A stretch of 64,000 bases of DNA. Source: Clostridia bacterium (GTDB taxonomy: Bacteria > Bacillota > Clostridia > Christensenellales > Borkfalkiaceae). Both the position numbers and the translations under genes were made by a program. The notes beneath the pieces were generated by a model. That model was not told where the DNA came from. It made no database searches and saw nothing but the letters and a program-made list of their open reading frames with translations. This document shows positions 1 through 64,000 of the stretch, one piece after another. The stretch's first letter is position 1, and the number at the start of each line of letters is the position of its first letter. Location: the NCBI GenBank assembly GCA_029060985.1, contig JAIDSX010000064.1:1838-65837 (forward strand). The letters are read 5' to 3'.

Positions 1-389
1 ATGACGTCGTTCGAGGTGAATACCGTCAGTATGGAAACCGTCACATAGAGATACAAAAAAAGCTTCGTCTGCCCCGTCTTCGCTCTTTTCAAGGCGACGC
101 TCGCAAGGTATTGGAAAAAGCCGAGCTCGTCTAAAAAGACGGACAATACCGTCATCGACAGGAAGAGCACGAGAATCTTTACGGGGTTGATCGCCGTATC
201 GGATATAAGCGCGCTCCCCACTTTTTTGACATCCGCCTGCCCGCAGGCAAGCAGAATCGCCGCGCCGACGAGCGTGACGATCCAGTAGGTATCAATCGAT
301 ATTTTACCGATTTTGATTTTCGGGAAAAACAGGATACTGAGTATCATGGCGATACAGGTGATCCCGCATATGACGATAGAAAGTACCAT
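1..389 (-). CDS. ArsB/NhaD-superfamily (YbiR/citrate-transporter-like) permease, N-terminal part only; ORF runs off the window start
   Basis: Open frame from ATG at 389 to the window edge (MVLSIVICGITCIAMILSILFF...LYVTVSILTVFTSNDV). It is made of hydrophobic TM segments and has the FTSND motif typical of this permease superfamily. Not in the ORF track because it is open-ended. Confidence 0.55.
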   Translation of the reverse strand, partial: MVLSIVICGITCIAMILSILFFPKIKIGKISIDTYWIVTLVGAAILLACGQADVKKVGSALISDTAINPVKILVLFLSMTVLSVFLDELGFFQYLASVALKRAKTGQTKLFLYLYVTVSILTVFTSNDV

Positions 390-413
390 AATAAATTCTT
401 CCGTGCCCAAAAT

Positions 414-442
414 ATTATATTAGCGTGACGGTACTTTGTCAA
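414..442 (-). promoter_or_regulatory. Consensus sigma-A type promoter for the permease gene
   Basis: On the minus strand: TTGACA (442-437), a 17-nt spacer, TATAAT (419-414), 25 nt upstream of the ATG at 389. Confidence 0.6.
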
Positions 443-461
443 CTTATAGCGGCGCGGGAAT

Positions 462-519
462 TGTGGATAACTATGTGGATAACTTAGAATTTTGTGGATA
501 ACTCCCCTCATTATCCACA
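462..519. promoter_or_regulatory. Cluster of four perfect DnaA boxes
   Basis: tgtggataa at 462-470, 474-482 and 493-501, and ttatccaca at 511-519. All are exact matches to the TTATCCACA consensus: three in one orientation and one inverted, within 58 bp. Confidence 0.8.
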
Positions 520-540
520 ATGAAAGAAATATCGGGCACA

Positions 541-566
541 AAAAAAGCCCCTCCTTAGAGGGGCTA
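541..566 (-). terminator. Rho-independent terminator after mreB
   Basis: Minus strand reads agcccctctaaggaggggct followed by ttttttt, immediately after the mreB stop. Confidence 0.7.
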
Positions 567-575
567 ATCTTTGCT

Positions 576-1556
576 TTATTCCATCATGATCCGATCGAGC
601 AGGGCGCTGTTTCCGAGTACTCTGCCGCCGCCCGAAACGACTGCGGTCTCCGGATTCTGCGCAACGTGGACTTCCATTTGCATTCTCTCTTCCACGTAGT
701 CCGCAAAGCCTTCGAGCGCGCTCACCCCGCCCGAGAAGTACACGCCGTTCTTGCACATGGCGGCGGACACCTCCGCAGGGAGCTTTCTTAAAAGCATTTC
801 CGCATATTCGATCACTTTATCGATATAGGTCTTGACGGGGAAGAGAATGTCTTCGCTTGCAACGGATACCGAACGGGGTCTGCCCGTGGGCACGTCGCGC
901 CCGTTGATAATGGTGCTTCTGCCCGAATCGCGAAGAAGGCTTCCCACCGTATTTTTCAGCTTTTCGCTCGTAAGCGAGCCGATCTTCAAATTGAACATTT
1001 CCGCGATATGGTCGATAATGTGAATGTCGATATTGTTGCCGCCGACGTTCATCGTAAGTCCCGCGATCGTGCCGTCGAGGGAGAACGCCGCGAACGAGGT
1101 CTTGCCCGCGCCGATATCGATCGCAAAAATCGGATTGGACTCCGAGAGCGGAACGTCCTGCCCGAGCGCGGACAAGAAGTGCGTTTCCGCAAACTTCACG
1201 CGGGAAATCCCCGCCGACTTTGCAACGCGCAGATACTTCTCGCGCGAAGCCGCCGTGCAGCCCGTGGGCACGCAGAAGAGCGCCTCCGCACCACGCTTTG
1301 CAACCTTTTGTACGAAGTAATCGAGAATCGCCGCGGCGCGCTTTTCCGATACGATCTCCCCTTCCCAAACGGGAAAGCTGACGTCGGTCAAGTCCGCGGT
1401 CTTGCCCAAGAGCCGCTTCGCCTCGTTTCCGTAGGCGCGCACCTCGCCCGTGTCCTTTTGCGAGGTCACGCAGGTCGCCTCCGTTAAGACGATCCCGTAG
1501 CCGAGCTTATAAATTTTCGTTGAAGCCGTACCAAAATCGATTGCAAGTTTTATCAT
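576..1556 (-). CDS. mreB: Rod-shape-determining actin-like protein MreB/Mbl
   Basis: 326 aa. It has the actin-fold phosphate motifs (IDFGTASTKIY, AIDIGAGKTSFA, VYFSGGVSALEG) and lies downstream of maf, as in Firmicute maf-mreB loci. Confidence 0.9.
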   Translation of the reverse strand: MIKLAIDFGTASTKIYKLGYGIVLTEATCVTSQKDTGEVRAYGNEAKRLLGKTADLTDVSFPVWEGEIVSEKRAAAILDYFVQKVAKRGAEALFCVPTGCTAASREKYLRVAKSAGISRVKFAETHFLSALGQDVPLSESNPIFAIDIGAGKTSFAAFSLDGTIAGLTMNVGGNNIDIHIIDHIAEMFNLKIGSLTSEKLKNTVGSLLRDSGRSTIINGRDVPTGRPRSVSVASEDILFPVKTYIDKVIEYAEMLLRKLPAEVSAAMCKNGVYFSGGVSALEGFADYVEERMQMEVHVAQNPETAVVSGGGRVLGNSALLDRIMME

Positions 1557-1566
1557 ATGCGTTTCC

Positions 1567-2100
1567 TTATTGAAAAAGCAGTTCCTCCACCGCTTCCATC
1601 GGCAGTCCCATGACGTTCGTATAGCTCCCCTCGTAGGACTTTACGACCACGCCGTCCTGTATCCCGTAAGCCCCCGCTTTGTCGAGCGGCGCACCGCTCA
1701 AAACGTAGCTTTTTATCGTTTTTTCACTCAATTCTTTGAATAAAACCTTCGTCTCTACAACCCTTTCCTTGACACCGTTTTGATCGGCGAGACACACGCC
1801 CGTGAACACGGAATGCGTCCTTCCGCTCAACAGGCGGAGCATTCTTTCCGCGTCTTCGGCGTCTTTGGGTTTTCCCAAAATCACGCCGTCCAGGGCGACC
1901 GTCGTATCCGCGCCGAGCACGACTCTATCGGGAAACCGCCCTAAAACTTCGAGCGCCTTCCCCCGCGCGTTCGCGAGTACGACCTCTTCCGCGCCGCCCT
2001 TTTCCACCTCTTCGAAGCGGGAGACTTCCACCTCGAACGGGCACAGGGGAGCAAGTAATTCTCTGCGCCTCGGAGAGGCGCTTGCAAGTAAAAGCTTCAT
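1567..2100 (-). CDS. maf: Maf-like nucleoside triphosphate pyrophosphatase (septum formation protein)
   Basis: 177 aa. MKLLLASASPRRRELL N-terminus and the GAYGIQD motif. Its start overlaps the upstream stop as TAATG. Confidence 0.9.
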   Translation of the reverse strand: MKLLLASASPRRRELLAPLCPFEVEVSRFEEVEKGGAEEVVLANARGKALEVLGRFPDRVVLGADTTVALDGVILGKPKDAEDAERMLRLLSGRTHSVFTGVCLADQNGVKERVVETKVLFKELSEKTIKSYVLSGAPLDKAGAYGIQDGVVVKSYEGSYTNVMGLPMEAVEELLFQ

Positions 2101-3608
2101 TAAAGAATTTCGAGATTTTTATGGAAATTGCGTTTGAATTCGCCGTTCACCGCCATTGCCTGATGAATTTCCAGCGTGGCGTCGCCCGCAAGCTCCGTCT
2201 TCATAATGACGGAATCGCCCAACACGTCGCAGTTGATGCCCGTGACCATGCCGAGCCCGCTCCTGTCGAGGCATTCGGCAATGCGCAAGAGAACGCCCAG
2301 CTTTTTCACGACGTCCAGATCCTCGTCGGTGACGATATCGCGGTATCTTGCCCACTCCGCCGCGGGAATATCCTCTTTGTGATAGCACCCCGCCACGAAC
2401 GCCGCCAAAACGATTTCGCGGTGCGTTGCGCCGTAGATACAGGAATTCATGATCATGTAGCGCGCGTGCTGGGCGTTGCCGTAGTAGCGCATACCCTTAC
2501 CGCACTCCGCAAGGCTTGCCGCGATTTTGAGGATCTTCAAATAGACGCGCGGGAATTTATGAAGCACCCGAAGCTGCTTGAAGAGCTGAATGGAGAGGCG
2601 CACCGTCTGTTCCGCATGCTGCACGTTGCAGCCGTAATATTTAACGAGCGTGTTCAAGGAATAGCTCATCACGTCGGTGATGGGGCGTTCCATCGTCATG
2701 GGCACGGCCTGGTTGAACATAATGCCCTCTCTCAGTCCGCTGCCGCCGATCGTGAAGGATTCGATATTCAAATACTTTGTGAACGCCTTGATAATGGCGA
2801 GCGCGGCGGGCATAATGTCCGCACGGGCAGGGGAAAGCCCCCTGATCCTCTTGCGCTTCTCCACGTCGAGATCGCGCACCATTTCGTATTCGGCGTTGAA
2901 ATCCTCCGTTGCGAACTGGTAGTTGTGCAGGCTCGCAAGCGGATATTTTTTGACGACGCGGTTGATTTTATACAGGTTTCTGAACGACCCGCCCACGCCG
3001 ATCATCTGCGTTTCGGGATCGATGTCGTTCAGCCAGTCGATCTTCTTGAATTGCTCGGTGAAGAACTCTTCGATACGCTCCGTCTGGTCGCGGGTAGAGC
3101 CGTCGTCCTTAAAGAGATCGGTCAAGGTGACCGCGCCGAAGCCGAGCGTCACGAAATTGAGAATGGTGCGGCGGTTGTAGTAGACGATCTTCGTGCTGCC
3201 CCCGCCGATTTCGAGAATGATTCCCTTGGGAATATCCATGGAATTGATGACGCCGCGGTAGACGTAAGTCGCCTCCTCCTCTTCGGAGAGAACGCTCACT
3301 TTAATCCCGCAGGTCGCCTGAATTTCATCGAGGAAGGAACGCTGATTTTTGGCGCGCCGAACTGCCGCCGTCGCAACGGCGATAATGCGCGTGACCTCTC
3401 TTGCGTCGCACAGGCGCTTGAACATTTTTAAGGTTTTTATGGTCTCTGCTACGCGTTGGGGTTTCAAAAAGCCGTCGCGGTCCATATCCTGACCGAGACG
3501 AACGCTCTCCTTCATTTCGTCCTCGACCATAAAGTGCTCGTCAAAGAGCTTTACGATCACGAGGCGTGCAGAGTTGGAGCCTAAATCGATAATACCGATT
3601 TTTTCCAT
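2100..3608 (-). CDS. Ppx/GppA family exopolyphosphatase / guanosine pentaphosphate phosphohydrolase
   Basis: 502 aa. N-terminal IGIIDLGSNSARLVI ASKHA-fold motif and a C-terminal HD-like helical domain. Confidence 0.85.
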   Translation of the reverse strand: MEKIGIIDLGSNSARLVIVKLFDEHFMVEDEMKESVRLGQDMDRDGFLKPQRVAETIKTLKMFKRLCDAREVTRIIAVATAAVRRAKNQRSFLDEIQATCGIKVSVLSEEEEATYVYRGVINSMDIPKGIILEIGGGSTKIVYYNRRTILNFVTLGFGAVTLTDLFKDDGSTRDQTERIEEFFTEQFKKIDWLNDIDPETQMIGVGGSFRNLYKINRVVKKYPLASLHNYQFATEDFNAEYEMVRDLDVEKRKRIRGLSPARADIMPAALAIIKAFTKYLNIESFTIGGSGLREGIMFNQAVPMTMERPITDVMSYSLNTLVKYYGCNVQHAEQTVRLSIQLFKQLRVLHKFPRVYLKILKIAASLAECGKGMRYYGNAQHARYMIMNSCIYGATHREIVLAAFVAGCYHKEDIPAAEWARYRDIVTDEDLDVVKKLGVLLRIAECLDRSGLGMVTGINCDVLGDSVIMKTELAGDATLEIHQAMAVNGEFKRNFHKNLEIL

Positions 3609-3758
3609 AGCTCACCGTCCTTTTCGGGTGCGTTTTCCCGCACTCGCTTGAATTATAACTTTCCCCCGATTATAATAAAATCATTCTAACATAGCTTTGA
3701 CTGTTTGTCCATACCCTTTTTGAAAAAAATGCCCGGTTTTTACAATTTTTTTAATATA

Positions 3759-4142
3759 TTAGAAAGCATTTTTGCTTTTTTTCATGCGGAAAGCGGAGGC
3801 AAACTGGAAAAACGACAGCCCTATGAGGAAAACTCCGAAGCCCTTTGAAAGCGCCGCGTCGGGAAGGTACGCCGCCGCCACCGCACTGAGCGCGGAAAAA
3901 AGAAGCGCGGGCACGGTCAAAAAGGCGAGCCCCTCTTTTTTCAAGAGCCCGCTCTTTGCGTGAACGAAGAGCGCCACCGCAGACATGGGCAAAAAGCAGA
4001 GAAGATTTACTCCCTGCGCCGCGCTCTGCTTTACGCCGCACACGGTCGTCAAAAGCGGAATTAAAAGCGTGCCGCCGCCCATGCCCATTCCCCCTAAAAT
4101 TCCGCCCGCGATCCCTGAGAGCAAAAAAATAAGAAAACTCAT
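3759..4142 (-). CDS. Half-size TauE/SafE (TSUP, DUF81) family membrane transporter subunit, downstream half
   Basis: 127 aa from an internal ATG (MSFLIFLLSGIAGGILGGMGMGGGTLLIPLL...), about 4 TM. The longer 256-aa track ORF has an Arg-rich, non-protein-like N-terminal extension that overlaps the upstream gene. Confidence 0.7.
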   Translation of the reverse strand: MSFLIFLLSGIAGGILGGMGMGGGTLLIPLLTTVCGVKQSAAQGVNLLCFLPMSAVALFVHAKSGLLKKEGLAFLTVPALLFSALSAVAAAYLPDAALSKGFGVFLIGLSFFQFASAFRMKKSKNAF

Positions 4143-4495
4143 AGAAGCATTCTGACCCCCGCGATCAGCATAAACACCGAAAAGGCGATCGCCGTATATT
4201 TCGGCTCTAATTTTCCCAAGAGCTTCGCGCCCAAGAATCCGCCGAGCAGCACGCCCAAAGAGACGGGCAAAAATACAAAGAAGGGCACGAGCCCGAAAAA
4301 CAGATAGACGACGGCGCTCACTAAGGTTGCGGGAAGCACGACGGCGATCGCCGTCGCGTGCGCGGAGGCAGTCGGATATTTTGCTACCCGTTCGAGATAG
4401 GGCACGGCGATCATGCCGCCGCCCCCGCCGAAGAGCCCGTTCGCCGTACCCGTTAAAAGTCCGCCGCCCACGGCGTACCAATTTTTCCGATCCAT
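4139..4495 (-). CDS. Half-size TauE/SafE (TSUP, DUF81) family membrane transporter subunit, upstream half
   Basis: 118 aa with the GLFGGGGGMIAVPYL motif, about 4 TM. Its stop overlaps the next start as ATGA (4139-4142). Confidence 0.7.
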   Translation of the reverse strand: MDRKNWYAVGGGLLTGTANGLFGGGGGMIAVPYLERVAKYPTASAHATAIAVVLPATLVSAVVYLFFGLVPFFVFLPVSLGVLLGGFLGAKLLGKLEPKYTAIAFSVFMLIAGVRMLL

Positions 4496-4693
4496 AAAAT
4501 TCCCGCCACCCCCTTAAAATGCCGTTCAAACACGCTTGATTGCATTCAGTTTGTGAAATTTTATAAAAAATTTTCTCAAAACAATTTATTTACGCACGGA
4601 ATTGCTTGCCTTGCGGCGCGTTTTATATTAAAATAGGAGTATCGTGAAAAATTTCGCGCTTTATAATGTTACGCGCGTATAAAGGACTTTTTT

Positions 4694-7600
4694 ATGGCTA
4701 AATTCAATGAATCGGGAAAATGGAAAAAACGTTGGATGACGGGGCTGTCCCTTACTATGGCGGCAGCGCTCTCCCTCGGCATTTTTGCCGCCTGCAAAAC
4801 GACGGACGGGGAGGACGAGCCCGCAGAGGAAGAATCCGCCGCGTTACCTACGGATACCCAGCTTCTGAAAAACGGCAACTTCGAATTCTATTCCGAAATG
4901 ACGAAGGACGAGGACGAATTGAGAGCAATTCTCAATACGCCTACGAGCTGGTCGTTCTCCTCCGGCTCGCCCTCTTCCGATACGAAGTCGGGACTCGTAG
5001 ACCTTAAATATTGGGATTCCATTACGAAATCGAAACACGAGTTCACCGATATTAACGACGCTTATACGAATTGGGACGCGGGCAGCATTTACGACAAGCT
5101 GAACTTCTTCTATAAATGCGACAACCCCTCGAACAATTCCGCATACGATCCCTTCGAGGACGCGTACGACGCGCTTGCCTCCGATTCCGCGGAGAAGAAA
5201 TTCTTCAACGAACAGGCGTTCTCCTCCGTGGATTTCGAGGACGTGCAATATCTTAGGGACGAGCTCGGCGAGGGCGAAAGCAAGAGCATTCCCCTTCACG
5301 GCGATACCGACTCCGAAAAATCGGACAAGCGCGGTATCCTCATGATCCACAACCGCAGAACTTCCGACGGCGCGGTGGGAACGGCGCAGAGCTATACCTC
5401 CTCCACGACGATCACCCTGCAAGCGGGCACTTCCGCAAAAATTTCCGTATGGGTCAAGACGGCGAAGCTCCGCCACTACTACGCCGACCTCAAAGAGGAA
5501 AACGACACCCTCGACGGTCTTAAAGTCAATTCGGACGCGGGCGCTTACATCGGCGTTACGCAGACGGTGGGCGGCACGACCCTCGACCAAATGCAGATCA
5601 AGAATATCAACACCGAGGTCACGAATCCCGACAAGGACAATAACGGTTGGGAGCAGTACACGGTGTACGTCCGCGCGAGCACCTTTGCCACGACGACCGT
5701 GAAACTCGTTTTGGGTCTCGGACAAGGCACTTCGGACGATAGATACGAGGCGGTCAACGGCTACGCTCTCTTTGACGACGTTGAATGCAAAATTATTCCC
5801 AACACCGAATATCTGTCGGCTACGGACGGCTTCCACTACACCTGCAATGTCGACGACAAAAAGCCCGATAAACTCTTCGACGCAACGCGGCTGAGCGCAA
5901 ATAACGATTATGACAGAAACTTTGCGATCGACCTTTATGCGGGCGATTTTACGAACACAGACTTTACCAAAAGCGACATCGAAATCGGTCTTACCAAAGA
6001 AAAGCCCGGTATGAAGGAATATACTTCCGAAAATATCGACAAGTCGCTCTACGACAACAGCGACGACACGAACGTTCCCGAAAACAAAAGAAGCATTGCC
6101 GACGTTCTGTCTTATAACGAAATTGCCGCTTCGGAAAACGGCTATCTGAAAAACATCGTTAAAAACGATTTCGACGGAGAGAAATATCCGTTCGCAAAAG
6201 ACGCGAATCTGATTTTGCTCCTCTCCACGAACGGCGCGGCTTACACGGCAAAGACGAAAACCATAGAGCTTGCGGGGGAATCGCGGCTTCTCATCTCGTT
6301 CTTCGTCAAGACGAGCGAGGTCATTAAAGGACGCACGGGCGCAACCATCACGCTCGTGGACGGCTCGAACAAAACGACGATTTCCGCATTCGACTCCACG
6401 ACCGTTTCAACGGTGGATATTACGAATCCGAACGACGAGGCGGCGAGTAAAAAGGATATCTACGACGGCTGGGTACAGTGCTTCTTCTTCGTCTCCAACG
6501 ATACGGAAGACGCCAAAGAATTCACCATTGAATTCTCGTTAGGTCCGACTACGATCGTAGGCTCGGATAAATACGACTACGGTCAGGGCTATGCGGCGTT
6601 TGCGAACTTCCAGACGAAATCGCTCACCAAGACCGAGCTCTCCTACGCCTCCACGGGCGAGAGAGCGAAAAAGGTCACGCTCACCGGCTCCACCGAGGAC
6701 GCGACGGTATTCGACGAGGCAAGCAAGGTCTTCGATATCGAACAGGGACTTGCAACTCCCCTCAACTTTGAGGGCGTGCGCGCGGGCAGCAAGCGTTTGG
6801 TCTCCGGCTCTACAATAGACAACGAAGTGCCCGAAGGACTGAATACGGGACTTCTCAACTACAAGCACGCAGATCATTACAGTGCAATTTTGGGCACTAA
6901 GACGTGGGAGGAGCTGTTCAGCGATGAGGAAGGCACCGCGCTTCAACCGCTCGTCATTATGAACACGACGGGCGCGGCGCTCCCCTCCTACGGTTACTTT
7001 GCTGCAAACGCTACAATTTCGGCAAGCTCCTATCAGAAGATTTCGCTCCGCGTGAAGCTCTCTGAGGGCGCAACGGCGACCGTGTATTTGACGGACGTAT
7101 CCGAATTCAGCACGGAAGGCTATAACAAATTCTTGCAGCCCAGCGCGCCCAAGGTCACCTACTGGTACGACAAGAACGGAAATATCTGCAACGGCGATCC
7201 GAGCAAGAAGGATTCCGAAATCGTATTCGAACTGCAAACGAACGGGCTCTACCGCAAGGCGGACGATAAGAACGATACTTCCTATTACGCCAACCTTAAA
7301 AATTATAAAGAAAAGAACGGCAACCTTGTAACGGGCAACGGCACGCCGGCGTTCTACGGAAACGACAATAAATACTATGCTTACCGCACCGAAAACGCGG
7401 ACGGCACTTACAGCTACTCCACGGAGGTCAAAGACCTCTACGCGAACGGCGGAAAGGCAATCGCGCGTTACAACTATTTGGAAGACAGCGAAGGAAACGA
7501 GTTCAACTTCTACGACTCCAAAATCACCGTGGAAAATCCCGACGGAAGCAATTCGAATTGGGTGACCGTCGCCTTCTACGTGCACACGGGAAATGCGGCG

Positions 7601-8452
7601 AAGACCTACCGCCTCGAAGTTTGGGCGGGCGACAGAGACAACGCCGAAACCGGTATCCCCGCAAACGGCTACGTGTTCTTCGACCGCTACTCCTCCACTT
7701 CGATCTCCAACTACGATAAGCTCCTTGAAGACGCGGTGGACAACCTCAAAGAAGCAAAACAGCTCGACGTAAAAGAAAACCTTACCGAAGATGTGGCTCA
7801 TTACTACACCTTCACCTACTACGATTCCGTGAACTATTTGCGTTACGACGTGAACGAGGACACCGACGAAGTGGGCAACCTGTACGCTTCTTACGATCAG
7901 AGCAAGTATTCGGAAGAGCTCATCTATTTGATCTACGACGATCTGACCGGAGAGAGCGTAGCTCCGTCCAAAATCCGCTTCCTCAACTATGCGGCAAGCG
8001 ACGTTACGGTGGAAGCAGACGAGCCCGCTGCTGACGAAGAAGAGGAAGAGCCGGACGAGAAAGACCCTATTTCGACGGGCGATATCCTTCTTATCGTCTC
8101 CTCCGCGCTCCTCGGCATCGTGATCATATTCGTCATCGTAATGCTTCTCATCCGGCACTTTACGGGTAAACGCAGAAAATCGACGAAGGTGACCGCCGTA
8201 GAGGATAAGCGCTACAAGCCCTCTAAAAAGAAAGAAGAGGCGAGCGTTGAAGAGGAAGAGGAAAACCCCTTCGTAAAAAACCGCAAGGCTAAGGAAGAGG
8301 CTGAAAAGGCAAAAGCGGAAGAGGTAGAACCCGAACCCGCAGAAGAGCCCGCTCCTGCCGAAGAGCCTGCGGAAGAAACCGCCGAGGACGCTCCTGCCGA
8401 AGAGCCTACGGAAGAGGCTCCCGCCGAATCCGACGACGGCTCGGAAGAGTAA
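4694..8452 (+). CDS. Very large (1252 aa) predicted lipoprotein / surface protein with three CBM-like beta-sandwich modules, a C-terminal TM anchor and an acidic low-complexity tail
   Basis: Lipobox LGIFAAC near the N-terminus. Recurrent module endings GYALFDDVEC, GYAAFANF and GYVFFDRY, with an LKNGNFEF start typical of CBM4/9/22-like domains. TM segment ILLIVSSALLGIVIIFVIVMLLI, then a K/E/A/P-rich tail. Confidence 0.75.
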   Translation: MAKFNESGKWKKRWMTGLSLTMAAALSLGIFAACKTTDGEDEPAEEESAALPTDTQLLKNGNFEFYSEMTKDEDELRAILNTPTSWSFSSGSPSSDTKSGLVDLKYWDSITKSKHEFTDINDAYTNWDAGSIYDKLNFFYKCDNPSNNSAYDPFEDAYDALASDSAEKKFFNEQAFSSVDFEDVQYLRDELGEGESKSIPLHGDTDSEKSDKRGILMIHNRRTSDGAVGTAQSYTSSTTITLQAGTSAKISVWVKTAKLRHYYADLKEENDTLDGLKVNSDAGAYIGVTQTVGGTTLDQMQIKNINTEVTNPDKDNNGWEQYTVYVRASTFATTTVKLVLGLGQGTSDDRYEAVNGYALFDDVECKIIPNTEYLSATDGFHYTCNVDDKKPDKLFDATRLSANNDYDRNFAIDLYAGDFTNTDFTKSDIEIGLTKEKPGMKEYTSENIDKSLYDNSDDTNVPENKRSIADVLSYNEIAASENGYLKNIVKNDFDGEKYPFAKDANLILLLSTNGAAYTAKTKTIELAGESRLLISFFVKTSEVIKGRTGATITLVDGSNKTTISAFDSTTVSTVDITNPNDEAASKKDIYDGWVQCFFFVSNDTEDAKEFTIEFSLGPTTIVGSDKYDYGQGYAAFANFQTKSLTKTELSYASTGERAKKVTLTGSTEDATVFDEASKVFDIEQGLATPLNFEGVRAGSKRLVSGSTIDNEVPEGLNTGLLNYKHADHYSAILGTKTWEELFSDEEGTALQPLVIMNTTGAALPSYGYFAANATISASSYQKISLRVKLSEGATATVYLTDVSEFSTEGYNKFLQPSAPKVTYWYDKNGNICNGDPSKKDSEIVFELQTNGLYRKADDKNDTSYYANLKNYKEKNGNLVTGNGTPAFYGNDNKYYAYRTENADGTYSYSTEVKDLYANGGKAIARYNYLEDSEGNEFNFYDSKITVENPDGSNSNWVTVAFYVHTGNAAKTYRLEVWAGDRDNAETGIPANGYVFFDRYSSTSISNYDKLLEDAVDNLKEAKQLDVKENLTEDVAHYYTFTYYDSVNYLRYDVNEDTDEVGNLYASYDQSKYSEELIYLIYDDLTGESVAPSKIRFLNYAASDVTVEADEPAADEEEEEPDEKDPISTGDILLIVSSALLGIVIIFVIVMLLIRHFTGKRRKSTKVTAVEDKRYKPSKKKEEASVEEEEENPFVKNRKAKEEAEKAKAEEVEPEPAEEPAPAEEPAEETAEDAPAEEPTEEAPAESDDGSEE

Positions 8453-8463
8453 AACGAAATAAC

Positions 8464-8492
8464 AAAACCCCCGCGCTTTGCGCGGGGGTTTT
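8464..8492. terminator. Bidirectional terminator between convergent genes
   Basis: aaaacccccgcgctttgcgcgggggtttt: a GC stem flanked by A and T runs. Confidence 0.8.
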
Positions 8493-8493
8493 G

Positions 8494-9324
8494 TTATTTC
8501 AATTCTTGAAGAACTTCTCCGATATCCCGATCGATACAGACGGAGCGCTCTTTGATCTGCGGCGGACAATCCGCCTCGCCCAAGTTGATACAGGCGTAGG
8601 TTGCGTCTTCGTTTTTCATAGTCAGCCGCCAGAACGGATACTTGACGATCGCGGGCGTATTGCCCCCTACGCCGAGTTCCAAAAACAAAACGCGCTTACC
8701 CCTACTTTCGTTTATAAACCTTTCGTAGCGGGCGCACGCCGAATGCCAGCCCTCGTCCTCGACGAAGGTATCGTCGCAACGCAAGTTCATCGTCATGGGC
8801 TTTTTGCAAACGGGACAGCGCGGAACGAGCGAAGAAGGAATTTTCATATCCCTTTGCTCTTCGACCATGCGGCGCACGGTTTCTTCGTTGTCGTAGGTCT
8901 TATTGTGGCAGGGAACGGAGCACTGAAAAAGTCCGTAGTCGCCCTGCGTATAAAAGAGCCGCTCTTTATCGAATCCCGCTTTCTGAAAACAGTGGTCAAC
9001 GTTCGTCGTCAGAACGAAATAGTCTTTATCCTTTACGAGCTTCAAAAGGTTTTCATAGACGGGCTTGGGCGCTTCTATATAGCGGTTGATCAAAATATCT
9101 CTCGACCAAAAAGCCCAAAGCTCCTCGGGCGAGGAATAGGGATAAAATCCGCCCGTATACATATCGTGAAAGCCGTACTTTTCTTCAAAGTCGGAAAAGT
9201 ACTTTCGAAACCTCTCCCCCGAATAGGTATACCCCGCCGAAGCCGAAAGCCCCGCTCCCGCGCCGACGACGACCGCCTCCGCATTGTCAAGCGCCGTTTT
9301 CAGTTTTTCCGTTTGCTTATCCAA
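8494..9324 (-). CDS. SIR2-family NAD-dependent protein deacylase / possible ADP-ribosyltransferase (divergent sirtuin)
   Basis: 276 aa. GAGAGLSASAG Rossmann motif, TTNVDHCF, YTQGDYG, and Zn-ribbon cysteines (CSVPCH ... CPVCKK). TTG start directly abuts the cupin stop (TAATTG). Confidence 0.75.
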   Translation of the reverse strand: MDKQTEKLKTALDNAEAVVVGAGAGLSASAGYTYSGERFRKYFSDFEEKYGFHDMYTGGFYPYSSPEELWAFWSRDILINRYIEAPKPVYENLLKLVKDKDYFVLTTNVDHCFQKAGFDKERLFYTQGDYGLFQCSVPCHNKTYDNEETVRRMVEEQRDMKIPSSLVPRCPVCKKPMTMNLRCDDTFVEDEGWHSACARYERFINESRGKRVLFLELGVGGNTPAIVKYPFWRLTMKNEDATYACINLGEADCPPQIKERSVCIDRDIGEVLQELK

Positions 9325-9675
9325 TTAAACCACCGCGTCGGTCATCGTATAGCCTTCAAGCGAATTTGCCTTCACTTGAATACATACGTACTTGATCCCT
9401 GCATTCTGGGAAGCGAAAAACTGCCGCTTCGCCGCGGGGGAAACGCGCACCCAATCGCCCGCCTTCAACGCAACTTCTTCACCGTCAATGACCGCGTACC
9501 CCTCTCCTTCGAGAACGGCGTAAATCTCCTCGTTCTTTTTGTGCGAATGAACAAAGGGAACGCTTGCGCCTGCGGGAAGCGCGTTGATGCTTACCTCCGC
9601 CCCCGTCAATCCCAATGCGTCGTGCAGCTCCGTGCGGGGCTCGTTGTTGATACTGATTTTGTTGTAATTTTTCAT
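9325..9675 (-). CDS. Cupin-domain protein
   Basis: 116 aa from ATG 9675 (MKNYNKISI...), preceded by AAGGAGG. Motifs FVHSHKKNEEIYAVLEGEG and GDWVRVSP match the cupin beta-barrel. Confidence 0.75.
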   Translation of the reverse strand: MKNYNKISINNEPRTELHDALGLTGAEVSINALPAGASVPFVHSHKKNEEIYAVLEGEGYAVIDGEEVALKAGDWVRVSPAAKRQFFASQNAGIKYVCIQVKANSLEGYTMTDAVV

Positions 9676-9843
9676 AATACAACCTCCTTGTTTTTTCGTG
9701 TCTTTACTATAACACCGCCGCAAACGGATTGCAAGAACGTTACATTTTAATTATCAGATAATAGATTTGTTACTAAGTTTCTTTTTTGAACTATTGACTT
9801 TTCGAACAGACTCTGCTACAATATAAAAAAGGAGAAACGCGCT

Positions 9844-10170
9844 ATGCTGACGAAGGAAGAATTACCCGAATGCCCCGTGGCTACCACCGTACAGCTCATC
9901 GGAAACAAGTGGAAGCTGCTCATTTTAAGAAATCTCATATATAACGACAGCCAACGCTTTACCGACTTTATAAAGTCCATTCCCGCCATCAGCAAGAAGG
10001 TTTTAACGGATAATTTGAGAGCGTTGGAGGAGGACGGACTTGTAAGCCGCGAGGTGTTCGCCGAAGTGCCGCCGCGCGTGGAGTATTCGCTCACCGCGCT
10101 CGGCAAAACCTTAAAACCCGTTCTCGACGCCATGATGGATTGGGGAACGGATTATAAAAAGAATTTATAA
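9844..10170 (+). CDS. HxlR-family winged-helix transcriptional regulator
   Basis: 108 aa. CPVATTVQLIGNKWKLLILRNL and PPRVEYSLT motifs. Divergent from the cupin-SIR2 operon. TTGACT-17-TACAAT promoter upstream. Confidence 0.9.
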   Translation: MLTKEELPECPVATTVQLIGNKWKLLILRNLIYNDSQRFTDFIKSIPAISKKVLTDNLRALEEDGLVSREVFAEVPPRVEYSLTALGKTLKPVLDAMMDWGTDYKKNL

Positions 10171-10201
10171 AAAAGAGCCGCATAAAACGCGGCTCTTTTT
10201 T
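10171..10201. terminator. Bidirectional terminator
   Basis: aaaagagccgcataaaacgcggctctttttt. Confidence 0.8.
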
Positions 10202-10212
10202 AATTTGATAAT

Positions 10213-10953
10213 TTACTGCCAATCGCAGACGTTGACCCACTGCGCAAGGAATTCCATTTCCTCGGGCTTGTTCTTGACCGACTGCGAAGCCGCAACGATC
10301 GGCATGATCCTCTGCACGTATTGAAGCGCGGTATCCGTCTTTTCGCAGAAGAGCTTCAAATACTTTTCCGCGATTTCGTCCTTCTTCTGCAATTTGAAGA
10401 TGAGGTACGTTCTTGCGGCGTCCGCAGAGCCGTTACCCTGCGTTGCGTGCGACCAGTCGATAATGTAGGGCGTGCCGTCCTTCGTGATGATGACGTTGCT
10501 GGGCTGGAAGTCGCCGTGGCAAAGCTTCTTGTGGCGGGGCAGTCCGTCGAGCCGCACGTGCAGATCGTAACGCACCGTCGCGGGGAAGGAGCTTGCCGAA
10601 ATCTTCGCGTGCATTTTGTCGCGCAGATGTCCCAAAAGCGGAACGCGCTCTTTGCTCATTTTGATTTGCAGGTCCACGAAGAAATTGAGGTACTCGTCCT
10701 CTTTTTCGGGGTGCTTCTTCATGAGCTCTTCGAGCGTGTCGCCCTCGATATATTCCCATACGAGCGACCACTTCCCGTCGATGACGGAAACGCTGAGCAC
10801 CTTGGGAATGTTGAGCGAGGTTTCCTCTACGCGCGCCTGGTTGAGCGCCTCGTTGAGAACGCCCGCTTTGGAATAGGACTCGTCGAACGACTTGATGAGC
10901 TTGTCGCCGTCACGATAGAGCTTTTTTCCGATACTTGTGTGAATGAGTTGCAT
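10213..10953 (-). CDS. Aminoglycoside/choline-kinase-type phosphotransferase family protein
   Basis: 246 aa. Catalytic-loop motif LCHGDFQPSNVII followed by YIIDWS, typical of the APH/ChoK kinase fold. Confidence 0.75.
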   Translation of the reverse strand: MQLIHTSIGKKLYRDGDKLIKSFDESYSKAGVLNEALNQARVEETSLNIPKVLSVSVIDGKWSLVWEYIEGDTLEELMKKHPEKEDEYLNFFVDLQIKMSKERVPLLGHLRDKMHAKISASSFPATVRYDLHVRLDGLPRHKKLCHGDFQPSNVIITKDGTPYIIDWSHATQGNGSADAARTYLIFKLQKKDEIAEKYLKLFCEKTDTALQYVQRIMPIVAASQSVKNKPEEMEFLAQWVNVCDWQ

Positions 10954-11142
10954 ATAATTTTCCTCCTATACCGCGGGTAACTATCCCGCAAAGAATATTC
11001 GCCCACATTATAACTTAAAAAATGCGTTCTGTAAATACCTTTTGTGAAAAATTTTTACATGATTTTGACGGATTCAGGGTTTTCCGCATCCCCCGCAGAC
11101 AATCTATTTGCAAAAATCGTTTATTTATGTTATTATTTGAGT

Positions 11143-11940
11143 ATGGAAGAAAATACCGATTTGCGCTTATTGACAAAGCGCCTTAAAATTTTCAAATGCC
11201 TCACGATCGTCTTTTGTATTCTCGCGCCGCTATCCCTTCTCGGCGTAGGATTAAAATTTCCGTACAGCTATATTTTCGTAACTTTATGCGGTCTGCTTTT
11301 TATCGCCGCCGTTACATTTGCCGTTTTGATGCGAAAGACGATGGTCAAAATCGAAAAAACCGTGACGTATTTGCGCGCTTACCGGGATCACCTGGTGGCG
11401 AATAATAACGCCATCCTCGGATATCTTTCCGCCACGTACGTAAACGTAAACTGCAAAGAGTGCGGAGAGCTAAATCAAGTCACTTTCGTGAGAGAAAATC
11501 TTGTCTTTTCGGCGGAAGGCAAATTTTGCATAAAAAAAGACTTCAAGGGTATCGAAGGAAATTGCCTCGCTTTTCAAATACGCGGAACAAAAATGATTTC
11601 CTCCCCTGAAAATTATGACGACGTACTCGATCACGAAAGCAATCTATTTACGTTAAACGTGGGCTATTTTGAAGACCGCCCCTTCACCGACGAAGAGAAC
11701 GATACGGGTTTAACGTTGCCCGAAGGACACTTTACGGATTTTATAATCCCCTTTTCTTCTAACAACGGCTACGTCTGCAATCTGGACACGGAAGAAAGCG
11801 ACGAGATCGACCGCGGCGAACTTTTCATTTCGGAAATGACCGAGGACAGCCTTACGGTAAGTTTCAAATGTATGGTCGGATACGGTGCGGCGGAAGTGAT
11901 TTGCGGTAAAGTAAAACTTACGCGCGACAGTGAGGATTGA
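11143..11940 (+). CDS. Hypothetical membrane protein (two N-terminal TM helices plus a soluble domain)
   Basis: 265 aa from ATG 11143 (MEENTDLRLL...). No family recognised. Visibly AT-richer than its neighbours. TTGCAA-17-TATTAT upstream. Confidence 0.55.
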   Translation: MEENTDLRLLTKRLKIFKCLTIVFCILAPLSLLGVGLKFPYSYIFVTLCGLLFIAAVTFAVLMRKTMVKIEKTVTYLRAYRDHLVANNNAILGYLSATYVNVNCKECGELNQVTFVRENLVFSAEGKFCIKKDFKGIEGNCLAFQIRGTKMISSPENYDDVLDHESNLFTLNVGYFEDRPFTDEENDTGLTLPEGHFTDFIIPFSSNNGYVCNLDTEESDEIDRGELFISEMTEDSLTVSFKCMVGYGAAEVICGKVKLTRDSED

Positions 11941-11961
11941 ATCAATTTATCATGAACAAGC

Positions 11962-11996
11962 AAAAAGCTCTTGGAAAAATGTCCAAGAGCTTTTTT
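11962..11996. terminator. Bidirectional terminator
   Basis: aaaaagctcttggaaaaatgtccaagagctttttt. Confidence 0.8.
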
Positions 11997-12012
11997 ATTA
12001 AAAGTACAGTGT

Positions 12013-12912
12013 TTATTTTTCCCCGTCCTCTAAAACAAGTTTCAAACAGTCGAGTTTATTACGGAGCTCTTCGAGGCGGGCGCCGTCCTCGGTCGAGGAG
12101 AGCCTTGCGTTCCTCTTACAGAGCTTATTCGCGCCTAAAAATTTCAAGAAGAACACGAGCGTAATGACGAACGCCAAGAGGGTAAGCCCGCCGAACACGC
12201 CCGTTAAAATAACGGGGAGCGATGAGAGCGTATGCACGATGAACGACGCGCTCACTACGGTTGCGATCATAAACGCGCCCAAAACCGCCAAGAACGCCAA
12301 AAGGCGCACGGCGTAATATCTTCTGTTCGCCGCGAACGCCTGCTGCCGCTCTTCCTGTTTTGCAAGCACTTCGGGCGCAAGTTCTGCTTCCTCTTTTTCA
12401 AGCTCTTCGCGTTCTTTTAAGAGGAGCTTACTCATCTTCTCGCGCACGAACTGTTTCGATTCGTCGTCCGCGGCGGAAAACTCCTCGGCATAGTCCCCGT
12501 GATAGAAGGGCTCCGTCGTTTTGAAATTTTTCGTCCGCGCCGTCCAAAGTCCCTTCGTTGCGCGCCCTTCCTCAAACGCGTAGCAAGCCGCCTGCGCAAA
12601 GAGGGACTCCGCCTTTTCGTAAGCCCCGCCCGCAAGCTCTTCCTCCGCCGACGCAAGGATTTTTTCGCACTCGGCTCTTGCCTCCTCTTCCGCCTTTTGA
12701 CGGCGCGCCAGCTCTCTCGCAAGCTCGGAGGGCGTAAGCCCGACTAAGTCTTCGTCGTACTCCTCGTCCTCGGGAAGCGTGACGAGCACCTCCTCTTCTA
12801 CGTTCTCCTCTTCGCCCTCGGCAAGGGTCGCATCCTCGGCGTCCACGCCCTCCGCCTTCTTTTTAATGCGGATGAGCCGTTCGTCCTCTTTGTCGATGAG
12901 TCTCTCTTCCAT
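12013..12912 (-). CDS. Hypothetical protein: acidic N-terminus, coiled-coil-like middle, two C-terminal TM helices
   Basis: 299 aa. Starts 1 nt after the ispE stop, so it is probably co-transcribed. E/K/A-rich. No family recognised. Confidence 0.6.
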   Translation of the reverse strand: MEERLIDKEDERLIRIKKKAEGVDAEDATLAEGEEENVEEEVLVTLPEDEEYDEDLVGLTPSELARELARRQKAEEEARAECEKILASAEEELAGGAYEKAESLFAQAACYAFEEGRATKGLWTARTKNFKTTEPFYHGDYAEEFSAADDESKQFVREKMSKLLLKEREELEKEEAELAPEVLAKQEERQQAFAANRRYYAVRLLAFLAVLGAFMIATVVSASFIVHTLSSLPVILTGVFGGLTLLAFVITLVFFLKFLGANKLCKRNARLSSTEDGARLEELRNKLDCLKLVLEDGEK

Positions 12913-12913
12913 G

Positions 12914-13828
12914 TCAATCTCCTTCTATCGAATAGGGATTCGAATATTTTCTCTTTTTCTCTGCGGGATAGACCGCGTCCACGATGTAGCTGCGGAACTT
13001 GCCCTTGTACCTGCTCTTTGCCCACTCGCACAGCTCGCGCATTTCGAAGAGGGCGAACGCCGCGCTCCCCGAACCCGTCATGCTTGCACCCAGGGGCGAA
13101 AAACTTTTGAGGATCATGACCGCCTCTCCCACGTCGGGATTTAATGACTTCGCGCTCTCGAATAAATCGTTTCCGAAGAGCCGCGCCGCCTCGCCTACGC
13201 CCATGCCGCGGTAGGCTTCCAAGCAACGCTCCGTGCGCCCCGCCTTGTCCGTTCGGGGCAGTTCGTCAAAGGTTTGATAACACTCCGCCGTGGAGACGCC
13301 GCTCTTGGGACAGAGCAGTAAAAAGTGCATATCGGGCGAATCGGAGAAAAACTCCACCTCGTCCCCCCTGCCGCGCATTCGGGCAAGCCCGCCGCGGAGC
13401 ATATAGCCCGTATCGCTGCCGAGCCCGTCCGCAATCGCTTTGAGCCTTGCAAAGTCCGAAATTTGATAGAGCCGCGCAAGCGCGTTGAGAACGCCCGCCG
13501 CGTCCGCAGAAGAGCCGCCCAAGCCCGCGCCCATGGGGATATTCTTATATACGGTAATATTCGCGCCCTGCGTTCCGAATTCTTCCACAAACCGCTCGCC
13601 CGCGCGAACGGCGTGATTCTCTTCGGGGAAGAGCTTATCGCTCCCCATGCCGTGCATGGTGACGTCAATTAAATGATCCTTGCGCTTTTTCGCAACGATT
13701 TTATCGTACAAGCCCGCCGTCACGACGAGGGAATCGAGCGTGTGATAATTTCCCTCCTTCCCCGTGATATCGAGGGTGAGATTGAGCTTTGCATAGGATA
13801 AAACCTTAACCGTATCCATATTAGACAT
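12914..13828 (-). CDS. ispE: 4-diphosphocytidyl-2-C-methyl-D-erythritol kinase
   Basis: GHMP-kinase motif IPMGAGLGGSSADAA and the N-terminus KVLSYAKLNLTLDITGK. Start chosen at the internal ATG (MSNMDTV); the track ORF extends to 13903. Confidence 0.9.
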   Translation of the reverse strand: MSNMDTVKVLSYAKLNLTLDITGKEGNYHTLDSLVVTAGLYDKIVAKKRKDHLIDVTMHGMGSDKLFPEENHAVRAGERFVEEFGTQGANITVYKNIPMGAGLGGSSADAAGVLNALARLYQISDFARLKAIADGLGSDTGYMLRGGLARMRGRGDEVEFFSDSPDMHFLLLCPKSGVSTAECYQTFDELPRTDKAGRTERCLEAYRGMGVGEAARLFGNDLFESAKSLNPDVGEAVMILKSFSPLGASMTGSGSAAFALFEMRELCEWAKSRYKGKFRSYIVDAVYPAEKKRKYSNPYSIEGD

Positions 13829-13852
13829 TGTAACACATTTCCATTCCGATTG

Positions 13853-13890
13853 CAAGAAAAAAAGCCCCGTCCGCGTTCGGACGGGGCTTT
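13853..13890 (-). terminator. Terminator after the DUF3794/LysM gene
   Basis: Minus strand: aaagccccgtccgaacgcggacggggcttttttt. Confidence 0.7.
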
Positions 13891-13896
13891 GAGCGT

Positions 13897-15381
13897 TTAG
13901 CAACCCAACGCTTTCTTTCTGTAAATGACGACGCGCTGACCCTCTTTTACGGGGAATTCCAAATCGGGATTGTTCTCCGCGACCTCTTCGGGGGACTTCT
14001 TTAAGGACTTAGAAAGCTCCCAAAGACCGTCGCCCGCCGCGGGAATGAACACGCTCACCGCGCAGTCGGACACGGGCACTTCCGCGCCTTCCTCCGCGCC
14101 GCTCACGAATCTTGCGCGCACCGTTCTGTGCTCCTTGAAGCTGATCTTCAAGGTCGCTTCCGCGTCGATCTCCCCTTCCTGACGTTGACGCGCGTTCATG
14201 GAGCAGACGAGAACGGACACGTCCGCGTTCTCCACGTCCGCCGCGACGGAGAAGGGCAGGCTGATTTCCATGCCTCTCACGCCGCCCTCCGCGCTCTTTA
14301 CGATGAGCGTTGCAAGCGCGACGCCCTCGACCCGCATACCGTCTTCCGTGCTTACGAGGTTTGCTTCGGCACGTTGCAGGGTAAGTGCAAGCAGGGTATC
14401 GGAGAAGTCCACCGTGGAGGAGAGTGCGGCTTTGCCCGACACGCGCTCCGTAAAAGCGTGCGCCTCACCCGCGCCCGAGGTCTCCACTTCGTTATAAGTC
14501 AAAGTCAGATCGTGCGTGCGGGAGAACGCGTCCGTGACGACGGGGAGCTCCGTCTCCTCGTACACGCACCCCTCTGCGCCGAGCGTAAGCTCCGCGGTGA
14601 TCTTGCACTTCTGTTTATCCTCGTCCGCGTCCGCTTTGAGCGCGACGTCGAGAACGGATACGCGAAGCTCCGCGTTTCTGCCGGGGAACGCCTCTTCGCA
14701 GGGAATTTCGAAATTGAAGGGCACGAGCCGTTCGAAGGAGACGAGGGAATCGTCGCCTTTGAGCGCAAGGATACAGAGGTTGATTTCACCCTCGGCGCGG
14801 AGCGTGCCCGCCGAAAGAGTAATTTCTGTTGCGCCTACCGTTTCGGAGTGCAGGAGAATATCGCCGATAAATTCCGTTTCGAATTCGTCCTCCGTCTCCG
14901 TAGTGCCGCCCACGAGCCGCGCCGAAATCACGGGCGCGTCTTCGCGCTTTACGATGATGTCCCCGCCCGCGAGATAGTCGAAGCTCTTTTCGCCGTACAG
15001 GGAAATGTCCGCGCCGATGAGCGCAGTCGCGTAGGTGCTTGCGCCCTCGCGCCGCGTGGAGAGATTTTCGAGCGAAAGGCTGGCGCGCGCCGTAAGCGCG
15101 GGATAGCACCCCTCGTTCTCCGCACGGGCGGAAAATTCGATTCCCTTTTCCGCACGGCAGATCCTCTTTTCGGAATCCTCATAGACGATCAGGAAGTATG
15201 CTTTGCCGTAGTAGCGGACTTCCCCGTCCGAGACCTCCGCGCCCGTTAAGATAACGCGCGCTTCGGAAGCGATAATGGATTCCACTTCCGCTCCGAATTT
15301 GCACTCCACCGCCGTTTGGTGCGTGAGCGTTAAGATTTTGCCGTACCCGCGATAGGTGGCGGTTTCCGTATTCAATGCCAT
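13897..15381 (-). CDS. SipL/SpoVID-like spore morphogenesis protein (DUF3794/SPOCS repeats plus C-terminal LysM)
   Basis: 494 aa. The C-terminal GDGLWELSKSLKKSPEEVAENNPDLEFPVKEGQRVVIY is a LysM domain. The veg - LysM protein - ispE order matches clostridial loci as I recall them. Confidence 0.6.
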   Translation of the reverse strand: MALNTETATYRGYGKILTLTHQTAVECKFGAEVESIIASEARVILTGAEVSDGEVRYYGKAYFLIVYEDSEKRICRAEKGIEFSARAENEGCYPALTARASLSLENLSTRREGASTYATALIGADISLYGEKSFDYLAGGDIIVKREDAPVISARLVGGTTETEDEFETEFIGDILLHSETVGATEITLSAGTLRAEGEINLCILALKGDDSLVSFERLVPFNFEIPCEEAFPGRNAELRVSVLDVALKADADEDKQKCKITAELTLGAEGCVYEETELPVVTDAFSRTHDLTLTYNEVETSGAGEAHAFTERVSGKAALSSTVDFSDTLLALTLQRAEANLVSTEDGMRVEGVALATLIVKSAEGGVRGMEISLPFSVAADVENADVSVLVCSMNARQRQEGEIDAEATLKISFKEHRTVRARFVSGAEEGAEVPVSDCAVSVFIPAAGDGLWELSKSLKKSPEEVAENNPDLEFPVKEGQRVVIYRKKALGC

Positions 15382-15502
15382 AGTTTTTTCTCCTCTATTT
15401 CGTTTCCCTTCATTCTATGACCTTGAAAGCCCCGTTATGCGTTTTTTCTGCTTCTTTTATAAAACAGTTTTTGACGGAATTTATCGAAAACTATTTTTAT
15501 AA

Positions 15503-15528
15503 GAAAAACGCCCCCGCAAGGGGGCGTT
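15503..15528 (-). terminator. Terminator after veg
   Basis: Minus strand: aacgcccccttgcgggggcgtttttctt. Confidence 0.75.
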
Positions 15529-15538
15529 CGATATGAAG

Positions 15539-15787
15539 TTATTCTGCTTTTCGCGGCTTTACGCGCACGCTTCCGCACAGCACTTCCGCATAGGAATAGG
15601 AGGTCTTTCCCAAAAATCCCTTGTCGTCGGGGCGGACGGTGAACAGAGACGGATACACGCCCGAAAGCTCCCCCGTATATTTGAGGATCTTGTTTCTGCC
15701 GAGGTTGACGACCACGTCTACCTGTTGGTTGAAATAATCTGCAATCTTTTTTTTGACGGTTGCAATGTCGTTTTTCTGCTTTATCAT
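15539..15787 (-). CDS. veg: Veg protein (biofilm/sporulation-associated small DNA-binding protein)
   Basis: 82 aa. The motifs GRNKILKYTGELSGVYPSLFTV and SYSYAEVLCG are characteristic of Veg. Confidence 0.9.
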   Translation of the reverse strand: MIKQKNDIATVKKKIADYFNQQVDVVVNLGRNKILKYTGELSGVYPSLFTVRPDDKGFLGKTSYSYAEVLCGSVRVKPRKAE

Positions 15788-15836
15788 GGACTAATCATTG
15801 ACAAAGCACGCGGATTTTATACCTTTTATTGCATAA

Positions 15837-15866
15837 GAAAAGTGCGGCTACCGCCGCACTTTTTTC
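15837..15866. terminator. Terminator after gyrA
   Basis: aaaagtgcggctaccgccgcactttttt. Confidence 0.75.
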
Positions 15867-15875
15867 GTAAATAAA

Positions 15876-18506
15876 TTATTCTTCGTCGCTACCCTCGGAA
15901 GTTTCCGCTTCTTCCACTTCTTCTTCCGCTCCGCTTTCAACGGTCGTTTCCGTTTCGTCCTCCTCCGTATCGGGAGCTTCTACGGGAACGTCCGCCGCGG
16001 TCTCTTCGGGAACTTCGACTTCCGCTTCCTCGTCGCGCTCGGTAATAGCCACCGTAGCCACCTTGCCGCCGCGCAACCTCATGAGCCTTACGCCGCGCGT
16101 GTTGCGCCCTATCTTCGAAATACTGTCGCCGTGCATACGAATGACGATACCGTTGTCCGAAACCATCATGACGTCGTTGTCGTCGTTGACGAGCTTCATG
16201 TTGACGAGCTTGCCCGTAACCGAGTTGAACACGCCCGCCTTGATTCCCTTACCGCCTCTGCCTTGGATTCTGTAATCCTCGGGATCGGTACGCTTGCCGT
16301 AGCCGTTCTCGGATACCGTAAGAATATCGCAACCCTCTTTCACGACGAGCATATCCACGACCTCGTCGCCCTTACTAAGCCTTATCGCCTTCACGCCCAT
16401 CGTGTCTCTGCCCATTGCGCGGACGTCGGATTCCTTAAAGTGAATGCACTTGCCCTGCCGCGAAGCCACGATAATGCTGTCTTTTTTCACGCAGGGCTGC
16501 ACGGAGATGAGCTCGTCTCTCGGATTGATCTTGATTGCGATTTTTCCACTCTTCAAAATGCGGTGGAATTCGCGCATCGCCGTCTTCTTGATGAGCCCCT
16601 TCTTGGTCGCCATGACGAGGAAGCCCGTGCCCTTTTCGCTCATGGGAAGCGCCGCCGCGATCTTCTCGCGCGCGTCGAGCTGAACGATATTGACGATCGC
16701 TCTGCCCCGCGCCGTGCGGTTAGCTTCGGGAATCTCGTAGCCCTTGATGGAGTACACCTTACCGAAGTTGGAGAACAGGAGCACGTTGTCGTGCGTGGAG
16801 CAAATGAACATCTGCTCGACGAAGTCGTCCTCTTTGGGACGGTGTCCCGTAATGCCCACGCCGCCGCGGTTTTGCGCTCTGTATTCCACGACGGGGAAAC
16901 GCTTGATATAGCCGCCCTCCGTCATGGAGATGACGACGTCCTCTTCGTCGATCAAGTCCTCGTCGTCGATATTGCCGACGTCTACGGAAATCTCCGACTT
17001 TCTGTCGGACGGGTACTTCGCCTTGATCGTGATAAGGTCGTTTTTGATAATGTCATAAACGCGCTTTTCGTGCGCCAAAATATCCTTGTAGTCCTTGATG
17101 AGTGCGCGGAGCGCTTTCAATTCGTCGCGAAGCTTCTCAACTTCCAAAGAGGTGAGACGGGAGAGCTTCATTTCAAGAATGGCGTTCGCCTGCTTTTCGC
17201 TAAGCTCGAAGCTACCCGTCAGCTTTTGAATGGCGTCGTTCTTGTCGCGCGACTCCTTAATGATTTTAATGACCTCGTCGATATTCGCAAGCGCAAGCAC
17301 CAGGCCTTCGATAATGTGCGCGCGCTCCTCCGTCTTGTTGAGGTCGTACCGCGTTCTGCGGGTGATGACTTCCTTTTGGTGATTGAGGTATTGTTCGAGA
17401 ATTTCACGAAGATTGAGCACCTTGGGCTCGGTGCCGTTCTCCACGAGCGCCAAGAGGATGATACCGTCCGAAATCTGCAAGTTGGTATGCTTGTACAGCG
17501 TGTTCAAAACGACCTGCGCGTTCGCGTCCTTCTTGCACTCGATAACGATTCTAAGACCCTCTCTGCCCGATTCTTCGCGGATATCAGAAATGCCCTCTAA
17601 CCGCTTATCGCGCACCATGTTTGCGATCGTTTCGATGAGCTGCGCCTTGTTGACCTGATAGGGAAGCTCGGTGACCACGATACGGCTGCGTGTATTGCCG
17701 CCCGTGCCGTGCTCTTCGATCTCGCACTTGGAGCGGATAATGATATTGCCCTGTCCCGTGCGGTACGCCTTGCGGATTCCCGCTCTGCCCATGATAATGC
17801 CGCCCGTAGGGAAGTCGGGTGCGGGAATAAAGTTCATTAAATCCTCGATCGAAATATCGGGATTGTCGATCATGGCGATCGTGCCGTCAATCACCTCCGC
17901 AAGGTTGTGCGGGGGAATGTTCGTCGCCATACCGACCGCGATACCGTCCGAGCCGTTTACTAAAAGGTTGGGGAAACGCGCCGTCAGGACCGCGGGCTCC
18001 ATTTCGTTGCCGTCGAAGTTGGGGTAGAAGTCTACCGTCTCTTTATCGAGGTCTTTGAGCATTTCCGCGGCGAGCTTAGAAAGTCTTGCCTCGGTATAAC
18101 GCATTGCCGCAGGGGGATCGCCGTCCACCGAGCCGAAGTTTCCGTGCCCGTCCACGAGCGGGAAGTTGATGGAGAAGTCCTGCGCCAATCTTACGAGCGC
18201 GTCGTACACCGAAGAGTCGCCGTGCGGGTGATATTTACCCAAAACGTCACCGACGATTCTCGCGCACTTACGGTACGCCTTGTCGTTGTACAGTCCCATT
18301 TCGTGCATCGAGTAAAGAATACGTCTGTGCACGGGCTTTAAGCCGTCCCTTACGTCGGGAATGGCGCGCGACTTGTTGACCGCCATTGCATAGGCAATGA
18401 AGGAGCGTTTCAGCTCGTCGTCCACCTCGACGTCGAGGATCTTCGTCATTTCAAGCGTTTTCTTAAATTCTTCTGTGAGCTCGGGGCTCGTTTCTCTTTT
18501 CGCCAT
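15876..18506 (-). CDS. gyrA: DNA gyrase subunit A, with an acidic C-terminal tail
   Basis: 876 aa. [18 protein letters not shown] and [20 protein letters not shown] motifs, and beta-pinwheel CTD repeats. The last ~55 aa are E/D/T-rich. Confidence 0.97.
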
Positions 18507-18519
18507 GATCTATCTCCTC

Positions 18520-20433
18520 TTAAATGTCTAAGTCTTTTACGAGCGTTGCGTTCTCTTCGATGAACTGACGGCGGAGCGAAGGATTCTCACCCATGAGGAT
18601 CGTGAACATTTTGTCCGCCTCGACCGCGTCCTCCATGCGCACCTTGATGAGCGTGCGGGTCGCGGGATTCATGGTCGTATCCCAAAGCTGTTCGGTGCTC
18701 ATTTCGCCCAGACCTTTGTAGCGTTGGTATTCCACCTTGTTATTGTTCTCCGCGTCGTATGCGGTCTTTTCCTCTTCGGAATACAGATACCTGTCCTCTT
18801 TGCCCTTGCAGCTCGCCTTATACAGCGGAGGCATTGCCGAATACACGTGCCCGTGCTCGATAAGCGGGCGCATATAGCGGAAGAGGAAGGTCAAAAACAG
18901 AATACGGATATGCGCGCCGTCAACGTCCGCATCGGTCATGGAGATAATGCGGTCGTAGCGCAATTTGCTCTCGTCGAAGTCGTCCAAAATGCCGCAGCCG
19001 AACGCCGTGATCATCGCCTTGATTTCCGCGTTTTCGAGCACGCGGTTGAGGCGCACCTTCTCTACGTTGAGGATTTTACCGCGAAGAGGAAGGATTGCCT
19101 GGAATCTTCTGTCTCTGCCCTGCTTTGCCGTGCCGCCTGCCGAGTCGCCCTCGACGATATAGATTTCGCACAATTCGGGCCGCTTGTCCGAGCAGTCCGC
19201 AAGTTTTCCGGGGAGCGTCGTCGATTCCAAAATTCCCTTGCGGCGGGTCAGCTCTCTTGCGTTCCTTGCGGCGTCGCGCGCCTTCTGCGCCGTGATACAA
19301 CGAAGAACGAGCTCGCGCGCCTCCTGCGGGTGCTCTTCGATATAAGTGCCGAAGCGCTCCGATACGCTCTTCGAAACGAAGGTGCGGATAAAGGAGTTGT
19401 TCAGCTTGTCCTTCGTCTGCGATTCGAACTGCGCGTTTTCGAGCTTGACGGAGACGACGGCGGTAATGCCCTCGCGCACGTCCTCGCCCGTGAGCTTGTC
19501 GCTTTCCTTCAAAATGTTCAGCTTCTTGCCCGCGTCGTTGATGATCTTCGTCAGCGCGAGCTTCAAGCCCTCGACGTGCGTTCCGCCGTCGATCGTGTTG
19601 ACGTTGTTCGCGTAGGAATAGATAATTTCGTTATAGCTCTCGTTATATTGCAGAGCGATTTCACAGACCGTCGTTCCCTGCTGATCCTCGAAATAGAGGG
19701 GCTCTGCAAACAGCGTCTCCGCGCCCTTGTTGATCTCCTGCACGAGCTCGCGGATACCGCCCTCGTAGCAGAAGGTGTCCGTGCGCTCCTTGCCCTCGCG
19801 CTTGTCGGTCAAGGTGATTCTCAGACCCTTGTTGAGGAAGGCAAGCTCCTTTAAGCGGGCTTTGAGCGTTTCGTATTTGAATACGATGGTTTCGAAGATT
19901 TCCGCATCGGGGAAGAAGGTGACCTTCGTACCCGTCTTGTCGGTATCGCCGATGATCTGCAAAGAACGCTGCGGCACGCCGCGGTTGTAGACCTGCTTGT
20001 AAATATGCCCGTTCTGCGAGACCTCGACTTCCAGCCATTCGGACAGCGCGTTGACCGCCTTCACGCCCACGCCGTGCAGTCCCGAGGAGACCTTATAGCC
20101 GGAGTCGCCGCCGAACTTACCGCCCGCGTTGACCTTTGTAAACACGACCTCCACGGTGGAAATCTTTTCCTTGGGGTGGATCGCCGTGGGAATACCGCGC
20201 CCGTTATCCACAACCGTGCACGACCCGTCGGGATTGACGGTCACCTCGACATGGGTACAGTAACCCGCAAGCGCCTCGTCGATCGAGTTATCCACGACCT
20301 CGCTCACGAGGTGGTGAAGTCCCTTTTCGTCCGTGGAGCTGATGTACATTCCGGGGCGTTTTCTGATGTGTTCGAGTCCGTCAAGGACTTGAATTTGTTC
20401 CGCACCGTACACTGCTTTTACCTTTTCAGCCAT
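18520..20433 (-). CDS. gyrB: DNA gyrase subunit B
   Basis: 637 aa. GLEHIRKRPGMYI, GHKL ATPase and Toprim motifs (EIYIVEGDSAGG, MTDADVDGAHI). 13 nt upstream of gyrA. Confidence 0.97.
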   Translation of the reverse strand: MAEKVKAVYGAEQIQVLDGLEHIRKRPGMYISSTDEKGLHHLVSEVVDNSIDEALAGYCTHVEVTVNPDGSCTVVDNGRGIPTAIHPKEKISTVEVVFTKVNAGGKFGGDSGYKVSSGLHGVGVKAVNALSEWLEVEVSQNGHIYKQVYNRGVPQRSLQIIGDTDKTGTKVTFFPDAEIFETIVFKYETLKARLKELAFLNKGLRITLTDKREGKERTDTFCYEGGIRELVQEINKGAETLFAEPLYFEDQQGTTVCEIALQYNESYNEIIYSYANNVNTIDGGTHVEGLKLALTKIINDAGKKLNILKESDKLTGEDVREGITAVVSVKLENAQFESQTKDKLNNSFIRTFVSKSVSERFGTYIEEHPQEARELVLRCITAQKARDAARNARELTRRKGILESTTLPGKLADCSDKRPELCEIYIVEGDSAGGTAKQGRDRRFQAILPLRGKILNVEKVRLNRVLENAEIKAMITAFGCGILDDFDESKLRYDRIISMTDADVDGAHIRILFLTFLFRYMRPLIEHGHVYSAMPPLYKASCKGKEDRYLYSEEEKTAYDAENNNKVEYQRYKGLGEMSTEQLWDTTMNPATRTLIKVRMEDAVEADKMFTILMGENPSLRRQFIEENATLVKDLDI

Positions 20434-20450
20434 AATTCCTCCATATTTCT

Positions 20451-20480
20451 ACGCGCGCACGCGTGCGCGCACGCGCGCGT
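20451..20480 (-). promoter_or_regulatory. 30-nt strictly alternating purine-pyrimidine GC tract / stable hairpin in the gyrB 5' leader
   Basis: acgcgcgcacgcgtgcgcgcacgcgcgcgt is (RY)15. As RNA it folds into a 12-bp stem with a 6-nt loop, extended by the flanking ATTTCT/AGAAAT arms (20445-20489). It ends 2 nt from the GGAGG SD (20438-20442). Confidence 0.6.
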
Positions 20481-20519
20481 AAAAGAAATAGCGCTTTTTT
20501 TGCGCCTTTGTTCTTAAAT

Positions 20520-20548
20520 ATTATAACATAAAGTTCATAAATTGTACA
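20520..20548 (-). promoter_or_regulatory. Putative gyrB promoter (extended -10)
   Basis: Minus strand: TGTACA, 17 nt (ending in TGt), then TATAAT. This would give a leader of about 80 nt containing the RY hairpin. Confidence 0.45.
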
Positions 20549-20554
20549 GTGAAT

Positions 20555-20611
20555 TGTGGAAAAATTTTTGGAATTTTCCACCAAAAAATAAAAGTTTTCC
20601 ACTGTGGAAAA
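20555..20611. promoter_or_regulatory. Four degenerate DnaA-box-like TTTTCCAC(A) motifs; the last two form the dus terminator palindrome
   Basis: tgtggaaaa 20555-20563, ttttccacc 20574-20582, ttttccact 20595-20603, tgtggaaaa 20603-20611. Each has 1-2 mismatches to TTATCCACA. Confidence 0.35.
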
Positions 20612-20616
20612 CTTTT

Positions 20617-21549
20617 TTAATTGAAAATTTCTTCCGCGAGGCGGGCGACCTCTTCCGTCGTCTGCGCCCCGAAAAGTCTGCGCTTATACTCCGCCGCGCC
20701 CTGCTTGCCCTTGATATAGAACGCCGCCATTTTTCGCATGAACACGGTGGCAAACCGCTCGCCGTAGAGCTCCTTCGTTTGAGTTAGTTGCTTCAAAAAC
20801 AGCTCGCGCATGGGCGGAGGCTCGATTCCCGCGATATCCGCAAACACCTGCGGGCGGTACAGCGCGGCGCGGGCGATCATCACCCCGTCCGCACCCGTGC
20901 GGGCAATCGTCTTTTCCGCGTCGCTCTTCGACCAAATTCCTCCGTTTGCAATCACGGGGATTTTGACTGCATTCTTTGCCGCCGCGATCTCGTCATAGTC
21001 GGGTGCGCCCGCATACACCCTTTCGCGTGACCTGCCGTGTACCGTAATCATGCACGCGCCCGCCCCCTCGCAAAGCCTTGCAAATTCGGCGGTGATTTTT
21101 TTATCTTCCGTGACGCCCGTGCGAAATTTCACGGAAATCCTCTTCCCGCTCTTTGCGCATTCGGAAATGATTTTTTCGGCAAGCGGAAGATTTTCGAGTA
21201 GCGCGCTCCCTTCGCCGTTCTTTATAATCTTGGGCATGGGACAACCCATGTTGATATCGATCAAATCGAAGGGCGCAAGTTCTTCGCTCTCGCACGCCGC
21301 GCGCATGAGGTCGGGCTCGCTTCCGAAAATCTGCGCCGCCTTGGGTGATTCGTCCCCGCAATATAAGAGCTTTTTCGTCTCCTCACTGCCGTAGTGAAGC
21401 CCCTTTGCGCTGACCATTTCGGTGAACGTAAGCCCCGCGCCAAGCCCCCTGCACAGCTCGCGGAAGGGATAATTCGTGTACCCCGCAAGGGGCGCTAAAA
21501 AGACGTTGTTCGGGCAGGCCATGCCCGCGACGTTAATTTTTGCAAACAT
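20617..21549 (-). CDS. dus: tRNA-dihydrouridine synthase
   Basis: 310 aa from the internal ATG (MFAKINVAG...). Motifs LAPLAGYTNYPFR, IDINMGCP and ITVHGR. The track ORF extends to 21657 inside the upstream gene. Confidence 0.88.
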   Translation of the reverse strand: MFAKINVAGMACPNNVFLAPLAGYTNYPFRELCRGLGAGLTFTEMVSAKGLHYGSEETKKLLYCGDESPKAAQIFGSEPDLMRAACESEELAPFDLIDINMGCPMPKIIKNGEGSALLENLPLAEKIISECAKSGKRISVKFRTGVTEDKKITAEFARLCEGAGACMITVHGRSRERVYAGAPDYDEIAAAKNAVKIPVIANGGIWSKSDAEKTIARTGADGVMIARAALYRPQVFADIAGIEPPPMRELFLKQLTQTKELYGERFATVFMRKMAAFYIKGKQGAAEYKRRLFGAQTTEEVARLAEEIFN

Positions 21550-22642
21550 TCTCTTTCGCCTTTTTGTAATACGCGACCCACTCTTCGTCGGAAAGATTAT
21601 GCACGTCCTTGCCGTCCGCAAGCACCAAACGCTCCCATTCCGTGTACCGCTTTGCAACCTTTTTGACCGTGTCTAAAAGCGCCTGTTCGCTGTCGATTCC
21701 AAGCATATACGCCGTGTGCATAAAGACCATTAAAAGATCGCCGAACTCGCTTTGGATACTCGCCTTATCGCCCGATCTGATTGCCTCTTCCAATTCTCTT
21801 GTCTCTTCGTCGAATTTGTTTTTACAGTTTTGGGGAGTCTGAAAATTCCAGCCGCCCTTCGCCATACGCTTGACGATCTTCTGCGCGCGGAGAAGCGCGG
21901 GGAAGCACTGCGGCACGTCGTTCACCGCGTCGGAGAAGGTCGTCTGGTGCTTCTCCGTCATTTTGTTCTTGTCCCACACGGAGAGCGCGCCGTCCGCGCC
22001 CTTCGCGCTGTCGCCGCCAAACACGTGCGTATGGCGGGAGACGAGCTTTTTACAAACCCCGCTCACCATATCGCCCGCGTTAAACCTGCCCCGTTCCTCT
22101 TCAATCAATGCGTGAAACACCGCCTGCATGAGAACGTCGCCCGTCTCTTCGCACATCTTTTCGGGGTCGTCGAGATCGATCGCGTCCACAAGCTCGTACG
22201 CCTCTTCGATCATGTTGATACGAATGCTTTCGTGCGTCTGCACTCTGTCCCACGGACAGCCGTCGGGGGCGCGCAAACGCTTTAATATGTACAAAAAATC
22301 CTGATAGGTAAACCGTTCTTTTTTGACGAGCTCTTCGTCCGGAATCGTTTTATAGGAACAGCAGTCGATCGTAGAAACGCCCTTCTCTCTCATGAGCGCG
22401 GAAGCTACGGGATCGTCGAACACGCTCCCGCCCACGCAGTAGCAAATATCTTTTTTCTGCGCTTCCTTCAAAAGCTCCTCTTGGAAAAGCCCGCACGCTT
22501 CGAATTTAATTTTTTCTTCCTTGAAATCGGCGAGAGCTTCCCCGCCGTCTTTCACAAAGACCTTATTCGCTTTTTTCAGCGCTTTGAGTGCGGAGAGGGT
22601 CAGCTCTCCCCTTTCGTTTCCGAGACCGATTACCGTAAGCAT
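21533..22642 (-). CDS. yabN: YabN-type protein: degenerate tetrapyrrole-methylase-like N-domain fused to MazG nucleoside triphosphate pyrophosphohydrolase
   Basis: 369 aa. MazG motifs (CPWDRVQTHESI, EEAYELVDAI, EFGDLLMV). Sits in the spoVT-yabM-yabN synteny. Confidence 0.85.
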   Translation of the reverse strand: MLTVIGLGNERGELTLSALKALKKANKVFVKDGGEALADFKEEKIKFEACGLFQEELLKEAQKKDICYCVGGSVFDDPVASALMREKGVSTIDCCSYKTIPDEELVKKERFTYQDFLYILKRLRAPDGCPWDRVQTHESIRINMIEEAYELVDAIDLDDPEKMCEETGDVLMQAVFHALIEEERGRFNAGDMVSGVCKKLVSRHTHVFGGDSAKGADGALSVWDKNKMTEKHQTTFSDAVNDVPQCFPALLRAQKIVKRMAKGGWNFQTPQNCKNKFDEETRELEEAIRSGDKASIQSEFGDLLMVFMHTAYMLGIDSEQALLDTVKKVAKRYTEWERLVLADGKDVHNLSDEEWVAYYKKAKENVCKN

Positions 22643-22646
22643 TCTT

Positions 22647-23981
22647 TTACGCCTCTTTTGATTTTAACTTTCCCGCAAGCAACGATTTGCTTTTCGGTAC
22701 TCTCCAAGTATAAACCGAATCGAGGAAAAAAGCAACTAAATAGCAGGCGTTCGAGGCGATTGCCGCGCCCCCGACGGAGAGCGCGGGGTTGGATACGAGA
22801 AGCCATTGCAGAGCGAATTTCACGACGACGGCAACGAGCATTGCCCGCGCCGCGCACTTCGCCCGCCCCATACCCGTAAGACAGGCGGACAGCGTATTGA
22901 CCGCGGCAAGCGACACGGCGGAAACTGACGAGAGCCTTACGAGCGCGACGACGGTTTTCAGATCGGCTTCGGAAAGGCTTGCGTATAAAAGCCTTACCAC
23001 GGGGGAAGCGAACGCAAACAAAAACACGGCGCACGGAACGGAAAACGCGAAGGTGAAAAGTAGCGCGAGGGCGGCGTTCTTCCGCGTGCCCTCGATATCC
23101 CCGCGGGACGCGCTCGAAGAGACGAGCGGGATCGCCGCGGCAACGAATCCGCCCGCAAGCGTTGCGGGCAGATCAATCAAAGACATGACCCCGCCCGAAT
23201 ACAGTCCGTAGAGGGACACGGCGCGGTCGGTATAGCCCTTCATGAGCCGCACGATCACGATACTGTCGAGGGTGCGCGAGAGCGGCAGAATCGCGGTTGC
23301 AACCATGACGGGCAGCACCACACCGAACAACGAATAGCCGTTGACCTTGCGAAGGGACTTTATCTTCCGCTCCCCCTTATATCTCATCAACAGGTAGACG
23401 AGGGCGCAGAGCTCCGAAATGGTAACGCCCAACAGAGCGAGCATTGCGCCCCGCACGGGGTCGCCCGCGATACGCGCCGCAATAAAGCCGAAGCCCGCCT
23501 TGACGGCTTGCTCGACGACGGTGGAAAAGGCGGTGGGGATCATGTCGTTTCTGCCCTGAAAATAGCCCCTTAAAACGGACACGAGCGCGACCAAAAAGAC
23601 GGACGGCGCAAGCGCCAGATAACAGGCGGTCAAATTTTGATCGCCCTGCAAGCCGCTCATGAGGGCGGCGACGGCGCACATCAAGAGCGCGCCCGAAAGC
23701 CCGATAAACGCAAACAGGCGGAGCGCCGTTTTCATATGCCCCGTCGTCTCCCGCCCGCGCGCGGACTCCGCCGAAACGACGCGCGAAAGCGCCGACGGAA
23801 TCCCCGCCGACGAAAAGGTCAAAAAAAGAAGAAAGAGCGGATACGCCATTTGATAGAGTCCTATGCCGTAGCTGCCCAAAATTCCCGTGAGCGAAATGCG
23901 GTAAAACGCTCCGATTGCCTTGGCTATCAAAAATCCGCCCGTCATTACCGCCGCGCTTTTTATAAATTTCGCGTGCTTCAT
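22647..23981 (-). CDS. MOP-superfamily polysaccharide/lipid II flippase (YabM/SpoVB-like)
   Basis: 444 aa, multi-pass membrane protein. N-terminus KSAAVMTGGFLIAKAIGAFYRI is typical of the MurJ/SpoVB family. Lies between spoVT and yabN. Confidence 0.8.
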   Translation of the reverse strand: MKHAKFIKSAAVMTGGFLIAKAIGAFYRISLTGILGSYGIGLYQMAYPLFLLFLTFSSAGIPSALSRVVSAESARGRETTGHMKTALRLFAFIGLSGALLMCAVAALMSGLQGDQNLTACYLALAPSVFLVALVSVLRGYFQGRNDMIPTAFSTVVEQAVKAGFGFIAARIAGDPVRGAMLALLGVTISELCALVYLLMRYKGERKIKSLRKVNGYSLFGVVLPVMVATAILPLSRTLDSIVIVRLMKGYTDRAVSLYGLYSGGVMSLIDLPATLAGGFVAAAIPLVSSSASRGDIEGTRKNAALALLFTFAFSVPCAVFLFAFASPVVRLLYASLSEADLKTVVALVRLSSVSAVSLAAVNTLSACLTGMGRAKCAARAMLVAVVVKFALQWLLVSNPALSVGGAAIASNACYLVAFFLDSVYTWRVPKSKSLLAGKLKSKEA

Positions 23982-24021
23982 TATGTAGAAATTCTTTCCC
24001 TAAGGAAAAGAATTTTCGTTG

Positions 24022-24567
24022 TTACTCGAATTGATTTGCTAAAATATCCGCGGTTAATCTAGCGAGCTTTACCGCCGAGGCTTCCATCTCCGCGCCCTCG
24101 TCGCGGGAAAGAAGAATGACCGTACCGAGGCAGTCGCCGTTCGCTACGACGGGCACGATGATTTCCGCCGTGTACTCGCCCTCGCCGCCCGAAACGGGGT
24201 CGTACACCACGCCGCCCTCCGCCTTGTTCGCAAGATAGCTTCTACGCGAGTTCATGATTTCCGTCACCTTTTCCGAAACAGTCTTGCCCACAAGGTCGCG
24301 CTTGTTTACGCCGTATGCGCTTAACACCGTGTCGGTATCCGTGATCGCGGCAAGATAACCGCTCTGCTCGTTTAAGGACTTTGCCGTTCCCTCCGAAAAA
24401 CGCCCGATAGAGGCGATGGGAGAATACTTTTTGAGCATCAGCTCGTCGCGGTCGGTAAAGAGTTCTAAGGGGTCGCCCTCGCGGATACGAAGCGTACGGC
24501 GTATCTCCTTGGGGATAACCACCCTGCCGAGCTCGTCGATCCGTCTTACGATTCCCGTTGCTTTCAT
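24022..24567 (-). CDS. spoVT: Stage V sporulation protein T (AbrB-family regulator with GAF-like C-domain)
   Basis: 181 aa from ATG 24567. MKATGIVRRIDELGRVVIPKEIRRTLRIREGDPLE is the SpoVT/AbrB swapped-hairpin N-domain. Confidence 0.92.
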   Translation of the reverse strand: MKATGIVRRIDELGRVVIPKEIRRTLRIREGDPLELFTDRDELMLKKYSPIASIGRFSEGTAKSLNEQSGYLAAITDTDTVLSAYGVNKRDLVGKTVSEKVTEIMNSRRSYLANKAEGGVVYDPVSGGEGEYTAEIIVPVVANGDCLGTVILLSRDEGAEMEASAVKLARLTADILANQFE

Positions 24568-24570
24568 AAT

Positions 24571-24607
24571 AAAAAAACCTCCGTATACCGTCATTATGCG
24601 GAGGCTT
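24571..24607 (-). terminator. Hairpin plus U-run after the rRNA methyltransferase gene; its 3' arm contains the spoVT SD
   Basis: Minus strand: cctccgcataatgacggtatacggagg ttttttt att ATG. Confidence 0.5.
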
Positions 24608-24635
24608 GGAATTATTATACATTGTTACTGTTACT

Positions 24636-25919
24636 TTACATTTTTCGTAACCCTTTGGGCAAATGATTTTTCAAAACGCCGTTCACGCACTTTGCAAGTC
24701 CCAACGGGTATTTATCGAAGCCGACCACGCACCAGCCGTTTTCGAGTTCCCTTGAAAGCGTTTCGCCCGATAAATACCGCTCGCACTCTTCGGGAGAGAG
24801 CGCAACGAAATGCTTGACCTCTTCGCGCTTCACGCTCATGGCAAGCGCATGGGCGGGCTTGAAAATCCTGCCGTCGAACTCGCCAAGCTCCACGCCCAAG
24901 CGCAGCGTACGCACGCCAAGCGCGGGCATACCCGCGGGTACTAAGTACATTCTTCCGTCGTCGAGGGTCGTGATCTCTCCCTTGGGCAACACCGCAAAAA
25001 AATCCTTTGCAAACTCCGCAAATGCTTTATTCGCTTGCGCGTTCCGCTTAATAGGATAGGGCTTTGCGTTCTTTGTCTCCCCGCCGACTTTCCTGAGGCG
25101 GGCGCAGTAGTGTCCCTCACCCTTTTCCAGATAGGGGTACAGCTTGTGCTCCTGTTCCAACACAAACTCAGGGTGACGCTCTACAAATGCACGAATCTGC
25201 CACTCGTCCTCTTCCTCGGAAAAGGTGCAGGTGGAATACACGAGATGCCCGCCGCCCGCAACCATTTGTGCGGCGCAGTCTAAAATTTCCTTCTGTCTTG
25301 CGGCGCAGAGGGCAACGTTGTTCTCGCTCCAATGCGGGATCGCCTCGGGCTCTTTCTTGAACATTCCCTCACCCGAACAGGGCGCGTCCACTAATACCAA
25401 GTCAAAATAACAAGGAAACTTTTCGGTAAGCTGTGCGGGCGTTGCGTTCGTGACGGCGCAGTTTTTGATTCCCATACGCTCCACGTTCTGCGATAAAATT
25501 TTCGCTCTGCCCGCGTCGATTTCGTTGGAAATCAAAATCCCGTCCCCTTCCATTTGCGCGGCGATAGCCGTAGTCTTTCCGCCGGGGGCGGCGCACAAGT
25601 CGAGCACGCGCTCCTTTTTGCACGCGTTCGTATACTCGCCCACGCACATGGCGGAGGGTTCCTGCAAATAGTAAAGTCCCGCGAAGTGCTCTTTGTATGA
25701 GCCCGCCTTTTCCTCTTCGATATAAAAGCCGTTCTCTTCCCAATCGGTTTGCTCGCCGAGATAAAAAGGCGCAAGGTCTAAAAAGTCCTCTAAGCTAATT
25801 TTAAGCGTGTTCACGCGCAAAGCCTTATAGGGCGGTTTCTCGTAAGAAGCCAAAAAGGCGGGGTATTCCTTGCCCAGCCTTTCTTTCATTCTCTCTAAAA
25901 ATTTTTCGGGAAGATTCAT
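24636..25919 (-). CDS. RsmB/RsmF-type (NOL1/NOP2/Sun) rRNA cytosine-C5 methyltransferase
   Basis: 427 aa. SAM motif LDLCAAPGGKT and catalytic DAPCSGEGMFKK ... YSTCT motifs. Confidence 0.88.
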   Translation of the reverse strand: MNLPEKFLERMKERLGKEYPAFLASYEKPPYKALRVNTLKISLEDFLDLAPFYLGEQTDWEENGFYIEEEKAGSYKEHFAGLYYLQEPSAMCVGEYTNACKKERVLDLCAAPGGKTTAIAAQMEGDGILISNEIDAGRAKILSQNVERMGIKNCAVTNATPAQLTEKFPCYFDLVLVDAPCSGEGMFKKEPEAIPHWSENNVALCAARQKEILDCAAQMVAGGGHLVYSTCTFSEEEDEWQIRAFVERHPEFVLEQEHKLYPYLEKGEGHYCARLRKVGGETKNAKPYPIKRNAQANKAFAEFAKDFFAVLPKGEITTLDDGRMYLVPAGMPALGVRTLRLGVELGEFDGRIFKPAHALAMSVKREEVKHFVALSPEECERYLSGETLSRELENGWCVVGFDKYPLGLAKCVNGVLKNHLPKGLRKM

Positions 25920-26884
25920 ACCGTCTCCAAACCCCGTTCGATACTTTGCGCCGCGTCGCTGAGCGGAACGAACTTCGCGCCGTTCTCCACGGCGTTCAAA
26001 TAGCGTTTGCCCCCCTCTTCCTCCGCTATGTATATATCGCAGTCCTGCGGACGGGAAGTGTATTTTCCGCCCGAGGCAAACACCGCGCCCGCAAGCTCCA
26101 CGGAGAAGGGAACGTTGTTTTCGATCTCCTTCGAGAAGCAGAACCGCTTGCCCAGATTCACCCCGCTCTTTTTCTTGCGGTAGTTGTTCTTGTTTACAAA
26201 GTTGAAAAAAGTCTCCCGCGCGGCGGCGCGCTTTTTGTGTTCCTCGTCCCGCTTCTTGTAGTAGGCGCGAAGCCCCTCGGAATCGGGCTGGGAAATTTTA
26301 TAGGAAGAAATCTTTCCGGGGCGCATTTTATACTTTTCGCAGAGCCCCTTGATATCCGTGCCCTCGCGCTTGCACAATGCCTCGCACACGCGCATGGTGG
26401 CGTACGCGTCGTCGGCGGCGCGGTGCGGCACGAACTCCACGCCGAGCTGTTCCGCCATTGCCCCTAAGCCGCACTGCCGAGTATAGTCGCTCTCCGTGTT
26501 CATGTAGAAGAATTGCGTATCGTGATAGCAGAAACGGAAGGACGGAAGATGATAACGCTTGGTCTCCAAATTGAGGTAGTTCACGTCGTTATGCGTGGCG
26601 TGCCCCAGGACGATCGCTTCGGGGTCTTCCAAAAGCGCCTTGATCTTTCCGTAAACTGCGGGAAAGACGGGATAGGACTTGAAGTTCTCGTAATCATAGG
26701 GAAGCTCAATCCCGTCGCTTCCTTTTCTATCGGTCAAATGGAACTTCCCCTTCGGATTGATAAGGATATCTTCCTTTTCGAGAACGTTATAGTTCTCGTC
26801 CGTGACCGTGTAGCCGAACGCGCATATCTTCGCCGTGTACTTGTATACGCAGGCGCACTCTATGTCGAAAAATACGTACTTCAT
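25916..26884 (-). CDS. DEDDh 3'-5' exonuclease domain protein with a BRCT-like C-terminal domain
   Basis: 322 aa. Exo motifs FFDIECA, GHATHNDVNYL and HRAADDAYAT. C-terminal KRFCFSKEI...IYIAEEEGGKRY resembles BRCT. ATGA overlaps on both sides. Confidence 0.7.
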   Translation of the reverse strand: MKYVFFDIECACVYKYTAKICAFGYTVTDENYNVLEKEDILINPKGKFHLTDRKGSDGIELPYDYENFKSYPVFPAVYGKIKALLEDPEAIVLGHATHNDVNYLNLETKRYHLPSFRFCYHDTQFFYMNTESDYTRQCGLGAMAEQLGVEFVPHRAADDAYATMRVCEALCKREGTDIKGLCEKYKMRPGKISSYKISQPDSEGLRAYYKKRDEEHKKRAAARETFFNFVNKNNYRKKKSGVNLGKRFCFSKEIENNVPFSVELAGAVFASGGKYTSRPQDCDIYIAEEEGGKRYLNAVENGAKFVPLSDAAQSIERGLETV

Positions 26885-28170
26885 GCGTTCTTGACTTCGA
26901 TCTTATCCTTCCCGCCCATGTAGGGACGGAGCACTTCGGGAATGACGACGCTGCCGTCCGCCTGCAAGTGATTCTCGATAAACGCGATCAGCATACGGGG
27001 CGGAGCTACCACGGTGTTGTTGAGGGTGTGCGCAAACGCGCTCCCCTCCTTCGTCTTGTAGCGGATACCGAGGCGGCGCGCCTGCGCGTCGGTGAGGTTG
27101 GAACATGACCCCACCTCGAAATATTTCTTCTGACGGGGCGACCACGCCTCCACGTCTACGCTTCTGAATTTGAGGTCTGCCAAATCGCCCGAACAGCATT
27201 CGAGCGTTCTTACGGGAATGCCCATCGAAACAAACAGCTCCACCGTATAATTCCACATTTTTTCATACCACGCCGCGCTGTCCTCGGGCTTGCAGATGAC
27301 GATCATCTCCTGCTTCTCGAACTGGTGAATACGGTAGATGCCGCGCTCCTCGATGCCGTGCGCGCCCTTCTCCTTGCGGAAGCAGGGCGAATAGCTCGTG
27401 AGCGTTAAGGGGAGCTTGCTTTCGTCCACCGTCTGCCCCATAAAACGACCGATCATGGAGTGTTCGCTCGTACCGATGAGGTACAGATCCTCGCCCTCGA
27501 TCTTGTACATCATGCCGTCCATTTCCTCGAAGCTCATGACCCCCGTCACCACGGACGAACGAATCATGAAGGGCGGAATGCAGTAGGTGAAGCCCTTGTT
27601 TATCATAAAGTCGCGGGCGTAGGTGATGACCGCGGAATGCAGCCGCGCGATATCGCCCGTCAAATAATAGAAGCCCTGCCCGCTCGTGCGGCGCGCGCTG
27701 TCCACGTCGATCCCGTCGAGCTTTTCCAAAATGTCAATGTGATAGGGAATTTCAAAATCGGGAACTTTCGGCTCTAAATAACGCTTGCGCTCCACGTTTT
27801 CGCTGTCGTCCTTGCCGATGGGCGTATCGGGCGAAATGATATTCGGAATACGCATCATTACGTCTTTAAGGCGAGCGGCGACCTCTTCCGATTCCTTTTC
27901 GACCTCTTCAAGGCGCTTTGCGTTGGCGTTTACCTTCGCCTTGACCTCTTCCGCTTCCTTGACTTTTTTCTCGCGCATCAAAAGCCCGATCTCTTTGCTC
28001 AAAGAATTGCGGGACGCGCGGAGATTATCCCCTTCCGTTTGAAGGGCGCGCTTCTTCGTATCGAGCTCGATCGCCTCGTCCACGAGGGGGAGTTTTTTAT
28101 CCTGAAACTTCTTTTTGATATTTTCGCGCACCTTATCGGGATTTGCGCGTAAAAAGGCAATATCTATCAT
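26881..28170 (-). CDS. serS: Seryl-tRNA synthetase
   Basis: 429 aa. N-terminal coiled-coil arm and class II motifs (FRKEKGAHG, TLNNTVVAPPRMLIAFIENH). Confidence 0.95.
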   Translation of the reverse strand: MIDIAFLRANPDKVRENIKKKFQDKKLPLVDEAIELDTKKRALQTEGDNLRASRNSLSKEIGLLMREKKVKEAEEVKAKVNANAKRLEEVEKESEEVAARLKDVMMRIPNIISPDTPIGKDDSENVERKRYLEPKVPDFEIPYHIDILEKLDGIDVDSARRTSGQGFYYLTGDIARLHSAVITYARDFMINKGFTYCIPPFMIRSSVVTGVMSFEEMDGMMYKIEGEDLYLIGTSEHSMIGRFMGQTVDESKLPLTLTSYSPCFRKEKGAHGIEERGIYRIHQFEKQEMIVICKPEDSAAWYEKMWNYTVELFVSMGIPVRTLECCSGDLADLKFRSVDVEAWSPRQKKYFEVGSCSNLTDAQARRLGIRYKTKEGSAFAHTLNNTVVAPPRMLIAFIENHLQADGSVVIPEVLRPYMGGKDKIEVKNA

Positions 28171-28242
28171 AATAGGTCTCCTTTATTTTTCAATTCCGAT
28201 TATACACCATTTTTATTTTGAAAGCAAAGGATTTACAAGGTT

Positions 28243-28287
28243 AAAAAAGAAAAACCCTCGGTGACTTTTTATCACCGAGAGTTTTTT
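28243..28287 (-). terminator. Terminator after the LRR gene
   Basis: Minus strand: ctcggtgataaaaagtcaccgag ggtttttctttttt. Confidence 0.7.
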
Positions 28288-28288
28288 A

Positions 28289-29530
28289 TTACGCTATCTC
28301 GTTTCCGTCCTTATCCAGCTTACCATCCTTGCATTGCACGGTAAAATCGCCCGTCCAACCATTCCAATCCTCTCCCTTTTCAATCGCTTCCCACTCCGCT
28401 TTCGTTCCTTGAAACTGAATACTCGTAAGCCTGCTACAACTACTGAACGCGCACTCCCCGATTCCCGTCACACTGTTCGGTATCGTAACACTCGTAAGCC
28501 TGCTACAATTACTGAACGCGCCCTCCCCGATTTCCGTCACACTGTTCGGTATCGTAATGCCTGTAAGTCCGCTACTATTGAACGCATACTCCCCGATACT
28601 CGTGACACTGTTCGATATCGTAATCTCCGTAAGACCTCTGCAACCCTCGAATGCAATCTCCCCGATACTCGTTACACCGTTCAGAAGCGTAACACTCGTA
28701 AGAGAGCTGCAACCCGCGAACGTCGCCCTCTCGATTTTCTTCACTCCGCTCGGAATCGTAATACTCGTAAGGGAGCTGCAACTACCGAACGCGCCCTCCC
28801 CGATTTCCGTCACACTGTTCGGTATCGTAATGCCTGTAAGTCCGCAATCATAAAACGCGTGCTTCCCGATACTCGTCACGCCGTTTGGAATCGTAATACT
28901 CGTAAGGGAGCTGCAACCCGAGAACGCATGATACCCGATACTCGTCACACTATTCGGTATCGTAATACCCGCAAGTGTAAGGGAGCTGCAACCATAAAAC
29001 GCGTACCCCCCGATACTCGTAACACTGTCGGGAATCGTAATACTCGTAAGAGAGCTACACTTGGAGAACATACTATTCCCGATACTCGTCACGCCGTTTG
29101 GAATCGTAATACTCGTAAGGGAGCTGCAACCCTCGAACGCATCATCCCCGATACTCGTTACGCTGTCAGCAATCGTAATACTCATAAGGGATCTGCAATC
29201 ATGGAACGCGTACTCCCCGATACTCACGATCCCGTTCGGGATCGTAACGCTCCTAAGTTCCCTGCAACCCCGGAACACACTATCCTCGATACTCGTTACC
29301 GGAAGATTATTATACGTATTTCCGATCACGATTTCCGTGGCGGCACAATTTCCCATACCATTAACACAATAAGTACCGTCGTCAACTTTCAACGCATACG
29401 ATAACCCTTTCGTGCCCGCAACGACCGCTTCGCCGTCTTCCCCGTCATTCTCTCTACAAGCCGTAAAACCGATTGCGGCGGTAACTGCCATAAAAGCGGC
29501 AAGACAGCCGACCAATAGTTTTTTACGCAT
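28289..29530 (-). CDS. BspA-type leucine-rich-repeat surface lipoprotein
   Basis: 413 aa from ATG 29530. Lipobox AIGFTAC, then about 13-14 repeats of about 23 aa (ITIPNSVTSIGxxAFxxCSSLTS). Confidence 0.85.
   Translation of the reverse strand: MRKKLLVGCLAAFMAVTAAIGFTACRENDGEDGEAVVAGTKGLSYALKVDDGTYCVNGMGNCAATEIVIGNTYNNLPVTSIEDSVFRGCRELRSVTIPNGIVSIGEYAFHDCRSLMSITIADSVTSIGDDAFEGCSSLTSITIPNGVTSIGNSMFSKCSSLTSITIPDSVTSIGGYAFYGCSSLTLAGITIPNSVTSIGYHAFSGCSSLTSITIPNGVTSIGKHAFYDCGLTGITIPNSVTEIGEGAFGSCSSLTSITIPSGVKKIERATFAGCSSLTSVTLLNGVTSIGEIAFEGCRGLTEITISNSVTSIGEYAFNSSGLTGITIPNSVTEIGEGAFSNCSRLTSVTIPNSVTGIGECAFSSCSRLTSIQFQGTKAEWEAIEKGEDWNGWTGDFTVQCKDGKLDKDGNEIA
28410..29290 (-). repeat. Tandem ~69-nt coding repeats (LRR units)
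   Basis: Recurring ggtatcgtaat / actcgtaag / gctgcaac blocks at about 69-nt spacing inside the LRR CDS. Coordinates are approximate. Confidence 0.7.
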
Positions 29531-29704
29531 AATCCCTCCCCCGAAAATATAGCTTTGTAAAATTATATCACCGTTTAAGAAATTTATCAATGTTTTCGGG
29601 AAGAATTTCCGCAAAGCGCCCGAAAAAACGAACGGGAAAATACTTTGACAAAACCGTATTATGTGGTATAATAGAAATACAGTTCATTTTTTGAAGAGGT
29701 TACT

Positions 29705-32617
29705 TTGGAAACCAATCAGACTGAAAAACCTTCCGAGGAGAAGGAAGAGGCGGCAAAGGTAAAGAAAGCCGCAACGGAAAAAACGCCCGAAAAAACGGAG
29801 AAGGCGGAAAAAGCCGCTCCGTCTAAAACGACGCGCACAAAACCTGCGGAAAAGAAATCGGAAAAGCCGAAAGCAAAACCCGTAAAGGAAGAAGCCGAAA
29901 AAAAGCCCGCTCCCGAAAAGGAAGAAGAGAAAGCAACCGAACAGGCGGAAGCGGCACTGAATGCGGAGCCGCAGGCGGAAGGCGAGGCGGGCAAAGACGA
30001 AAGTTTGGAAATCGTTCCAGAAGGCGAAACGAAGCGCCCGCACTTCTCTTCGCGTATGCTTAATCGCGGCACGCCCGAAGAGCTTGCAAAAAAGAAGCGC
30101 AAAAAGCTGATGAAAAAGTTCCGCCGGGCAAAGAAGATTCCCAATAGCTCCGACGTGGAGCGTTTTACGCCGTCCGTGGACGAGGGGCTTTCGCCCGAAC
30201 AGGTGGAAACGCGCTTTAACCAATTTTTGTTCAACGACGTCAATAAGAAATACTCTAAGTCCTACAAGAGCATTTTCTTCGGCAATATCTGCACGGTGTT
30301 CAACCTTCTCTGCGTGTTGGTTGCCGCCGCCCTGATCGTTGCGCAAGCGCCCATTACGCAATTTTTGTTCGTGGGCATTTTCGGCGTAAACCTCGTCATC
30401 GGGATCGTGCAGGAAATTCTTGCAAAAAAACAGACCGATAAACTTTCCGTTCTGATTTCTTCGACCGCAAAGGTCGTGCGGAACGGCGCAACGGTAGAAA
30501 TTCCGATACAGGATATCGTCGTAGACGACGTCATTATTCTGGAAGCGGGACAGCAAGTCCCCGCCGACTGCATTATGGAGGAAGGCAACGCCGAAGTAAA
30601 CGAATCCCTCTTGACGGGTGAATCGGTTGCAATCAAAAAAACGCACGGCGATATTTTGTACGCGGGCAGCTTTATTGCAAGCGGCACGTGCAAAGTCCGC
30701 GCCGACAAGGTGGGCAAAGCGACCTACCTCAACAACCTCACCTCCAAGGCGAAAAAGTACAAAAAACCCAAGTCGGAAATTCTCAATTCCATTCGCTTAT
30801 TTATCCGCGTGATCGGCGTTTTGATTCCCTTCGTCGCGGCGGCAATGTTCTGGCGCAACTGGGAACAGACGGGGCACGATATGTCCCTCTCCATTCAGTA
30901 CACGGGCTCTATCGTGATCGGTATGATCCCCTCGGGACTCCTGCTTCTCACCTCGCTTGCCATGGCGATCGGCGTAAGGCGGCTCGCCAAAAAGCAGACC
31001 CTCGTGCAGGACTTGTACTCTTTGGAAATGCTCGCGCGCGTGAACACGCTCTGCCTCGACAAGACGGGAACGATCACCGACGGGCGCATGACCGTAAACG
31101 ACTGTATGGTTTTATCGAGCTTCGTCGATTACACGATCGACGAAATCATGGGCTGTATGCTCGCCTCGCTTGAAGATAACAACCAGACCTCGATCGCACT
31201 CTTCAACCGCTTCGGACACTCGAACGTCATGCAGCCTTCGGCGACCCTGCCCTTTTCGAGCAAGCGCAAGCTCTCCGCAGTTTCCTTCCAGGGCGTGGGA
31301 ACGTTTGTTATGGGCGCGCCCGAGTTCGTGCTCCGTCCCATGCCGCCGAAGATCGACAAGATCGTAAAGCAATACGCGCAGTCGGGCTTGCGCGTACTCG
31401 TCGTGGCGTTCTCGCCCAATCAGATGAGCGGCGGAAGAGTTCCCTCTCTCCTGCGCCCGACGGCGATCATCACACTCATGGACAATATCCGCGAGGACGC
31501 GGTCGAAACCATTAAATGGTTCCGCGAGAACGACGTGGATATCAAAATCATTTCGGGCGACAACCCCGTGACAGTATCCGAGGTTGCCCGCCGCGTCGGC
31601 GTAAAGCACGCGGGACAGTATATCTCCCTCGACGGGCTGACCGATATCGAAGTGGAGAACGTCGCCAACCAGTACACCGTGTTCGGACGGGTCACGCCCG
31701 AACAGAAGGCGATTCTGGTGCGCACCATCAAAAAGCAGGGCAACACGGTCGCCATGACGGGCGACGGCGTAAACGATATTCTCGCCCTCAAAGAAGCGGA
31801 CTGCGCGATCTCCGTTGCCTCGGGCAGTGAAGCGGCACGCAACGTTTCGCATATCGTCCTTATGGACAACAACTTCTTAAATCTGCCCAACGTCGTTTAC
31901 GAGGGGCGACGGGTCATCAACAATATCAAAAACAGCGCTTCGCTCTACCTCATGAAAACGCTGTTCATCACCATTCTTGCGATCATCTGCTTTGCGATGA
32001 GCCACAAGTATTTCTTCACGACGGATAATATGCTTCTCTTCGAAATGCTCGTTGCGGCGCTCCCGTCCTTCGTCATTTCCCTGCAACCGAACAAAAACCG
32101 CGTGAAGGGCAAGTTCCTACTATATATCCTATCACGATCTATCCCGTCCGCACTGACGCTATTATTCTGCGTGATTGCCGTATTCCTCGGAATACGCTTC
32201 GCTCCCGGAGAACAGCTCGGCGGGCTTGACGTCGTCTACGACAACGGCGTGCTGAATATGACGCCGACGGCAGACGCACTCAAAGCGGCGCAGGATCTTG
32301 CGCGCGTGCCCGAAAGCGGCGTGGACGTATTGACAAATCCGCTCTTGCTCCTTGCCGTAACGCTCGGCGGTATGGTAACGCTGTTCAGGATCTTACAGCC
32401 CATGAACTTGTTGCGCTCCGTCACCTTCCTCGTAGCGTTCGGCGGCGTTTTGGTAATGCTATGCGTTCCCATCTTGGGCACGATCGTGTATAAAGGTTGG
32501 TTGGACGTGCACTTCAACTTTACGCAAATCCTGTTTATCGTGTGCACGATCCTTGCGGCGTTCCCCATATCGAGCAGTCTCATAAAGGTTTTCGATCTCA
32601 TGAACAGCAAGGATTAG
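29705..32617 (+). CDS. P-type cation-transporting ATPase (HAD superfamily IC) with a ~150-aa K/E/A/P-rich N-terminal extension
   Basis: 970 aa. DKTGTITDG phosphorylation motif, MTGDGVNDILALKEAD and TGES. TTG start after GAAGAGG. TTGACA-16-TATAAT (TG-extended) promoter at about 29646-29673. Confidence 0.88.
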   Translation: METNQTEKPSEEKEEAAKVKKAATEKTPEKTEKAEKAAPSKTTRTKPAEKKSEKPKAKPVKEEAEKKPAPEKEEEKATEQAEAALNAEPQAEGEAGKDESLEIVPEGETKRPHFSSRMLNRGTPEELAKKKRKKLMKKFRRAKKIPNSSDVERFTPSVDEGLSPEQVETRFNQFLFNDVNKKYSKSYKSIFFGNICTVFNLLCVLVAAALIVAQAPITQFLFVGIFGVNLVIGIVQEILAKKQTDKLSVLISSTAKVVRNGATVEIPIQDIVVDDVIILEAGQQVPADCIMEEGNAEVNESLLTGESVAIKKTHGDILYAGSFIASGTCKVRADKVGKATYLNNLTSKAKKYKKPKSEILNSIRLFIRVIGVLIPFVAAAMFWRNWEQTGHDMSLSIQYTGSIVIGMIPSGLLLLTSLAMAIGVRRLAKKQTLVQDLYSLEMLARVNTLCLDKTGTITDGRMTVNDCMVLSSFVDYTIDEIMGCMLASLEDNNQTSIALFNRFGHSNVMQPSATLPFSSKRKLSAVSFQGVGTFVMGAPEFVLRPMPPKIDKIVKQYAQSGLRVLVVAFSPNQMSGGRVPSLLRPTAIITLMDNIREDAVETIKWFRENDVDIKIISGDNPVTVSEVARRVGVKHAGQYISLDGLTDIEVENVANQYTVFGRVTPEQKAILVRTIKKQGNTVAMTGDGVNDILALKEADCAISVASGSEAARNVSHIVLMDNNFLNLPNVVYEGRRVINNIKNSASLYLMKTLFITILAIICFAMSHKYFFTTDNMLLFEMLVAALPSFVISLQPNKNRVKGKFLLYILSRSIPSALTLLFCVIAVFLGIRFAPGEQLGGLDVVYDNGVLNMTPTADALKAAQDLARVPESGVDVLTNPLLLLAVTLGGMVTLFRILQPMNLLRSVTFLVAFGGVLVMLCVPILGTIVYKGWLDVHFNFTQILFIVCTILAAFPISSSLIKVFDLMNSKD

Positions 32618-32629
32618 GAAATAAAAAGT

Positions 32630-32662
32630 TTAGCCCTCGGCGTTCCGCCGAGGGCTGTTTTT
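32630..32662. terminator. Terminator between convergent genes
   Basis: agccctcggcgttccgccgagggct gttttttt. Confidence 0.8.
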
Positions 32663-32674
32663 TTATAATGTAAT

Positions 32675-33220
32675 TTAGAATTTTTCCGCAAGCGCGGCGG
32701 CTTGTTTTACGCCGTCCGTTTTGTCGATATCCCCCACGTTCAATACGCCGGGGATCAACACTTCGCCGACCGACTTCCAATTCAAAAGCGCAATGCTCTT
32801 TTCGTAGGGGATTTTTACGCCGTCCATGACCGTAACGTCGTCCTCTTCGCAGCAAGTGATGAGCGCGCATTCTTTCCCCGAAATATCCTTGCCCGCAATG
32901 CAGAAGGAATACAGTCTGTCGATTACGCCCTTGATTTGCGCGGGGAAGGAATACCAATAGACGGGGGTCGTGAACACGATCGCGTCCGCCTCCAAAATCG
33001 ACGGTGCGATTTGGTTAAAGTCGTCGTCAAAGCTGCACGCCTTGCCCGATTTGAAGCAGGTCGTGCAGGCATGACAACCGCCGACCTTTTTGAGCGCCGC
33101 GTCAAACCGCGTGACTGTATGCCCCTTTGCCTGAGCCGCCTTGATAAAGGCGTCCGTCATCTTAAAGCTGTTTCCGTTCTTACGGGGACTGCCCGTAATG
33201 ACTACGATTTTCTTTTTCAT
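32675..33220 (-). CDS. Flavodoxin-like NAD(P)H-dependent FMN reductase / iron-sulfur flavoprotein family
   Basis: 181 aa. ITGSPRKNGNS FMN-binding loop, a Cys cluster (GGCHACTTCFKSGKAC) and TPVYWYS. Confidence 0.8.
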   Translation of the reverse strand: MKKKIVVITGSPRKNGNSFKMTDAFIKAAQAKGHTVTRFDAALKKVGGCHACTTCFKSGKACSFDDDFNQIAPSILEADAIVFTTPVYWYSFPAQIKGVIDRLYSFCIAGKDISGKECALITCCEEDDVTVMDGVKIPYEKSIALLNWKSVGEVLIPGVLNVGDIDKTDGVKQAAALAEKF

Positions 33221-33239
33221 AATATACCTCTTTTATTTT

Positions 33240-34088
33240 TTAATAATTATCGTCGATAAATTCAAGCAGCTTTTCGTTCGGAGGCAAAAAGCCGTGCACC
33301 CCGCCCTGTTTTACGATAAGCTCCGCATTCGGATAAGTTTGAGCCGCTTGCTCGCTGTACGAAATATTTACGAGGTCGTCCGCCGTGCCGTGGAAGAGGA
33401 GCACGGGCTTTGAAAACTGAGGCATCTTCTCGAAGATATCCAAATCGCGCATGGCAAGCACGAAGTTTTTCCCGAGCGTTACGCCCATCCACGGAATCGT
33501 TTCGGGAATTTTATTGTCATTTGGATACATCGCCTTCCAATCGACGGGAATATTAAACGCGGGGTACAACAACACAACGCCGTTCAAATCGTCCGCTCTG
33601 TCCTCCGCCGCCATTGCAGTGACCATACCGCCCTGACTGCCGCCGCATAAGAAGAGCCCGTCAAACCATTTCAAACTTTTTGCATAATCCATGACCGCAA
33701 GTAAATCTTCCTTTTCGGTATAGAGCGTCATATCCGTCGTTGCAAAACCGCTCGTGTCGCGCGCGCCGCTTCCGCAGAACGTAAAGGTGATCGCGCCGAT
33801 CCCGTTCTCCATGAGATATTGTGCCGACGACTTGAAGTCGTCCTTATACCCGTTGTAGCCGTGGCTGAAAATCACGATGGGGAAATAGGACGCGTCGGGA
33901 CGGTACACCTCCGCGCTGACCGTACGCCCGTGATGCGTGATCTCCACCGTCTCCACGCCCGGCGCGGGGTCGGGAACAGGTGCAGGAGCGGGCGCGGGCT
34001 CAGACCCGCCCTTCTCTCCGCAGGCAAACATACACAAAGAAGCAATCATAGCAATCACCACACAAAATAATTTTTTAATCTTTTTCAT
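33240..34088 (-). CDS. Alpha/beta hydrolase lipoprotein
   Basis: 282 aa from ATG 34088. Lipobox CMFAC, nucleophile elbow GGSQGG, and a C-terminal HG...GGVHGF. Confidence 0.75.
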   Translation of the reverse strand: MKKIKKLFCVVIAMIASLCMFACGEKGGSEPAPAPAPVPDPAPGVETVEITHHGRTVSAEVYRPDASYFPIVIFSHGYNGYKDDFKSSAQYLMENGIGAITFTFCGSGARDTSGFATTDMTLYTEKEDLLAVMDYAKSLKWFDGLFLCGGSQGGMVTAMAAEDRADDLNGVVLLYPAFNIPVDWKAMYPNDNKIPETIPWMGVTLGKNFVLAMRDLDIFEKMPQFSKPVLLFHGTADDLVNISYSEQAAQTYPNAELIVKQGGVHGFLPPNEKLLEFIDDNY

Positions 34089-34215
34089 CGTTTTGCCCTC
34101 GCCACGCAATTCAAAATAGCATTGACAAAAAGATTATATTATGATACTATTTTTCTGTCAAGTACGCACATAAAAGTGCGGTACTAACCAAAAGTAGAGT
34201 GTAAAAGGAAGAACT

Positions 34216-34557
34216 ATGGGAAACGAAAAATCAAGATGTATCGCCTCGGAAAAACTATGCGAAACGGGATTCAGCTATACGCTGTCGCTCATCAACGGCA
34301 AATATAAAATGACGATTCTCTATACGCTCATGGAATTTACCGTCGTGCGCTATAACGAGTTACAGCGGTATATCAAGGGAATTTCATATAAGTCGCTGAG
34401 CCAATCCTTAAAGGAGTTGGAGCGGGACGGACTCATTCTCCGCAAGGAATATCCGCAGATTCCGCCGAAGGTCGAATACAGTTTATCCGAACGCGGAAAA
34501 TCGCTGATGCCCCTTTTAGACGGTATGTGCGAATGGGGCGATAAAAACAGAATATAA
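34216..34557 (+). CDS. HxlR-family transcriptional regulator (second copy)
   Basis: 113 aa. NGKYKMTILYTL and PPKVEYSLSERG motifs. Divergent from the hydrolase-flavoprotein operon. An imperfect palindrome agtacgcac-N6-gtgcggtact lies in its leader. Confidence 0.9.
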   Translation: MGNEKSRCIASEKLCETGFSYTLSLINGKYKMTILYTLMEFTVVRYNELQRYIKGISYKSLSQSLKELERDGLILRKEYPQIPPKVEYSLSERGKSLMPLLDGMCEWGDKNRI

Positions 34558-34586
34558 AAAGGCGGCGGGAAACCCGCCGTTTTTTT
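34556..34586. terminator. Bidirectional terminator overlapping the nadA stop
   Basis: aaaaaggcggcgggaaacccgccgttttttt. Confidence 0.75.
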
Positions 34587-35499
34587 AACCGCCTAATTCA
34601 ATCATTTTATCAATAGGACGCTTTGCCGCTAAACGCAAGGACTCGTCCAAAACAATTTCTTCGCCGCCGCCTAAAAGACAGTCGTACACGCTTTTGAGTG
34701 TCGTCAGGCGCATATTCAAACACACGAGCCCCTTCGAAAGAGGATAAAACTTTTTTTCGGGACACTCGTATTGCAGGTGCTCGACGATCGAATTCTCCGT
34801 CCCGATAATAAACTCCTTCCGTTCGCTCTTCTTGGCAAAGTCCATAATACCGCTCGTAGAGCCTATGTAATCCGCACTTTTTGTGACCTCGTCGTCACAT
34901 TCGGGATGAACGAGAAGAAGCGCGTTCGGATGCTCCGCTTTTGCCCACTGAACGTCCCTTCGCCCCGCCTTCATATGAATGGGGCAGCCGCCGTCGAAAA
35001 AGTGAAAGGTCTTTTCGGGAAGGCTCTTTGCGCAGTAGCCGCCTAAGTTGCAGTCGGGCACGAACAGGATCTCTTTTTCGGGAAGGCGGGATAATACCTT
35101 CACCGCGGACGAGGACGTTACGCACACGTCGCTCATCGCCTTGACCTTTGCCGTCGTGTTGATATAAGCCGCCGTGACGGCATTCGGGTACTTCTCTTGG
35201 AGCGCCTTCAAAAGCTCAGGCGTAAGCTCGTCCGCCATGGGACAGCCCGCGTCTTTTTCGGATAAAATCACGCGCTTTTCTGGCGCTAAAATCTTGACCG
35301 TCTCCGCCATGAAGCGCACACCGCACATTAAAACCGTTTGCTCTTTTGCGCCCTTGACCGCCGTCGCCAGACGGTAGCTGTCGCCCGTGACGTCCGCGAT
35401 CTCCAAAATCTCGTGCCGCTCGTAAGAGTGCGCAAGAATCAAAACGCCCTTCTCTTTTTTCAGCCGCAGAATTTCATTCTGCAATTCCCGTATCGTCAT
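34585..35499 (-). CDS. nadA: Quinolinate synthase
   Basis: 304 aa. ILAHSYERHEI, GVRFMAETVKIL and DAGCPMA motifs typical of NadA. Confidence 0.9.
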   Translation of the reverse strand: MTIRELQNEILRLKKEKGVLILAHSYERHEILEIADVTGDSYRLATAVKGAKEQTVLMCGVRFMAETVKILAPEKRVILSEKDAGCPMADELTPELLKALQEKYPNAVTAAYINTTAKVKAMSDVCVTSSSAVKVLSRLPEKEILFVPDCNLGGYCAKSLPEKTFHFFDGGCPIHMKAGRRDVQWAKAEHPNALLLVHPECDDEVTKSADYIGSTSGIMDFAKKSERKEFIIGTENSIVEHLQYECPEKKFYPLSKGLVCLNMRLTTLKSVYDCLLGGGEEIVLDESLRLAAKRPIDKMIELGG

Positions 35500-35500
35500 C

Positions 35501-37360
35501 TTATGACCTTCTTTCGATTTCTTCTATGATTTTTTCGGGGGTGAAACCGTATTCTTCAAAAAGCTCTTTCTTCGTGCCCTGTCCCGCGAAGCCCTCTATC
35601 GCGTGAACGGTCACGTCCTTTCCCGCAAGCCCCGCCGCGAACTTCTCGCCGATTCCGCCCGCCTTGCTTCCCTCTTCGAGGAAGTAGACGAGCTTTGCGC
35701 TCTTGATAAGCGGCTTGATTTTTTCGAAGTCGAGCGGAAATATTTTTTTGAGCCGTAAAACGCCCGTCTTGCGCTTTTCGTTTAATATCGCCGCCGCCCC
35801 GCGCGCCACGGCGGAAACCCGCCCGTAGGTTACGATCACGATCTCCGCGTTTTCGATTTCGGGCGTATAGGCAAAGTCTTCCTCTTCCGTCTCTTCCCCC
35901 TCCCTTGAAAGCTCCTCGCCCTTGGGGTAGCGGACGATGGATATTTTATCGCTCGCAAGCGATTGATCGAGCGCGGACGAAAGCTCTTGATAGGTTTCCG
36001 GCGCGTATATTTCCGTATTCGGAATTGCGGTAAACAGCGGCACGTCGAAAATTCCCTGATGGGTGATCCCGTCTCCCTCGACGAATCCGCAGTGATCGAG
36101 AAGTAGTGTTAGCGGAAGTTTTTGCAGGGACACGTCGTGCAGGAGTTGATCGCACACCCTTTGCGCAAAGGTCGAATAGAGCACCAGCACGGGCTTCATG
36201 CCGTTTGCCGCAAGCCCGCCCGAAAAGGCGACGGCGTGCTCCTCGGCAATGCCCACGTCAAAGAAGCGGTCGGGGAACTTTTCGGAAAATTCCGTAAGCC
36301 CCGTGCCGTCGCACATGGCGGCAGTCAAGGCGCAGATTTTGGGATCGGTCTCCGCGCGCTCCAAAAGAAGGTTTCCCGCCGCCCGCGTAAAGTTTAAGCT
36401 ATCGGAGGGGAGCACGCCCTTTTCGCGGTCGAAGGGCGCGACCGAGTGGTAAATTTCGGGCTCTTTCTCCGCAAACAAGTACCCCTTGCCCTTCTGCGTT
36501 TTTACGTTAACGACGGCGATCTTGTTATGCGACTTCGCCTCGTTGAAAATGTTCACGAGCTTTTTGAGGTTGTGCCCGTCCATAGGGCCGTAGTACTTGA
36601 CCCCCATATCCTCGAACAGGGTGTTGCGCACGAACAGATTTTTTAAGAACCGCTTGAACCCGCGCAGGGATTTTTCAATGGGCTTTCCGATGAGCGGGAT
36701 CTTTTTTACGACCCGTTCCACGCGGTACTTAAAGCTGAAATAGCGCTTGCTCGTGCGGAGCTTCGTCAAGTGGTTGTGCATACCCCCGATATTCGCGGAG
36801 ATGGACATATCGTTGTCGTTTACGACGATCAAAAGGCGCAAGTCCTTGTCGGCGCAGTTGTTGAGCGCCTCGTAGATCATGCCGTTCGTGAGCGACCCGT
36901 CGCCGATGACGCACACCGTGTAAGCCTCGCTTCCTTTGAACTTGTTCGCCGCCGCAAGCCCCAACGCCTGCGAAAGCGAAGCGCCGCTGTGCCCCTCGCA
37001 CATCACGTCGTATTCGCTCTCTCCGCGCTTTTCGAAGCCGGAGACGCCGTCCTTTTGGCGGAGCGTATGAAAATCCTCCACCCGCCCCGTGACGAGCTTG
37101 TGCGCGTAGCTTTGATGTCCCACGTCGAATAAGAACTGATCGGAAGGCGCGTTGAAAACTTTGTGCAAGGCAAGCGTGACTTCCACGATTCCGAGGTTGG
37201 AAGCCAAGTGCCCGCCGTTCTTTGATACGGCGTCGATAATTTTTTCTCTGATTTCGCCTGCGAGCGAAGCGAGCTCTTCTAAGGTGAGCACCTTCAACAC
37301 GTCGGGCGAATGCACGTTTTCAAGCACAGTTTTACCGCCGATCCGCTTCGGACAGTTCAT
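35501..37360 (-). CDS. dxs: 1-deoxy-D-xylulose-5-phosphate synthase
   Basis: 619 aa. GGHLASNLGIVEVTLALH, DVGHQSYAHKLVTGR and the GDGSLTNGM TPP motif. Confidence 0.95.
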   Translation of the reverse strand: MNCPKRIGGKTVLENVHSPDVLKVLTLEELASLAGEIREKIIDAVSKNGGHLASNLGIVEVTLALHKVFNAPSDQFLFDVGHQSYAHKLVTGRVEDFHTLRQKDGVSGFEKRGESEYDVMCEGHSGASLSQALGLAAANKFKGSEAYTVCVIGDGSLTNGMIYEALNNCADKDLRLLIVVNDNDMSISANIGGMHNHLTKLRTSKRYFSFKYRVERVVKKIPLIGKPIEKSLRGFKRFLKNLFVRNTLFEDMGVKYYGPMDGHNLKKLVNIFNEAKSHNKIAVVNVKTQKGKGYLFAEKEPEIYHSVAPFDREKGVLPSDSLNFTRAAGNLLLERAETDPKICALTAAMCDGTGLTEFSEKFPDRFFDVGIAEEHAVAFSGGLAANGMKPVLVLYSTFAQRVCDQLLHDVSLQKLPLTLLLDHCGFVEGDGITHQGIFDVPLFTAIPNTEIYAPETYQELSSALDQSLASDKISIVRYPKGEELSREGEETEEEDFAYTPEIENAEIVIVTYGRVSAVARGAAAILNEKRKTGVLRLKKIFPLDFEKIKPLIKSAKLVYFLEEGSKAGGIGEKFAAGLAGKDVTVHAIEGFAGQGTKKELFEEYGFTPEKIIEEIERRS

Positions 37361-37443
37361 TCTATAAGCCTTGCCGAAGCTCTTTTAATCATACCACTTT
37401 ATACTATCCACCGTCAAGCATAAACGTGTAATTTCAACCGCGA

Positions 37444-38142
37444 TTACTCCTCGGTTTTTTCCTTCGGTTTGCTTCTGAAATTCACTTGCTTATAGATACC
37501 TTTGCACATTCTGTATTTGCACAGCTTGTCGATAAAAATGATTCCGTAGAACAAAAGCACGCCGATCGCGGCCACGATCATATCCCATATCGTATCCCAC
37601 AACGGGTTATAACTTTCAAAGAACTCGTTCACGGTCTGATTGCCGACCGAGCCCAAATCGGGCGTCCAGTGCTGCATATCCGCGCCCGTAATTGCGTGGA
37701 TCACATACTCGAAGATTTCCCAAAAGGCGGCGAGCCCCAAAACGCAGAGCATGATGACGAGGAAGAAGCACCACGGTTTCATGCGCTCGCCCTTGCCGTA
37801 CAGGAGCACGATCATCGCGCCGAAGCTGCCCACGATCCCGAACGCCGTATGCAAAAATTTATCGTAGTACGGCACGTACTTGTAAAAATCCAGAACGGAT
37901 GCAAAATCGAGCCCGCAGACCGCAAACGCCGCGACCGCGATATTGAACGCAAACGGAATCCTGATTTTGAAAATCAGATTGACGACGGGCACGACGAGCG
38001 CGCAGACGGGTACCATACACGCCTTTACGACGTTGAGATAGTCGCTCCGTTTGAGCGCGCAAAAATATACGATCAGACAGATAACGGTCACCACGACCGA
38101 AACAAAAAAGGGAATAAAATCAACGATGGTTTTTTTCTTCAT
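37444..38142 (-). CDS. Multi-pass membrane protein (possibly YjdF/DUF2238-like)
   Basis: 232 aa from ATG 38142 (MKKKTIVDFIPFF...), about 6 TM, with YDKFLHTAFG and FWEIFEY motifs. The family call is tentative. The longer track ORF overlaps the upstream gene. Confidence 0.55.
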   Translation of the reverse strand: MKKKTIVDFIPFFVSVVVTVICLIVYFCALKRSDYLNVVKACMVPVCALVVPVVNLIFKIRIPFAFNIAVAAFAVCGLDFASVLDFYKYVPYYDKFLHTAFGIVGSFGAMIVLLYGKGERMKPWCFFLVIMLCVLGLAAFWEIFEYVIHAITGADMQHWTPDLGSVGNQTVNEFFESYNPLWDTIWDMIVAAIGVLLFYGIIFIDKLCKYRMCKGIYKQVNFRSKPKEKTEE

Positions 38143-38159
38143 AAATATCCTACCCCTTT

Positions 38160-40574
38160 TCAGTATTGATTCAAAGCCGCTCTTAAAATACGGCTTGCCG
38201 CAATTTCGATTCCCTCTTTTGAAATTTCGCCCCGCTTGTACGCCCGCTTGATTTTCTTTACTTCGGCGGGAAAGCCGGGCATCACGAGATCGCAGCCTGC
38301 GGGCGCGCACTTCTCCGTATAGCTATTGTCGTGCCCTGCGGCGAGCCAGTCGGTCATGACCACGCCGTTAAATCCGAACTCGTTGCAGAGAACATCCGTC
38401 AAGAGCTCGAAGCTGTTGCAGACGTATTCGCCGTTGACCATGTTGTAGCTTGCCATAACGCTCTTAGGGTCAGATTCCCGCACGGCGATTTTGAACGCCT
38501 TCAAGTAGATTTCGCGGAGCGTTCTCTCGTTCAGATTGCTTGACGACATATTCCGCTCCGTCTCCAAATTGTTGCAGGCGAAGTGCTTCAAGGTTGCGTA
38601 CCGCCCTTTCCGCTCCTGCACACCGCAGGTGACGGCGGCGGCGAGCCTGCCCGTGAGATATGCGTCCTCGGAATAATACTCGTAGTTCCTGCCGCAGAGC
38701 GGATTGCGCTGAATATTCATGGCGGGCGCAAGAAAGAAGGTCACGCCGAACTCCTCCATCTCTTCGCCGACGGCGCGCCCCATTTCTTTTAACAGCTCCT
38801 CATCGAAGGTCTGCGCGGCAAGCGTTTCCGAGGGGAACGCTGTCGCGTATTGATAATACACTCTGCGCGTGCGCTTTTTGGGCACGCCCAAATTGACGAG
38901 CCAATTCAAAATACCGTACCGCATCGCCTCGGGCAGAGCGGGAATATTGAAGATATTCTGTTTGGGCTTTTTCGAAGCGGGACTTACGTTCAAGCCCTGC
39001 GGTCCGTCCGCCATGGGCATATTCGGAATACCCTTTTTTACGAACGCCGAAGTCGTATAACCCGCCGCGCCGAACACCGTATTGTATACTTTGCCGAGAT
39101 AGCTCGTGCCCACGAGCAGCTTGATTTTATCATTGAGCGAAAGTTTATTGAATACACTTCCCCCGCCATTAAGCACGGGCTTTTCATAGGTATGCGTTAC
39201 GCATTCGATTTCGTCCCCGTTAATGGAAATGCGTTTGAACGCGGGCACTTCTCTTTCGACGGAAAGCGGAGCGAAAAACGGAATTTCTCTCTTTAAGGAG
39301 CATACGTTTTTACACTTTTCCGTCACGACCGTCTTGTCGAGCGACAGTGCGCCTACTGCCGTCAAGTCCCCGGCATTGTTCCCAAGGTAGAGAATATAGT
39401 CGCCCGCTTCAAGAAGATAAGACGCGCTCTCCTCGTCGTAGCTTGCAAAGTCGCGAAGATCGAAAGAAACTTCCGCTTCCTCGCACTCCTGCGGGTTTAA
39501 GCATTTCGTCTTTGCAAAGCCCGCAAGGGACACGCGCTCTTTTATAAGTTTTCCGTTCGGCGCGGAAAGGTAGAGCTGAACGACTTCCCGCCCCGCACAC
39601 CCGCCGATATTTTCTACGCGGACGAGGCAAGTCACCTTGCTCTTTTCTACGGTCACTTTTTCGCAACTTTTCGAAAATCCGGTATACGAAAGACCGTAGC
39701 CGAAGGGATAGCGCGGCTTTAAGTTATTCGCGTGAAACCAGCGATAGCCGACGTAGATATTTTCGGTATAGTCCTCTTCGCGCGGATCGCCGTTGAGATA
39801 AGAATAGGTATCGTAGGAGGGATAGTCCTCGTAGCGTTCCGCCCAAGTCGCCGCAAGCCTGCCCGAAGGCGAAACCTTGCCCGAAAGGACGTCGGCGGCG
39901 GCGTTGCCCGCCTCCATACCGCCGAGGGAAGCGAGAAGAATTGCGGAAAGGCTGAGCTCCTTCGTAAAGGATAAGTCGATCACTCCGCCCGCGTTGAGCA
40001 CGAGAACGGTTTTGGGATACAATGCGCAGAGCGTTTTCAGTTGCCCGAGTTCCTCTTCGCGGATATAGTAATCACCCTTTGTAAGCTGCCTGTCAAAGCC
40101 CTCGCCCGCCTGCCGCGTTAAAACGTAGAGCGCGGTGTCCGTATCCTCTTTTTCGATTTTTCCGCCGAGCGGAGGGAGAAAGGGGTGCGCGCTTGCGTAG
40201 TCCATCTGCGCCGTCTTTTTGCACTTTTTCAAGCCCTTGGTAAGCTGTTTTCGCCAAGCCTTTTTCTCGGAATCGTATTCCCTGTCAAGCCCGTCCAGCC
40301 AGTCCTTCGTCAGAATTTCAAAGCCAGCGTTGTTGAGTCCCTCTTCGATCGTGACGCGGTAGCGCGGTCTGTTTTCACCGCTGCCCGTACCGCCGAACGC
40401 GGTATGCCGCGCGCCCAAACCGTAGAGCGCGACTCTGTTGGTTTTAAGGGGAAGCACGCCGTCGTTTTCAAGCAATACGATCCCGTCCGCACCAATCGTG
40501 CGGGCGAGCAGAGCGTTTCTTTTTTCCCTGTCCGAAGGAGCGGGATCAGTGGTAGCGAGAATGATTCTTTTCAT
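38160..40574 (-). CDS. Glycoside hydrolase family 3 beta-glucosidase with permuted domain order
   Basis: 804 aa. GH3 C-terminal-type alpha/beta sandwich plus an Fn3-like segment (EVVQLYLSAP) come first. The catalytic (beta/alpha)8 domain (KHFACNN, GVVMTDW) is at the C-terminus. Confidence 0.85.
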   Translation of the reverse strand: MKRIILATTDPAPSDREKRNALLARTIGADGIVLLENDGVLPLKTNRVALYGLGARHTAFGGTGSGENRPRYRVTIEEGLNNAGFEILTKDWLDGLDREYDSEKKAWRKQLTKGLKKCKKTAQMDYASAHPFLPPLGGKIEKEDTDTALYVLTRQAGEGFDRQLTKGDYYIREEELGQLKTLCALYPKTVLVLNAGGVIDLSFTKELSLSAILLASLGGMEAGNAAADVLSGKVSPSGRLAATWAERYEDYPSYDTYSYLNGDPREEDYTENIYVGYRWFHANNLKPRYPFGYGLSYTGFSKSCEKVTVEKSKVTCLVRVENIGGCAGREVVQLYLSAPNGKLIKERVSLAGFAKTKCLNPQECEEAEVSFDLRDFASYDEESASYLLEAGDYILYLGNNAGDLTAVGALSLDKTVVTEKCKNVCSLKREIPFFAPLSVEREVPAFKRISINGDEIECVTHTYEKPVLNGGGSVFNKLSLNDKIKLLVGTSYLGKVYNTVFGAAGYTTSAFVKKGIPNMPMADGPQGLNVSPASKKPKQNIFNIPALPEAMRYGILNWLVNLGVPKKRTRRVYYQYATAFPSETLAAQTFDEELLKEMGRAVGEEMEEFGVTFFLAPAMNIQRNPLCGRNYEYYSEDAYLTGRLAAAVTCGVQERKGRYATLKHFACNNLETERNMSSSNLNERTLREIYLKAFKIAVRESDPKSVMASYNMVNGEYVCNSFELLTDVLCNEFGFNGVVMTDWLAAGHDNSYTEKCAPAGCDLVMPGFPAEVKKIKRAYKRGEISKEGIEIAASRILRAALNQY

Positions 40575-40610
40575 GGTATGATTGTAACATAAATCCGTAA
40601 AAAATGTAAC

Positions 40611-40639
40611 AAAAAAACTCCGCTTTCGCGGAGTTTTTT
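40611..40639. terminator. Terminator
   Basis: aaaaaaactccgctttcgcggagtttttt. Confidence 0.8.
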
Positions 40640-40641
40640 AT

Positions 40642-41127
40642 TTATTGGTTTTCCGTTTCCGAGCCGTTCTCAACGGGCTTTGCAGCTTCTTCCTTTTTCT
40701 TGACGATCGTCAGATACAGCCATGCCGCAAGCGCCAACGCCGTGCTTATCAAAAGCGTGACCGCCGTCGACACATACGAGGAAAACACCGCATAGGTCGC
40801 GGCAGCCATTTTCGGTTTGATACCGCGCAACGCGGCCATGGAAGCAACGCAGTACAGAATGATCGTAATTGCCAGACTGAGATTCACCGCCAAACGGCAG
40901 TTCTTGTTCGCAAAGAACACCGTGATGAAGACGATCCCAAGCGCAACGCCTCCCAAGGTGATCCCGCCAACCGCATTTGCGTAATCGGAATTCACGCTTG
41001 CACCTTGAACGCTCTCCACGTCGATAAACAGCGTAAGGCTATCGACAAGCGCCGCGACGAGCACGGTGATAAGCGACACGAGCGCAACGCCCAGAATCAC
41101 GGAAGCGATCGTTTTTTTCTCTTTCAT
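40642..41127 (-). CDS. Hypothetical small integral membrane protein (about 5 TM)
   Basis: 161 aa, hydrophobic, with an acidic C-terminal tail. 15 nt downstream of the uL15-like gene. Confidence 0.6.
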   Translation of the reverse strand: MKEKKTIASVILGVALVSLITVLVAALVDSLTLFIDVESVQGASVNSDYANAVGGITLGGVALGIVFITVFFANKNCRLAVNLSLAITIILYCVASMAALRGIKPKMAAATYAVFSSYVSTAVTLLISTALALAAWLYLTIVKKKEEAAKPVENGSETENQ

Positions 41128-41142
41128 ATTTTTTCTCCTTTA

Positions 41143-42276
41143 TTAACTATTTTTAATTGCCTTGCCGCCGGTGAGGACAATCATCTTGACCGCCTGAATG
41201 GAGAAGCTGTCGGCTTCGACGGTAAGGGGTTTATCGAGCTTTCCGCGCGCAAGCACCTTTAAGTACGTCGTCTGTTTGTGAAAGCCCTTTACCCGCTTCT
41301 TGATTTCGTCGAGCGTCACCGTTTCGCCGCTCTCGAAGCACTGCGAGAGCGTATCGATATTGATAATGCCCTGCTTTGTTCTGTCGACCGTGCCTTCGGA
41401 TTTTTCGATAAGACTTGCCGCGACCTCGTCCTTCATAAGCGCGTCCGCTTCCTGCACCGTAACGCTCTCGCGCACTTTACTTTGGGGGAACGCCGAGCCG
41501 CTCTGCACGTCCTTATCTGAAAGCACCTTTATGAAACCCCTCCCGATGAGCGCGTCCGTCTCCTCGTAAGGGTACTGCACGGCGTAGTCCGTATCGACCG
41601 CTTTTGCGTTTTGAGGTACGCCGTCTTGCGCCGCAAGCTCTGCAATCAGCTCCTTTGCGTAAGCTATCCGCCTGTCGTTCTTGATACGGTACAGACAGGG
41701 CGTAGCGGCGTAAGCCTTGATTTCCGCAATGCTTTCCACGCGGTACTTCGTTCCCTCGTAGTCGTTAGGGTTGAGCGCAAGCGCAAGCGACAGGGTCTTG
41801 CCGCGCAGGCGAAGTTTTGCAAGCGCTTTTCTTCCTTTGCGGAAGGTCTCGCCCTTCCACGAAATGCGGCTCTTTACGCCCTCGTAGGAAAGCAGCTTGT
41901 TTTTGATTTGAGAATAATACGCTTTCGTTTGATCGTCCGATTGAATGAGCTTTGCAAGAAAGCTCTTGCTGTATTTCACGACGATAAACCGCGTTTTGCC
42001 GTTTTCCACGACGGGCATGACCTTCGTGACCTCGTCGTCACTTTCTTCGCGGTTGGTGTTCGGCTCTTGCGTATCCGCAGCTTCGGCTACGGGCTGAGGC
42101 GCGGGCGCGGCTTTTTCTTCGACAGTTTCCTCTTTGACCGTTTTCGGAAGCTCTTTCTCCGCAGGGAGATTTACTTCCCCCGCCTTCTTTTTTCTGCGCA
42201 AAATAAAAAATAAGATAACCCCCAAAAGAGCAAGCGCCACAACAGCAGCTATTATTACGATGATCGTCGTATTCAT
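41143..42276 (-). CDS. Membrane-anchored protein with a C-terminal ribosomal uL15-like domain
   Basis: 377 aa. N-terminal TM (IIVIIAAVVALALLGVILFFIL), a disordered linker, and an unknown central domain. The C-terminus INIDTLS...KVLARGKLDKPLTVEADSFSIQAVKMIVLTGGKA parallels the uL15 C-terminal consensus (KVLG.G.L.K.LTV.A..FS.SA...I..AGG.A). Confidence 0.65.
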   Translation of the reverse strand: MNTTIIVIIAAVVALALLGVILFFILRRKKKAGEVNLPAEKELPKTVKEETVEEKAAPAPQPVAEAADTQEPNTNREESDDEVTKVMPVVENGKTRFIVVKYSKSFLAKLIQSDDQTKAYYSQIKNKLLSYEGVKSRISWKGETFRKGRKALAKLRLRGKTLSLALALNPNDYEGTKYRVESIAEIKAYAATPCLYRIKNDRRIAYAKELIAELAAQDGVPQNAKAVDTDYAVQYPYEETDALIGRGFIKVLSDKDVQSGSAFPQSKVRESVTVQEADALMKDEVAASLIEKSEGTVDRTKQGIINIDTLSQCFESGETVTLDEIKKRVKGFHKQTTYLKVLARGKLDKPLTVEADSFSIQAVKMIVLTGGKAIKNS

Positions 42277-42411
42277 GAATGATTCTCCTTTGGCTTGTTG
42301 ACAAACCTAATAACTTTACCTTATGTTGATTATATCATATACAGCTATGGATATGTCAATAGTAAACGCAAGGAAAAACTTAAAAATTTAATCGAAATAT
42401 CCCGTGTAGAT

Positions 42412-42442
42412 AAAAAAGAAGGCTTACGCCTTCCTTTTTTTT
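42412..42442. terminator. Terminator
   Basis: aaaaaagaaggcttacgccttcctttttttt. Confidence 0.8.
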
Positions 42443-42453
42443 ATCCTTAAAAC

Positions 42454-44052
42454 TTACTTTATCGGCAATGCTCTGCCCGTCGTTTTAAGCGTCTGCTCGT
42501 CTATGCTTTCGCCGTCGAGTACGAGTTTGCCGTTTATGAATACTTTGTCTATTCCGAACGACTGCGTTTTATCGGGAGTAGCCTTTTTCAACTCTTCTTC
42601 GTCAAACACGGTTAAATCGGCAAAATATCCTTTTTTGATATAGCCTCTGTTTTGAAGCATAAACCTGTCGGCGGTGGCGCCCGTCATCTTACGGACAGTG
42701 TTCGGCATAGTGTCGCCCGTACCAAGCAACGAATCGCGCAGGAACTTGGGGAAGCAATCGTAAATTGCGGGGTTTTGAATACCGTGTTCTTCCACCCATG
42801 CGTCGGTCATATACAGACAGCTCTCGTGGCGCGACAGCTCGGAAATGATCTGCGGCGTGGAATACGGACCCATGTTGACTCTTCCTTTGAAGTTGCTCTT
42901 TTCGCAGAGCATGAGGTACGCGTCCAAATCCTTCATGCCCTCTTCCTTTGCAATCTGATGAACGGTTTTCCCCTCATACTTTTCGTAGCCCTCGCCGATG
43001 TACGCGATCTGAATATCGTCAAAATAGAAGCCTACGAGCTTACTCGTTGCCTTTACCAGCACCGACAGTTTGAACTTGGTAAACGCCTTTTTCTTCTGCT
43101 TGGGCGTAAGGCTTTGATACCATGCGGGCAGAATTACCGTGATGACCGATACCCCCAAGCATTCGTCGTAGATATCAAACATGATATCCACGCCGTCGGC
43201 TTTGAGTTTGTTGATAATTTTTACAAGCTCGGTCTTGTCCTTAAACGACTTTCTTCCCACGAAAATTGCGTGCGAATATTGAAGTTTCAGCTTCGTGCCC
43301 TTTGCAATTTTCACAAGCTCATCCACGGCACGCAAGAGGTGTGATCTTCCGAGCAGTTGCTTGTACGCCATGGACACTGCCGAAAGCGCCCTTGCGTGTA
43401 CGGTAAGGGGCTTATTGTACTTGATACAGAGCGCGGCGACCTTTTTGAGCTCGTCGATATCGGCGTATACTCCCGGCTCGTACATCAACCCAAGCGAGAT
43501 TCCCGCCGCACCGTTTTGAAGCGCCTTCTCCAAAATACCGAGCATTTGCTTTTCTTCCGTTTCGGTGAGTTTGCGATTTTCGTAGCCCGCCACCGCCGCT
43601 CTTGCCGAACAGTGCCCCACAAGCGACGCGATATTGCAGGGACAATTTCCGTCTATCGCGGCGAAGTATTGATCCGTTTCACCGTATACGCCCGTGGTGT
43701 CGTGATAATAGAACAGCCCGCCGCCCATCTTATCTACGTTCTTGCAATCGTCGTTGAATCCGACAGCCGAAAGTCCGCAGTTACCCGTAATAAAAGTCGT
43801 CATGCCCTGACGGATAAACGGCTCGAAATAGGGCAACGGATCGTTCTTGATTGCAAACCAGTCGTTATGCGAATGCGCGTCGATAAATCCCGAAGAAAGG
43901 CTCTTGCCGGTAAGGTCGATTACCTCGTCCGCTTCCGCTTCGATTTTTTGGGCGACTTCCGCTATTTTGTCGTCTTCAATCAGCAGATCGCCGAAGAACG
44001 CTTCCGCGCCCGTGCCGTCGTATATTTTTGCATTTTTCAATAAAGTTCTCAT
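42454..44052 (-). CDS. Metal-dependent amidohydrolase, N-acyl-D-amino-acid deacylase (D-aminoacylase) family
   Basis: 532 aa. N-terminal KIYDGTG...GFIDAHSHND motif and a C-terminal beta-sandwich (ADLTVFD). Confidence 0.8.
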   Translation of the reverse strand: MRTLLKNAKIYDGTGAEAFFGDLLIEDDKIAEVAQKIEAEADEVIDLTGKSLSSGFIDAHSHNDWFAIKNDPLPYFEPFIRQGMTTFITGNCGLSAVGFNDDCKNVDKMGGGLFYYHDTTGVYGETDQYFAAIDGNCPCNIASLVGHCSARAAVAGYENRKLTETEEKQMLGILEKALQNGAAGISLGLMYEPGVYADIDELKKVAALCIKYNKPLTVHARALSAVSMAYKQLLGRSHLLRAVDELVKIAKGTKLKLQYSHAIFVGRKSFKDKTELVKIINKLKADGVDIMFDIYDECLGVSVITVILPAWYQSLTPKQKKKAFTKFKLSVLVKATSKLVGFYFDDIQIAYIGEGYEKYEGKTVHQIAKEEGMKDLDAYLMLCEKSNFKGRVNMGPYSTPQIISELSRHESCLYMTDAWVEEHGIQNPAIYDCFPKFLRDSLLGTGDTMPNTVRKMTGATADRFMLQNRGYIKKGYFADLTVFDEEELKKATPDKTQSFGIDKVFINGKLVLDGESIDEQTLKTTGRALPIK

Positions 44053-44065
44053 AGTCTAAAACCTT

Positions 44066-44093
44066 AAAAAGGAAGGCTTTCGCCTTCCTTTTT
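44066..44093. terminator. Terminator
   Basis: aaaaaggaaggctttcgccttccttttt. Confidence 0.8.
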
Positions 44094-44106
44094 ATTGTAT
44101 CCTCAA

Positions 44107-46752
44107 TTATTTGCGGGGATTCTTGATGTTTGCCTGCGCCGCCGCAAGACGTGCGATCGGCACGCGGTAAGGCGAGCAGGAAACGTAGCTGAGCCCGATC
44201 TTGTGGCAGAACTCGATGGACGAAGGATCGCCGCCGTGCTCACCGCAGATACCGCAGTGCATTTCGGGACGAACGCTTCTTCCCTTGTTGACCGCCATTT
44301 CCATGAGCTGGCCGACGCCCGTCGTATCAAGTCTTGCGAAAGGATCGCTCTCGTAAATCTTGTTCGCGTAGTAGCTGGGAAGGAACTTGCCGGCGTCGTC
44401 ACGCGAGAAGCCGAAGGTCATCTGCGTGAGGTCGTTCGTACCGAAGCAGAAGAATTCTGCTTCCTTTGCGATCTCGTCCGCGGTAAGCGCCGCACGGGGA
44501 ATTTCGATCATCGTTCCGACTTCGTACTTCAAATCCGCCTTCGCCTTTGCGATAACCTCGTCCGCGGTCTTGACGACGATGTCCTTAACGAACTTCATTT
44601 CCTTGGATTCGCCCGTCAAAGGAATCATGATTTCGGGAACGACCTTCCAATTCTTGTGCTTCTTCTGAACGGCGATTGCAGCCTTGATGACCGCCTTCGT
44701 CTGCATGACTGCGATTTCGGGATAGGTGACCGTCAAACGGCAGCCGCGGTGACCCATCATGGGGTTGAACTCGTGCAGGTCGGAGATGAGCTGTTTGATC
44801 TGCGCAACGCTCTTGCCCTGCGCCTTTGCAAGCGCTTCGATATCCGCCTCGTCCGTGGGAACAAACTCGTGGAGCGGAGGATCGAGGAAACGAATGGTTA
44901 CGGGATATCCGCCGAGCGCTTCGAACAAGCCCTCGAAGTCAGCCTGCTGCATGGGCTCGATCTTCGCAAGCGCCGCTTCTCTCTCCTCAACCGTTTCGGA
45001 GCAGATCATTTCGCGGAACTTGTCGATTCTGCCTTCGCCGAAGAACATATGCTCCGTACGGCAAAGACCGATACCCTGCGCGCCGAACGCCGCCGCCTGC
45101 TTTGCGTCCTTGGGCGTATCCGCGTTCGTGCGAACGCCGAGCGCCTTGTACTTGTCCGCAAGCTCCATGATCCTGCCGAAGTAGCCGCTGTTGGGGTCTG
45201 CGGGAACGGTGGGGATAATGCAATCGTAAATGTTACCCGTCGAGCCGTCGAGGGAAATACCGTCGCCCTCGTGATATACTTTGCCCGCGAGGGTGAACTT
45301 CTTGTTCTCCTCGTCCATTTTGATGTCGCCGCAACCGGAGACGCAGCACGTTCCCATGCCGCGCGCAACGACCGCCGCGTGCGAGGTCTGACCGCCGCGC
45401 ACCGTCAAGATGCCCTGCGCGTACTTCATACCCTCGATATCTTCGGGAGAGGTTTCAAGACGGACGAGCACGACCTTCTTGCCTTTCTTGCCTTCGATGA
45501 CCGCGTCCTCTGCGGTGAATACGATCGTACCAGCCGCCGCGCCGGGGGAAGCCGCAATACCTTTGCCGACGACGTTCTTCTTGTCCGCTTCTTTCAAAGC
45601 CTTGGGGTCGAACTGCGGGTGAAGGAGCATATCGAGCGACTTCGCGTCGATCTGCATAAGCGCTTCCTGCTCGGTGATCATGCCCTCGTCGATGAGGTCG
45701 CAAGCGATCTTGATAGCCGCCGCCGCGGTACGCTTACCGTTACGGGTCTGCAACATATAGAGCTTTTCGTTCTCGACGGTGAACTCCATATCCTGCATAT
45801 CGCGGTAGTGATTTTCAAGAGTCTTGCAGACTTCCTGGAACTGCTTGTAAACTTCGGGGAATACTTCCGCCATCTTTGCGATGGGCATAGGCGTACGAAC
45901 GCCTGCAACGACGTCCTCGCCCTGTGCGTTGGTGAGGAACTCGCCCATGAGTCCCTTCTCGCCCGTTGCGGGATTACGCGTGAACGCAACGCCCGTACCG
46001 CAGTTGTCGCCCATGTTGCCGAACGCCATCATCTGAACGTTGACCGCGGTACCCCAGCTGTAAGGAATGTCGTGGTCCATACGGTAGACGTTTGCGCGGG
46101 GGTTGTCCCACGAACGGAAGACCGCCTTGATCGCTTCGAAGAGCTGTTCCTTGGGATCGTCGGGGAAGTCCTTTTTGAGCTGTTTCTTGTACTCTTTCTT
46201 GAACTGCATTGCAAGTTCTTTGAGGTCGTCCGCGGTAAGCTCAACGTCCTGCGTGACGCCCTTCTTCTCTTTCATCTCGTCGATGAGCTTTTCGAAATAT
46301 TTCTTGCCGACTTCCATAACGACGTCGGAGAACATTTGAATGAATCTACGGTAGCAGTCCCACGCCCAACGGGGATTGTTCGACTTCTGCGCGATGGTGT
46401 TAACGACCGTCTCGTTCAAGCCGAGGTTGAGAATGGTGTCCATCATGCCGGGCATGGAAGCACGCGCGCCCGAACGAACGGAGACGAGAAGCGGGTTTTC
46501 TTTGTCGCCGAACTTCTTGCCCGTGATTTTTTCCATCTTGTCGATGTAGGTCATGATCTCCGCCTGAATGGAGTCGTTGATCTTTCTGCCGTCCTCATAA
46601 TACTGCGTGCACGCTTCGGTCGAAATCGTGAAGCCCTGAGGTACGGGGAGTCCGATATTCGTCATTTCCGCAAGGTTTGCACCTTTGCCGCCGAGAATCT
46701 CGCGCATCTTCGCGTTACCTTCGGTAAAAAGGTAACAATACTTTTTAGCCAT
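44107..46752 (-). CDS. ppdK: Pyruvate, phosphate dikinase
   Basis: 881 aa from ATG 46752 (MAKKYCYLFTEGNAKMREILGGKGANLAEM), preceded by AGGAGG. Phosphohistidine motif GGQTSHAAVVARG and a PEP-utilizer C-domain. Confidence 0.95.
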   Translation of the reverse strand: MAKKYCYLFTEGNAKMREILGGKGANLAEMTNIGLPVPQGFTISTEACTQYYEDGRKINDSIQAEIMTYIDKMEKITGKKFGDKENPLLVSVRSGARASMPGMMDTILNLGLNETVVNTIAQKSNNPRWAWDCYRRFIQMFSDVVMEVGKKYFEKLIDEMKEKKGVTQDVELTADDLKELAMQFKKEYKKQLKKDFPDDPKEQLFEAIKAVFRSWDNPRANVYRMDHDIPYSWGTAVNVQMMAFGNMGDNCGTGVAFTRNPATGEKGLMGEFLTNAQGEDVVAGVRTPMPIAKMAEVFPEVYKQFQEVCKTLENHYRDMQDMEFTVENEKLYMLQTRNGKRTAAAAIKIACDLIDEGMITEQEALMQIDAKSLDMLLHPQFDPKALKEADKKNVVGKGIAASPGAAAGTIVFTAEDAVIEGKKGKKVVLVRLETSPEDIEGMKYAQGILTVRGGQTSHAAVVARGMGTCCVSGCGDIKMDEENKKFTLAGKVYHEGDGISLDGSTGNIYDCIIPTVPADPNSGYFGRIMELADKYKALGVRTNADTPKDAKQAAAFGAQGIGLCRTEHMFFGEGRIDKFREMICSETVEEREAALAKIEPMQQADFEGLFEALGGYPVTIRFLDPPLHEFVPTDEADIEALAKAQGKSVAQIKQLISDLHEFNPMMGHRGCRLTVTYPEIAVMQTKAVIKAAIAVQKKHKNWKVVPEIMIPLTGESKEMKFVKDIVVKTADEVIAKAKADLKYEVGTMIEIPRAALTADEIAKEAEFFCFGTNDLTQMTFGFSRDDAGKFLPSYYANKIYESDPFARLDTTGVGQLMEMAVNKGRSVRPEMHCGICGEHGGDPSSIEFCHKIGLSYVSCSPYRVPIARLAAAQANIKNPRK

Positions 46753-47064
46753 GAAATAATTCCTCCTGAATTTAGCTTTTTTTACCAAAAATTATTGTAC
46801 AACATTTGGTGAAAAAATACAAGCCCTTTACGGGAAATTTTTTATAATATTTTATAGGATATAGAAAAGCGCACCGACCGCTAAGCGGCGGGCTTTGCAT
46901 ACCATAAGCGGAAATCCCCCGCTTTCTATGAGCGAGCAAGACAAGGCGCACGCGGATTTGCCGCAGGGAGTTTACTAAGGCGTAAACGACCAAGGCAAAA
47001 CGCAAGTGCAGCGCAGTATTGCGAAGTTCAGAGGAAGCGAGAAATTACAAAGCGATAGAAAAAG

Positions 47065-47102
47065 AAAAATCGGTTGCAGGCTGCAACCGATTTTGTCTTT
47101 TT
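47065..47102. terminator. Terminator after rpsI (bidirectional)
   Basis: aaaaatcggttgcaggctgcaaccgattttgtcttttt. Confidence 0.8.
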
Positions 47103-47110
47103 CGAAATGC

Positions 47111-47524
47111 TTATCTCTTGGAGAACTGAGGAGCGCGACGTGCCTTTTTGAGACCGTACTTTTTGCGTTCCTTTGCGCGGGGGTCTCTCGTCAAGAATCC
47201 CGCTTTTTTGAGTGCGGGGCGCGTTTCGGGCTCTGCTTCGAGAAGCGCGCGGGCAATGCCGAGCTTGATTGCTCCCGCCTGTCCCGTATATCCGCCGCCT
47301 ACGACGTTTACGAGTACGTCATACTTGCCTTCCGCTTCAACCTCTTTCAAGGGTTGTTTTACGATATATTGGAGAGTTCCCATCGGGAAATACTCTTCGA
47401 GCGAGCGGTCGTTGATGATGATCGCGCCGCTTCCTGCGGGAACGAGGCGCACGCGGGCAATCGCTTTTTTCCTTCTGCCCGTACCCCAGAACTGGATTTT
47501 CTTTTTCAGATTCGTTTTCGCCAT
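47111..47524 (-). CDS. rpsI: 30S ribosomal protein S9
   Basis: 137 aa from the ATG preceded by [21 protein letters not shown]-type motif and a C-terminal [12 protein letters not shown]. Confidence 0.95.
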
Positions 47525-47536
47525 GTTCGTCACTCC

Positions 47537-47968
47537 TTAAAATAATTTCAACTCTTCGGGTTTCTGTGCCGCATGATTGTGCTCCGCACCCTTAAAGACG
47601 CGCAGCTTTTTGATCATCTTTCTCCCGAGAGAGTTTTTGGGAAGCATTCCCTTGACGGCTTCGTATACTGCAAGATCGCTCCGTTCCGCCATCAGCTTGC
47701 CATAAGATATTTCTTTCAAGCCGCCGATATAACCGGTGTGATAACGGTAATACTTATCCTCGTATTTTTTGCCCGTGAGGATCGCCTTGTCGCTATTGAT
47801 AACAATGACGAAATCCCCCGTGTCTACGTTGGGCGTATAGGTGGGTTTGTTCTTCCCTCTAAGTACGGAAGCCACCTTCGAAGCGAGTCTTCCGAGGGGA
47901 AGTCCCGTCGCGTCCACGACGTACCATTTTCTTTCTACCGTCTCGGCGTGAGCCATGTAGGTTTTCAT
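47537..47968 (-). CDS. rplM: 50S ribosomal protein L13
   Basis: 143 aa. [18 protein letters not shown] and [13 protein letters not shown] motifs. Confidence 0.95.
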
Positions 47969-48141
47969 AGTCTTACTCCTTACTTGTTTCGCGTTTGCGT
48001 CCGCCCAGTGGGAAGGGGCTTTTCCGCATCACGCTTCTTCATTATAGGCTTATAACAAAATTCAGTCAAGCGGTTTTGAGTTGCCATTTTAAGTTTTTTT
48101 CGGAAATTTCAATAAATTTTTTTGGCAATTTTTTCCACATT

Positions 48142-48173
48142 CAAGAAAACCGCCCCGCAAGGGACGGCTCTTT
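48142..48173 (-). terminator. Terminator after the acetyltransferase gene
   Basis: Minus strand: gccgtcccttgcggggcggttttcttg. Confidence 0.6.
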
Positions 48174-48184
48174 ATTCCATATTA

Positions 48185-48736
48185 TTATATCTTCCTCAAA
48201 ACTCTTGCGGGATTGCCCGCCGCCACCGAATTTGCGGGAATATCTTTTACTACCACACTGCCTGCGCCGATGACGCAATTATCGCCTATCGTCACGCCGG
48301 GGAGAATTTTGACCCCGCCGCCGATCCATACGTCGTTTCCGACGGTGATAGTCTTTGCAAATTCGAGGCCTGCGTTTCTTGTCTTGGCGTCGATCGGGTG
48401 TCCCGCCGTGTAGAATCCGCACTGCGGCGCGATGAACACGTTGTCGCCGAAGGTAATTTTCGCACAGTCCAAAAATACGCATTCGTGGTTGCAATAAAAA
48501 TTTTCGCCCACTTCCGTATTGTAGCCGTAGTCAAACCAAACGTTCGATTCGATATGCACAAATTCGCCCGTCTTGCCGAGGAGCTTTCGTATAATTTCTT
48601 TACGCTTTTTGCCCTCCGCTACGGGCGTGCGGTTGAGCTCCTCGCACAGCGTTTTGGCGTGCGTGCGTTCCCTGGCAAGCGACTTTTCCATGCTGTCGTA
48701 CAGCTCGCCCGCAAGCATTTTTTCTTTTTCTGTCAT
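48185..48736 (-). CDS. maa: Maltose/galactoside O-acetyltransferase family (left-handed beta-helix)
   Basis: 183 aa. Mac-type N-terminus (MLAGELY) and hexapeptide repeats (IGDNCVIGAGSVV). Confidence 0.85.
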   Translation of the reverse strand: MTEKEKMLAGELYDSMEKSLARERTHAKTLCEELNRTPVAEGKKRKEIIRKLLGKTGEFVHIESNVWFDYGYNTEVGENFYCNHECVFLDCAKITFGDNVFIAPQCGFYTAGHPIDAKTRNAGLEFAKTITVGNDVWIGGGVKILPGVTIGDNCVIGAGSVVVKDIPANSVAAGNPARVLRKI

Positions 48737-48737
48737 A

Positions 48738-50522
48738 TTACTCCAACACCGCTTTTATTCTTCTGACCCCCGCGGAAGAGGACTGCTCTTTTACGATATG
48801 AAAATGCCCCAGCTCGCCCGTGCTTTGCACGTGAGGGCCGCCGCACATTTCTTTTGAAAATTCGCCGATAGAATAAGTCTTGACGACGTCGCCGTACTTG
48901 CTGTCGAATACGCCCACAAATTTCTGTTTGCGCGCCTCTTCGAGGCTCATTTCCTTGTACACGACGGGAATATTCTCTTTGATCTTCTCGTTGACGAGAT
49001 TCTCGACTTTCTTGACCTCTTCCTCGGTCATGGGGCGTTCGAAATTGAAATCGAAGCGCATTCTTTCGTCGTTGATGTTGCTCCCCTTTTGGTTACAGTC
49101 GGGGGAGAGAATTGTTTTCAACGCGGCGTTCAGAAGGTGCGTCGCGGTGTGATACTTCGTCGCCTGTTCCGAATGGCTTTCAAGTCCACCCTTCGCCTGT
49201 CCCTTTTCGAGCGCGCGGCTCTTTTCCTGATGCTCCTTAAAGGATTCGTCAAAGCCCGCTTTGTCCACGCTCAACCCGCGCTCCGCGGCAAGCTCCTCGG
49301 TGAGCTCCACGGGGAAGCCGTAGGTGTCGTAAAGGTGGAACGCCTGTTTGCCCCCGATGACCGTTTCGTCCTTATAGTCGGGATTGTTCTTCTTCATGAA
49401 TTCGTTCTTGCGCGCGATTCCCTGCACGCACTTTTCAAATTCCTTCATGCCCTTTTCGAGCGTCGCCTCGAAGCGGTCGGTCTCCTTTTTGAGCTCGTCC
49501 AAAATGTATTCTTCTTTTTTAAGAAGCAGGGGATATGCTTCGGGATAGACCTCTTCAATAAAGATTTTGGCAAGGCTTAAAAGCGCACTGCTCTCTACAT
49601 TGAGTTTTCTGCAATATCTGACCGCGCGGCGAATGAGACGGCGGAGAATATAGCCCGCGCCCACGTTCGACGGAAGGATTCCGTTTTGATCGCCGATCAA
49701 CATCACCGAGGTACGGGTATGGTCCGCAACGATACGCATGGCGCGCGTGTCCTCTTCGTCCGCGCCGTACTTCTTGCCCGAAAGCTCTTCTAACTTATGA
49801 ATCGCAGAGGCGAACAGGTCAGTCTGGTATCCGTCCGAAAGGTTGTTCAAAAAGAGCAACATTCTGTCAAACCCGAAGCCTGTATCGACGTTTTTATTTT
49901 CAAGCGGCTCGTATCCCGTAGCCGTCTTTTTGTACTGCATATACACGTCGTTGCCGATTTCCACGTACCCGTCGCCGAGCGGATAAAACCATTCGTTGTC
50001 CGGTCCGCAGGGCGTGCCTACCGTGCCTTCGAGCTCCCACCAGTTGTCCTCTTTGGGAAGATAGCTGATATGCTCGCTTGCAATGCCGAGCCCCGTCAAG
50101 AGCGCCGCCGTCTCCGTATCGCGGGGCGCGGAATCGTTTCCCTCGAACACGGTCACGCGGAGCTTGTCCTTATCGAAGCCCAAGACCTTCGTCAGGAATT
50201 CGAGCGACCACGCCGTCTTTTCCTTTTTGAAATAGTCGCCGAGCGACCAGTTGCCCATCATCTCGAAAAAGGTGAAGTGCGAAGCGTCGCCCACCGATTC
50301 GATATCGATAAGCCGCACGCACCCCTGCACGTTGCAAAGGCGCTTGCCCTTCGGGTGCGCTTTCCCCAACAGGTAGGGCATGAGGGGCTGCATACCCGCC
50401 ACGTTGAACATGACGCCCGTCGTGCCGTCGCCGATGAGCGACACCGCGCCGATATTCACGTGCCCCTTGCTCTCATAAAATTCGATCCATTTTTTTCTGA
50501 GTTCTTTGGAAGTAACCTTCAT
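48738..50522 (-). CDS. alaS: Alanyl-tRNA synthetase, short form (catalytic + tRNA-recognition + editing domains; no C-Ala/DHHA1 domain)
   Basis: 594 aa. AlaRS motifs FTFFEMMGNWSLGDYFK and NVDTGFGFDRM. Editing-site HTATHLLN and CGGPHV. The ORF stops about 30 aa after the CGGPHV motif. Confidence 0.85.
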   Translation of the reverse strand: MKVTSKELRKKWIEFYESKGHVNIGAVSLIGDGTTGVMFNVAGMQPLMPYLLGKAHPKGKRLCNVQGCVRLIDIESVGDASHFTFFEMMGNWSLGDYFKKEKTAWSLEFLTKVLGFDKDKLRVTVFEGNDSAPRDTETAALLTGLGIASEHISYLPKEDNWWELEGTVGTPCGPDNEWFYPLGDGYVEIGNDVYMQYKKTATGYEPLENKNVDTGFGFDRMLLFLNNLSDGYQTDLFASAIHKLEELSGKKYGADEEDTRAMRIVADHTRTSVMLIGDQNGILPSNVGAGYILRRLIRRAVRYCRKLNVESSALLSLAKIFIEEVYPEAYPLLLKKEEYILDELKKETDRFEATLEKGMKEFEKCVQGIARKNEFMKKNNPDYKDETVIGGKQAFHLYDTYGFPVELTEELAAERGLSVDKAGFDESFKEHQEKSRALEKGQAKGGLESHSEQATKYHTATHLLNAALKTILSPDCNQKGSNINDERMRFDFNFERPMTEEEVKKVENLVNEKIKENIPVVYKEMSLEEARKQKFVGVFDSKYGDVVKTYSIGEFSKEMCGGPHVQSTGELGHFHIVKEQSSSAGVRRIKAVLE

Positions 50523-50532
50523 AATAATTTCC

Positions 50533-51918
50533 TTATAGCTTTGTCAGCTCATATCCTTCTTTTGAATCTTTCACTGCATATCCTAACTCTTTGAGTTTTT
50601 CGCGGAGCTCGTCGCTCTTTGCCCAATTCTTTTCGGCGCGGGCTTGCTTCCGCTCTTCCGCGACCGCCAAAACCTCTTGGGGGATTTCCTCTTTCGGGGC
50701 GTACTTTTTGAGGTACTCTTCCGCGTTCTTCTTAAAGAGTCCCAAAAGAGAATAGGTCTCCCTGATTTGGTTCGTAATTCTTCTTGCCCGCGGATTCTTT
50801 TCTTGAAGCAGCTTGCTTACTTCCTTAAAATATCCGAAGAGGTCGGAGAGCGCGAGCGCGGTATTGAAATCGTCGCTCATGTCTTTATCGAACTTTTTAT
50901 CGATTTCCTCTTCCTTGCCCGTCTCGTTCGGGAAGGCTTTTTCCGCTTCCGCGATAAGCGAATAGAACTTCGCGATATGCGCTTCCGCTTCGGGGAAGAG
51001 GTTATCCGTGATATTCAGATCTCCCCTGTAATTGTTGGAAAGGAGCGCGAACTTCAACGCGTCGGGAGAGTAGTTATCCATCAGATCGCTCAATAAAAGC
51101 GAATTGCCGAGGGACTTGCTCATCTTCTGACCGTTGACTTTGATAAGTCCGTTATGCGTCCAATACTTTGCAAAGCGCTTGCCCGTCAGACTTTCGCTCT
51201 GCGCGATCTCGTTTTCGTGGTGCGGGAATATGAGATCCCTGCCGCCGCCGTGTATATCGATCTGGTCGCCGAACGCCGCGCGGTTCATCGCGGAGCACTC
51301 GATATGCCAGCCCGGTCTACCCTTGCCCCACGGGGACTGCCAATAGATTTCCCCCTCCTTCGCCGCCTTCCAAAGCGCGAAGTCGTAGGCGTTCTTTTTC
51401 GCCTCGTCGTTCTCCACGCGCACGCCGTCCAAGCTCTCGTCCGCGCTTCTGCCCGAAAGCTGACCGTACGAAGGACAGCTGTCCACGTCAAAGTACACGT
51501 CGCCGTTCTCGGCGGGATACGCGTGCCCCTTCTCAATAAGCTCCTCGATAAAGGAGATAATGTTGCCGATATTCTCCGTCGCTTTCAGCCACAGGTTGGG
51601 CTCGTCGATTTCCGCGCGGTGCATGACCGCGTTGATGTTTTGGATCATCTTTGCGGCGTACTCGTCGGCGGGGACGTTCTCCTCCTTGGCGCGCGCGATA
51701 ATTTTATCGTCGACGTCCGTATAGTTGCGGGCGTACGTTACTTTGTAGCCCTGCTTTTCGAGAAACTTGCGAAAGAGATCGTACACGATCGCCTGATAGG
51801 CGTGCCCGATATGCGCCTCGCCCGAAACGGTGATTCCGCAAGCGTACATTTTCACTTTTCCCGCTTCGAGGGGCGTAAACTCTTCCTTTTTTCTCGTAAG
51901 GGAATTATAAATTTTCAT
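50533..51918 (-). CDS. cysS: Cysteinyl-tRNA synthetase
   Basis: 461 aa. HIGH-type motif (EAHIGHAY) and KMSKSLGN. Confidence 0.95.
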   Translation of the reverse strand: MKIYNSLTRKKEEFTPLEAGKVKMYACGITVSGEAHIGHAYQAIVYDLFRKFLEKQGYKVTYARNYTDVDDKIIARAKEENVPADEYAAKMIQNINAVMHRAEIDEPNLWLKATENIGNIISFIEELIEKGHAYPAENGDVYFDVDSCPSYGQLSGRSADESLDGVRVENDEAKKNAYDFALWKAAKEGEIYWQSPWGKGRPGWHIECSAMNRAAFGDQIDIHGGGRDLIFPHHENEIAQSESLTGKRFAKYWTHNGLIKVNGQKMSKSLGNSLLLSDLMDNYSPDALKFALLSNNYRGDLNITDNLFPEAEAHIAKFYSLIAEAEKAFPNETGKEEEIDKKFDKDMSDDFNTALALSDLFGYFKEVSKLLQEKNPRARRITNQIRETYSLLGLFKKNAEEYLKKYAPKEEIPQEVLAVAEERKQARAEKNWAKSDELREKLKELGYAVKDSKEGYELTKL

Positions 51919-51935
51919 AAAAGCCTCTTTCTATC

Positions 51936-52565
51936 TTATGCCTCTTTGCGTTTTATGGGAAGGTTGGTGATTTTGTATTCCTTCAAGCACTTATCGCGCA
52001 TTTCTTCGTTGAACACGCCGTTCGTCAAAAGATACTCGCACACCACGTCGCGCACGCGGTCCTTTTCAAAACCGAAACCCATGACGTTTAAGAGATTATT
52101 CACGTCCGCCTGCTTCATGCCCGTGACGAGCGCCAGCGCAAGCACCAGATTCTTTTCGGGATACAGCTTTCCCTTTACGATTTTTTTCCAATATTTGGGA
52201 GAAATATCCAGCTTTTCGCCCGCGCTTTCGGCTGTTTCGCCCGCACGGGAAAGCGCGCCCTGTAAAAGTTTTGCGAAGGTAAACTTGCGGAAGGGATCGC
52301 GCATACTGTCGCGGAAGGAGCGGAAAGAAAAATTAAAGGTAAATTCGGTGTCCGCAAGCCCCTCTTTGAGGCGGGCAAGCAGCTCCGACTTGTTCTTCTG
52401 ATGGCTAAGGCGCATGACCTCGGAATTCTTGCGTTCGATATTGCCGTCCGCGCCGACCGAAACGACCTCGGGCATTTCGTAGCCTTCGAGCGCGCTGAGC
52501 TTGACGTAATCGGAATACTGCGCGCAAAAATATTCGTCGAGTGAAGTTAAATATTGCGTTTCCAT
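51936..52565 (-). CDS. Hypothetical protein with a possible C-terminal HTH; first gene of the cysS-alaS-maa operon
   Basis: 209 aa from ATG 52565 (METQYLTSLDEYF...). The segment ISPKYWKKIVKGKLYPEKNLVLALALVTGMKQADVNNLL looks HTH-like. A TG-extended TACAAT ends 11 nt upstream of the ATG. Confidence 0.5.
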   Translation of the reverse strand: METQYLTSLDEYFCAQYSDYVKLSALEGYEMPEVVSVGADGNIERKNSEVMRLSHQKNKSELLARLKEGLADTEFTFNFSFRSFRDSMRDPFRKFTFAKLLQGALSRAGETAESAGEKLDISPKYWKKIVKGKLYPEKNLVLALALVTGMKQADVNNLLNVMGFGFEKDRVRDVVCEYLLTNGVFNEEMRDKCLKEYKITNLPIKRKEA

Positions 52566-52826
52566 AATCGGAAAATATTGTAACACGATTCCGCGCAAAA
52601 CGCAAGCAAATTCCCGCGGGACAGGGTGAAATCGCAAGGAAATGAAAAAATATCAGTCTGATTTGAAAAATCGTGAATTTTTTACAAAAAATACTCCGAA
52701 AATGAAAATTTTTTTACGAAAATTAAAAATTTATTGAATATTATATTGCTTTTTCACAAAAATTATGTTATAATTTCACACGGGCGAGTCGGGGGAAGCG
52801 CCACAAAAATAAGGAGCATGTTTATT

Positions 52827-53585
52827 ATGAAACGAGAAAGAATCGACCAAATTGCCGACCTTTTGGACAAGCGCGGGAAACTGTCGCTTGAACAGCTCGA
52901 AGAACACTTCCCCAACGTGTCGCAAATGACCCTTCGACGCGACCTCGTCCTTTTGGAACAGCAGGAACGCATTATCCGCGTGCGCGGCGGCGCGATGTCG
53001 GTCAAGGAAGTGCAGAAGGTCTCCGGCGAAGCCTACGCGAAAAAGACCGCGATCCACACCGACGAAAAAATTCAAATCGCCCGCAAAGCGGCAAGCCTTA
53101 TCGAGGAGAGCTCCTGCCTCTTTATGGACGGCGGAACGACGAGCATGACGCTTGCGAAAGAGCTTCCCGATATCCCTCTCCACGTATTTACGAACGGACT
53201 CGCCGTAGCGGTCGAGCTTGCAAAGAAGAAGAATTTCGACGTGACCCTCTTCGGCGGGCAGGTATTGAAGGATAACTTGTCCACCGCGACCGCCGCTTCG
53301 AGAATCTATTTCGAGAACACGAACTTCGAGCTTGCGGTCATGTCCTCTTCGGCGTTCACGCCCGAAAGCGGATTTTCGTGCGGCTCGCAGATCGAGGCGG
53401 ATTTCTTACAGGAAATGCAGAAGCGGGCGAAGGCGGTCTATATGATGCTCGACAGCTCGAAAATCGGCAAGATCATGCCCCACACCTTTGCGCGTATGGG
53501 CGATATCGACGTTCTTATTACCGATTCGAACTTCCCCGACGATCTGAAAAAACAGTTCATCGAAAAGAATATCGTGGTCATGTAA
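52827..53585 (+). CDS. DeoR-family transcriptional regulator
   Basis: 252 aa from ATG 52827 (MKRERIDQIADLLDKRGKLSLEQLEEHFPNVSQMTLRRDL) plus a sugar-binding DeoR C-domain. AAGGAG lies 10 nt upstream. Confidence 0.88.
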   Translation: MKRERIDQIADLLDKRGKLSLEQLEEHFPNVSQMTLRRDLVLLEQQERIIRVRGGAMSVKEVQKVSGEAYAKKTAIHTDEKIQIARKAASLIEESSCLFMDGGTTSMTLAKELPDIPLHVFTNGLAVAVELAKKKNFDVTLFGGQVLKDNLSTATAASRIYFENTNFELAVMSSSAFTPESGFSCGSQIEADFLQEMQKRAKAVYMMLDSSKIGKIMPHTFARMGDIDVLITDSNFPDDLKKQFIEKNIVVM

Positions 53586-53595
53586 AATTACGTTT

Positions 53596-53626
53596 AAAAA
53601 AGCGCGGTGCAAACCGCGCTTTTTTT
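53596..53626. terminator. Bidirectional terminator
   Basis: aaaaaagcgcggtgcaaaccgcgcttttttt. Confidence 0.8.
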
Positions 53627-53837
53627 AATAGTCCGAAAGTCCTAAAACGTAATTGCTCGAAACGTCGAGCACGGCGCAGAGCTTGGCAAAGGTGTCGAGC
53701 GCGGGAAACACGTCCGCCCTCATGTACTTGGAAACCGTCTGCGCCGAAACGCCGATTTTTACCGCAATTTCCTTTTGCGGAATCCCGCTCCCCGCAATGC
53801 ACTCCCGCATTCTTTTTTGAATATCCTTTAACTCCAT
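53625..53837 (-). CDS. Small XRE/Cro-CI family HTH regulator
   Basis: 70 aa from ATG 53837. IPQKEIAVKIGVSAQTVSKYMR is a classic HTH_3 motif. Confidence 0.85.
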   Translation of the reverse strand: MELKDIQKRMRECIAGSGIPQKEIAVKIGVSAQTVSKYMRADVFPALDTFAKLCAVLDVSSNYVLGLSDY

Positions 53838-53870
53838 AATATTTCCCCCATATATATTAACAAAAAAAAT

Positions 53871-53917
53871 ATCGCACATTATACGATATTTTGCTTGACA
53901 ATCGCATAATATACGAT
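53871..53917. promoter_or_regulatory. Two 17-bp near-identical operator-like sites (ATCGCA-N5-TACGAT), 30 bp apart
   Basis: atcgcacattatacgat at 53871-53887 and atcgcataatatacgat at 53901-53917. Each is an imperfect inverted repeat. The second fills the spacer of the + strand promoter. The first overlaps a TATAAT on the minus (XRE) side. Confidence 0.6.
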
Positions 53918-53923
53918 TATAAT
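53895..53923 (+). promoter_or_regulatory. Consensus promoter divergent from the XRE gene
   Basis: TTGACA (53895-53900), a 17-nt spacer, TATAAT (53918-53923). Confidence 0.7.
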
Positions 53924-53929
53924 AGGGGA

Positions 53930-54053
53930 GGTTTCTGCAATGCGAGATTTATCCCTTTGCAGGAAAAGCGGCACGGGCAACTTGAATTTCTCCCCCCTTT
54001 ATAGAAATTCTCTCGTACCACGGGACGCGCGGCGAAATGCCGCGCGTTTTTTT
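53930..54053 (+). ncRNA. Candidate ~124-nt sRNA with C-rich loops (RsaE/RoxS-like architecture)
   Basis: Consensus promoter at the 5' end and a + strand-specific terminator (cgcgcggcgaaatgccgcgcg ttttttt, 54026-54053). There is no downstream + strand gene. Stem-loop 1 is 53932-53965 (loop contains UCCC). Stem-loop 2 is gaatttct/agaaattc 53984-54010 (loop CCCCCCUUUAU). Confidence 0.4.
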
Positions 54054-54058
54054 ATAAC

Positions 54059-54088
54059 AAAAAAGCGCGGTGCATACCGCGCTTTTTT
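54059..54088 (-). terminator. Terminator after pckG
   Basis: Minus strand: aaaaaagcgcggtatgcaccgcgctttttt. Confidence 0.8.
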
Positions 54089-54099
54089 GATTCACAAAA

Positions 54100-55878
54100 T
54101 TACTCTTCGCAATTCTTTTTGAGCGTTTCCAAATTCTCTTTGAGCTCCGCAGGGAGTCTGTCGCCGAACTGCTCGTAGTAGCCTGCGATCTCGTCCGCCT
54201 CATTGCTCCAACGTGCCTTGTCGATATAGAGGATTTTCTCCAAATCCTGTTCGGTCATATCGAGCCCGTCAAGGTCGATATCCTTTGCGTAAGGAACGTA
54301 GCCGATCGCGGTCTCTTCCGCGTCGACTTCGCCCGCGCAGCGCTTCAAAATCCAGTCCAAAACGCGCATATTGTCACCGAAGCCCGGCCACAGGAATTCG
54401 CCGTTCTCGTCCTGACGGAACCAGTTCACGTTGAAGATCTTAGGCGGATTCTTGGTCTTTTTGCCCATGTCGATCCAGTGCGAGAAGTAGTCCGCCATGT
54501 GGTAGCCCGCAAAGGGCTTCATCGCCATGGGGTCGTGACGGAGCACACCGACCGCACCCGTCGCCGCCGCCGTCGTCTCCGAACTCATAATCGAGCCGAC
54601 GAACACGCCGTGATCCCAGTCGCGCGATTGATATACGAGCGGGGTCGTGGTCGCTCTTCTTCCGCCGAACACGATCGCGTCGAGCGGAACGCCCTTCTTG
54701 GAATTGAATTCGGGGGAGAGGCAGGGGCAGTTCTCTGCGGGAGCCGTGAAGCGCGAATTGGGGTGCGCCGCCTTTACGCCGCTTTCGGGCGTCCAGTCGC
54801 CCCCCAGCCAGTCGATCAGTTTTTCGGGAGCGGGCTTCGTCAAGCCCTCCCACCACACGGTGTTGTCCGCGGGATTGATGGCAACGTTCGTGAAGATCGT
54901 GCCCTTCTGCGTTGCGGCCAAAGCGTTGGGATTGGATTTTGCGTTCGTGCCGGGGGCAACGCCGAAGAAGCCGTTCTCGGGGTTGACCGCCCAGAGCCTT
55001 CCGTCCTCGCCCACGCGGATCCAGGCGATATCGTCGCCCACGCATTCCACTTTATATCCCTTTTCCAAATAGTGTTTGGGGGGAATGAGCATGGCAAGGT
55101 TTGTCTTTCCGCAGGCGGAGGGGAACGCCGCCGCAAGGTATTTCTTCTTTCCGTTGGGATAGGTCACGCCCAAAATGAGCATATGCTCCGCCATCCAGCC
55201 CTCTCTTCTTCCGAGGTTGGAAGCAATGCGAAGCGCAAAGCACTTCTTACCGAGAAGCACGTTTCCGCCGTAAGCGGAGTTCACCGAAATAATGGTGTCG
55301 TCCTCGGGGAAGTGCATGATATATCTCTTTTCGGGGTCTACGTCGCACTTGCAGTGGAAGCCCTTAACGAAATCGCCGTCCTTGCCGAGCGCCTTATAGA
55401 CGTTCTTGCCGACGCGCGTCATGATCGCCATGTTCAAAACGACGTAGATACTGTCCGTCACCTCGATACCGATTTTGGAGAAGGGCGAGCCGACCACGCC
55501 CATCGAATAGGGGATGACGTACATTTTGCGCCCCTTCATTTTGCCGCGTGCGATATCGCCGCAGAGCTTATACGCCTCCTGCGGGTCCATCCAATAGTTG
55601 ATGGGACCTGCGTCCTCTTTATTTTTGCAGCAGATAAAGGTGCGAGCCTCTACGCGGGCAACGTCGTTTTCCGCGGTGCGGTGATAGTAGCAATCGGGAA
55701 GCTTTTCCTGATTGAGCTTGATCATTTCGCCCGTTTTGCACGCCTCTTCTCTGAGAGCGGCGATCTGCTTTTTGCTGCCGTCGATCCAAATGATCTCGTC
55801 GGGCTGAGCAAGCTCGGCGCTTTGACCTACGAAATCGAGAACTTTTTTGTTCTTCGTCAGCGGTTTTGTCCATGCCAT
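54100..55878 (-). CDS. pckG: Phosphoenolpyruvate carboxykinase (GTP)
   Basis: 592 aa. GTP-PEPCK motifs (FPSACGKTNLAML, YGGNVLLGKKCFALRIAS, NWFR). Confidence 0.93.
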   Translation of the reverse strand: MAWTKPLTKNKKVLDFVGQSAELAQPDEIIWIDGSKKQIAALREEACKTGEMIKLNQEKLPDCYYHRTAENDVARVEARTFICCKNKEDAGPINYWMDPQEAYKLCGDIARGKMKGRKMYVIPYSMGVVGSPFSKIGIEVTDSIYVVLNMAIMTRVGKNVYKALGKDGDFVKGFHCKCDVDPEKRYIMHFPEDDTIISVNSAYGGNVLLGKKCFALRIASNLGRREGWMAEHMLILGVTYPNGKKKYLAAAFPSACGKTNLAMLIPPKHYLEKGYKVECVGDDIAWIRVGEDGRLWAVNPENGFFGVAPGTNAKSNPNALAATQKGTIFTNVAINPADNTVWWEGLTKPAPEKLIDWLGGDWTPESGVKAAHPNSRFTAPAENCPCLSPEFNSKKGVPLDAIVFGGRRATTTPLVYQSRDWDHGVFVGSIMSSETTAAATGAVGVLRHDPMAMKPFAGYHMADYFSHWIDMGKKTKNPPKIFNVNWFRQDENGEFLWPGFGDNMRVLDWILKRCAGEVDAEETAIGYVPYAKDIDLDGLDMTEQDLEKILYIDKARWSNEADEIAGYYEQFGDRLPAELKENLETLKKNCEE

Positions 55879-56053
55879 AATAAAAAATACCTCCGAAAAT
55901 ATCTAAGGGGCAGAAAGCCCCTTTCCGTCCTTATATATTATACCACAAAACCCTGTCAATGTAAATAACGGCATTAAAAAAATTTTTTGAAATTTTTTTC
56001 ACAACAATATAGAAATGCCCGCGCTTTGGGCGCGGGCTGTCCGGATAAAAAAA

Positions 56054-57070
56054 TCAACTTTCGGAAACGTTTACATAAGCGCCGTTATCGGCGTCCTGAA
56101 ATACGATATAAAATCCTTTCTCGTCCGAAAAAGGAGATTCGGGTACGAAGGTGCAGTGCTCCTTCATTTCTTCGGGCGGATCGCCGTTCTTCTCCGCCGC
56201 CACGCACAGATAGCGGGGCAATCCGTTTTCGTACACCACGCCCAAAAGCGCGTTCTCCGTTTTCACCCATTCGGAGCGCGGGAATACCTTCATGAGCCGC
56301 GTGTCGGTCGGAAACTTCTGAAAAGCGCGTTCGAGCTCCTCTCTCACTTTTTTATAATATGTAAGTTTTCCTTTCGTGCGGAGGAAAGGGTTGACAGCGT
56401 TATCATCTTCTTTAAGATTGCCTCCGCCCTTCTTTTTTCGTCCTTTTCCTTCACCTTTGCCCGCAGTATTTTCATTCCGATCGCCTTCTTGTACGCGCTC
56501 GTAGAAGTAGTCGCTTTCAGCAATCGCCTCGTCGTCGTAAGCGACCGCTCCTTCCCGAAAGGGAGCCCTGTCATTGGGCTCCTCCTTAGAGGGGAAATCG
56601 GGCAGGGGAACGGTGGGCGCGCGGGGTACGTTCGGCGCAAGCGGCGGGAACTCCACGGGCGGTACCGGTATGGGGATCGCGGGCACGTCCCCCTTCTTTT
56701 CCGTTTCGGTGAGATAGCTAAGCAATTCTTTGTCGCTCAAAGCGGAGCTTCCGCAACGCCCGAACGCGACGGGTTTTGCGCCGTCTTTGATAAAGGCGAC
56801 GAGCACGGAGAAGCCGTCCTTGATCGACGGCGCGTCGGCAATTTTCAGAGGCTCGCTTCCGTCGAGAGCAAGACAAAATCTTTTGTCTCCCACCGCGAGT
56901 ACGACGGCGTACCGCCCCTCCTTCACAAAGGCAAGTCCCGCCGCCTGGACCTTTATCGTCAATTCCCTTCCGAAGCGTTCCAAGTAGACCGCTCCCGAAA
57001 GCGCGCTCCCGTCTGCGGAGAATCCCTTATTTATTTGCTTTAATACCGCAACTCTTTTTTCGTAAGACAT
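56054..57070 (-). CDS. Hypothetical protein (two globular ends joined by a Pro-rich / charged linker)
   Basis: 338 aa from ATG 57070 (MSYEKRVAVLKQINKGFSADG...). No family recognised. It is the last minus-strand gene before the strand switch. Confidence 0.55.
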   Translation of the reverse strand: MSYEKRVAVLKQINKGFSADGSALSGAVYLERFGRELTIKVQAAGLAFVKEGRYAVVLAVGDKRFCLALDGSEPLKIADAPSIKDGFSVLVAFIKDGAKPVAFGRCGSSALSDKELLSYLTETEKKGDVPAIPIPVPPVEFPPLAPNVPRAPTVPLPDFPSKEEPNDRAPFREGAVAYDDEAIAESDYFYERVQEGDRNENTAGKGEGKGRKKKGGGNLKEDDNAVNPFLRTKGKLTYYKKVREELERAFQKFPTDTRLMKVFPRSEWVKTENALLGVVYENGLPRYLCVAAEKNGDPPEEMKEHCTFVPESPFSDEKGFYIVFQDADNGAYVNVSES

Positions 57071-57199
57071 AAAACTCCTTTCGGGCAACGCCCGCGTTCG
57101 TATTTTTTTCATCATAAAACTTTTGAACGGGAAAAACCGCTCGCACTTCGTCGAAAAATTTCCCTTTTGCGCGAATTTATTCTTCACCCCGCCAATCCC

Positions 57200-57228
57200 T
57201 TGAAATTGCTTTTCGTTTGTGCTATAAT
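57200..57228 (+). promoter_or_regulatory. Near-consensus extended -10 promoter for rsmG
   Basis: TTGAAA (57200-57205), a 17-nt spacer ending in TGc, TATAAT (57223-57228). The rsmG ATG begins only 6 nt downstream. Confidence 0.6.
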
Positions 57229-57234
57229 AAACTC

Positions 57235-57927
57235 ATGTTACTTTCGATCGAGCCCGCCCGCTATCTGAATATCATAAACGGCGAAAAGAAAGCGCTCTTT
57301 GAAAAATATTTCGCGCTCCTTACGGAATACAACGCCCGCTTTAATCTGACGGCGATCACGAAAAAGGAAGAGGTTTTCGAAAAGCATTTTTTAGACAGCG
57401 TCCTGGGCGAAAGCCTGTTCCCCGAAAACGCAAGCGTTTTGGAAGTGGGGTCGGGCGCGGGCTTCCCCTCTCTCCCTCTTAAAATTCTGCGGGACGATCT
57501 TTCGTTCACGCTCGTCGAGAGTACGGGAAAGAAGTGTGAATTTTTGAAGGTCGCAGTAAAGGAGCTTTCCCTTTCGGGCGTTACAATCTTAAACGAGCGG
57601 GCGGAAACGCTTGCACGCGATTCCCTCTACCGTGAAAAATTCGACGTTTGTTGCGCACGTGCGGTGGCGCGCATGAATACGCTCTCGGAATACTGCCTGC
57701 CTTTTGTGAAGACAGGCGGGGCGTTCGTCGCCTATAAGGGGGACGCGGACGAAGAACTCAAAGAAGCGGAAAACGCGATCAAAAAATTAGGCGGAAAAAC
57801 TGCCCTTTCCTACCGTTATTCCCTGCCGAATCACGGCGTGCGGACATTGATCAAAATCGATAAAATCAAACAAACGCCTGCTCTCTATCCGCGCGGACAG
57901 GGAAAGGAGAGGAAAAACCCGCTATGA
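57235..57927 (+). CDS. rsmG: 16S rRNA (guanine527-N7)-methyltransferase
   Basis: 230 aa. NLTAITKKEEVFEKHFLDS and LEVGSGAGFPSLPLKI motifs. ATG 57235 is preferred over the track's TTG 57217, which lies inside the promoter. Confidence 0.9.
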   Translation: MLLSIEPARYLNIINGEKKALFEKYFALLTEYNARFNLTAITKKEEVFEKHFLDSVLGESLFPENASVLEVGSGAGFPSLPLKILRDDLSFTLVESTGKKCEFLKVAVKELSLSGVTILNERAETLARDSLYREKFDVCCARAVARMNTLSEYCLPFVKTGGAFVAYKGDADEELKEAENAIKKLGGKTALSYRYSLPNHGVRTLIKIDKIKQTPALYPRGQGKERKNPL

Positions 57928-58379
57928 GTTTTTCTTGCGCGCTGACGGGGCACAGAGTTTTACCGAAGGACTTCAATGAAAAAAAACTTTCGGAAGAACT
58001 CGAACTTCTTATCATTTCGGGATATACCTACTTTTACTGCGGCATGGCGGAGGGCTTCGATCTTCGCGCTTTGAAAGTACTTATCGACCTTAAAAAACAA
58101 TATTCCATCAAAATCGAGGCTTGCGTTCCGTACAGAGGACAGGAAAAAAAGTTTTCCGCCGAAATGAAAACGCTTTATAAAAGTCTGATCAACGCGTGTG
58201 ACGAAAGGACGGTTTTTTTCGAAAAGTACACGGACGGCTGTTATTTACTGCGTAACCGCTATATGGTGGAAAAATCCGACTGCGTCTACGCCTACTGCAC
58301 GCGGGAAACGGGAGGAACTGCCTACACCGTCCGCTACGCAAAAAGCAAGGGAAAATCAATCGTTCGCGCCCTTTTATAG
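57924..58379 (+). CDS. SLOG-family protein (DUF1273, YpsA-like)
   Basis: 151 aa. TGHR, GMAEGFDLRA, LLRNRYMVEKSD and GGTAYTVRYAKSKGKSI match the DUF1273 pattern. ATGA overlap with rsmG. Confidence 0.75.
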   Translation: MSFSCALTGHRVLPKDFNEKKLSEELELLIISGYTYFYCGMAEGFDLRALKVLIDLKKQYSIKIEACVPYRGQEKKFSAEMKTLYKSLINACDERTVFFEKYTDGCYLLRNRYMVEKSDCVYAYCTRETGGTAYTVRYAKSKGKSIVRALL

Positions 58380-58397
58380 GGATAACTTCTTTGAAAT

Positions 58398-58620
58398 TGT
58401 GGACAAGCGTGGATATCTTTCATTTATAAACAGCCTGTCCACAGGTTTATACACGGCTTATCCACAAATTAAAGCGTGTAAATTGCGTAAAACTTCTACA
58501 AAACGGTTGAGTTTTTGAGCCTTTTTCGCTATAATATATAAGGTATATGAAACTTGTCCACCTTTCCACAGTACCTATTACTAATAATACTACTAAATAA
58601 ATTCTTTTATATAAATCACC
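58398..58620. other. Putative oriC core: DnaA boxes, DnaA-trio-like triplet array and AT-rich unwinding element
   Basis: Boxes at 58398-58406, 58408-58416, 58435-58443, 58447-58455, 58458-58466 (perfect ttatccaca), and a tandem pair at 58554-58570. In-phase CTA TTA CTA ATA ATA CTA CTA at 58575-58595, then aaataaattcttttatataaatc. Coincides with the coding-strand switch. Confidence 0.6.
58507..58535 (+). promoter_or_regulatory. Putative dnaN promoter inside the origin region
   Basis: TTGAGT (58507-58512), a 17-nt spacer, TATAAT (58530-58535). Confidence 0.5.
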
Positions 58621-58675
58621 TCTTCCTGAAAAGAGGCGCGAAAAACAAAAGGAAATTCATTCAAGGAGAAAGGTT

Positions 58676-59776
58676 ATGAGATTTAATTGCAACGGATTGA
58701 CGTTGGCGGAAGCCGTACTCAAAGTGAGCAAGGCTTGCGCCGTAAGAACAACGGCTCCCGTAATGGAGTGCATCAAAATTACGGCGACGAGCGACGGAAT
58801 TTCCCTTCTTGCAACGGACGGAGAGCTTTCGATCGAAAAGAAGCTCAACGCGGAAGTTTTGGAAGAGGGCGCGGTGTGTATCCCCGGAAAGCTCTTTTCC
58901 GATTTCATCAGTAAACTTTCGGGCGAGGAGATCGACGTCTCCACGGGAGAAAAGGGCGTTGCAATTTCTTACCGCGATTCCAAATCCTATATGCAGGCGA
59001 TCTCGGCGGACGAGTTCCCCTCCATCAATCTCAACGCGGGTGAAAACAGCTTCGTTTTAAGACAGAGCGCGTTCAAGCAAATCGTTGCGGAGACGGTGTT
59101 CTGCTGTGCGCAGGACGATTCCCGTCCCGTTCTCAAAGGCTGTTTGATGGAGCTTGACGAAACCTTGAAGGTGACGGCGCTCGACGGTTACCGCCTTGCC
59201 TTCTCCGAAACCTCGATTTTATCCAAGAGCGGGGAAAAGAGCATGATCTGTCCCGCAAGAACGCTCAACGAAATAGCAAAGATGCTCAACGGGGAAGAGG
59301 ACGAAGAAGTGACCCTCTACGAAGAGGGCGGCCAGCTTCTCGTGAAATCGGAGGGAACGACGATCGTCTCCCGCCTGTACCGCGGCGACTTTATCAAGCG
59401 CGAAAACGTGATTCCCACGCGCTTTTCGACTTACGTTACGATCAACAAGAGCGAACTTACGGCAAGTGCGGAGCGTGCGGCGATCCTTATCCGCGGGGAC
59501 AAAAACAATCTCGTCACCCTTGAAATTTCTTCGGAAAAATTGAAGATCTCCTCCGTTTCCGATTACGGAACGGTTGCCGAGACCCTGAACGCGGAGACGG
59601 ACGGCGTAGACCTCACGATCTCCATGAACGCAAAATATCTTCTCGACGCGCTGCGGGCACTAAGGGAAGAGCGCGTGACCATTTCGTTCAGCGGTGCGAT
59701 TTCCCCCTTTATTCTGCAAAATCAGGAAAAGAAAGACAGTTTGTATCTGATATTGCCCGTCAAGAACGCGTCGTAA
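58676..59776 (+). CDS. dnaN: DNA polymerase III beta sliding clamp
   Basis: 366 aa with the three-domain clamp pattern (MRFNCNGLTLAEAV..., VTALDGYRLA, LILPVKN). AAGGAGAAAGG SD. Confidence 0.95.
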   Translation: MRFNCNGLTLAEAVLKVSKACAVRTTAPVMECIKITATSDGISLLATDGELSIEKKLNAEVLEEGAVCIPGKLFSDFISKLSGEEIDVSTGEKGVAISYRDSKSYMQAISADEFPSINLNAGENSFVLRQSAFKQIVAETVFCCAQDDSRPVLKGCLMELDETLKVTALDGYRLAFSETSILSKSGEKSMICPARTLNEIAKMLNGEEDEEVTLYEEGGQLLVKSEGTTIVSRLYRGDFIKRENVIPTRFSTYVTINKSELTASAERAAILIRGDKNNLVTLEISSEKLKISSVSDYGTVAETLNAETDGVDLTISMNAKYLLDALRALREERVTISFSGAISPFILQNQEKKDSLYLILPVKNAS

Positions 59777-59780
59777 TTGC

Positions 59781-59809
59781 TTGACGGAACAACAAATTTT
59801 CTTTATAAT
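59781..59809 (+). promoter_or_regulatory. rpmH promoter
   Basis: TTGACG (59781-59786), a 17-nt spacer, TATAAT (59804-59809). Confidence 0.6.
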
Positions 59810-59863
59810 TATACGGAAAAAGATTCGTATGAACATTCATAACGAAATACAAGGAGCAAATAT

Positions 59864-59998
59864 ATGAAAAGAACCTATCAGCCGAAAAAGAGACAGAGAA
59901 GCAAAGTTCACGGCTTCCGCAAGCGCATGAAGACGACGGGCGGAAGAAACGTCATCAAGCGCCGCAGGAACAAGGGCAGAAAACACGTTTCCGCATAA
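59864..59998 (+). CDS. rpmH: 50S ribosomal protein L34
   Basis: 44 aa: [52 protein letters not shown]. Too short for the ORF track. Confidence 0.95.
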
Positions 59999-60003
59999 CG
60001 AAA

Positions 60004-60333
60004 GTGGCTAAACGCTGTTTCCGCCTGAAAAAAAATAAAGAAATCGAAAAAGTGTTCAAAAGCGGAAAGCGAGCGTTTTCTCAAACGATAACGCTCGTAT
60101 ATTTTCCTGCAAAGGAAACAGAGTACGCGGTCTGCGTGGGAAAGAAGTATGGAACAAGCGTTGAAAGGAACAGAATCAAGCGGCTACTTCGGGAGGCGTT
60201 CGCGGAGTACGGCAAAGAGATCAAGCCGTGCAGAGCGCTCCTTATCCCGAAAGTCGGAGAAGCGTACGAGCTTGCTGCTTTCAAACGCGATCTCAAAAAA
60301 ATCTTCGAACGCGAAAAGATCTTTGAAGGTTGA
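60004..60333 (+). CDS. rnpA: Ribonuclease P protein component
   Basis: 109 aa, GTG start 5 nt after rpmH. Contains the RNR-type motif VERNRIKRLLREA. Confidence 0.9.
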   Translation: MAKRCFRLKKNKEIEKVFKSGKRAFSQTITLVYFPAKETEYAVCVGKKYGTSVERNRIKRLLREAFAEYGKEIKPCRALLIPKVGEAYELAAFKRDLKKIFEREKIFEG

Positions 60334-60391
60334 CATAAAATCGCTCTTTCTGAAAAACGCAAGATACCTCAAAAGAAAGCTCTTTCCTCCC

Positions 60392-60625
60392 GTGTTTAAG
60401 GCGATCTGTATCCGCATGATCCTCTTTTACCAGAAACACCTTTCCCGCCATACCTGTTTATATAATCCGACCTGTTCGGAATATACCAAACGGTGTATCA
60501 ATAATTTGGGCACGCTCCCCGGCATTTTGCTGGGACTTTGGCGCATTATAAGGTGCAATCCCCTCTCGAAGGGCGGCTACGATCCCGCTCCCGAGAATCC
60601 ATTCAAAAAAAAGTGGCTTCTATAA
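60392..60625 (+). CDS. yidD: Membrane protein insertion efficiency factor YidD
   Basis: ILFYQKHLSRHTCLYNPTCSEYTKRCI...RCNPLSKGGYDP is the YidD signature. The start is uncertain: GTG 60392 or ATG 60416. The longer track ORF overlaps rnpA. Confidence 0.85.
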   Translation: MFKAICIRMILFYQKHLSRHTCLYNPTCSEYTKRCINNLGTLPGILLGLWRIIRCNPLSKGGYDPAPENPFKKKWLL

Positions 60626-60653
60626 ATAACCGCAAAAGGCGTTAAAACAGAAT

Positions 60654-62204
60654 ATGTTACAGTCATTACTCAGTTCGGTCGGGATCAACGTTCTCGAATA
60701 CGGATACGAAATCGGGCTCAACTGGCTCGGAAAATTTGCGCAGGCGATCATCGAGGGCTGCGGTATTATCGGTTTGGGCATCATCGTGTTTACGATCGTG
60801 CTCAAAGCGATCGTGCTCCCCTTCGATATCTATCAGCGCGTCAGTATGCGCAAGCAGAATCTCGTGATGCAGGAGATGCAGCCCGAGCTTGAAAAACTGC
60901 AAAAGCAGTACGCAAACGACAAGACGACTTACAATCAGAAGATGATGGAGCTGTACAAAAAGAACGGGTACAGTATGCTCGGGGCGTGCTTGCCGATGAT
61001 CTTCTCCCTCGTCATTTTGATCGTTGCGTTCCAGGGATTCAGAACGTATTCGCAGTACGCAAACCTTGCAATGTACGAGCGTATGTCGCAAGTCTATACC
61101 GAAGCAATTCTCAAATACGCGCCCGCCGATAAGGACTTCGGCGAGGGGCGGAATTATTTTGTTCTCGCAGGCGAAGGCGAGGAAGAAAATCTTGCCGAAG
61201 GGAAGATCGTCTGGTCGGACGACGGCAGAACGATCGACGGAGCTGCGTTCGGCGTGGAAGGCGTTACCTATACCCTTCTTCCGCGTTCCCAAAACGAGAG
61301 CGGCGAATATACCGGCAATAAGAATATCGAAGTAAGCTCTTCGAATCCCGATCACTTTATCAGCTACCGGTATTGGATCGAGGAGGCGAAAATCACGTTT
61401 TCATATTCCGTCGATTCGGACAAGTTCCTCAGTAAGTATCAGGACGACGAGACTTACAAATCGATTCGGGAAACGGCGGCGGCAGAGGGAGTCGAAGAGG
61501 CGAAATTGGACGAAGTGGCGATCAACCGATACGTCGTCAAGCTCGGCGCGACGGCTACGGCGGAATGGTATCGGGACGGCAACGATTCGGGCTTCTTGTG
61601 GGTCAAGAACGTTTGGTATCCCGACGTTTCCTACAACCACCCCATCCAGACCTATTCGAAATTCAAAGACCAGCTCAACCATGACGTCACCTTGAAGGAC
61701 GGGTCGGAGGTAGAGCTTTCCTCCGTTCTCACCGAGACGGAGTACAACAATTTGGTTTCCGGGCTCACCGACGAGCAGGATCAGCCGAACGGATATTTCA
61801 TTTTGATCATTCTCTCGATCGGATTCATGGTGCTTTCGCAGTTCATTTCGATGCGGTCGAGCAAGACGAGCAACAAGTATCAGACGGTGGACGGGCAGGG
61901 CGCAAAGACGCAGAAGATCATGCTCGTCGTCATGCCGCTCATCTATGCGGTCTTCGCGTTCATGTACAGTGCGGCGTTCTCCATCTACATGACCATGTCG
62001 AGCGTCATTTCCCTGTTGACGACCGTGTTTGCCAATCTCATTATCGGCGCGATCTTCAAGAAGAAGTCGGAGAAGAAGGCGGCGGAGCGCGTCACCCGCA
62101 AGTACGCTTGGCAGATGACCGAAAAGGAAAAGCGCGAAAAAGAGAAAGAGGCGAAGAAGGAAGCCAAAATGAAGGAACGCGCAAACAGATTCAAACGCAA
62201 ATAA
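60654..62204 (+). CDS. yidC: YidC/Oxa1-family membrane insertase with a ~250-aa extracytoplasmic insertion and a basic C-tail
   Basis: 516 aa. Core motifs (LPFDIYQ, QPELEKLQKQY, NGYSMLGACLPM, GFLWVKNVWYPD). About aa 131-380 sit between TM2 and TM3. K/E-rich C-terminal tail. Confidence 0.88.
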   Translation: MLQSLLSSVGINVLEYGYEIGLNWLGKFAQAIIEGCGIIGLGIIVFTIVLKAIVLPFDIYQRVSMRKQNLVMQEMQPELEKLQKQYANDKTTYNQKMMELYKKNGYSMLGACLPMIFSLVILIVAFQGFRTYSQYANLAMYERMSQVYTEAILKYAPADKDFGEGRNYFVLAGEGEEENLAEGKIVWSDDGRTIDGAAFGVEGVTYTLLPRSQNESGEYTGNKNIEVSSSNPDHFISYRYWIEEAKITFSYSVDSDKFLSKYQDDETYKSIRETAAAEGVEEAKLDEVAINRYVVKLGATATAEWYRDGNDSGFLWVKNVWYPDVSYNHPIQTYSKFKDQLNHDVTLKDGSEVELSSVLTETEYNNLVSGLTDEQDQPNGYFILIILSIGFMVLSQFISMRSSKTSNKYQTVDGQGAKTQKIMLVVMPLIYAVFAFMYSAAFSIYMTMSSVISLLTTVFANLIIGAIFKKKSEKKAAERVTRKYAWQMTEKEKREKEKEAKKEAKMKERANRFKRK

Positions 62205-62222
62205 TAACATCGGAGTAAATAT

Positions 62223-63104
62223 ATGGAAAAATCACTCAATTTCACCGGCAAGACGGTGGACGAGGCAATCGAGGCAGGATTGAATGAACTCGGGCTTACC
62301 CGCGAGGACGTGGAAGTCGAGGTTTTGGAAGAGGGAAAGGTACGCCGTATCGGAAAGTCCGTGGCGGCGGAAGTCAAGCTGACCGTGAAAGAGAAGCAAG
62401 CGGCAGCGGGTGCCGAGGGTTCCGACGGCGCGCGCGCAGTTGCGTTTTTGGAGGGACTCTTCAAACAGCTCGGCGAAGAGGTCGTACCCGTTCTCGAAGG
62501 CGAGGACGAGAAAATCGTCATCAATTTGCAGTCCGCAACGGCAAAGGGCATTATCGGGCGCAGAGGCGAAGTGATCGACGCATTGCAGACGCTTGCGGGC
62601 GCAGTTGCGAACACGGGCAGAAAAAGCTATAAACGCGTCGTGGTTGACTTCGAGAACTACCGCGAACGCCGCGAAGAGACCTTGCAGCACGTGGCGGAGA
62701 AGTACGCGGCAAAGGCGGTAAGACAGGGCAGGAAAGTGCGTTTAGAGCCCATGAATCCCTACGAGCGCAGGATCATTCACGCGGCGCTCATGAACAACCC
62801 CGACGTGACCACGCACAGCGAAGGAAACGAGCCCGGGCGTTTCGTTGTAATCACTCCCAAGAATATCCGTTTCGATAAAAACCGTCACGGTGGCAAGGGC
62901 GACAGAAACAACCGCGGCAATAAGTACGGCAATTCGAACAAAGATAAAAACGGCGATAAGCCCTATCCGAAGCGCACCCTTCCTAAGGAAGACACGCCGC
63001 AGTCGTCGGGCACGAGCTTGAATCGCAGCGGCTCGTCCTATTCCCGTTTCTTCGGAAGCTATCTCGGAAACTCCCGCGACGAAGAGAACAACGACGAAGA
63101 ATAA
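62223..63104 (+). CDS. khpB: Jag/KhpB RNA-binding protein (Jag_N + KH + R3H) with a disordered C-terminal extension
   Basis: 293 aa. FTGKTVDEAIEAGLNELG N-domain and R3H motif MNPYERRIIHAAL. Confidence 0.9.
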   Translation: MEKSLNFTGKTVDEAIEAGLNELGLTREDVEVEVLEEGKVRRIGKSVAAEVKLTVKEKQAAAGAEGSDGARAVAFLEGLFKQLGEEVVPVLEGEDEKIVINLQSATAKGIIGRRGEVIDALQTLAGAVANTGRKSYKRVVVDFENYRERREETLQHVAEKYAAKAVRQGRKVRLEPMNPYERRIIHAALMNNPDVTTHSEGNEPGRFVVITPKNIRFDKNRHGGKGDRNNRGNKYGNSNKDKNGDKPYPKRTLPKEDTPQSSGTSLNRSGSSYSRFFGSYLGNSRDEENNDEE

Positions 63105-63117
63105 TTATTAAATAATG

Positions 63118-63145
63118 AAAAGCCCGCTTGTAAGCGGGCTTTTTT
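63118..63145 (+). terminator. Terminator after jag
   Basis: aaaagcccgcttgtaagcgggctttttt. Confidence 0.8.
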
Positions 63146-63184
63146 CATATTCAAATGCCAAATTGAAATTTTGTGTACGCCTTG

Positions 63185-63931
63185 TTATTTCATTACCTGC
63201 ATTTCTTCCAAAATGCCGTATGTGTTTTTATATGGTATGATCGTTATTGTTTTCTTTTCCTGCATGAACTTCGTTTCCCTGTGGGTAAACCAAGAATACG
63301 ACCACTTTTCTTTTGTTTCGCCTTTATCGTCAATATACCTTACTTTAATGTAGCTGACTATAAAGCTCCGAGCGTTTATAACTTCGCCTTCTTTGGGCAA
63401 TTTACCGCACCTGTCAATTCTACTATCTAAAAACATCGGATAAACAGCAAATTTTACAAAAGTGAGTATTGCAAACGGCGAAAGGCAAGTAAACACAATA
63501 GCGCAAGTCAAAAACTCTTTATAATGAAATCCGTTGGTACGGATTTCCGATTTGGATTTATTAACCGCCCAATTACTATTGGGATCAACCGTCACTGTGA
63601 ATTTTTTTCCAATAGATTGCATAACGGTTTCTTTGCTGAGATATCCGGACACACCTTTATAAACCCTATTGTTATAATGGCATTCCCAAATATAATACCA
63701 CCCCGAAGTACCAACGGAATCATCATCGATACGAATTTCGGAATCATAATCATAATCAACAGCAGTAGCTTCTAACTCGACGCCGTTTTCTAAAATATAT
63801 TCATATCGGAACTCATTACGATAAAACAACCAAAACACGATTGTGGCAACTATTACCGCAAAGTTAATTATTATAAAAATCGGTAAAATCCAACTTTTGT
63901 CTTTTCTTATTCCGATAGGCTTAACTTTCAT
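63185..63931 (-). CDS. Hypothetical membrane protein (TM - beta-rich domain - TM - beta-rich domain; DUF3592-like guess) in an AT-rich segment
   Basis: 248 aa. TM at ILPIFIIINFAVIVATIVFWLF and a second at CAIVFTCLSPFAILTFV. Composition is clearly AT-richer than the rest of the window. Confidence 0.5.
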   Translation of the reverse strand: MKVKPIGIRKDKSWILPIFIIINFAVIVATIVFWLFYRNEFRYEYILENGVELEATAVDYDYDSEIRIDDDSVGTSGWYYIWECHYNNRVYKGVSGYLSKETVMQSIGKKFTVTVDPNSNWAVNKSKSEIRTNGFHYKEFLTCAIVFTCLSPFAILTFVKFAVYPMFLDSRIDRCGKLPKEGEVINARSFIVSYIKVRYIDDKGETKEKWSYSWFTHRETKFMQEKKTITIIPYKNTYGILEEMQVMK

Positions 63932-64000
63932 TTTAACTCCGCGTTAGACCGTTAAATTACCTTTCATTATATCAAAAGCAATTGAAAAAAGCAAGAACGG

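Follow-up and report, generated by a model that had tools for sequence, protein, structure and literature searches.

Organization of the locus

The window, i.e. the whole stretch of 64,000 nucleotides of a Clostridia bacterium that was analysed here (assembly GCA_029060985.1, contig JAIDSX010000064.1), carries beside the pckG gene a cassette of about 430 bp in which a small repressor gene faces the gene of a structured RNA of about 120 nt. More precisely, 433 bp lie between the terminator of a deoR-like gene (53596-53625) and that of pckG, and this interval is occupied by two divergent units, whose features are collected in Table 1.

The first unit, on the minus strand, is the xre gene. Its product had been described in an earlier note on this DNA as a 70-residue regulator of the XRE/Cro type; the open reading frame is as given there, and the protein scores 36.5 bits against the Pfam model HTH_3, above the gathering score of 23. 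It corresponds to the HTH domain alone, devoid of any sensor domain, and the closest solved structure is that of an Xre-family regulator of ICEBs1 (7t8i, E = 6e-6). All matches of XRE to the NCBIfam subfamily models stay below the cut-offs (34 versus 80 in the case of RstR), and its membership of a defence system was considered and discarded, PADLOC having returned generic, sub-threshold HTH matches only.

The second unit, on the plus strand, is a predicted transcript of about 124 nt (about 120-124) that encloses no open reading frame and runs from an inferred start near position 53930 to an intrinsic terminator. It is preceded by the perfect TTGACA-17-TATAAT promoter pointed out in the earlier note, which agrees with the sigma-70 consensus at 12 out of 12 positions and is the sole such site in the region. 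The two near-identical inverted repeats of 17 bp recognized at the same time, here called O1 and O2, were found again, their starts being 30 bp apart and one of them filling the promoter spacer. This palindrome pattern has three matches in the window, compared to 0.02 expected; in the whole 1.5-Mb genome it is present at this locus only, and no further operator that could belong to a larger XRE regulon was found there when up to one mismatch was allowed. Among the related loci described below, the consensus reads TATCGCAcAaTgTGCGAT for O1 (63 loci) and AATCGtAtATTatgCGATTA for O2, and the spacing of 30 bp is kept in 62 out of 63 loci.

Two elements of the initial description have to be qualified. 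The window does contain a TATAAT overlapping O1 on the xre side, but no -35 element stands at a suitable distance from it and other species do not conserve it; no confident position can be given for the xre promoter. The 'classic two-operator switch', for its part, is not supported, since with only one regulator gene there is no toggle of the CI/Cro type: a lambda-type switch is defined by two antagonistic divergent repressors with common operators, and the plus-strand transcript has no conserved open reading frame. As far as the DNA shows, one autoregulated repressor shuts the two divergent promoters. It resembles the lambda OR region and the ImmR system of ICEBs1 in terms of its small XRE-family HTH protein, its palindromes over divergent promoters and its presumed autoregulation, but differs from them by having one regulator instead of two antagonists and two operators instead of three.

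On the other side of the RNA gene, the convergent pckG ends, as previously proposed, at a separate terminator, which turned out to be bidirectional. Together with the terminator of the deoR-like gene, it forms a direct repeat of 30 nt that is peculiar to this species, the terminators of the relatives at both sites being unrelated. This repeat was considered as the mark left by the insertion of a mobile module. It is not an insertion scar, since the module occupies this very site in the relatives too, where both flanking terminators are unrelated.

Table 1. Features of the xre-sRNA cassette, in window coordinates
Feature	Position	Strand	Remarks
xre	53625..53837	-	70-aa Cro/C1-type HTH regulator; Pfam HTH_3 (PF01381), 4.9e-9
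xre Shine-Dalgarno region, GGGGGAAA	53842..53849	-	5 nt before ATG; read from sequence
Operator O1, ATCGCACATTATACGAT	53871..53887		33 nt upstream of xre start codon; presumed autoregulatory
sRNA promoter	53895..53923	+	TTGACA 53895-53900, 17-nt spacer (= O2), TATAAT 53918-53923; 12/12 consensus
Operator O2, ATCGCATAATATACGAT	53901..53917		exactly the spacer of the sRNA promoter
sRNA 5' end and hairpin P1	53930..53966	+	stem 53932-40/53957-65; MFE and centroid fold; transcription start inferred at ~53929-53931
P2	53970..54019	+	outer stem 53970-77/54012-19, inner stem 53984-91/54003-10; fold
Intrinsic sRNA terminator	54023..54053	+	GC-rich stem, GAAAU loop, U7; sequence and fold
Terminator of convergent pckG	54059..54088	both	bidirectional, outside the sRNA; 29/30 direct repeat of the deoR terminator

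Structure and conservation of the RNA

For the segment 53930-54053, the folding energy is -43.7 kcal/mol (z = -3.2), a value reached by none of 200 shuffled sequences. The fold opens with hairpin P1, in which a loop of 16 nt, AUGCGAGAUUUAUCCC, precedes the UUUG that opens the 3' arm, continues with the two-part stem of P2, capped by the apical loop CCCCCCUUUAU (53992-54002), and ends with the terminator, in which a stem at about 54023-54046 precedes seven T residues (54047-54053). P1 and the inner stem of P2 are the two hairpins predicted in the earlier note, to which the outer stem of P2 is an addition; the note had also located the U-run on the plus strand only, and the reverse complement has none. 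The exposure of C-rich loops anticipated there was recovered as well, with UCCC in the P1 loop and a C6 run in the P2 loop being unpaired in this predicted, covariation-supported fold. Taken together, the promoter with its XRE-type operator, the terminator and the lack of a conserved open reading frame bear out the former description of an orphan, terminated, non-coding unit.

A DNA search found xre and its control region conserved in 23 out of 36 genomes of the same genus, with a similarity that mostly ends at the -10 box. Fourteen loci were read past the promoter: no gene was found there, and each of them has a stretch of 115-130 nt with the same three-part fold. The independent MFE folds of all 14 homologues share this architecture and have a C-run at the apex of P2, in the loop that is the most conserved element of the RNA family.

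To evaluate covariation, 47 distinct sequences were aligned by MAFFT with no structural information, and the consensus of their individual folds was applied. In this alignment, 85.3% of the cells are paired, compared to 34-47% when the partners are slid by one to three columns. Double-sided, i.e. compensatory, changes are observed in 34 out of 38 base pairs, all four helices covary, and none of 500 shuffles reaches any of the five covariation measures. Such changes affect 9 out of 9 pairs in helix 1 (P1), 10 out of 11 in helix 2 and 5 out of 7 in helix 3 (P2); helix 4, the terminator, is 95.5% paired and covaries at 10 of its 11 pairs. The only invariant columns are two C's of the loop C-run, and the two C's flanking them are conserved at 90% or more. 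The P1 loops are variable and tend to be C-rich, with UCCC in the subfamily of the window and CCUCC in another, and the loop sequence GCGAGAUUUAUCCCUUUG is kept in five to six species despite differing stems. As for the 3' end, the U-tract that follows the last hairpin is broken in about one third of the homologues, which may end at the next terminator.

The covariation among these 47 homologues supports the sRNA reading of the earlier note much more strongly than was possible from the single sequence. At the level of sequence comparison, the unit is shown to be a selected, structured non-coding RNA gene, with purifying selection on both its structure and its C-run. It has several of the generic attributes of a trans-encoded sRNA, namely its own promoter, an intrinsic terminator, no conserved open reading frame, a covarying structure and a conserved single-stranded C-run. 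As regards toxin-antitoxin systems of type I or III, neither a conserved open reading frame, nor an antisense overlap, nor tandem repeats were found.

Distribution, inheritance and cargoes of the cassette

When one genome per prokaryotic species was scanned for the promoter-with-operator pattern, 64 loci were obtained, which belong to uncultured gut Clostridia, to MAGs labelled as Christensenellaceae and to Candidatus Gallimonas merdae, from rabbit, mouse and chicken. The RNA, with its 5' hairpin, its two-part stem with a CCCCC loop and its terminator, is carried by about 50 of these 64 loci, and in about 13 a Shine-Dalgarno sequence and a protein gene stand directly behind the same promoter. 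The XRE/operator/promoter cassette also drives protein genes with a Shine-Dalgarno sequence in other Christensenellales, which shows it to be a working, portable promoter/repressor module; judging from the loci compared, the RNA is one cargo among several of this cassette. Examined by eye, the protein cargoes appear as large leucine-rich-repeat lipoproteins, small membrane proteins with SHOCT-like tails, and zinc-ribbon proteins. XRE orthologues, 68-84% identical, are present in all sRNA loci, and the XREs linked to the sRNA form one group (support 90/90) separate from those linked to protein cargoes.

A covariance model of the RNA family, against which the window copy scores 59.5 bits (E = 2e-9), has confident matches (E <= 1e-6) in at least about 52 of the 130 species genomes (about 40%) of the genus holding Ca. 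Gallimonas merdae, a lower bound in view of incomplete MAGs and strict filters. No such match was obtained in 150 other genomes of the order, representing 96 other genera and 42 families. The RNA has to be dispensable, given that about 60% of the searched genomes of the genus have no confident match; in one species, G007, it is partly deleted. Other copies were also sought: the genome of the window gave weak terminator-like matches only, and a candidate second copy in genome G022 was rejected as the end of a gene plus a terminator.

In nearly all RNA loci, the gene order is deoR-like gene, xre, sRNA and convergent pckG, the PckG proteins being 81-95% identical; some loci have extra genes inserted or the module inverted. 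This nearly constant position between the deoR-like gene and pckG indicates inherited chromosomal DNA and no phage or mobile element. In addition, a search of 2.9 million viral contigs did not find the cassette, its surroundings are free of phage and ICE genes, and the nearest phage repressor is 36% identical to XRE. The term 'phage-like' used in the earlier note consequently has to be withdrawn for the origin of the locus and applies to its layout alone. The absence from viral contigs, the vertical inheritance beside pckG and the RNA cargo are further differences from lambda OR and ICEBs1 ImmR. From the synteny and the distribution, the locus is an ancient part of the chromosome in one genus, vertically inherited and lost in many of its members.

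With respect to known RNAs, neither the window nor any of 10 diverse homologous loci contains a match at the gathering score of an Rfam 15 family, and 6C RNA (RF01066) gives no match even at E <= 10. Literature searches found no XRE-linked C-rich sRNA in these bacteria. The RNA family is thus apparently undescribed, restricted to one genus and endowed with a dedicated XRE repressor.

Proposed mode of action and alternative explanations

According to its anatomy, the segment 53862-54053 would be a self-contained regulatory gene pair. The sRNA would be made from its perfect sigma-70 promoter with no need for an activator, and dimers of XRE would bind O1 and O2, which lie 30 bp from each other on one face of the helix. 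A palindrome filling a promoter spacer is in the textbook position for occlusion. Since O2 fills the spacer between the -35 and -10 boxes, bound XRE would shut the sRNA promoter, and the position of O1 in front of xre suggests that the repressor would limit its own synthesis. Relief would come from dilution, proteolysis or some partner, as XRE has no sensor domain. Once repression is lifted, the RNA could, by analogy with known sRNAs, pair its C-rich loops with G-rich ribosome-binding sites in an Hfq-free manner and block translation; the xre mRNA, with its rare GGGGG(A)AA site, would be one likely target, and the pair would then constitute a mutual-repression loop. In our opinion, the best explanation of these data, and a probable one, is that of a selected RNA gene repressed by XRE whose C-loops pair with G-rich Shine-Dalgarno sequences. 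Most likely, by the same analogy, XRE represses a trans-acting, Shine-Dalgarno-targeting sRNA.

Several known systems have similar traits. RsaE/RoxS is under the control of ResD/SrrA and Rex and acts on targets of redox metabolism and of the TCA cycle; like the staphylococcal RNAs with UCCC motifs, it pairs its C-rich loops with G-rich Shine-Dalgarno regions. In the RsaE/RoxS literature (PMC6158497, PMC5419742, PMC8216469), RsaE is described as acting via direct interactions with G-rich motifs (PMC6158497). The RNA of the window is comparable in its size of about 100-120 nt, its own promoter, its intrinsic terminator, the C-rich motifs of its hairpin loops and its Hfq-independent setting, a tblastn search having found no homologue of Hfq or CsrA. 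The likely mode of action, i.e. pairing with G-rich Shine-Dalgarno regions, would also be shared. This likeness is one in kind only, without homology of sequence or structure, and the present RNA differs by a long bipartite stem, a single apical C-loop, a variable 5' hairpin and a dedicated divergent XRE repressor in place of ResD/SrrA/Rex.

The organization as a divergent pair recalls oxyR-oxyS and gcvA-gcvB of E. coli, in which the sRNA gene is divergent from the gene of its regulator, a LysR-type activator with a sensor domain. Here too, regulator and sRNA genes are divergent and share their control DNA; the differences lie in the HTH-only putative repressor of 70 residues, in the operator filling the spacer of a perfect promoter, and in the sRNA, which may act back on the mRNA of its regulator. 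Finally, in the sX13 RNA of Xanthomonas, C-runs in hairpin loops meet G-rich mRNA motifs (PMC3771888). The function of the present RNA would by analogy rest, as for sX13 and the actinobacterial 6C RNA, on such C-runs of hairpin loops meeting G-rich mRNA motifs, but in those RNAs the equivalent C-loops number two or three, against one invariant C-loop here, and their sequences and taxa are unrelated.

As regards the targets, both loops were compared with 1206 home-made start regions of the genome, and nothing statistically distinct was obtained in trans. For the loops, the top predictions are unremarkable G-rich Shine-Dalgarno sequences of lipoprotein, glgA-like and pyrR-like genes (assigned by reading the N-terminal sequences), and no outstanding site emerged when the whole genome was searched for an extended complement of the P1 loop in its conserved form. 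A perfect 14-nt complement to nucleotides 25-38 of the sRNA, within a presumed rnpA coding sequence, was rejected because it involves the P1 stem; it is probably due to chance.

The xre mRNA deserves particular attention. Its Shine-Dalgarno sequence GGGGGAAA is complementary to sRNA loops of the UUUCCCCC type and occurs in 0.4% of the 1206 start regions, GGGGG itself being found in 5.7%. Among sRNA-linked xre genes, GGGGG is present in 77% of the start regions versus about 6% of the 1206-region background, a count inflated by the orthology of the loci, owing to which this G5 sequence may be inherited and not selected. Across the loci, pairing of the xre start region with its own loop has its median at the 2nd percentile of the 1206 background, whereas the start regions of deoR and pckG from the same loci are ordinary (42nd and 61st percentiles), and the protein-cargo xre genes mostly have sites of the GGTGA type. 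In addition, the deletion in G007 fused the complement of the xre Shine-Dalgarno sequence to the sRNA loop through a common CCTCCCCC, which shows their identity as an 8-9-mer on one strand.

Mutual repression is possible since this unusual GGGGG ribosome site of xre matches the loop. In its full form, XRE would shut the sRNA promoter and the C-loop would mask the GGGGG site of xre, as in a minimal protein/RNA toggle with heritable ON and OFF states and an sRNA born de novo; we consider this proposal as tentative, with a limited chance of being right. It would imply that the sRNA arose in a cargo slot that otherwise drives surface-protein genes. A feedback of this type is not obligatory, as 23% of the sRNA loci are without the G5 Shine-Dalgarno sequence yet keep the C-loop. 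Nor does the pair of the window itself stand out, with a rank of only 138th of 1206 for pairing between loop and start region.

The same observations could be pushed further, to a purely local RNA with the xre mRNA as its sole important target, two stable states, and an output through some other XRE-controlled item. The unusual complementarity of the xre Shine-Dalgarno sequence to the loop, the restriction of the operators to this locus and the G007 junction would all fit. Against it, the genome has no other XRE site, so that the loop would be without output; the G5 sequence is missing in the 23% of loci mentioned above; the pair of the window itself has the low rank just given; and the conserved P1 loops, one of them of the CCUCC type, suggest further targets. 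We regard a purely local role as unlikely.

Another possibility is that the RNA binds or titrates a protein, such as a KH-domain or poly-C-binding chaperone (e.g. KhpA/KhpB-Jag), or serves as a sponge. A short apical C-run on a long rigid stem would suit recognition by a protein, a jag gene was assigned within the window, and this explanation would agree with the lack of Hfq and CsrA as well as with the predictions, in which no mRNA target is convincing. Nevertheless, no protein partner is indicated by the evidence, the C-rich loops of characterised Firmicute sRNAs are generally known to pair with G-rich mRNA sites, and the differences in P1 loops between subfamilies are more easily explained by changing RNA targets; protein binding therefore appears improbable as the main role.

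The remaining alternatives have far less in their favor. A cis effect on the convergent pckG, by read-through antisense RNA or transcriptional interference, could be invoked from the orientation of the sRNA, directed in most loci towards the 3' end of pckG, and from the homologues without a good U-tract. It is very unlikely: the window has a strong U7 terminator followed by a second one, several species have 0.6-4.8 kb of other genes between sRNA and pckG or an inverted module, and the conserved loops and helices would be left unexplained. In the same way, one could see in the RNA a decaying, functionless remnant, i.e. a cassette that lost its protein cargo and whose promoter now runs into terminators, given that related cassettes carry protein genes, that about 60% of the searched genomes of the genus have no confident RNA and that G007 has lost part of it; the four covarying helices and the C-run conserved over about 50 species reveal selection on the RNA, however, and no trace of a cargo reading frame is left, which makes a remnant highly improbable.

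The coding of a small protein, either the 60-residue frame starting at 53940 or a shorter peptide, is hardly more credible. It could be defended by AGGGGAGG standing 8 nt before an ATG in the window, and by the ATG-started frames of at least 15 codons present in 21 out of 46 homologues. Yet the earlier note had already judged the 60-residue frame to be non-coding, and this view gains from the comparison: its ATG is peculiar to this species, the nearest relatives reading AUAGCGAG, with AUAG, at this place, its SD-like run lies at or before the transcription start, and the frame crosses two terminators. The frames of other species begin within the P2 stem, as does the recurrent ATG of the other subfamily, which has no Shine-Dalgarno sequence and is followed by length changes of 1 nt between close relatives. 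Besides, no Pfam match was found, and the substitutions compensate for RNA pairing.

Finally, the RNA is almost certainly no orthologue of RsaE/RoxS, the redox and central-metabolism sRNA of Bacillales that the earlier note had in mind: two unpaired C-rich motifs, a similar length, a terminator and the listing of RF01820 by cmscan over 53942-54052 may call it to mind, but this match has 16.0 bits versus a gathering score of 79 (E = 5.3) and ranks under many unrelated terminator-driven matches, the RNA family is confined to one genus of Christensenellales, and its promoter carries XRE operators. The likeness of two segments to RsaE that the earlier note had suggested does not hold either.

Coming back to the putatively XRE-repressed sRNA, RNA regulators are nearly unstudied in the uncultured Christensenellales, which are common in animal guts. 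The locus adds a well-delimited sRNA family that is missing from Rfam, together with a dedicated transcription factor and operators that can be read from the sequence, so that the system lends itself to reconstruction and testing in a laboratory host, with no need to grow the organism itself. If true, the pairing between the loop and the xre Shine-Dalgarno sequence would place it among the most compact mixed feedback switches described. More broadly, one promoter/repressor cassette with either a protein or an RNA as its cargo offers a clear case for the study of how sRNA genes originate.

Rearrangements and flanking sequences of the xre-sRNA module

In the window, the module formed by the xre regulator gene and the divergent sRNA is bracketed by direct repeats, which correspond to the deoR and pckG terminators and are identical at 29 of 30 positions. 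Because the two terminators are unrelated to each other in other species, the repeat appears to stem from local copying or conversion in the recent past, and its reading as an insertion scar is disfavoured. A 233-aa protein keeps its position beside the deoR-like gene and cysS across the genus.

Features discussed in this part, with their coordinates
Feature	Reference	Position	Strand	Remark
233-aa protein	window	51936-52637	minus	weak HTH_31 match
deoR terminator	window	53596-53625		direct repeat
pckG terminator	window	54059-54088		direct repeat
14-nt complement of sRNA	window	60102-60115		TTTTCCTGCAAAGG
sRNA 3' half joined to xre start region	L017 (G007)	~1674-1760		deletion
Duplicated sRNA 3' part	L082	~3400-3520	minus	tandem duplication

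In one relative (G007, locus L017), the 3' half of the sRNA directly joins the start region of xre. Missing are about 150 bp comprising the operators, the promoter, hairpin P1 and the 5' half of stem P2, lost by a deletion whose two ends are copies of CCTCCCCC: the complement of the xre Shine-Dalgarno sequence and the sRNA loop. At L082, the 3' part of the sRNA, namely the P2 3' arm GTTCACGGAA and the terminator, is tandemly duplicated. The homologue of G035 (L004/L026) is usable only up to the P2 loop, as about 125 bases are masked as N from inside the sRNA onward. In addition, in the closest relative, G009 (L003/L054), the interval from the sRNA to pckG is longer by about 1.3 kb. The extra DNA contains another XRE-like gene (52% identical) along with two small ORFs, which look rich in cysteine by eye; the window lacks all three.

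A complement of the sRNA within a presumed rnpA

A perfect 14-nt complement to sRNA nt 25-38, a segment that involves the P1 stem, sits inside the coding sequence read as rnpA. For a match of this kind the expected number in the window is about 0.05; this one is probably due to chance.

Protein genes behind the same cassette

The cassette of XRE gene, operators and perfect promoter also drives diverse protein genes, at 13 loci (L025, L030, L031, L038, L048, L057, L060, L061, L066, L069, L071, L075 and L081), whose products include, by eye, LRR lipoproteins of 700-900 aa, zinc-ribbon proteins and small membrane proteins with SHOCT-like tails. L025 has a tandem repeat just downstream of its promoter, made up of the operator's 3' part and the -10 box (ATTGTACGATTATAAT then AAAAAAGGTAG), which yields a second, partial promoter copy. 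Finally, some MAGs possess two protein-cargo loci with the same operator (L025 and L060; L030 and L057), an arrangement that implies a small regulon.

Follow-up and report, generated by a model that had tools for sequence, protein, structure and literature searches.

A DnaA-box/DnaA-trio module upstream of dnaN, very probably the chromosomal origin, in a Clostridia lineage without dnaA beside dnaN

In the dnaA–dnaN spacer of Bacillus subtilis, Richardson is said to have described, in 2016, a basal unwinding system (BUS) made up of DnaA-boxes 6/7, DnaA-trios and an AT-rich element. The cyanobacterium Synechococcus elongatus has its origin directly upstream of dnaN and its dnaA elsewhere, and in Escherichia coli oriC is distant from dnaA and the transcription flanking it has a role. 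That an origin may lie outside the dnaA context is well established (PMC4285127): E. coli oriC sits between gidA (mnmG)/gidB (rsmG) and mioC (PMC10225481 for the gidA–mioC position; another gene context is given in PMC4285127), and the BUS of S. elongatus has been tested (PMC8287927). In the B. subtilis origin half called incC, boxes 1–5 are located within 101 bp upstream of box 6; this distal subregion increases the concentration of DnaA locally, and the filament on the trios is nucleated by boxes 6/7 (PMC6669920). BUS modules, which have been predicted in 85% of bacterial origins, are recognised by a box with at most 2 mismatches to TTATCCACA beside the trios and a tandem partner with at most 4, by a distance of at most 16 bp (commonest, 13) between the first box and the first trio, and by at least three consecutive 3'-NAN-5' trios, GAT being preferred, especially next to the boxes (PMC8287927).

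The DNA analysed here, a 64-kb stretch of a Clostridia genome (the window), carries an oriC-like element at 58398–58620, in the spacer of ~300 bases 5' of dnaN (Table 1). By its sequence, the element belongs to the canonical DnaA-box/DnaA-trio unwinding modules and agrees with every sequence rule of the BUS; very probably it is the part of the chromosomal replication origin (oriC) at which unwinding takes place. The case for an origin is strong because the module is conserved and unique and because nucleotide skew and coding strand both switch at the spacer. The boxes, promoter, tandem pair, seven NTA triplets and AT-rich run listed in a preliminary description of this DNA are all present at the coordinates given there, five of its seven boxes with 2 mismatches. 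One additional box brings the distal cluster to six 9-mers (58398–58466), located 88–156 bp upstream of the proximal pair.

Table 1. Features of the dnaN-proximal element and its gene neighbourhood (window coordinates)
Feature	Position	Strand	Details
gyrB and gyrA	15.9–20.4 kb	minus	Pfam
rsmG	57217–57927	+	Pfam
YpsA/SLOG gene	57924–58379	+	Pfam
DnaA box tgtggacaa	58398–58406	minus	1 mismatch
DnaA box cgtggatat	58408–58416	minus	2 mismatches
Additional DnaA box TTATAAACA	58424	+	2 mismatches; new in this analysis
DnaA box ctgtccaca	58435–58443	+	2 mismatches
DnaA box ttatacacg	58447–58455	+	2 mismatches
DnaA box ttatccaca	58458–58466	+	perfect
Predicted promoter TTGAGT-17-TATAAT	58507–58535	+	sigma-70-type, toward dnaN, between distal and proximal boxes
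Proximal tandem box 1, TTGTCCACC (ttgtccacc)	58554–58562	+	2 mismatches
Proximal tandem box 2, CTTTCCACA (ctttccaca)	58562–58570	+	2 mismatches; one base in common with box 1
Spacer GTAC	58571–58574		4 nt, from proximal box to first trio
DnaA-trio array	58575–58595	minus	seven triplets; top strand CTA TTA CTA ATA ATA CTA CTA
AT-rich tract	58596–58620		presumed DNA unwinding element continuing the trios
dnaN	58676–59776	+	beta clamp, 366 aa; Pfam, all three beta-clamp domains
rpmH	59864–59998	+	translation; tblastn across loci; PF00468 on the identical gene of L001
rnpA, yidD, yidC, jag	3' of rpmH	+	Pfam

The proximal pair, TTGTCCACC and CTTTCCACA (58554–58570), has 2 mismatches in each box, and the 12 nt between its first box and the first trio (58563–58574) are made up of the second box and the 4-nt gap. 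Read on the bottom strand, the array is 3'-GAT AAT GAT TAT TAT GAT GAT-5', with a central A in all seven trios; four of them, including the first, are GAT, and the other three (ATA, ATA and TTA, as written on the top strand) differ from GAT at the first position. The A+T content is 83% over 58575–58620 and reaches 85% at 58580–58619, whereas the remaining 20-nt steps of the spacer have 45–75% and the whole window has ~48%. From this anatomy we infer that DnaA would bind both the distal cluster and the proximal tandem boxes and that an ATP-DnaA filament would extend from the proximal pair onto the 3'-GAT/AAT-5' trios of the bottom strand. Such a filament would stretch and melt the duplex into the adjoining AT-rich tract, the likely site of helicase loading.

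The element has the inner layout of B. subtilis incC, namely distal and proximal box subregions followed by trios. In both, distal boxes precede a proximal tandem pair whose upstream box is nearer the consensus, a spacer of ~4 nt, the trios, an AT-rich tract and dnaN, with 3'-GAT-5'-type trios opposite the box sense strand and with the same order, polarity and scale. Unlike incC, the window has no upstream dnaA with its second box cluster, contains a consensus promoter inside the element and has rsmG/SLOG upstream. Clostridial spacers (loci L080, L081 and L087–L090) and the unwinding region of C. difficile (PMC7561715) carry a near-identical proximal motif upstream of dnaN (...TCCACA-nnnCCAC-ccc-CTACTA/TTATTA...-AT-rich). 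The same module is present in the same polarity in the dnaA–dnaN spacers of L080 and L087–L090 and is more degenerate in L081. In contrast to the spacer of the window, the Clostridial spacers follow dnaA and lack a TTGnnn-17-TATAAT promoter (0/6). The preliminary description took the window element for a bipartite oriC collapsed to about 230 bp. This part of it is not supported, because the L087–L090 spacers (268–293 bp) and incC hold a comparable module; ~225 bp is the normal layout at roughly the normal size of a spacer module. Compared with the canonical arrangement, the locus lacks nothing but dnaA itself and any box cluster upstream of that gene.

The locus belongs to the class of dnaN-linked origins without an adjacent dnaA. 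It shares with S. elongatus the linkage to dnaN, the absence of linkage to dnaA and the presence of a BUS, and differs in phylum and in its downstream genes, rpmH–rnpA–yidD–yidC–jag. The window contains SpoVT and SipL and therefore derives from a spore-forming Firmicute, a group in which dnaA–dnaN linkage is the rule. The resemblance to E. coli oriC is one of context only: no linkage to dnaA, a gid-family flank (rsmG is gidB) and flanking or embedded transcription. E. coli oriC, unlike the window, has left and right DnaA subcomplexes, IHF and 13-mers, and no dnaN linkage.

A DnaN scan with one genome per species yielded 80 loci, all from MAGs of uncultured Clostridia labelled as Christensenella, Christensenellaceae, 'Candidatus Coproplasma' or plain Clostridia. 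Only in L080 and L081, the pair of loci farthest removed (DnaN 29% identical to that of the window), is dnaA found directly upstream of dnaN; the other 78, with DnaN 43–92% identical, have no dnaA in the fetched flanks of up to 10 kb on each side. The dnaN–rpmH–rnpA–yidD–yidC–jag order is essentially universal in these 78 loci, and in the window dnaN is the first gene of this co-directional string. Pfam, tblastn and synteny thus agree with the earlier report that rpmH–jag follow dnaN in the same direction, and the comparison of relatives suggested there finds the dnaN–jag string without dnaA across all 78. The absence of dnaA beside dnaN is therefore a property of the whole lineage and not of this genome. 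The neighbourhood had been called broken, which is right as far as the missing dnaA is concerned but not as a peculiarity of one genome, since the same absence is common to the 78 relatives, with DnaN identities down to 43%.

In 69 of the 78 loci, rsmG and the SLOG gene are encoded on the opposite strand, divergently from dnaN, with a spacer of ~350–450 bp, and in L039 and L043 the pair has been displaced and follows jag. The pair is on the plus strand only in the window, the near-identical contig L001 and L003–L007, and the orientation of the rsmG–SLOG block (57217–58379) is therefore a small local inversion limited to the closest relatives. The earlier placement of rsmG upstream of the origin on the same strand holds for these loci but not for the 69 divergent ones. 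The module stays with dnaN both where the pair is inverted and where it has moved, and the box scan finds no box cluster at the other inversion junction (57071–57234). In the history that this pattern suggests, the module would have been kept beside dnaN while dnaA disappeared from upstream, where rsmG, transcribed away from dnaN, is found in most members.

Throughout these relatives the region upstream of dnaN follows a common plan: distal boxes, TTGnnn-17-TATAAT, a tandem pair (typically TTGTCCACA then nnnCCACA), a gap of ~4 nt, trios (typically TTATTATTACTATTATTA or CTACTAATACTACTA), an A+T-rich tract and the dnaN ribosome-binding site, with the distal box clusters at the same position. A strict detector, a regular expression that demands tandem boxes and at least four perfect NTA triplets, has a match upstream of dnaN in 35 of 79 loci and only three matches elsewhere in 2.8 Mb; these three are also located between rsmG and dnaN, separated from dnaN by an insertion. 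With a relaxed detector the counts are 46 of 79 loci versus 1 background match, and 41 of the 46 have a gap of 4 nt between box and trios. A single phase slip or a second box of the CAAC type is enough for a locus to escape the strict detector, and by eye the remaining loci mostly carry phase-slipped, imperfect or CAAC-type versions. In an alignment of 23 sequences, four canonical dnaA–dnaN spacers among them, T, T and A of the upstream proximal box and the TA of trios 1, 2, 3 and 5 are invariant, and trio 4 keeps its TA in at least 90% of the sequences.

The positions of boxes and trios remain invariant while DnaN has diverged to 43–50% identity, which points to purifying selection over a long time. 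This is difficult to reconcile with a relic of a former dnaA–dnaN origin that no longer fires and whose skew and strand bias have not re-equilibrated. The loss of dnaA and the rearranged neighbourhood would suit such a relic; with the skew polarity also kept in 56 of 59 genomes, it is scarcely credible.

The GC skew of the window itself is negative over 1–57 kb and positive from 58 kb. In a 74-kb composite of the window and L085, which reaches 15 kb beyond the site on the right, the cumulative G-C curve descends to about -2000 and then climbs steadily over these 15 kb to -1668. The curve is flat at 57.0–58.7 kb, and its minimum (57,346) coincides with the left edge of the rsmG–SLOG block, which has a positive skew (+0.023). 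The minimum lies at 57.3 kb, left of the spacer, because the block is inverted; a positive skew of the block with the minimum at its left edge is the pattern that a recent in-place inversion beside an origin would produce. Negative skew persists in plus-strand genes far to the left, so transcription direction alone does not account for the skew. For the 59 related loci that extend 4 kb or more to either side, the skew averages -0.036 (left) and +0.046 (right), and the right value exceeds the left in 56. The window, the composite and these 56 relatives thus all display the nucleotide-skew switch expected of a BUS origin region. The coding strand changes at the same place: ~38–41 of ~49 genes to the left are on the minus strand and the next six (dnaN to jag) on the plus strand, so that the flip noted earlier is real and its count of 42 of 48 roughly right. 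Taken with the conservation of the module, both switches bear out the original suggestion of an oriC-type unwinding module that is most likely the chromosomal origin.

Within the window, the 200 nt at 58371–58570 contain nine boxes with at most 2 mismatches and are the densest stretch of the 64 kb (background, 0.61 boxes per 200 nt; Poisson P(>=7) = 3.8e-6). Boxes with at most 1 mismatch number 20 in the whole window versus 6.8 expected. The NTA array is the sole in-phase run of at least four NTA triplets on either strand of the 64 kb, and shuffling the spacer gives a run of at least seven in 5e-5 of trials. Other box clusters of the window are found at 42.3, 20.6 and 0.5 kb. The last of these (462–519), 58 kb away, has four perfect boxes, a better box quality than that of the oriC-like element, and adjoins a TTGACA-17-TATAAT promoter. 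No trios are found at 462–519 or at 20555–20611. As a candidate dnaA promoter, 462–519 was discarded, the downstream gene being an ArsB/CitMHS-type permease. DnaA boxes are also present upstream of gyrB.

The predicted promoter of the element matches the consensus at 10 of 12 positions in a promoter scan, and an equivalent with at least 9 of 12 matches is found in 60 of 77 clade loci (17-nt spacing in 55, TATAAT in 54; background, 0.126 per 450 nt). The loci below this threshold mostly have a weaker TTGCAT-17-TATTAT, and none of the six canonical dnaA–dnaN spacers has such a promoter. This distribution makes a predicted promoter between the distal and the proximal boxes characteristic of the lineage. 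It would drive dnaN, and probably also rpmH–jag, through the unwinding site, from a predicted transcription start near 58542, ~10 nt upstream of the proximal boxes. We infer that dnaN gained its own promoter inside oriC after losing co-transcription with dnaA, and DnaA at the proximal boxes could repress the dnaN string.

A strong conserved promoter in the middle of the element is also what plain DnaA-dependent regulation of dnaN would look like, and the window has regulatory-looking box clusters elsewhere (462–519 with its promoter, and upstream of gyrB), as does B. subtilis outside oriC (PMC3245932). The element might then be only the DnaA-controlled promoter region of the dnaN operon, with the real origin elsewhere, beside an unlinked dnaA. 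Regulation, however, has no need for a trio array and an AT-rich tract at a fixed 4-nt spacing, and the combination of boxes and trios is nearly confined to rsmG–dnaN spacers across 2.8 Mb. The resemblance to the dnaA–dnaN spacers that hold the unwinding site of the B. subtilis origin (PMC6669920) and the switch of GC skew and coding strand at the spacer in nearly all relatives further argue against a purely regulatory role, which is very unlikely.

If the element is the origin, promoter and unwinding module may act on each other. It is tentatively possible that the element is a monopartite 'natural minimal incC' without a linked dnaA that has captured the dnaN–jag promoter, with reciprocal coupling of DnaA and promoter. 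DnaA on the proximal boxes and trios would gate the expression of the clamp, RNase P and YidC, and transcription through the trios and the AT tract would help to open the origin. Initiation and clamp supply would, in that case, be reciprocally coupled within the origin.

As reported earlier, the 64 kb contain no DnaA- or RecF-like ORF: six-frame tblastn with DnaA queries gives no match even at E<=10, and among ORFs of at least 300 aa none matches the RecF/SMC family. The queries were E. coli DnaA (validated by a Pfam Bac_DnaA match of 252 bits) and the Clostridial DnaA of L080 and L081, whose loci served as positive controls and were detected. Two minus-strand ORFs upstream of gyrBA had the right size and were rejected by Pfam: one of 444 aa, comparable to DnaA, is a polysaccharide/MurJ-type flippase and one of 369 aa, comparable to RecF/DnaN, is MazG. 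Overlapping public contigs extend the window by ~2.4 kb on the left (L083) and ~10 kb on the right (L001/L085), and dnaA is absent from these extensions too, so that the stretch without dnaA around the spacer spans 58 kb plus ~2.4 kb on the left and ~15 kb on the right.

Among Firmicutes, the origins examined to date have a bipartite arrangement around dnaA (PMC6669920; PMC7561715 for C. difficile). By analogy, the element could be the unwinding half of a split origin that needs a second, remote cluster, beside a relocated dnaA or, for example, at 462–519; high-quality box clusters do exist elsewhere in the window. A bipartite origin has dnaA between two box clusters, and tblastn at E<=10 finds no DnaA in the window or in the 78 loci; nor does the box scan of the window reveal a second cluster within a few kb, or inspection by eye or box scan one within 10 kb in the 78 loci. 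Moreover, the spacer has its own distal subregion, whose B. subtilis counterpart supplies the local-concentration function within incC (PMC6669920), and a partner at least 58 kb away would be unprecedented. A split origin is therefore unlikely, and the spacer module by itself remains the preferred reading.

The dnaA gene of the lineage was sought by a protein search seeded with the low-GC Clostridial DnaA of L081, which gave at least 120 matches that were then clustered. The search did not locate it: the gene contexts of six representatives (P0047, P0061, P0026, P0057, P0096 and P0117) are all canonical dnaA–dnaN pairs of other lineages, with DnaN 29–33% identical to that of the window in the four compared, and among the 120 matches listed the amino-acid composition is low-GC throughout, unlike that of the window proteins. 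A literature search for Christensenell* and dnaA returned nothing on origin or dnaA placement. Relocation of dnaA in the lineage is plausible. Because the gene was not located, a second box-plus-DUE site beside it is formally possible.

The locus represents an ordinary origin mechanism in a gene context that is uncommon for a Firmicute and lineage-wide. Since it is a textbook DnaA-box/DnaA-trio origin, it leaves the understanding of initiation unchanged; its value lies in a confident origin assignment for a large group of uncultured gut Clostridia known almost only from MAGs. In this lineage dnaA does not mark the origin, and zero-setting or origin inference based on dnaA could misplace it. 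In Christensenella minuta, dnaA is reported and was used to rotate the genome assembly (PMC11636353). Rotation of this kind, predictors that give weight to dnaA and growth rates derived from coverage could all be affected. The lineage also offers a natural case of a spacer module that survives without dnaA or a second cluster and with a lineage-specific embedded promoter, and comparisons with it could be used to test which elements a Firmicute origin can do without.

Two genes of the neighbourhood have no annotation in NCBIfam or Pfam: a conserved 338-aa neighbour (56054–57070) and a 248-aa gene after jag. The left extension, L083, ends after two genes, the ArsB/CitMHS permease and one further gene. 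The right extension (L001/L085) encodes, among others, DUF1256, CvpA, FtsH, ParA and ParB, followed by a gene without assigned function and an ABC permease.

The block formed by rsmG and the SLOG gene (57217–58379), which lies upstream of the origin module, is inverted in the closest relatives of the window (loci L003–L007) relative to 69 other genomes (comparison of L008–L079). GC skew of this block is positive, and the minimum of the cumulative skew falls on its left edge (57,346). Two further origin-proximal genes (see the table) have no match in Pfam and NCBIfam searches. The longer of them is syntenic near the origin in much of the lineage, where the order is PEPCK, unknown gene, SLOG and rsmG.

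In the subgroup formed by L049, L050 and L073, the boxes and trios adjoin rsmG and are located 0.5–1.4 kb upstream of dnaN (about 8.6–9.5 kb in locus coordinates). The stretch just upstream of dnaN in L073 resembles coding sequence, and therefore an inserted gene may separate the origin module from dnaN in this locus. The hairpin in the dnaN leader is limited to the closest relatives (L001, L003–L005); a scan scored it as resembling a terminator for the minus strand, on which no gene ends at this position. The distal boxes upstream of dnaN recur as TGTCGATAA in six loci (L010, L012, L020, L060, L074 and L076). This sequence differs from the DnaA box by one base and is similar to TGTCGAA, the core of the Spo0A ‘0A box’. 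Because the organisms that carry TGTCGATAA boxes have sporulation genes, it is conceivable that these boxes are dual DnaA/Spo0A sites at the origin.

In loci from another set of low-GC Clostridial lineages (L087–L092), a Lactamase_B-fold gene and a radical-SAM gene mostly come after dnaA and dnaN, and a DnaC/IstB-like ATPase is often encoded in the vicinity. An rpmH cluster next to dnaA is absent from these loci, and thus their origin neighbourhood is rearranged in a different way from that of the window's lineage.

Of all DnaA-box clusters in the window, the one near its left end displays the highest box quality, but carries no trios. The promoter next to it serves an ArsB/CitMHS-type permease gene on the minus strand, which extends past the window's left edge, and the region is located just downstream of the mreB terminator. 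The probable role of this cluster is to place the promoter under DnaA control or to titrate DnaA.

Features outside the core origin module (window coordinates)
Feature	Position	Strand	Description
DnaA-box cluster	462–519	three boxes −, one +	four perfect TTATCCACA boxes within 58 bp
Promoter TTGACA-17-TATAAT	about 409–437	−	box cluster 462–519 directly upstream
Tract ACGCGCGCGTGCGCGCACGCGTGCGCGCGT	20451–20480	−	gyrB leader; 30 nt, perfectly alternating purine-pyrimidine, near-palindromic
Cluster of TTTTCCACA-type boxes	20555–20611		includes inverted pair TTTTCCACAGTGGAAAA; immediately upstream of gyrB promoter region
338-aa gene	56054–57070	−	origin-proximal
Hairpin CACCTCTTCC-TGAA-AAGAGGCG	58617–58638		9-bp stem; dnaN leader, right after AT-rich tract
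248-aa gene	63185–63931	−	origin-proximal

Another box cluster precedes gyrB. The tract ACGCGCGCGTGCGCGCACGCGTGCGCGCGT, flanked by the gyrB promoter region on one side and the gyrB ribosome-binding site on the other, is predicted from its sequence to be prone to Z-DNA and cruciform formation. The gyrB gene responds to supercoiling, which makes such a tract in its leader suggestive.
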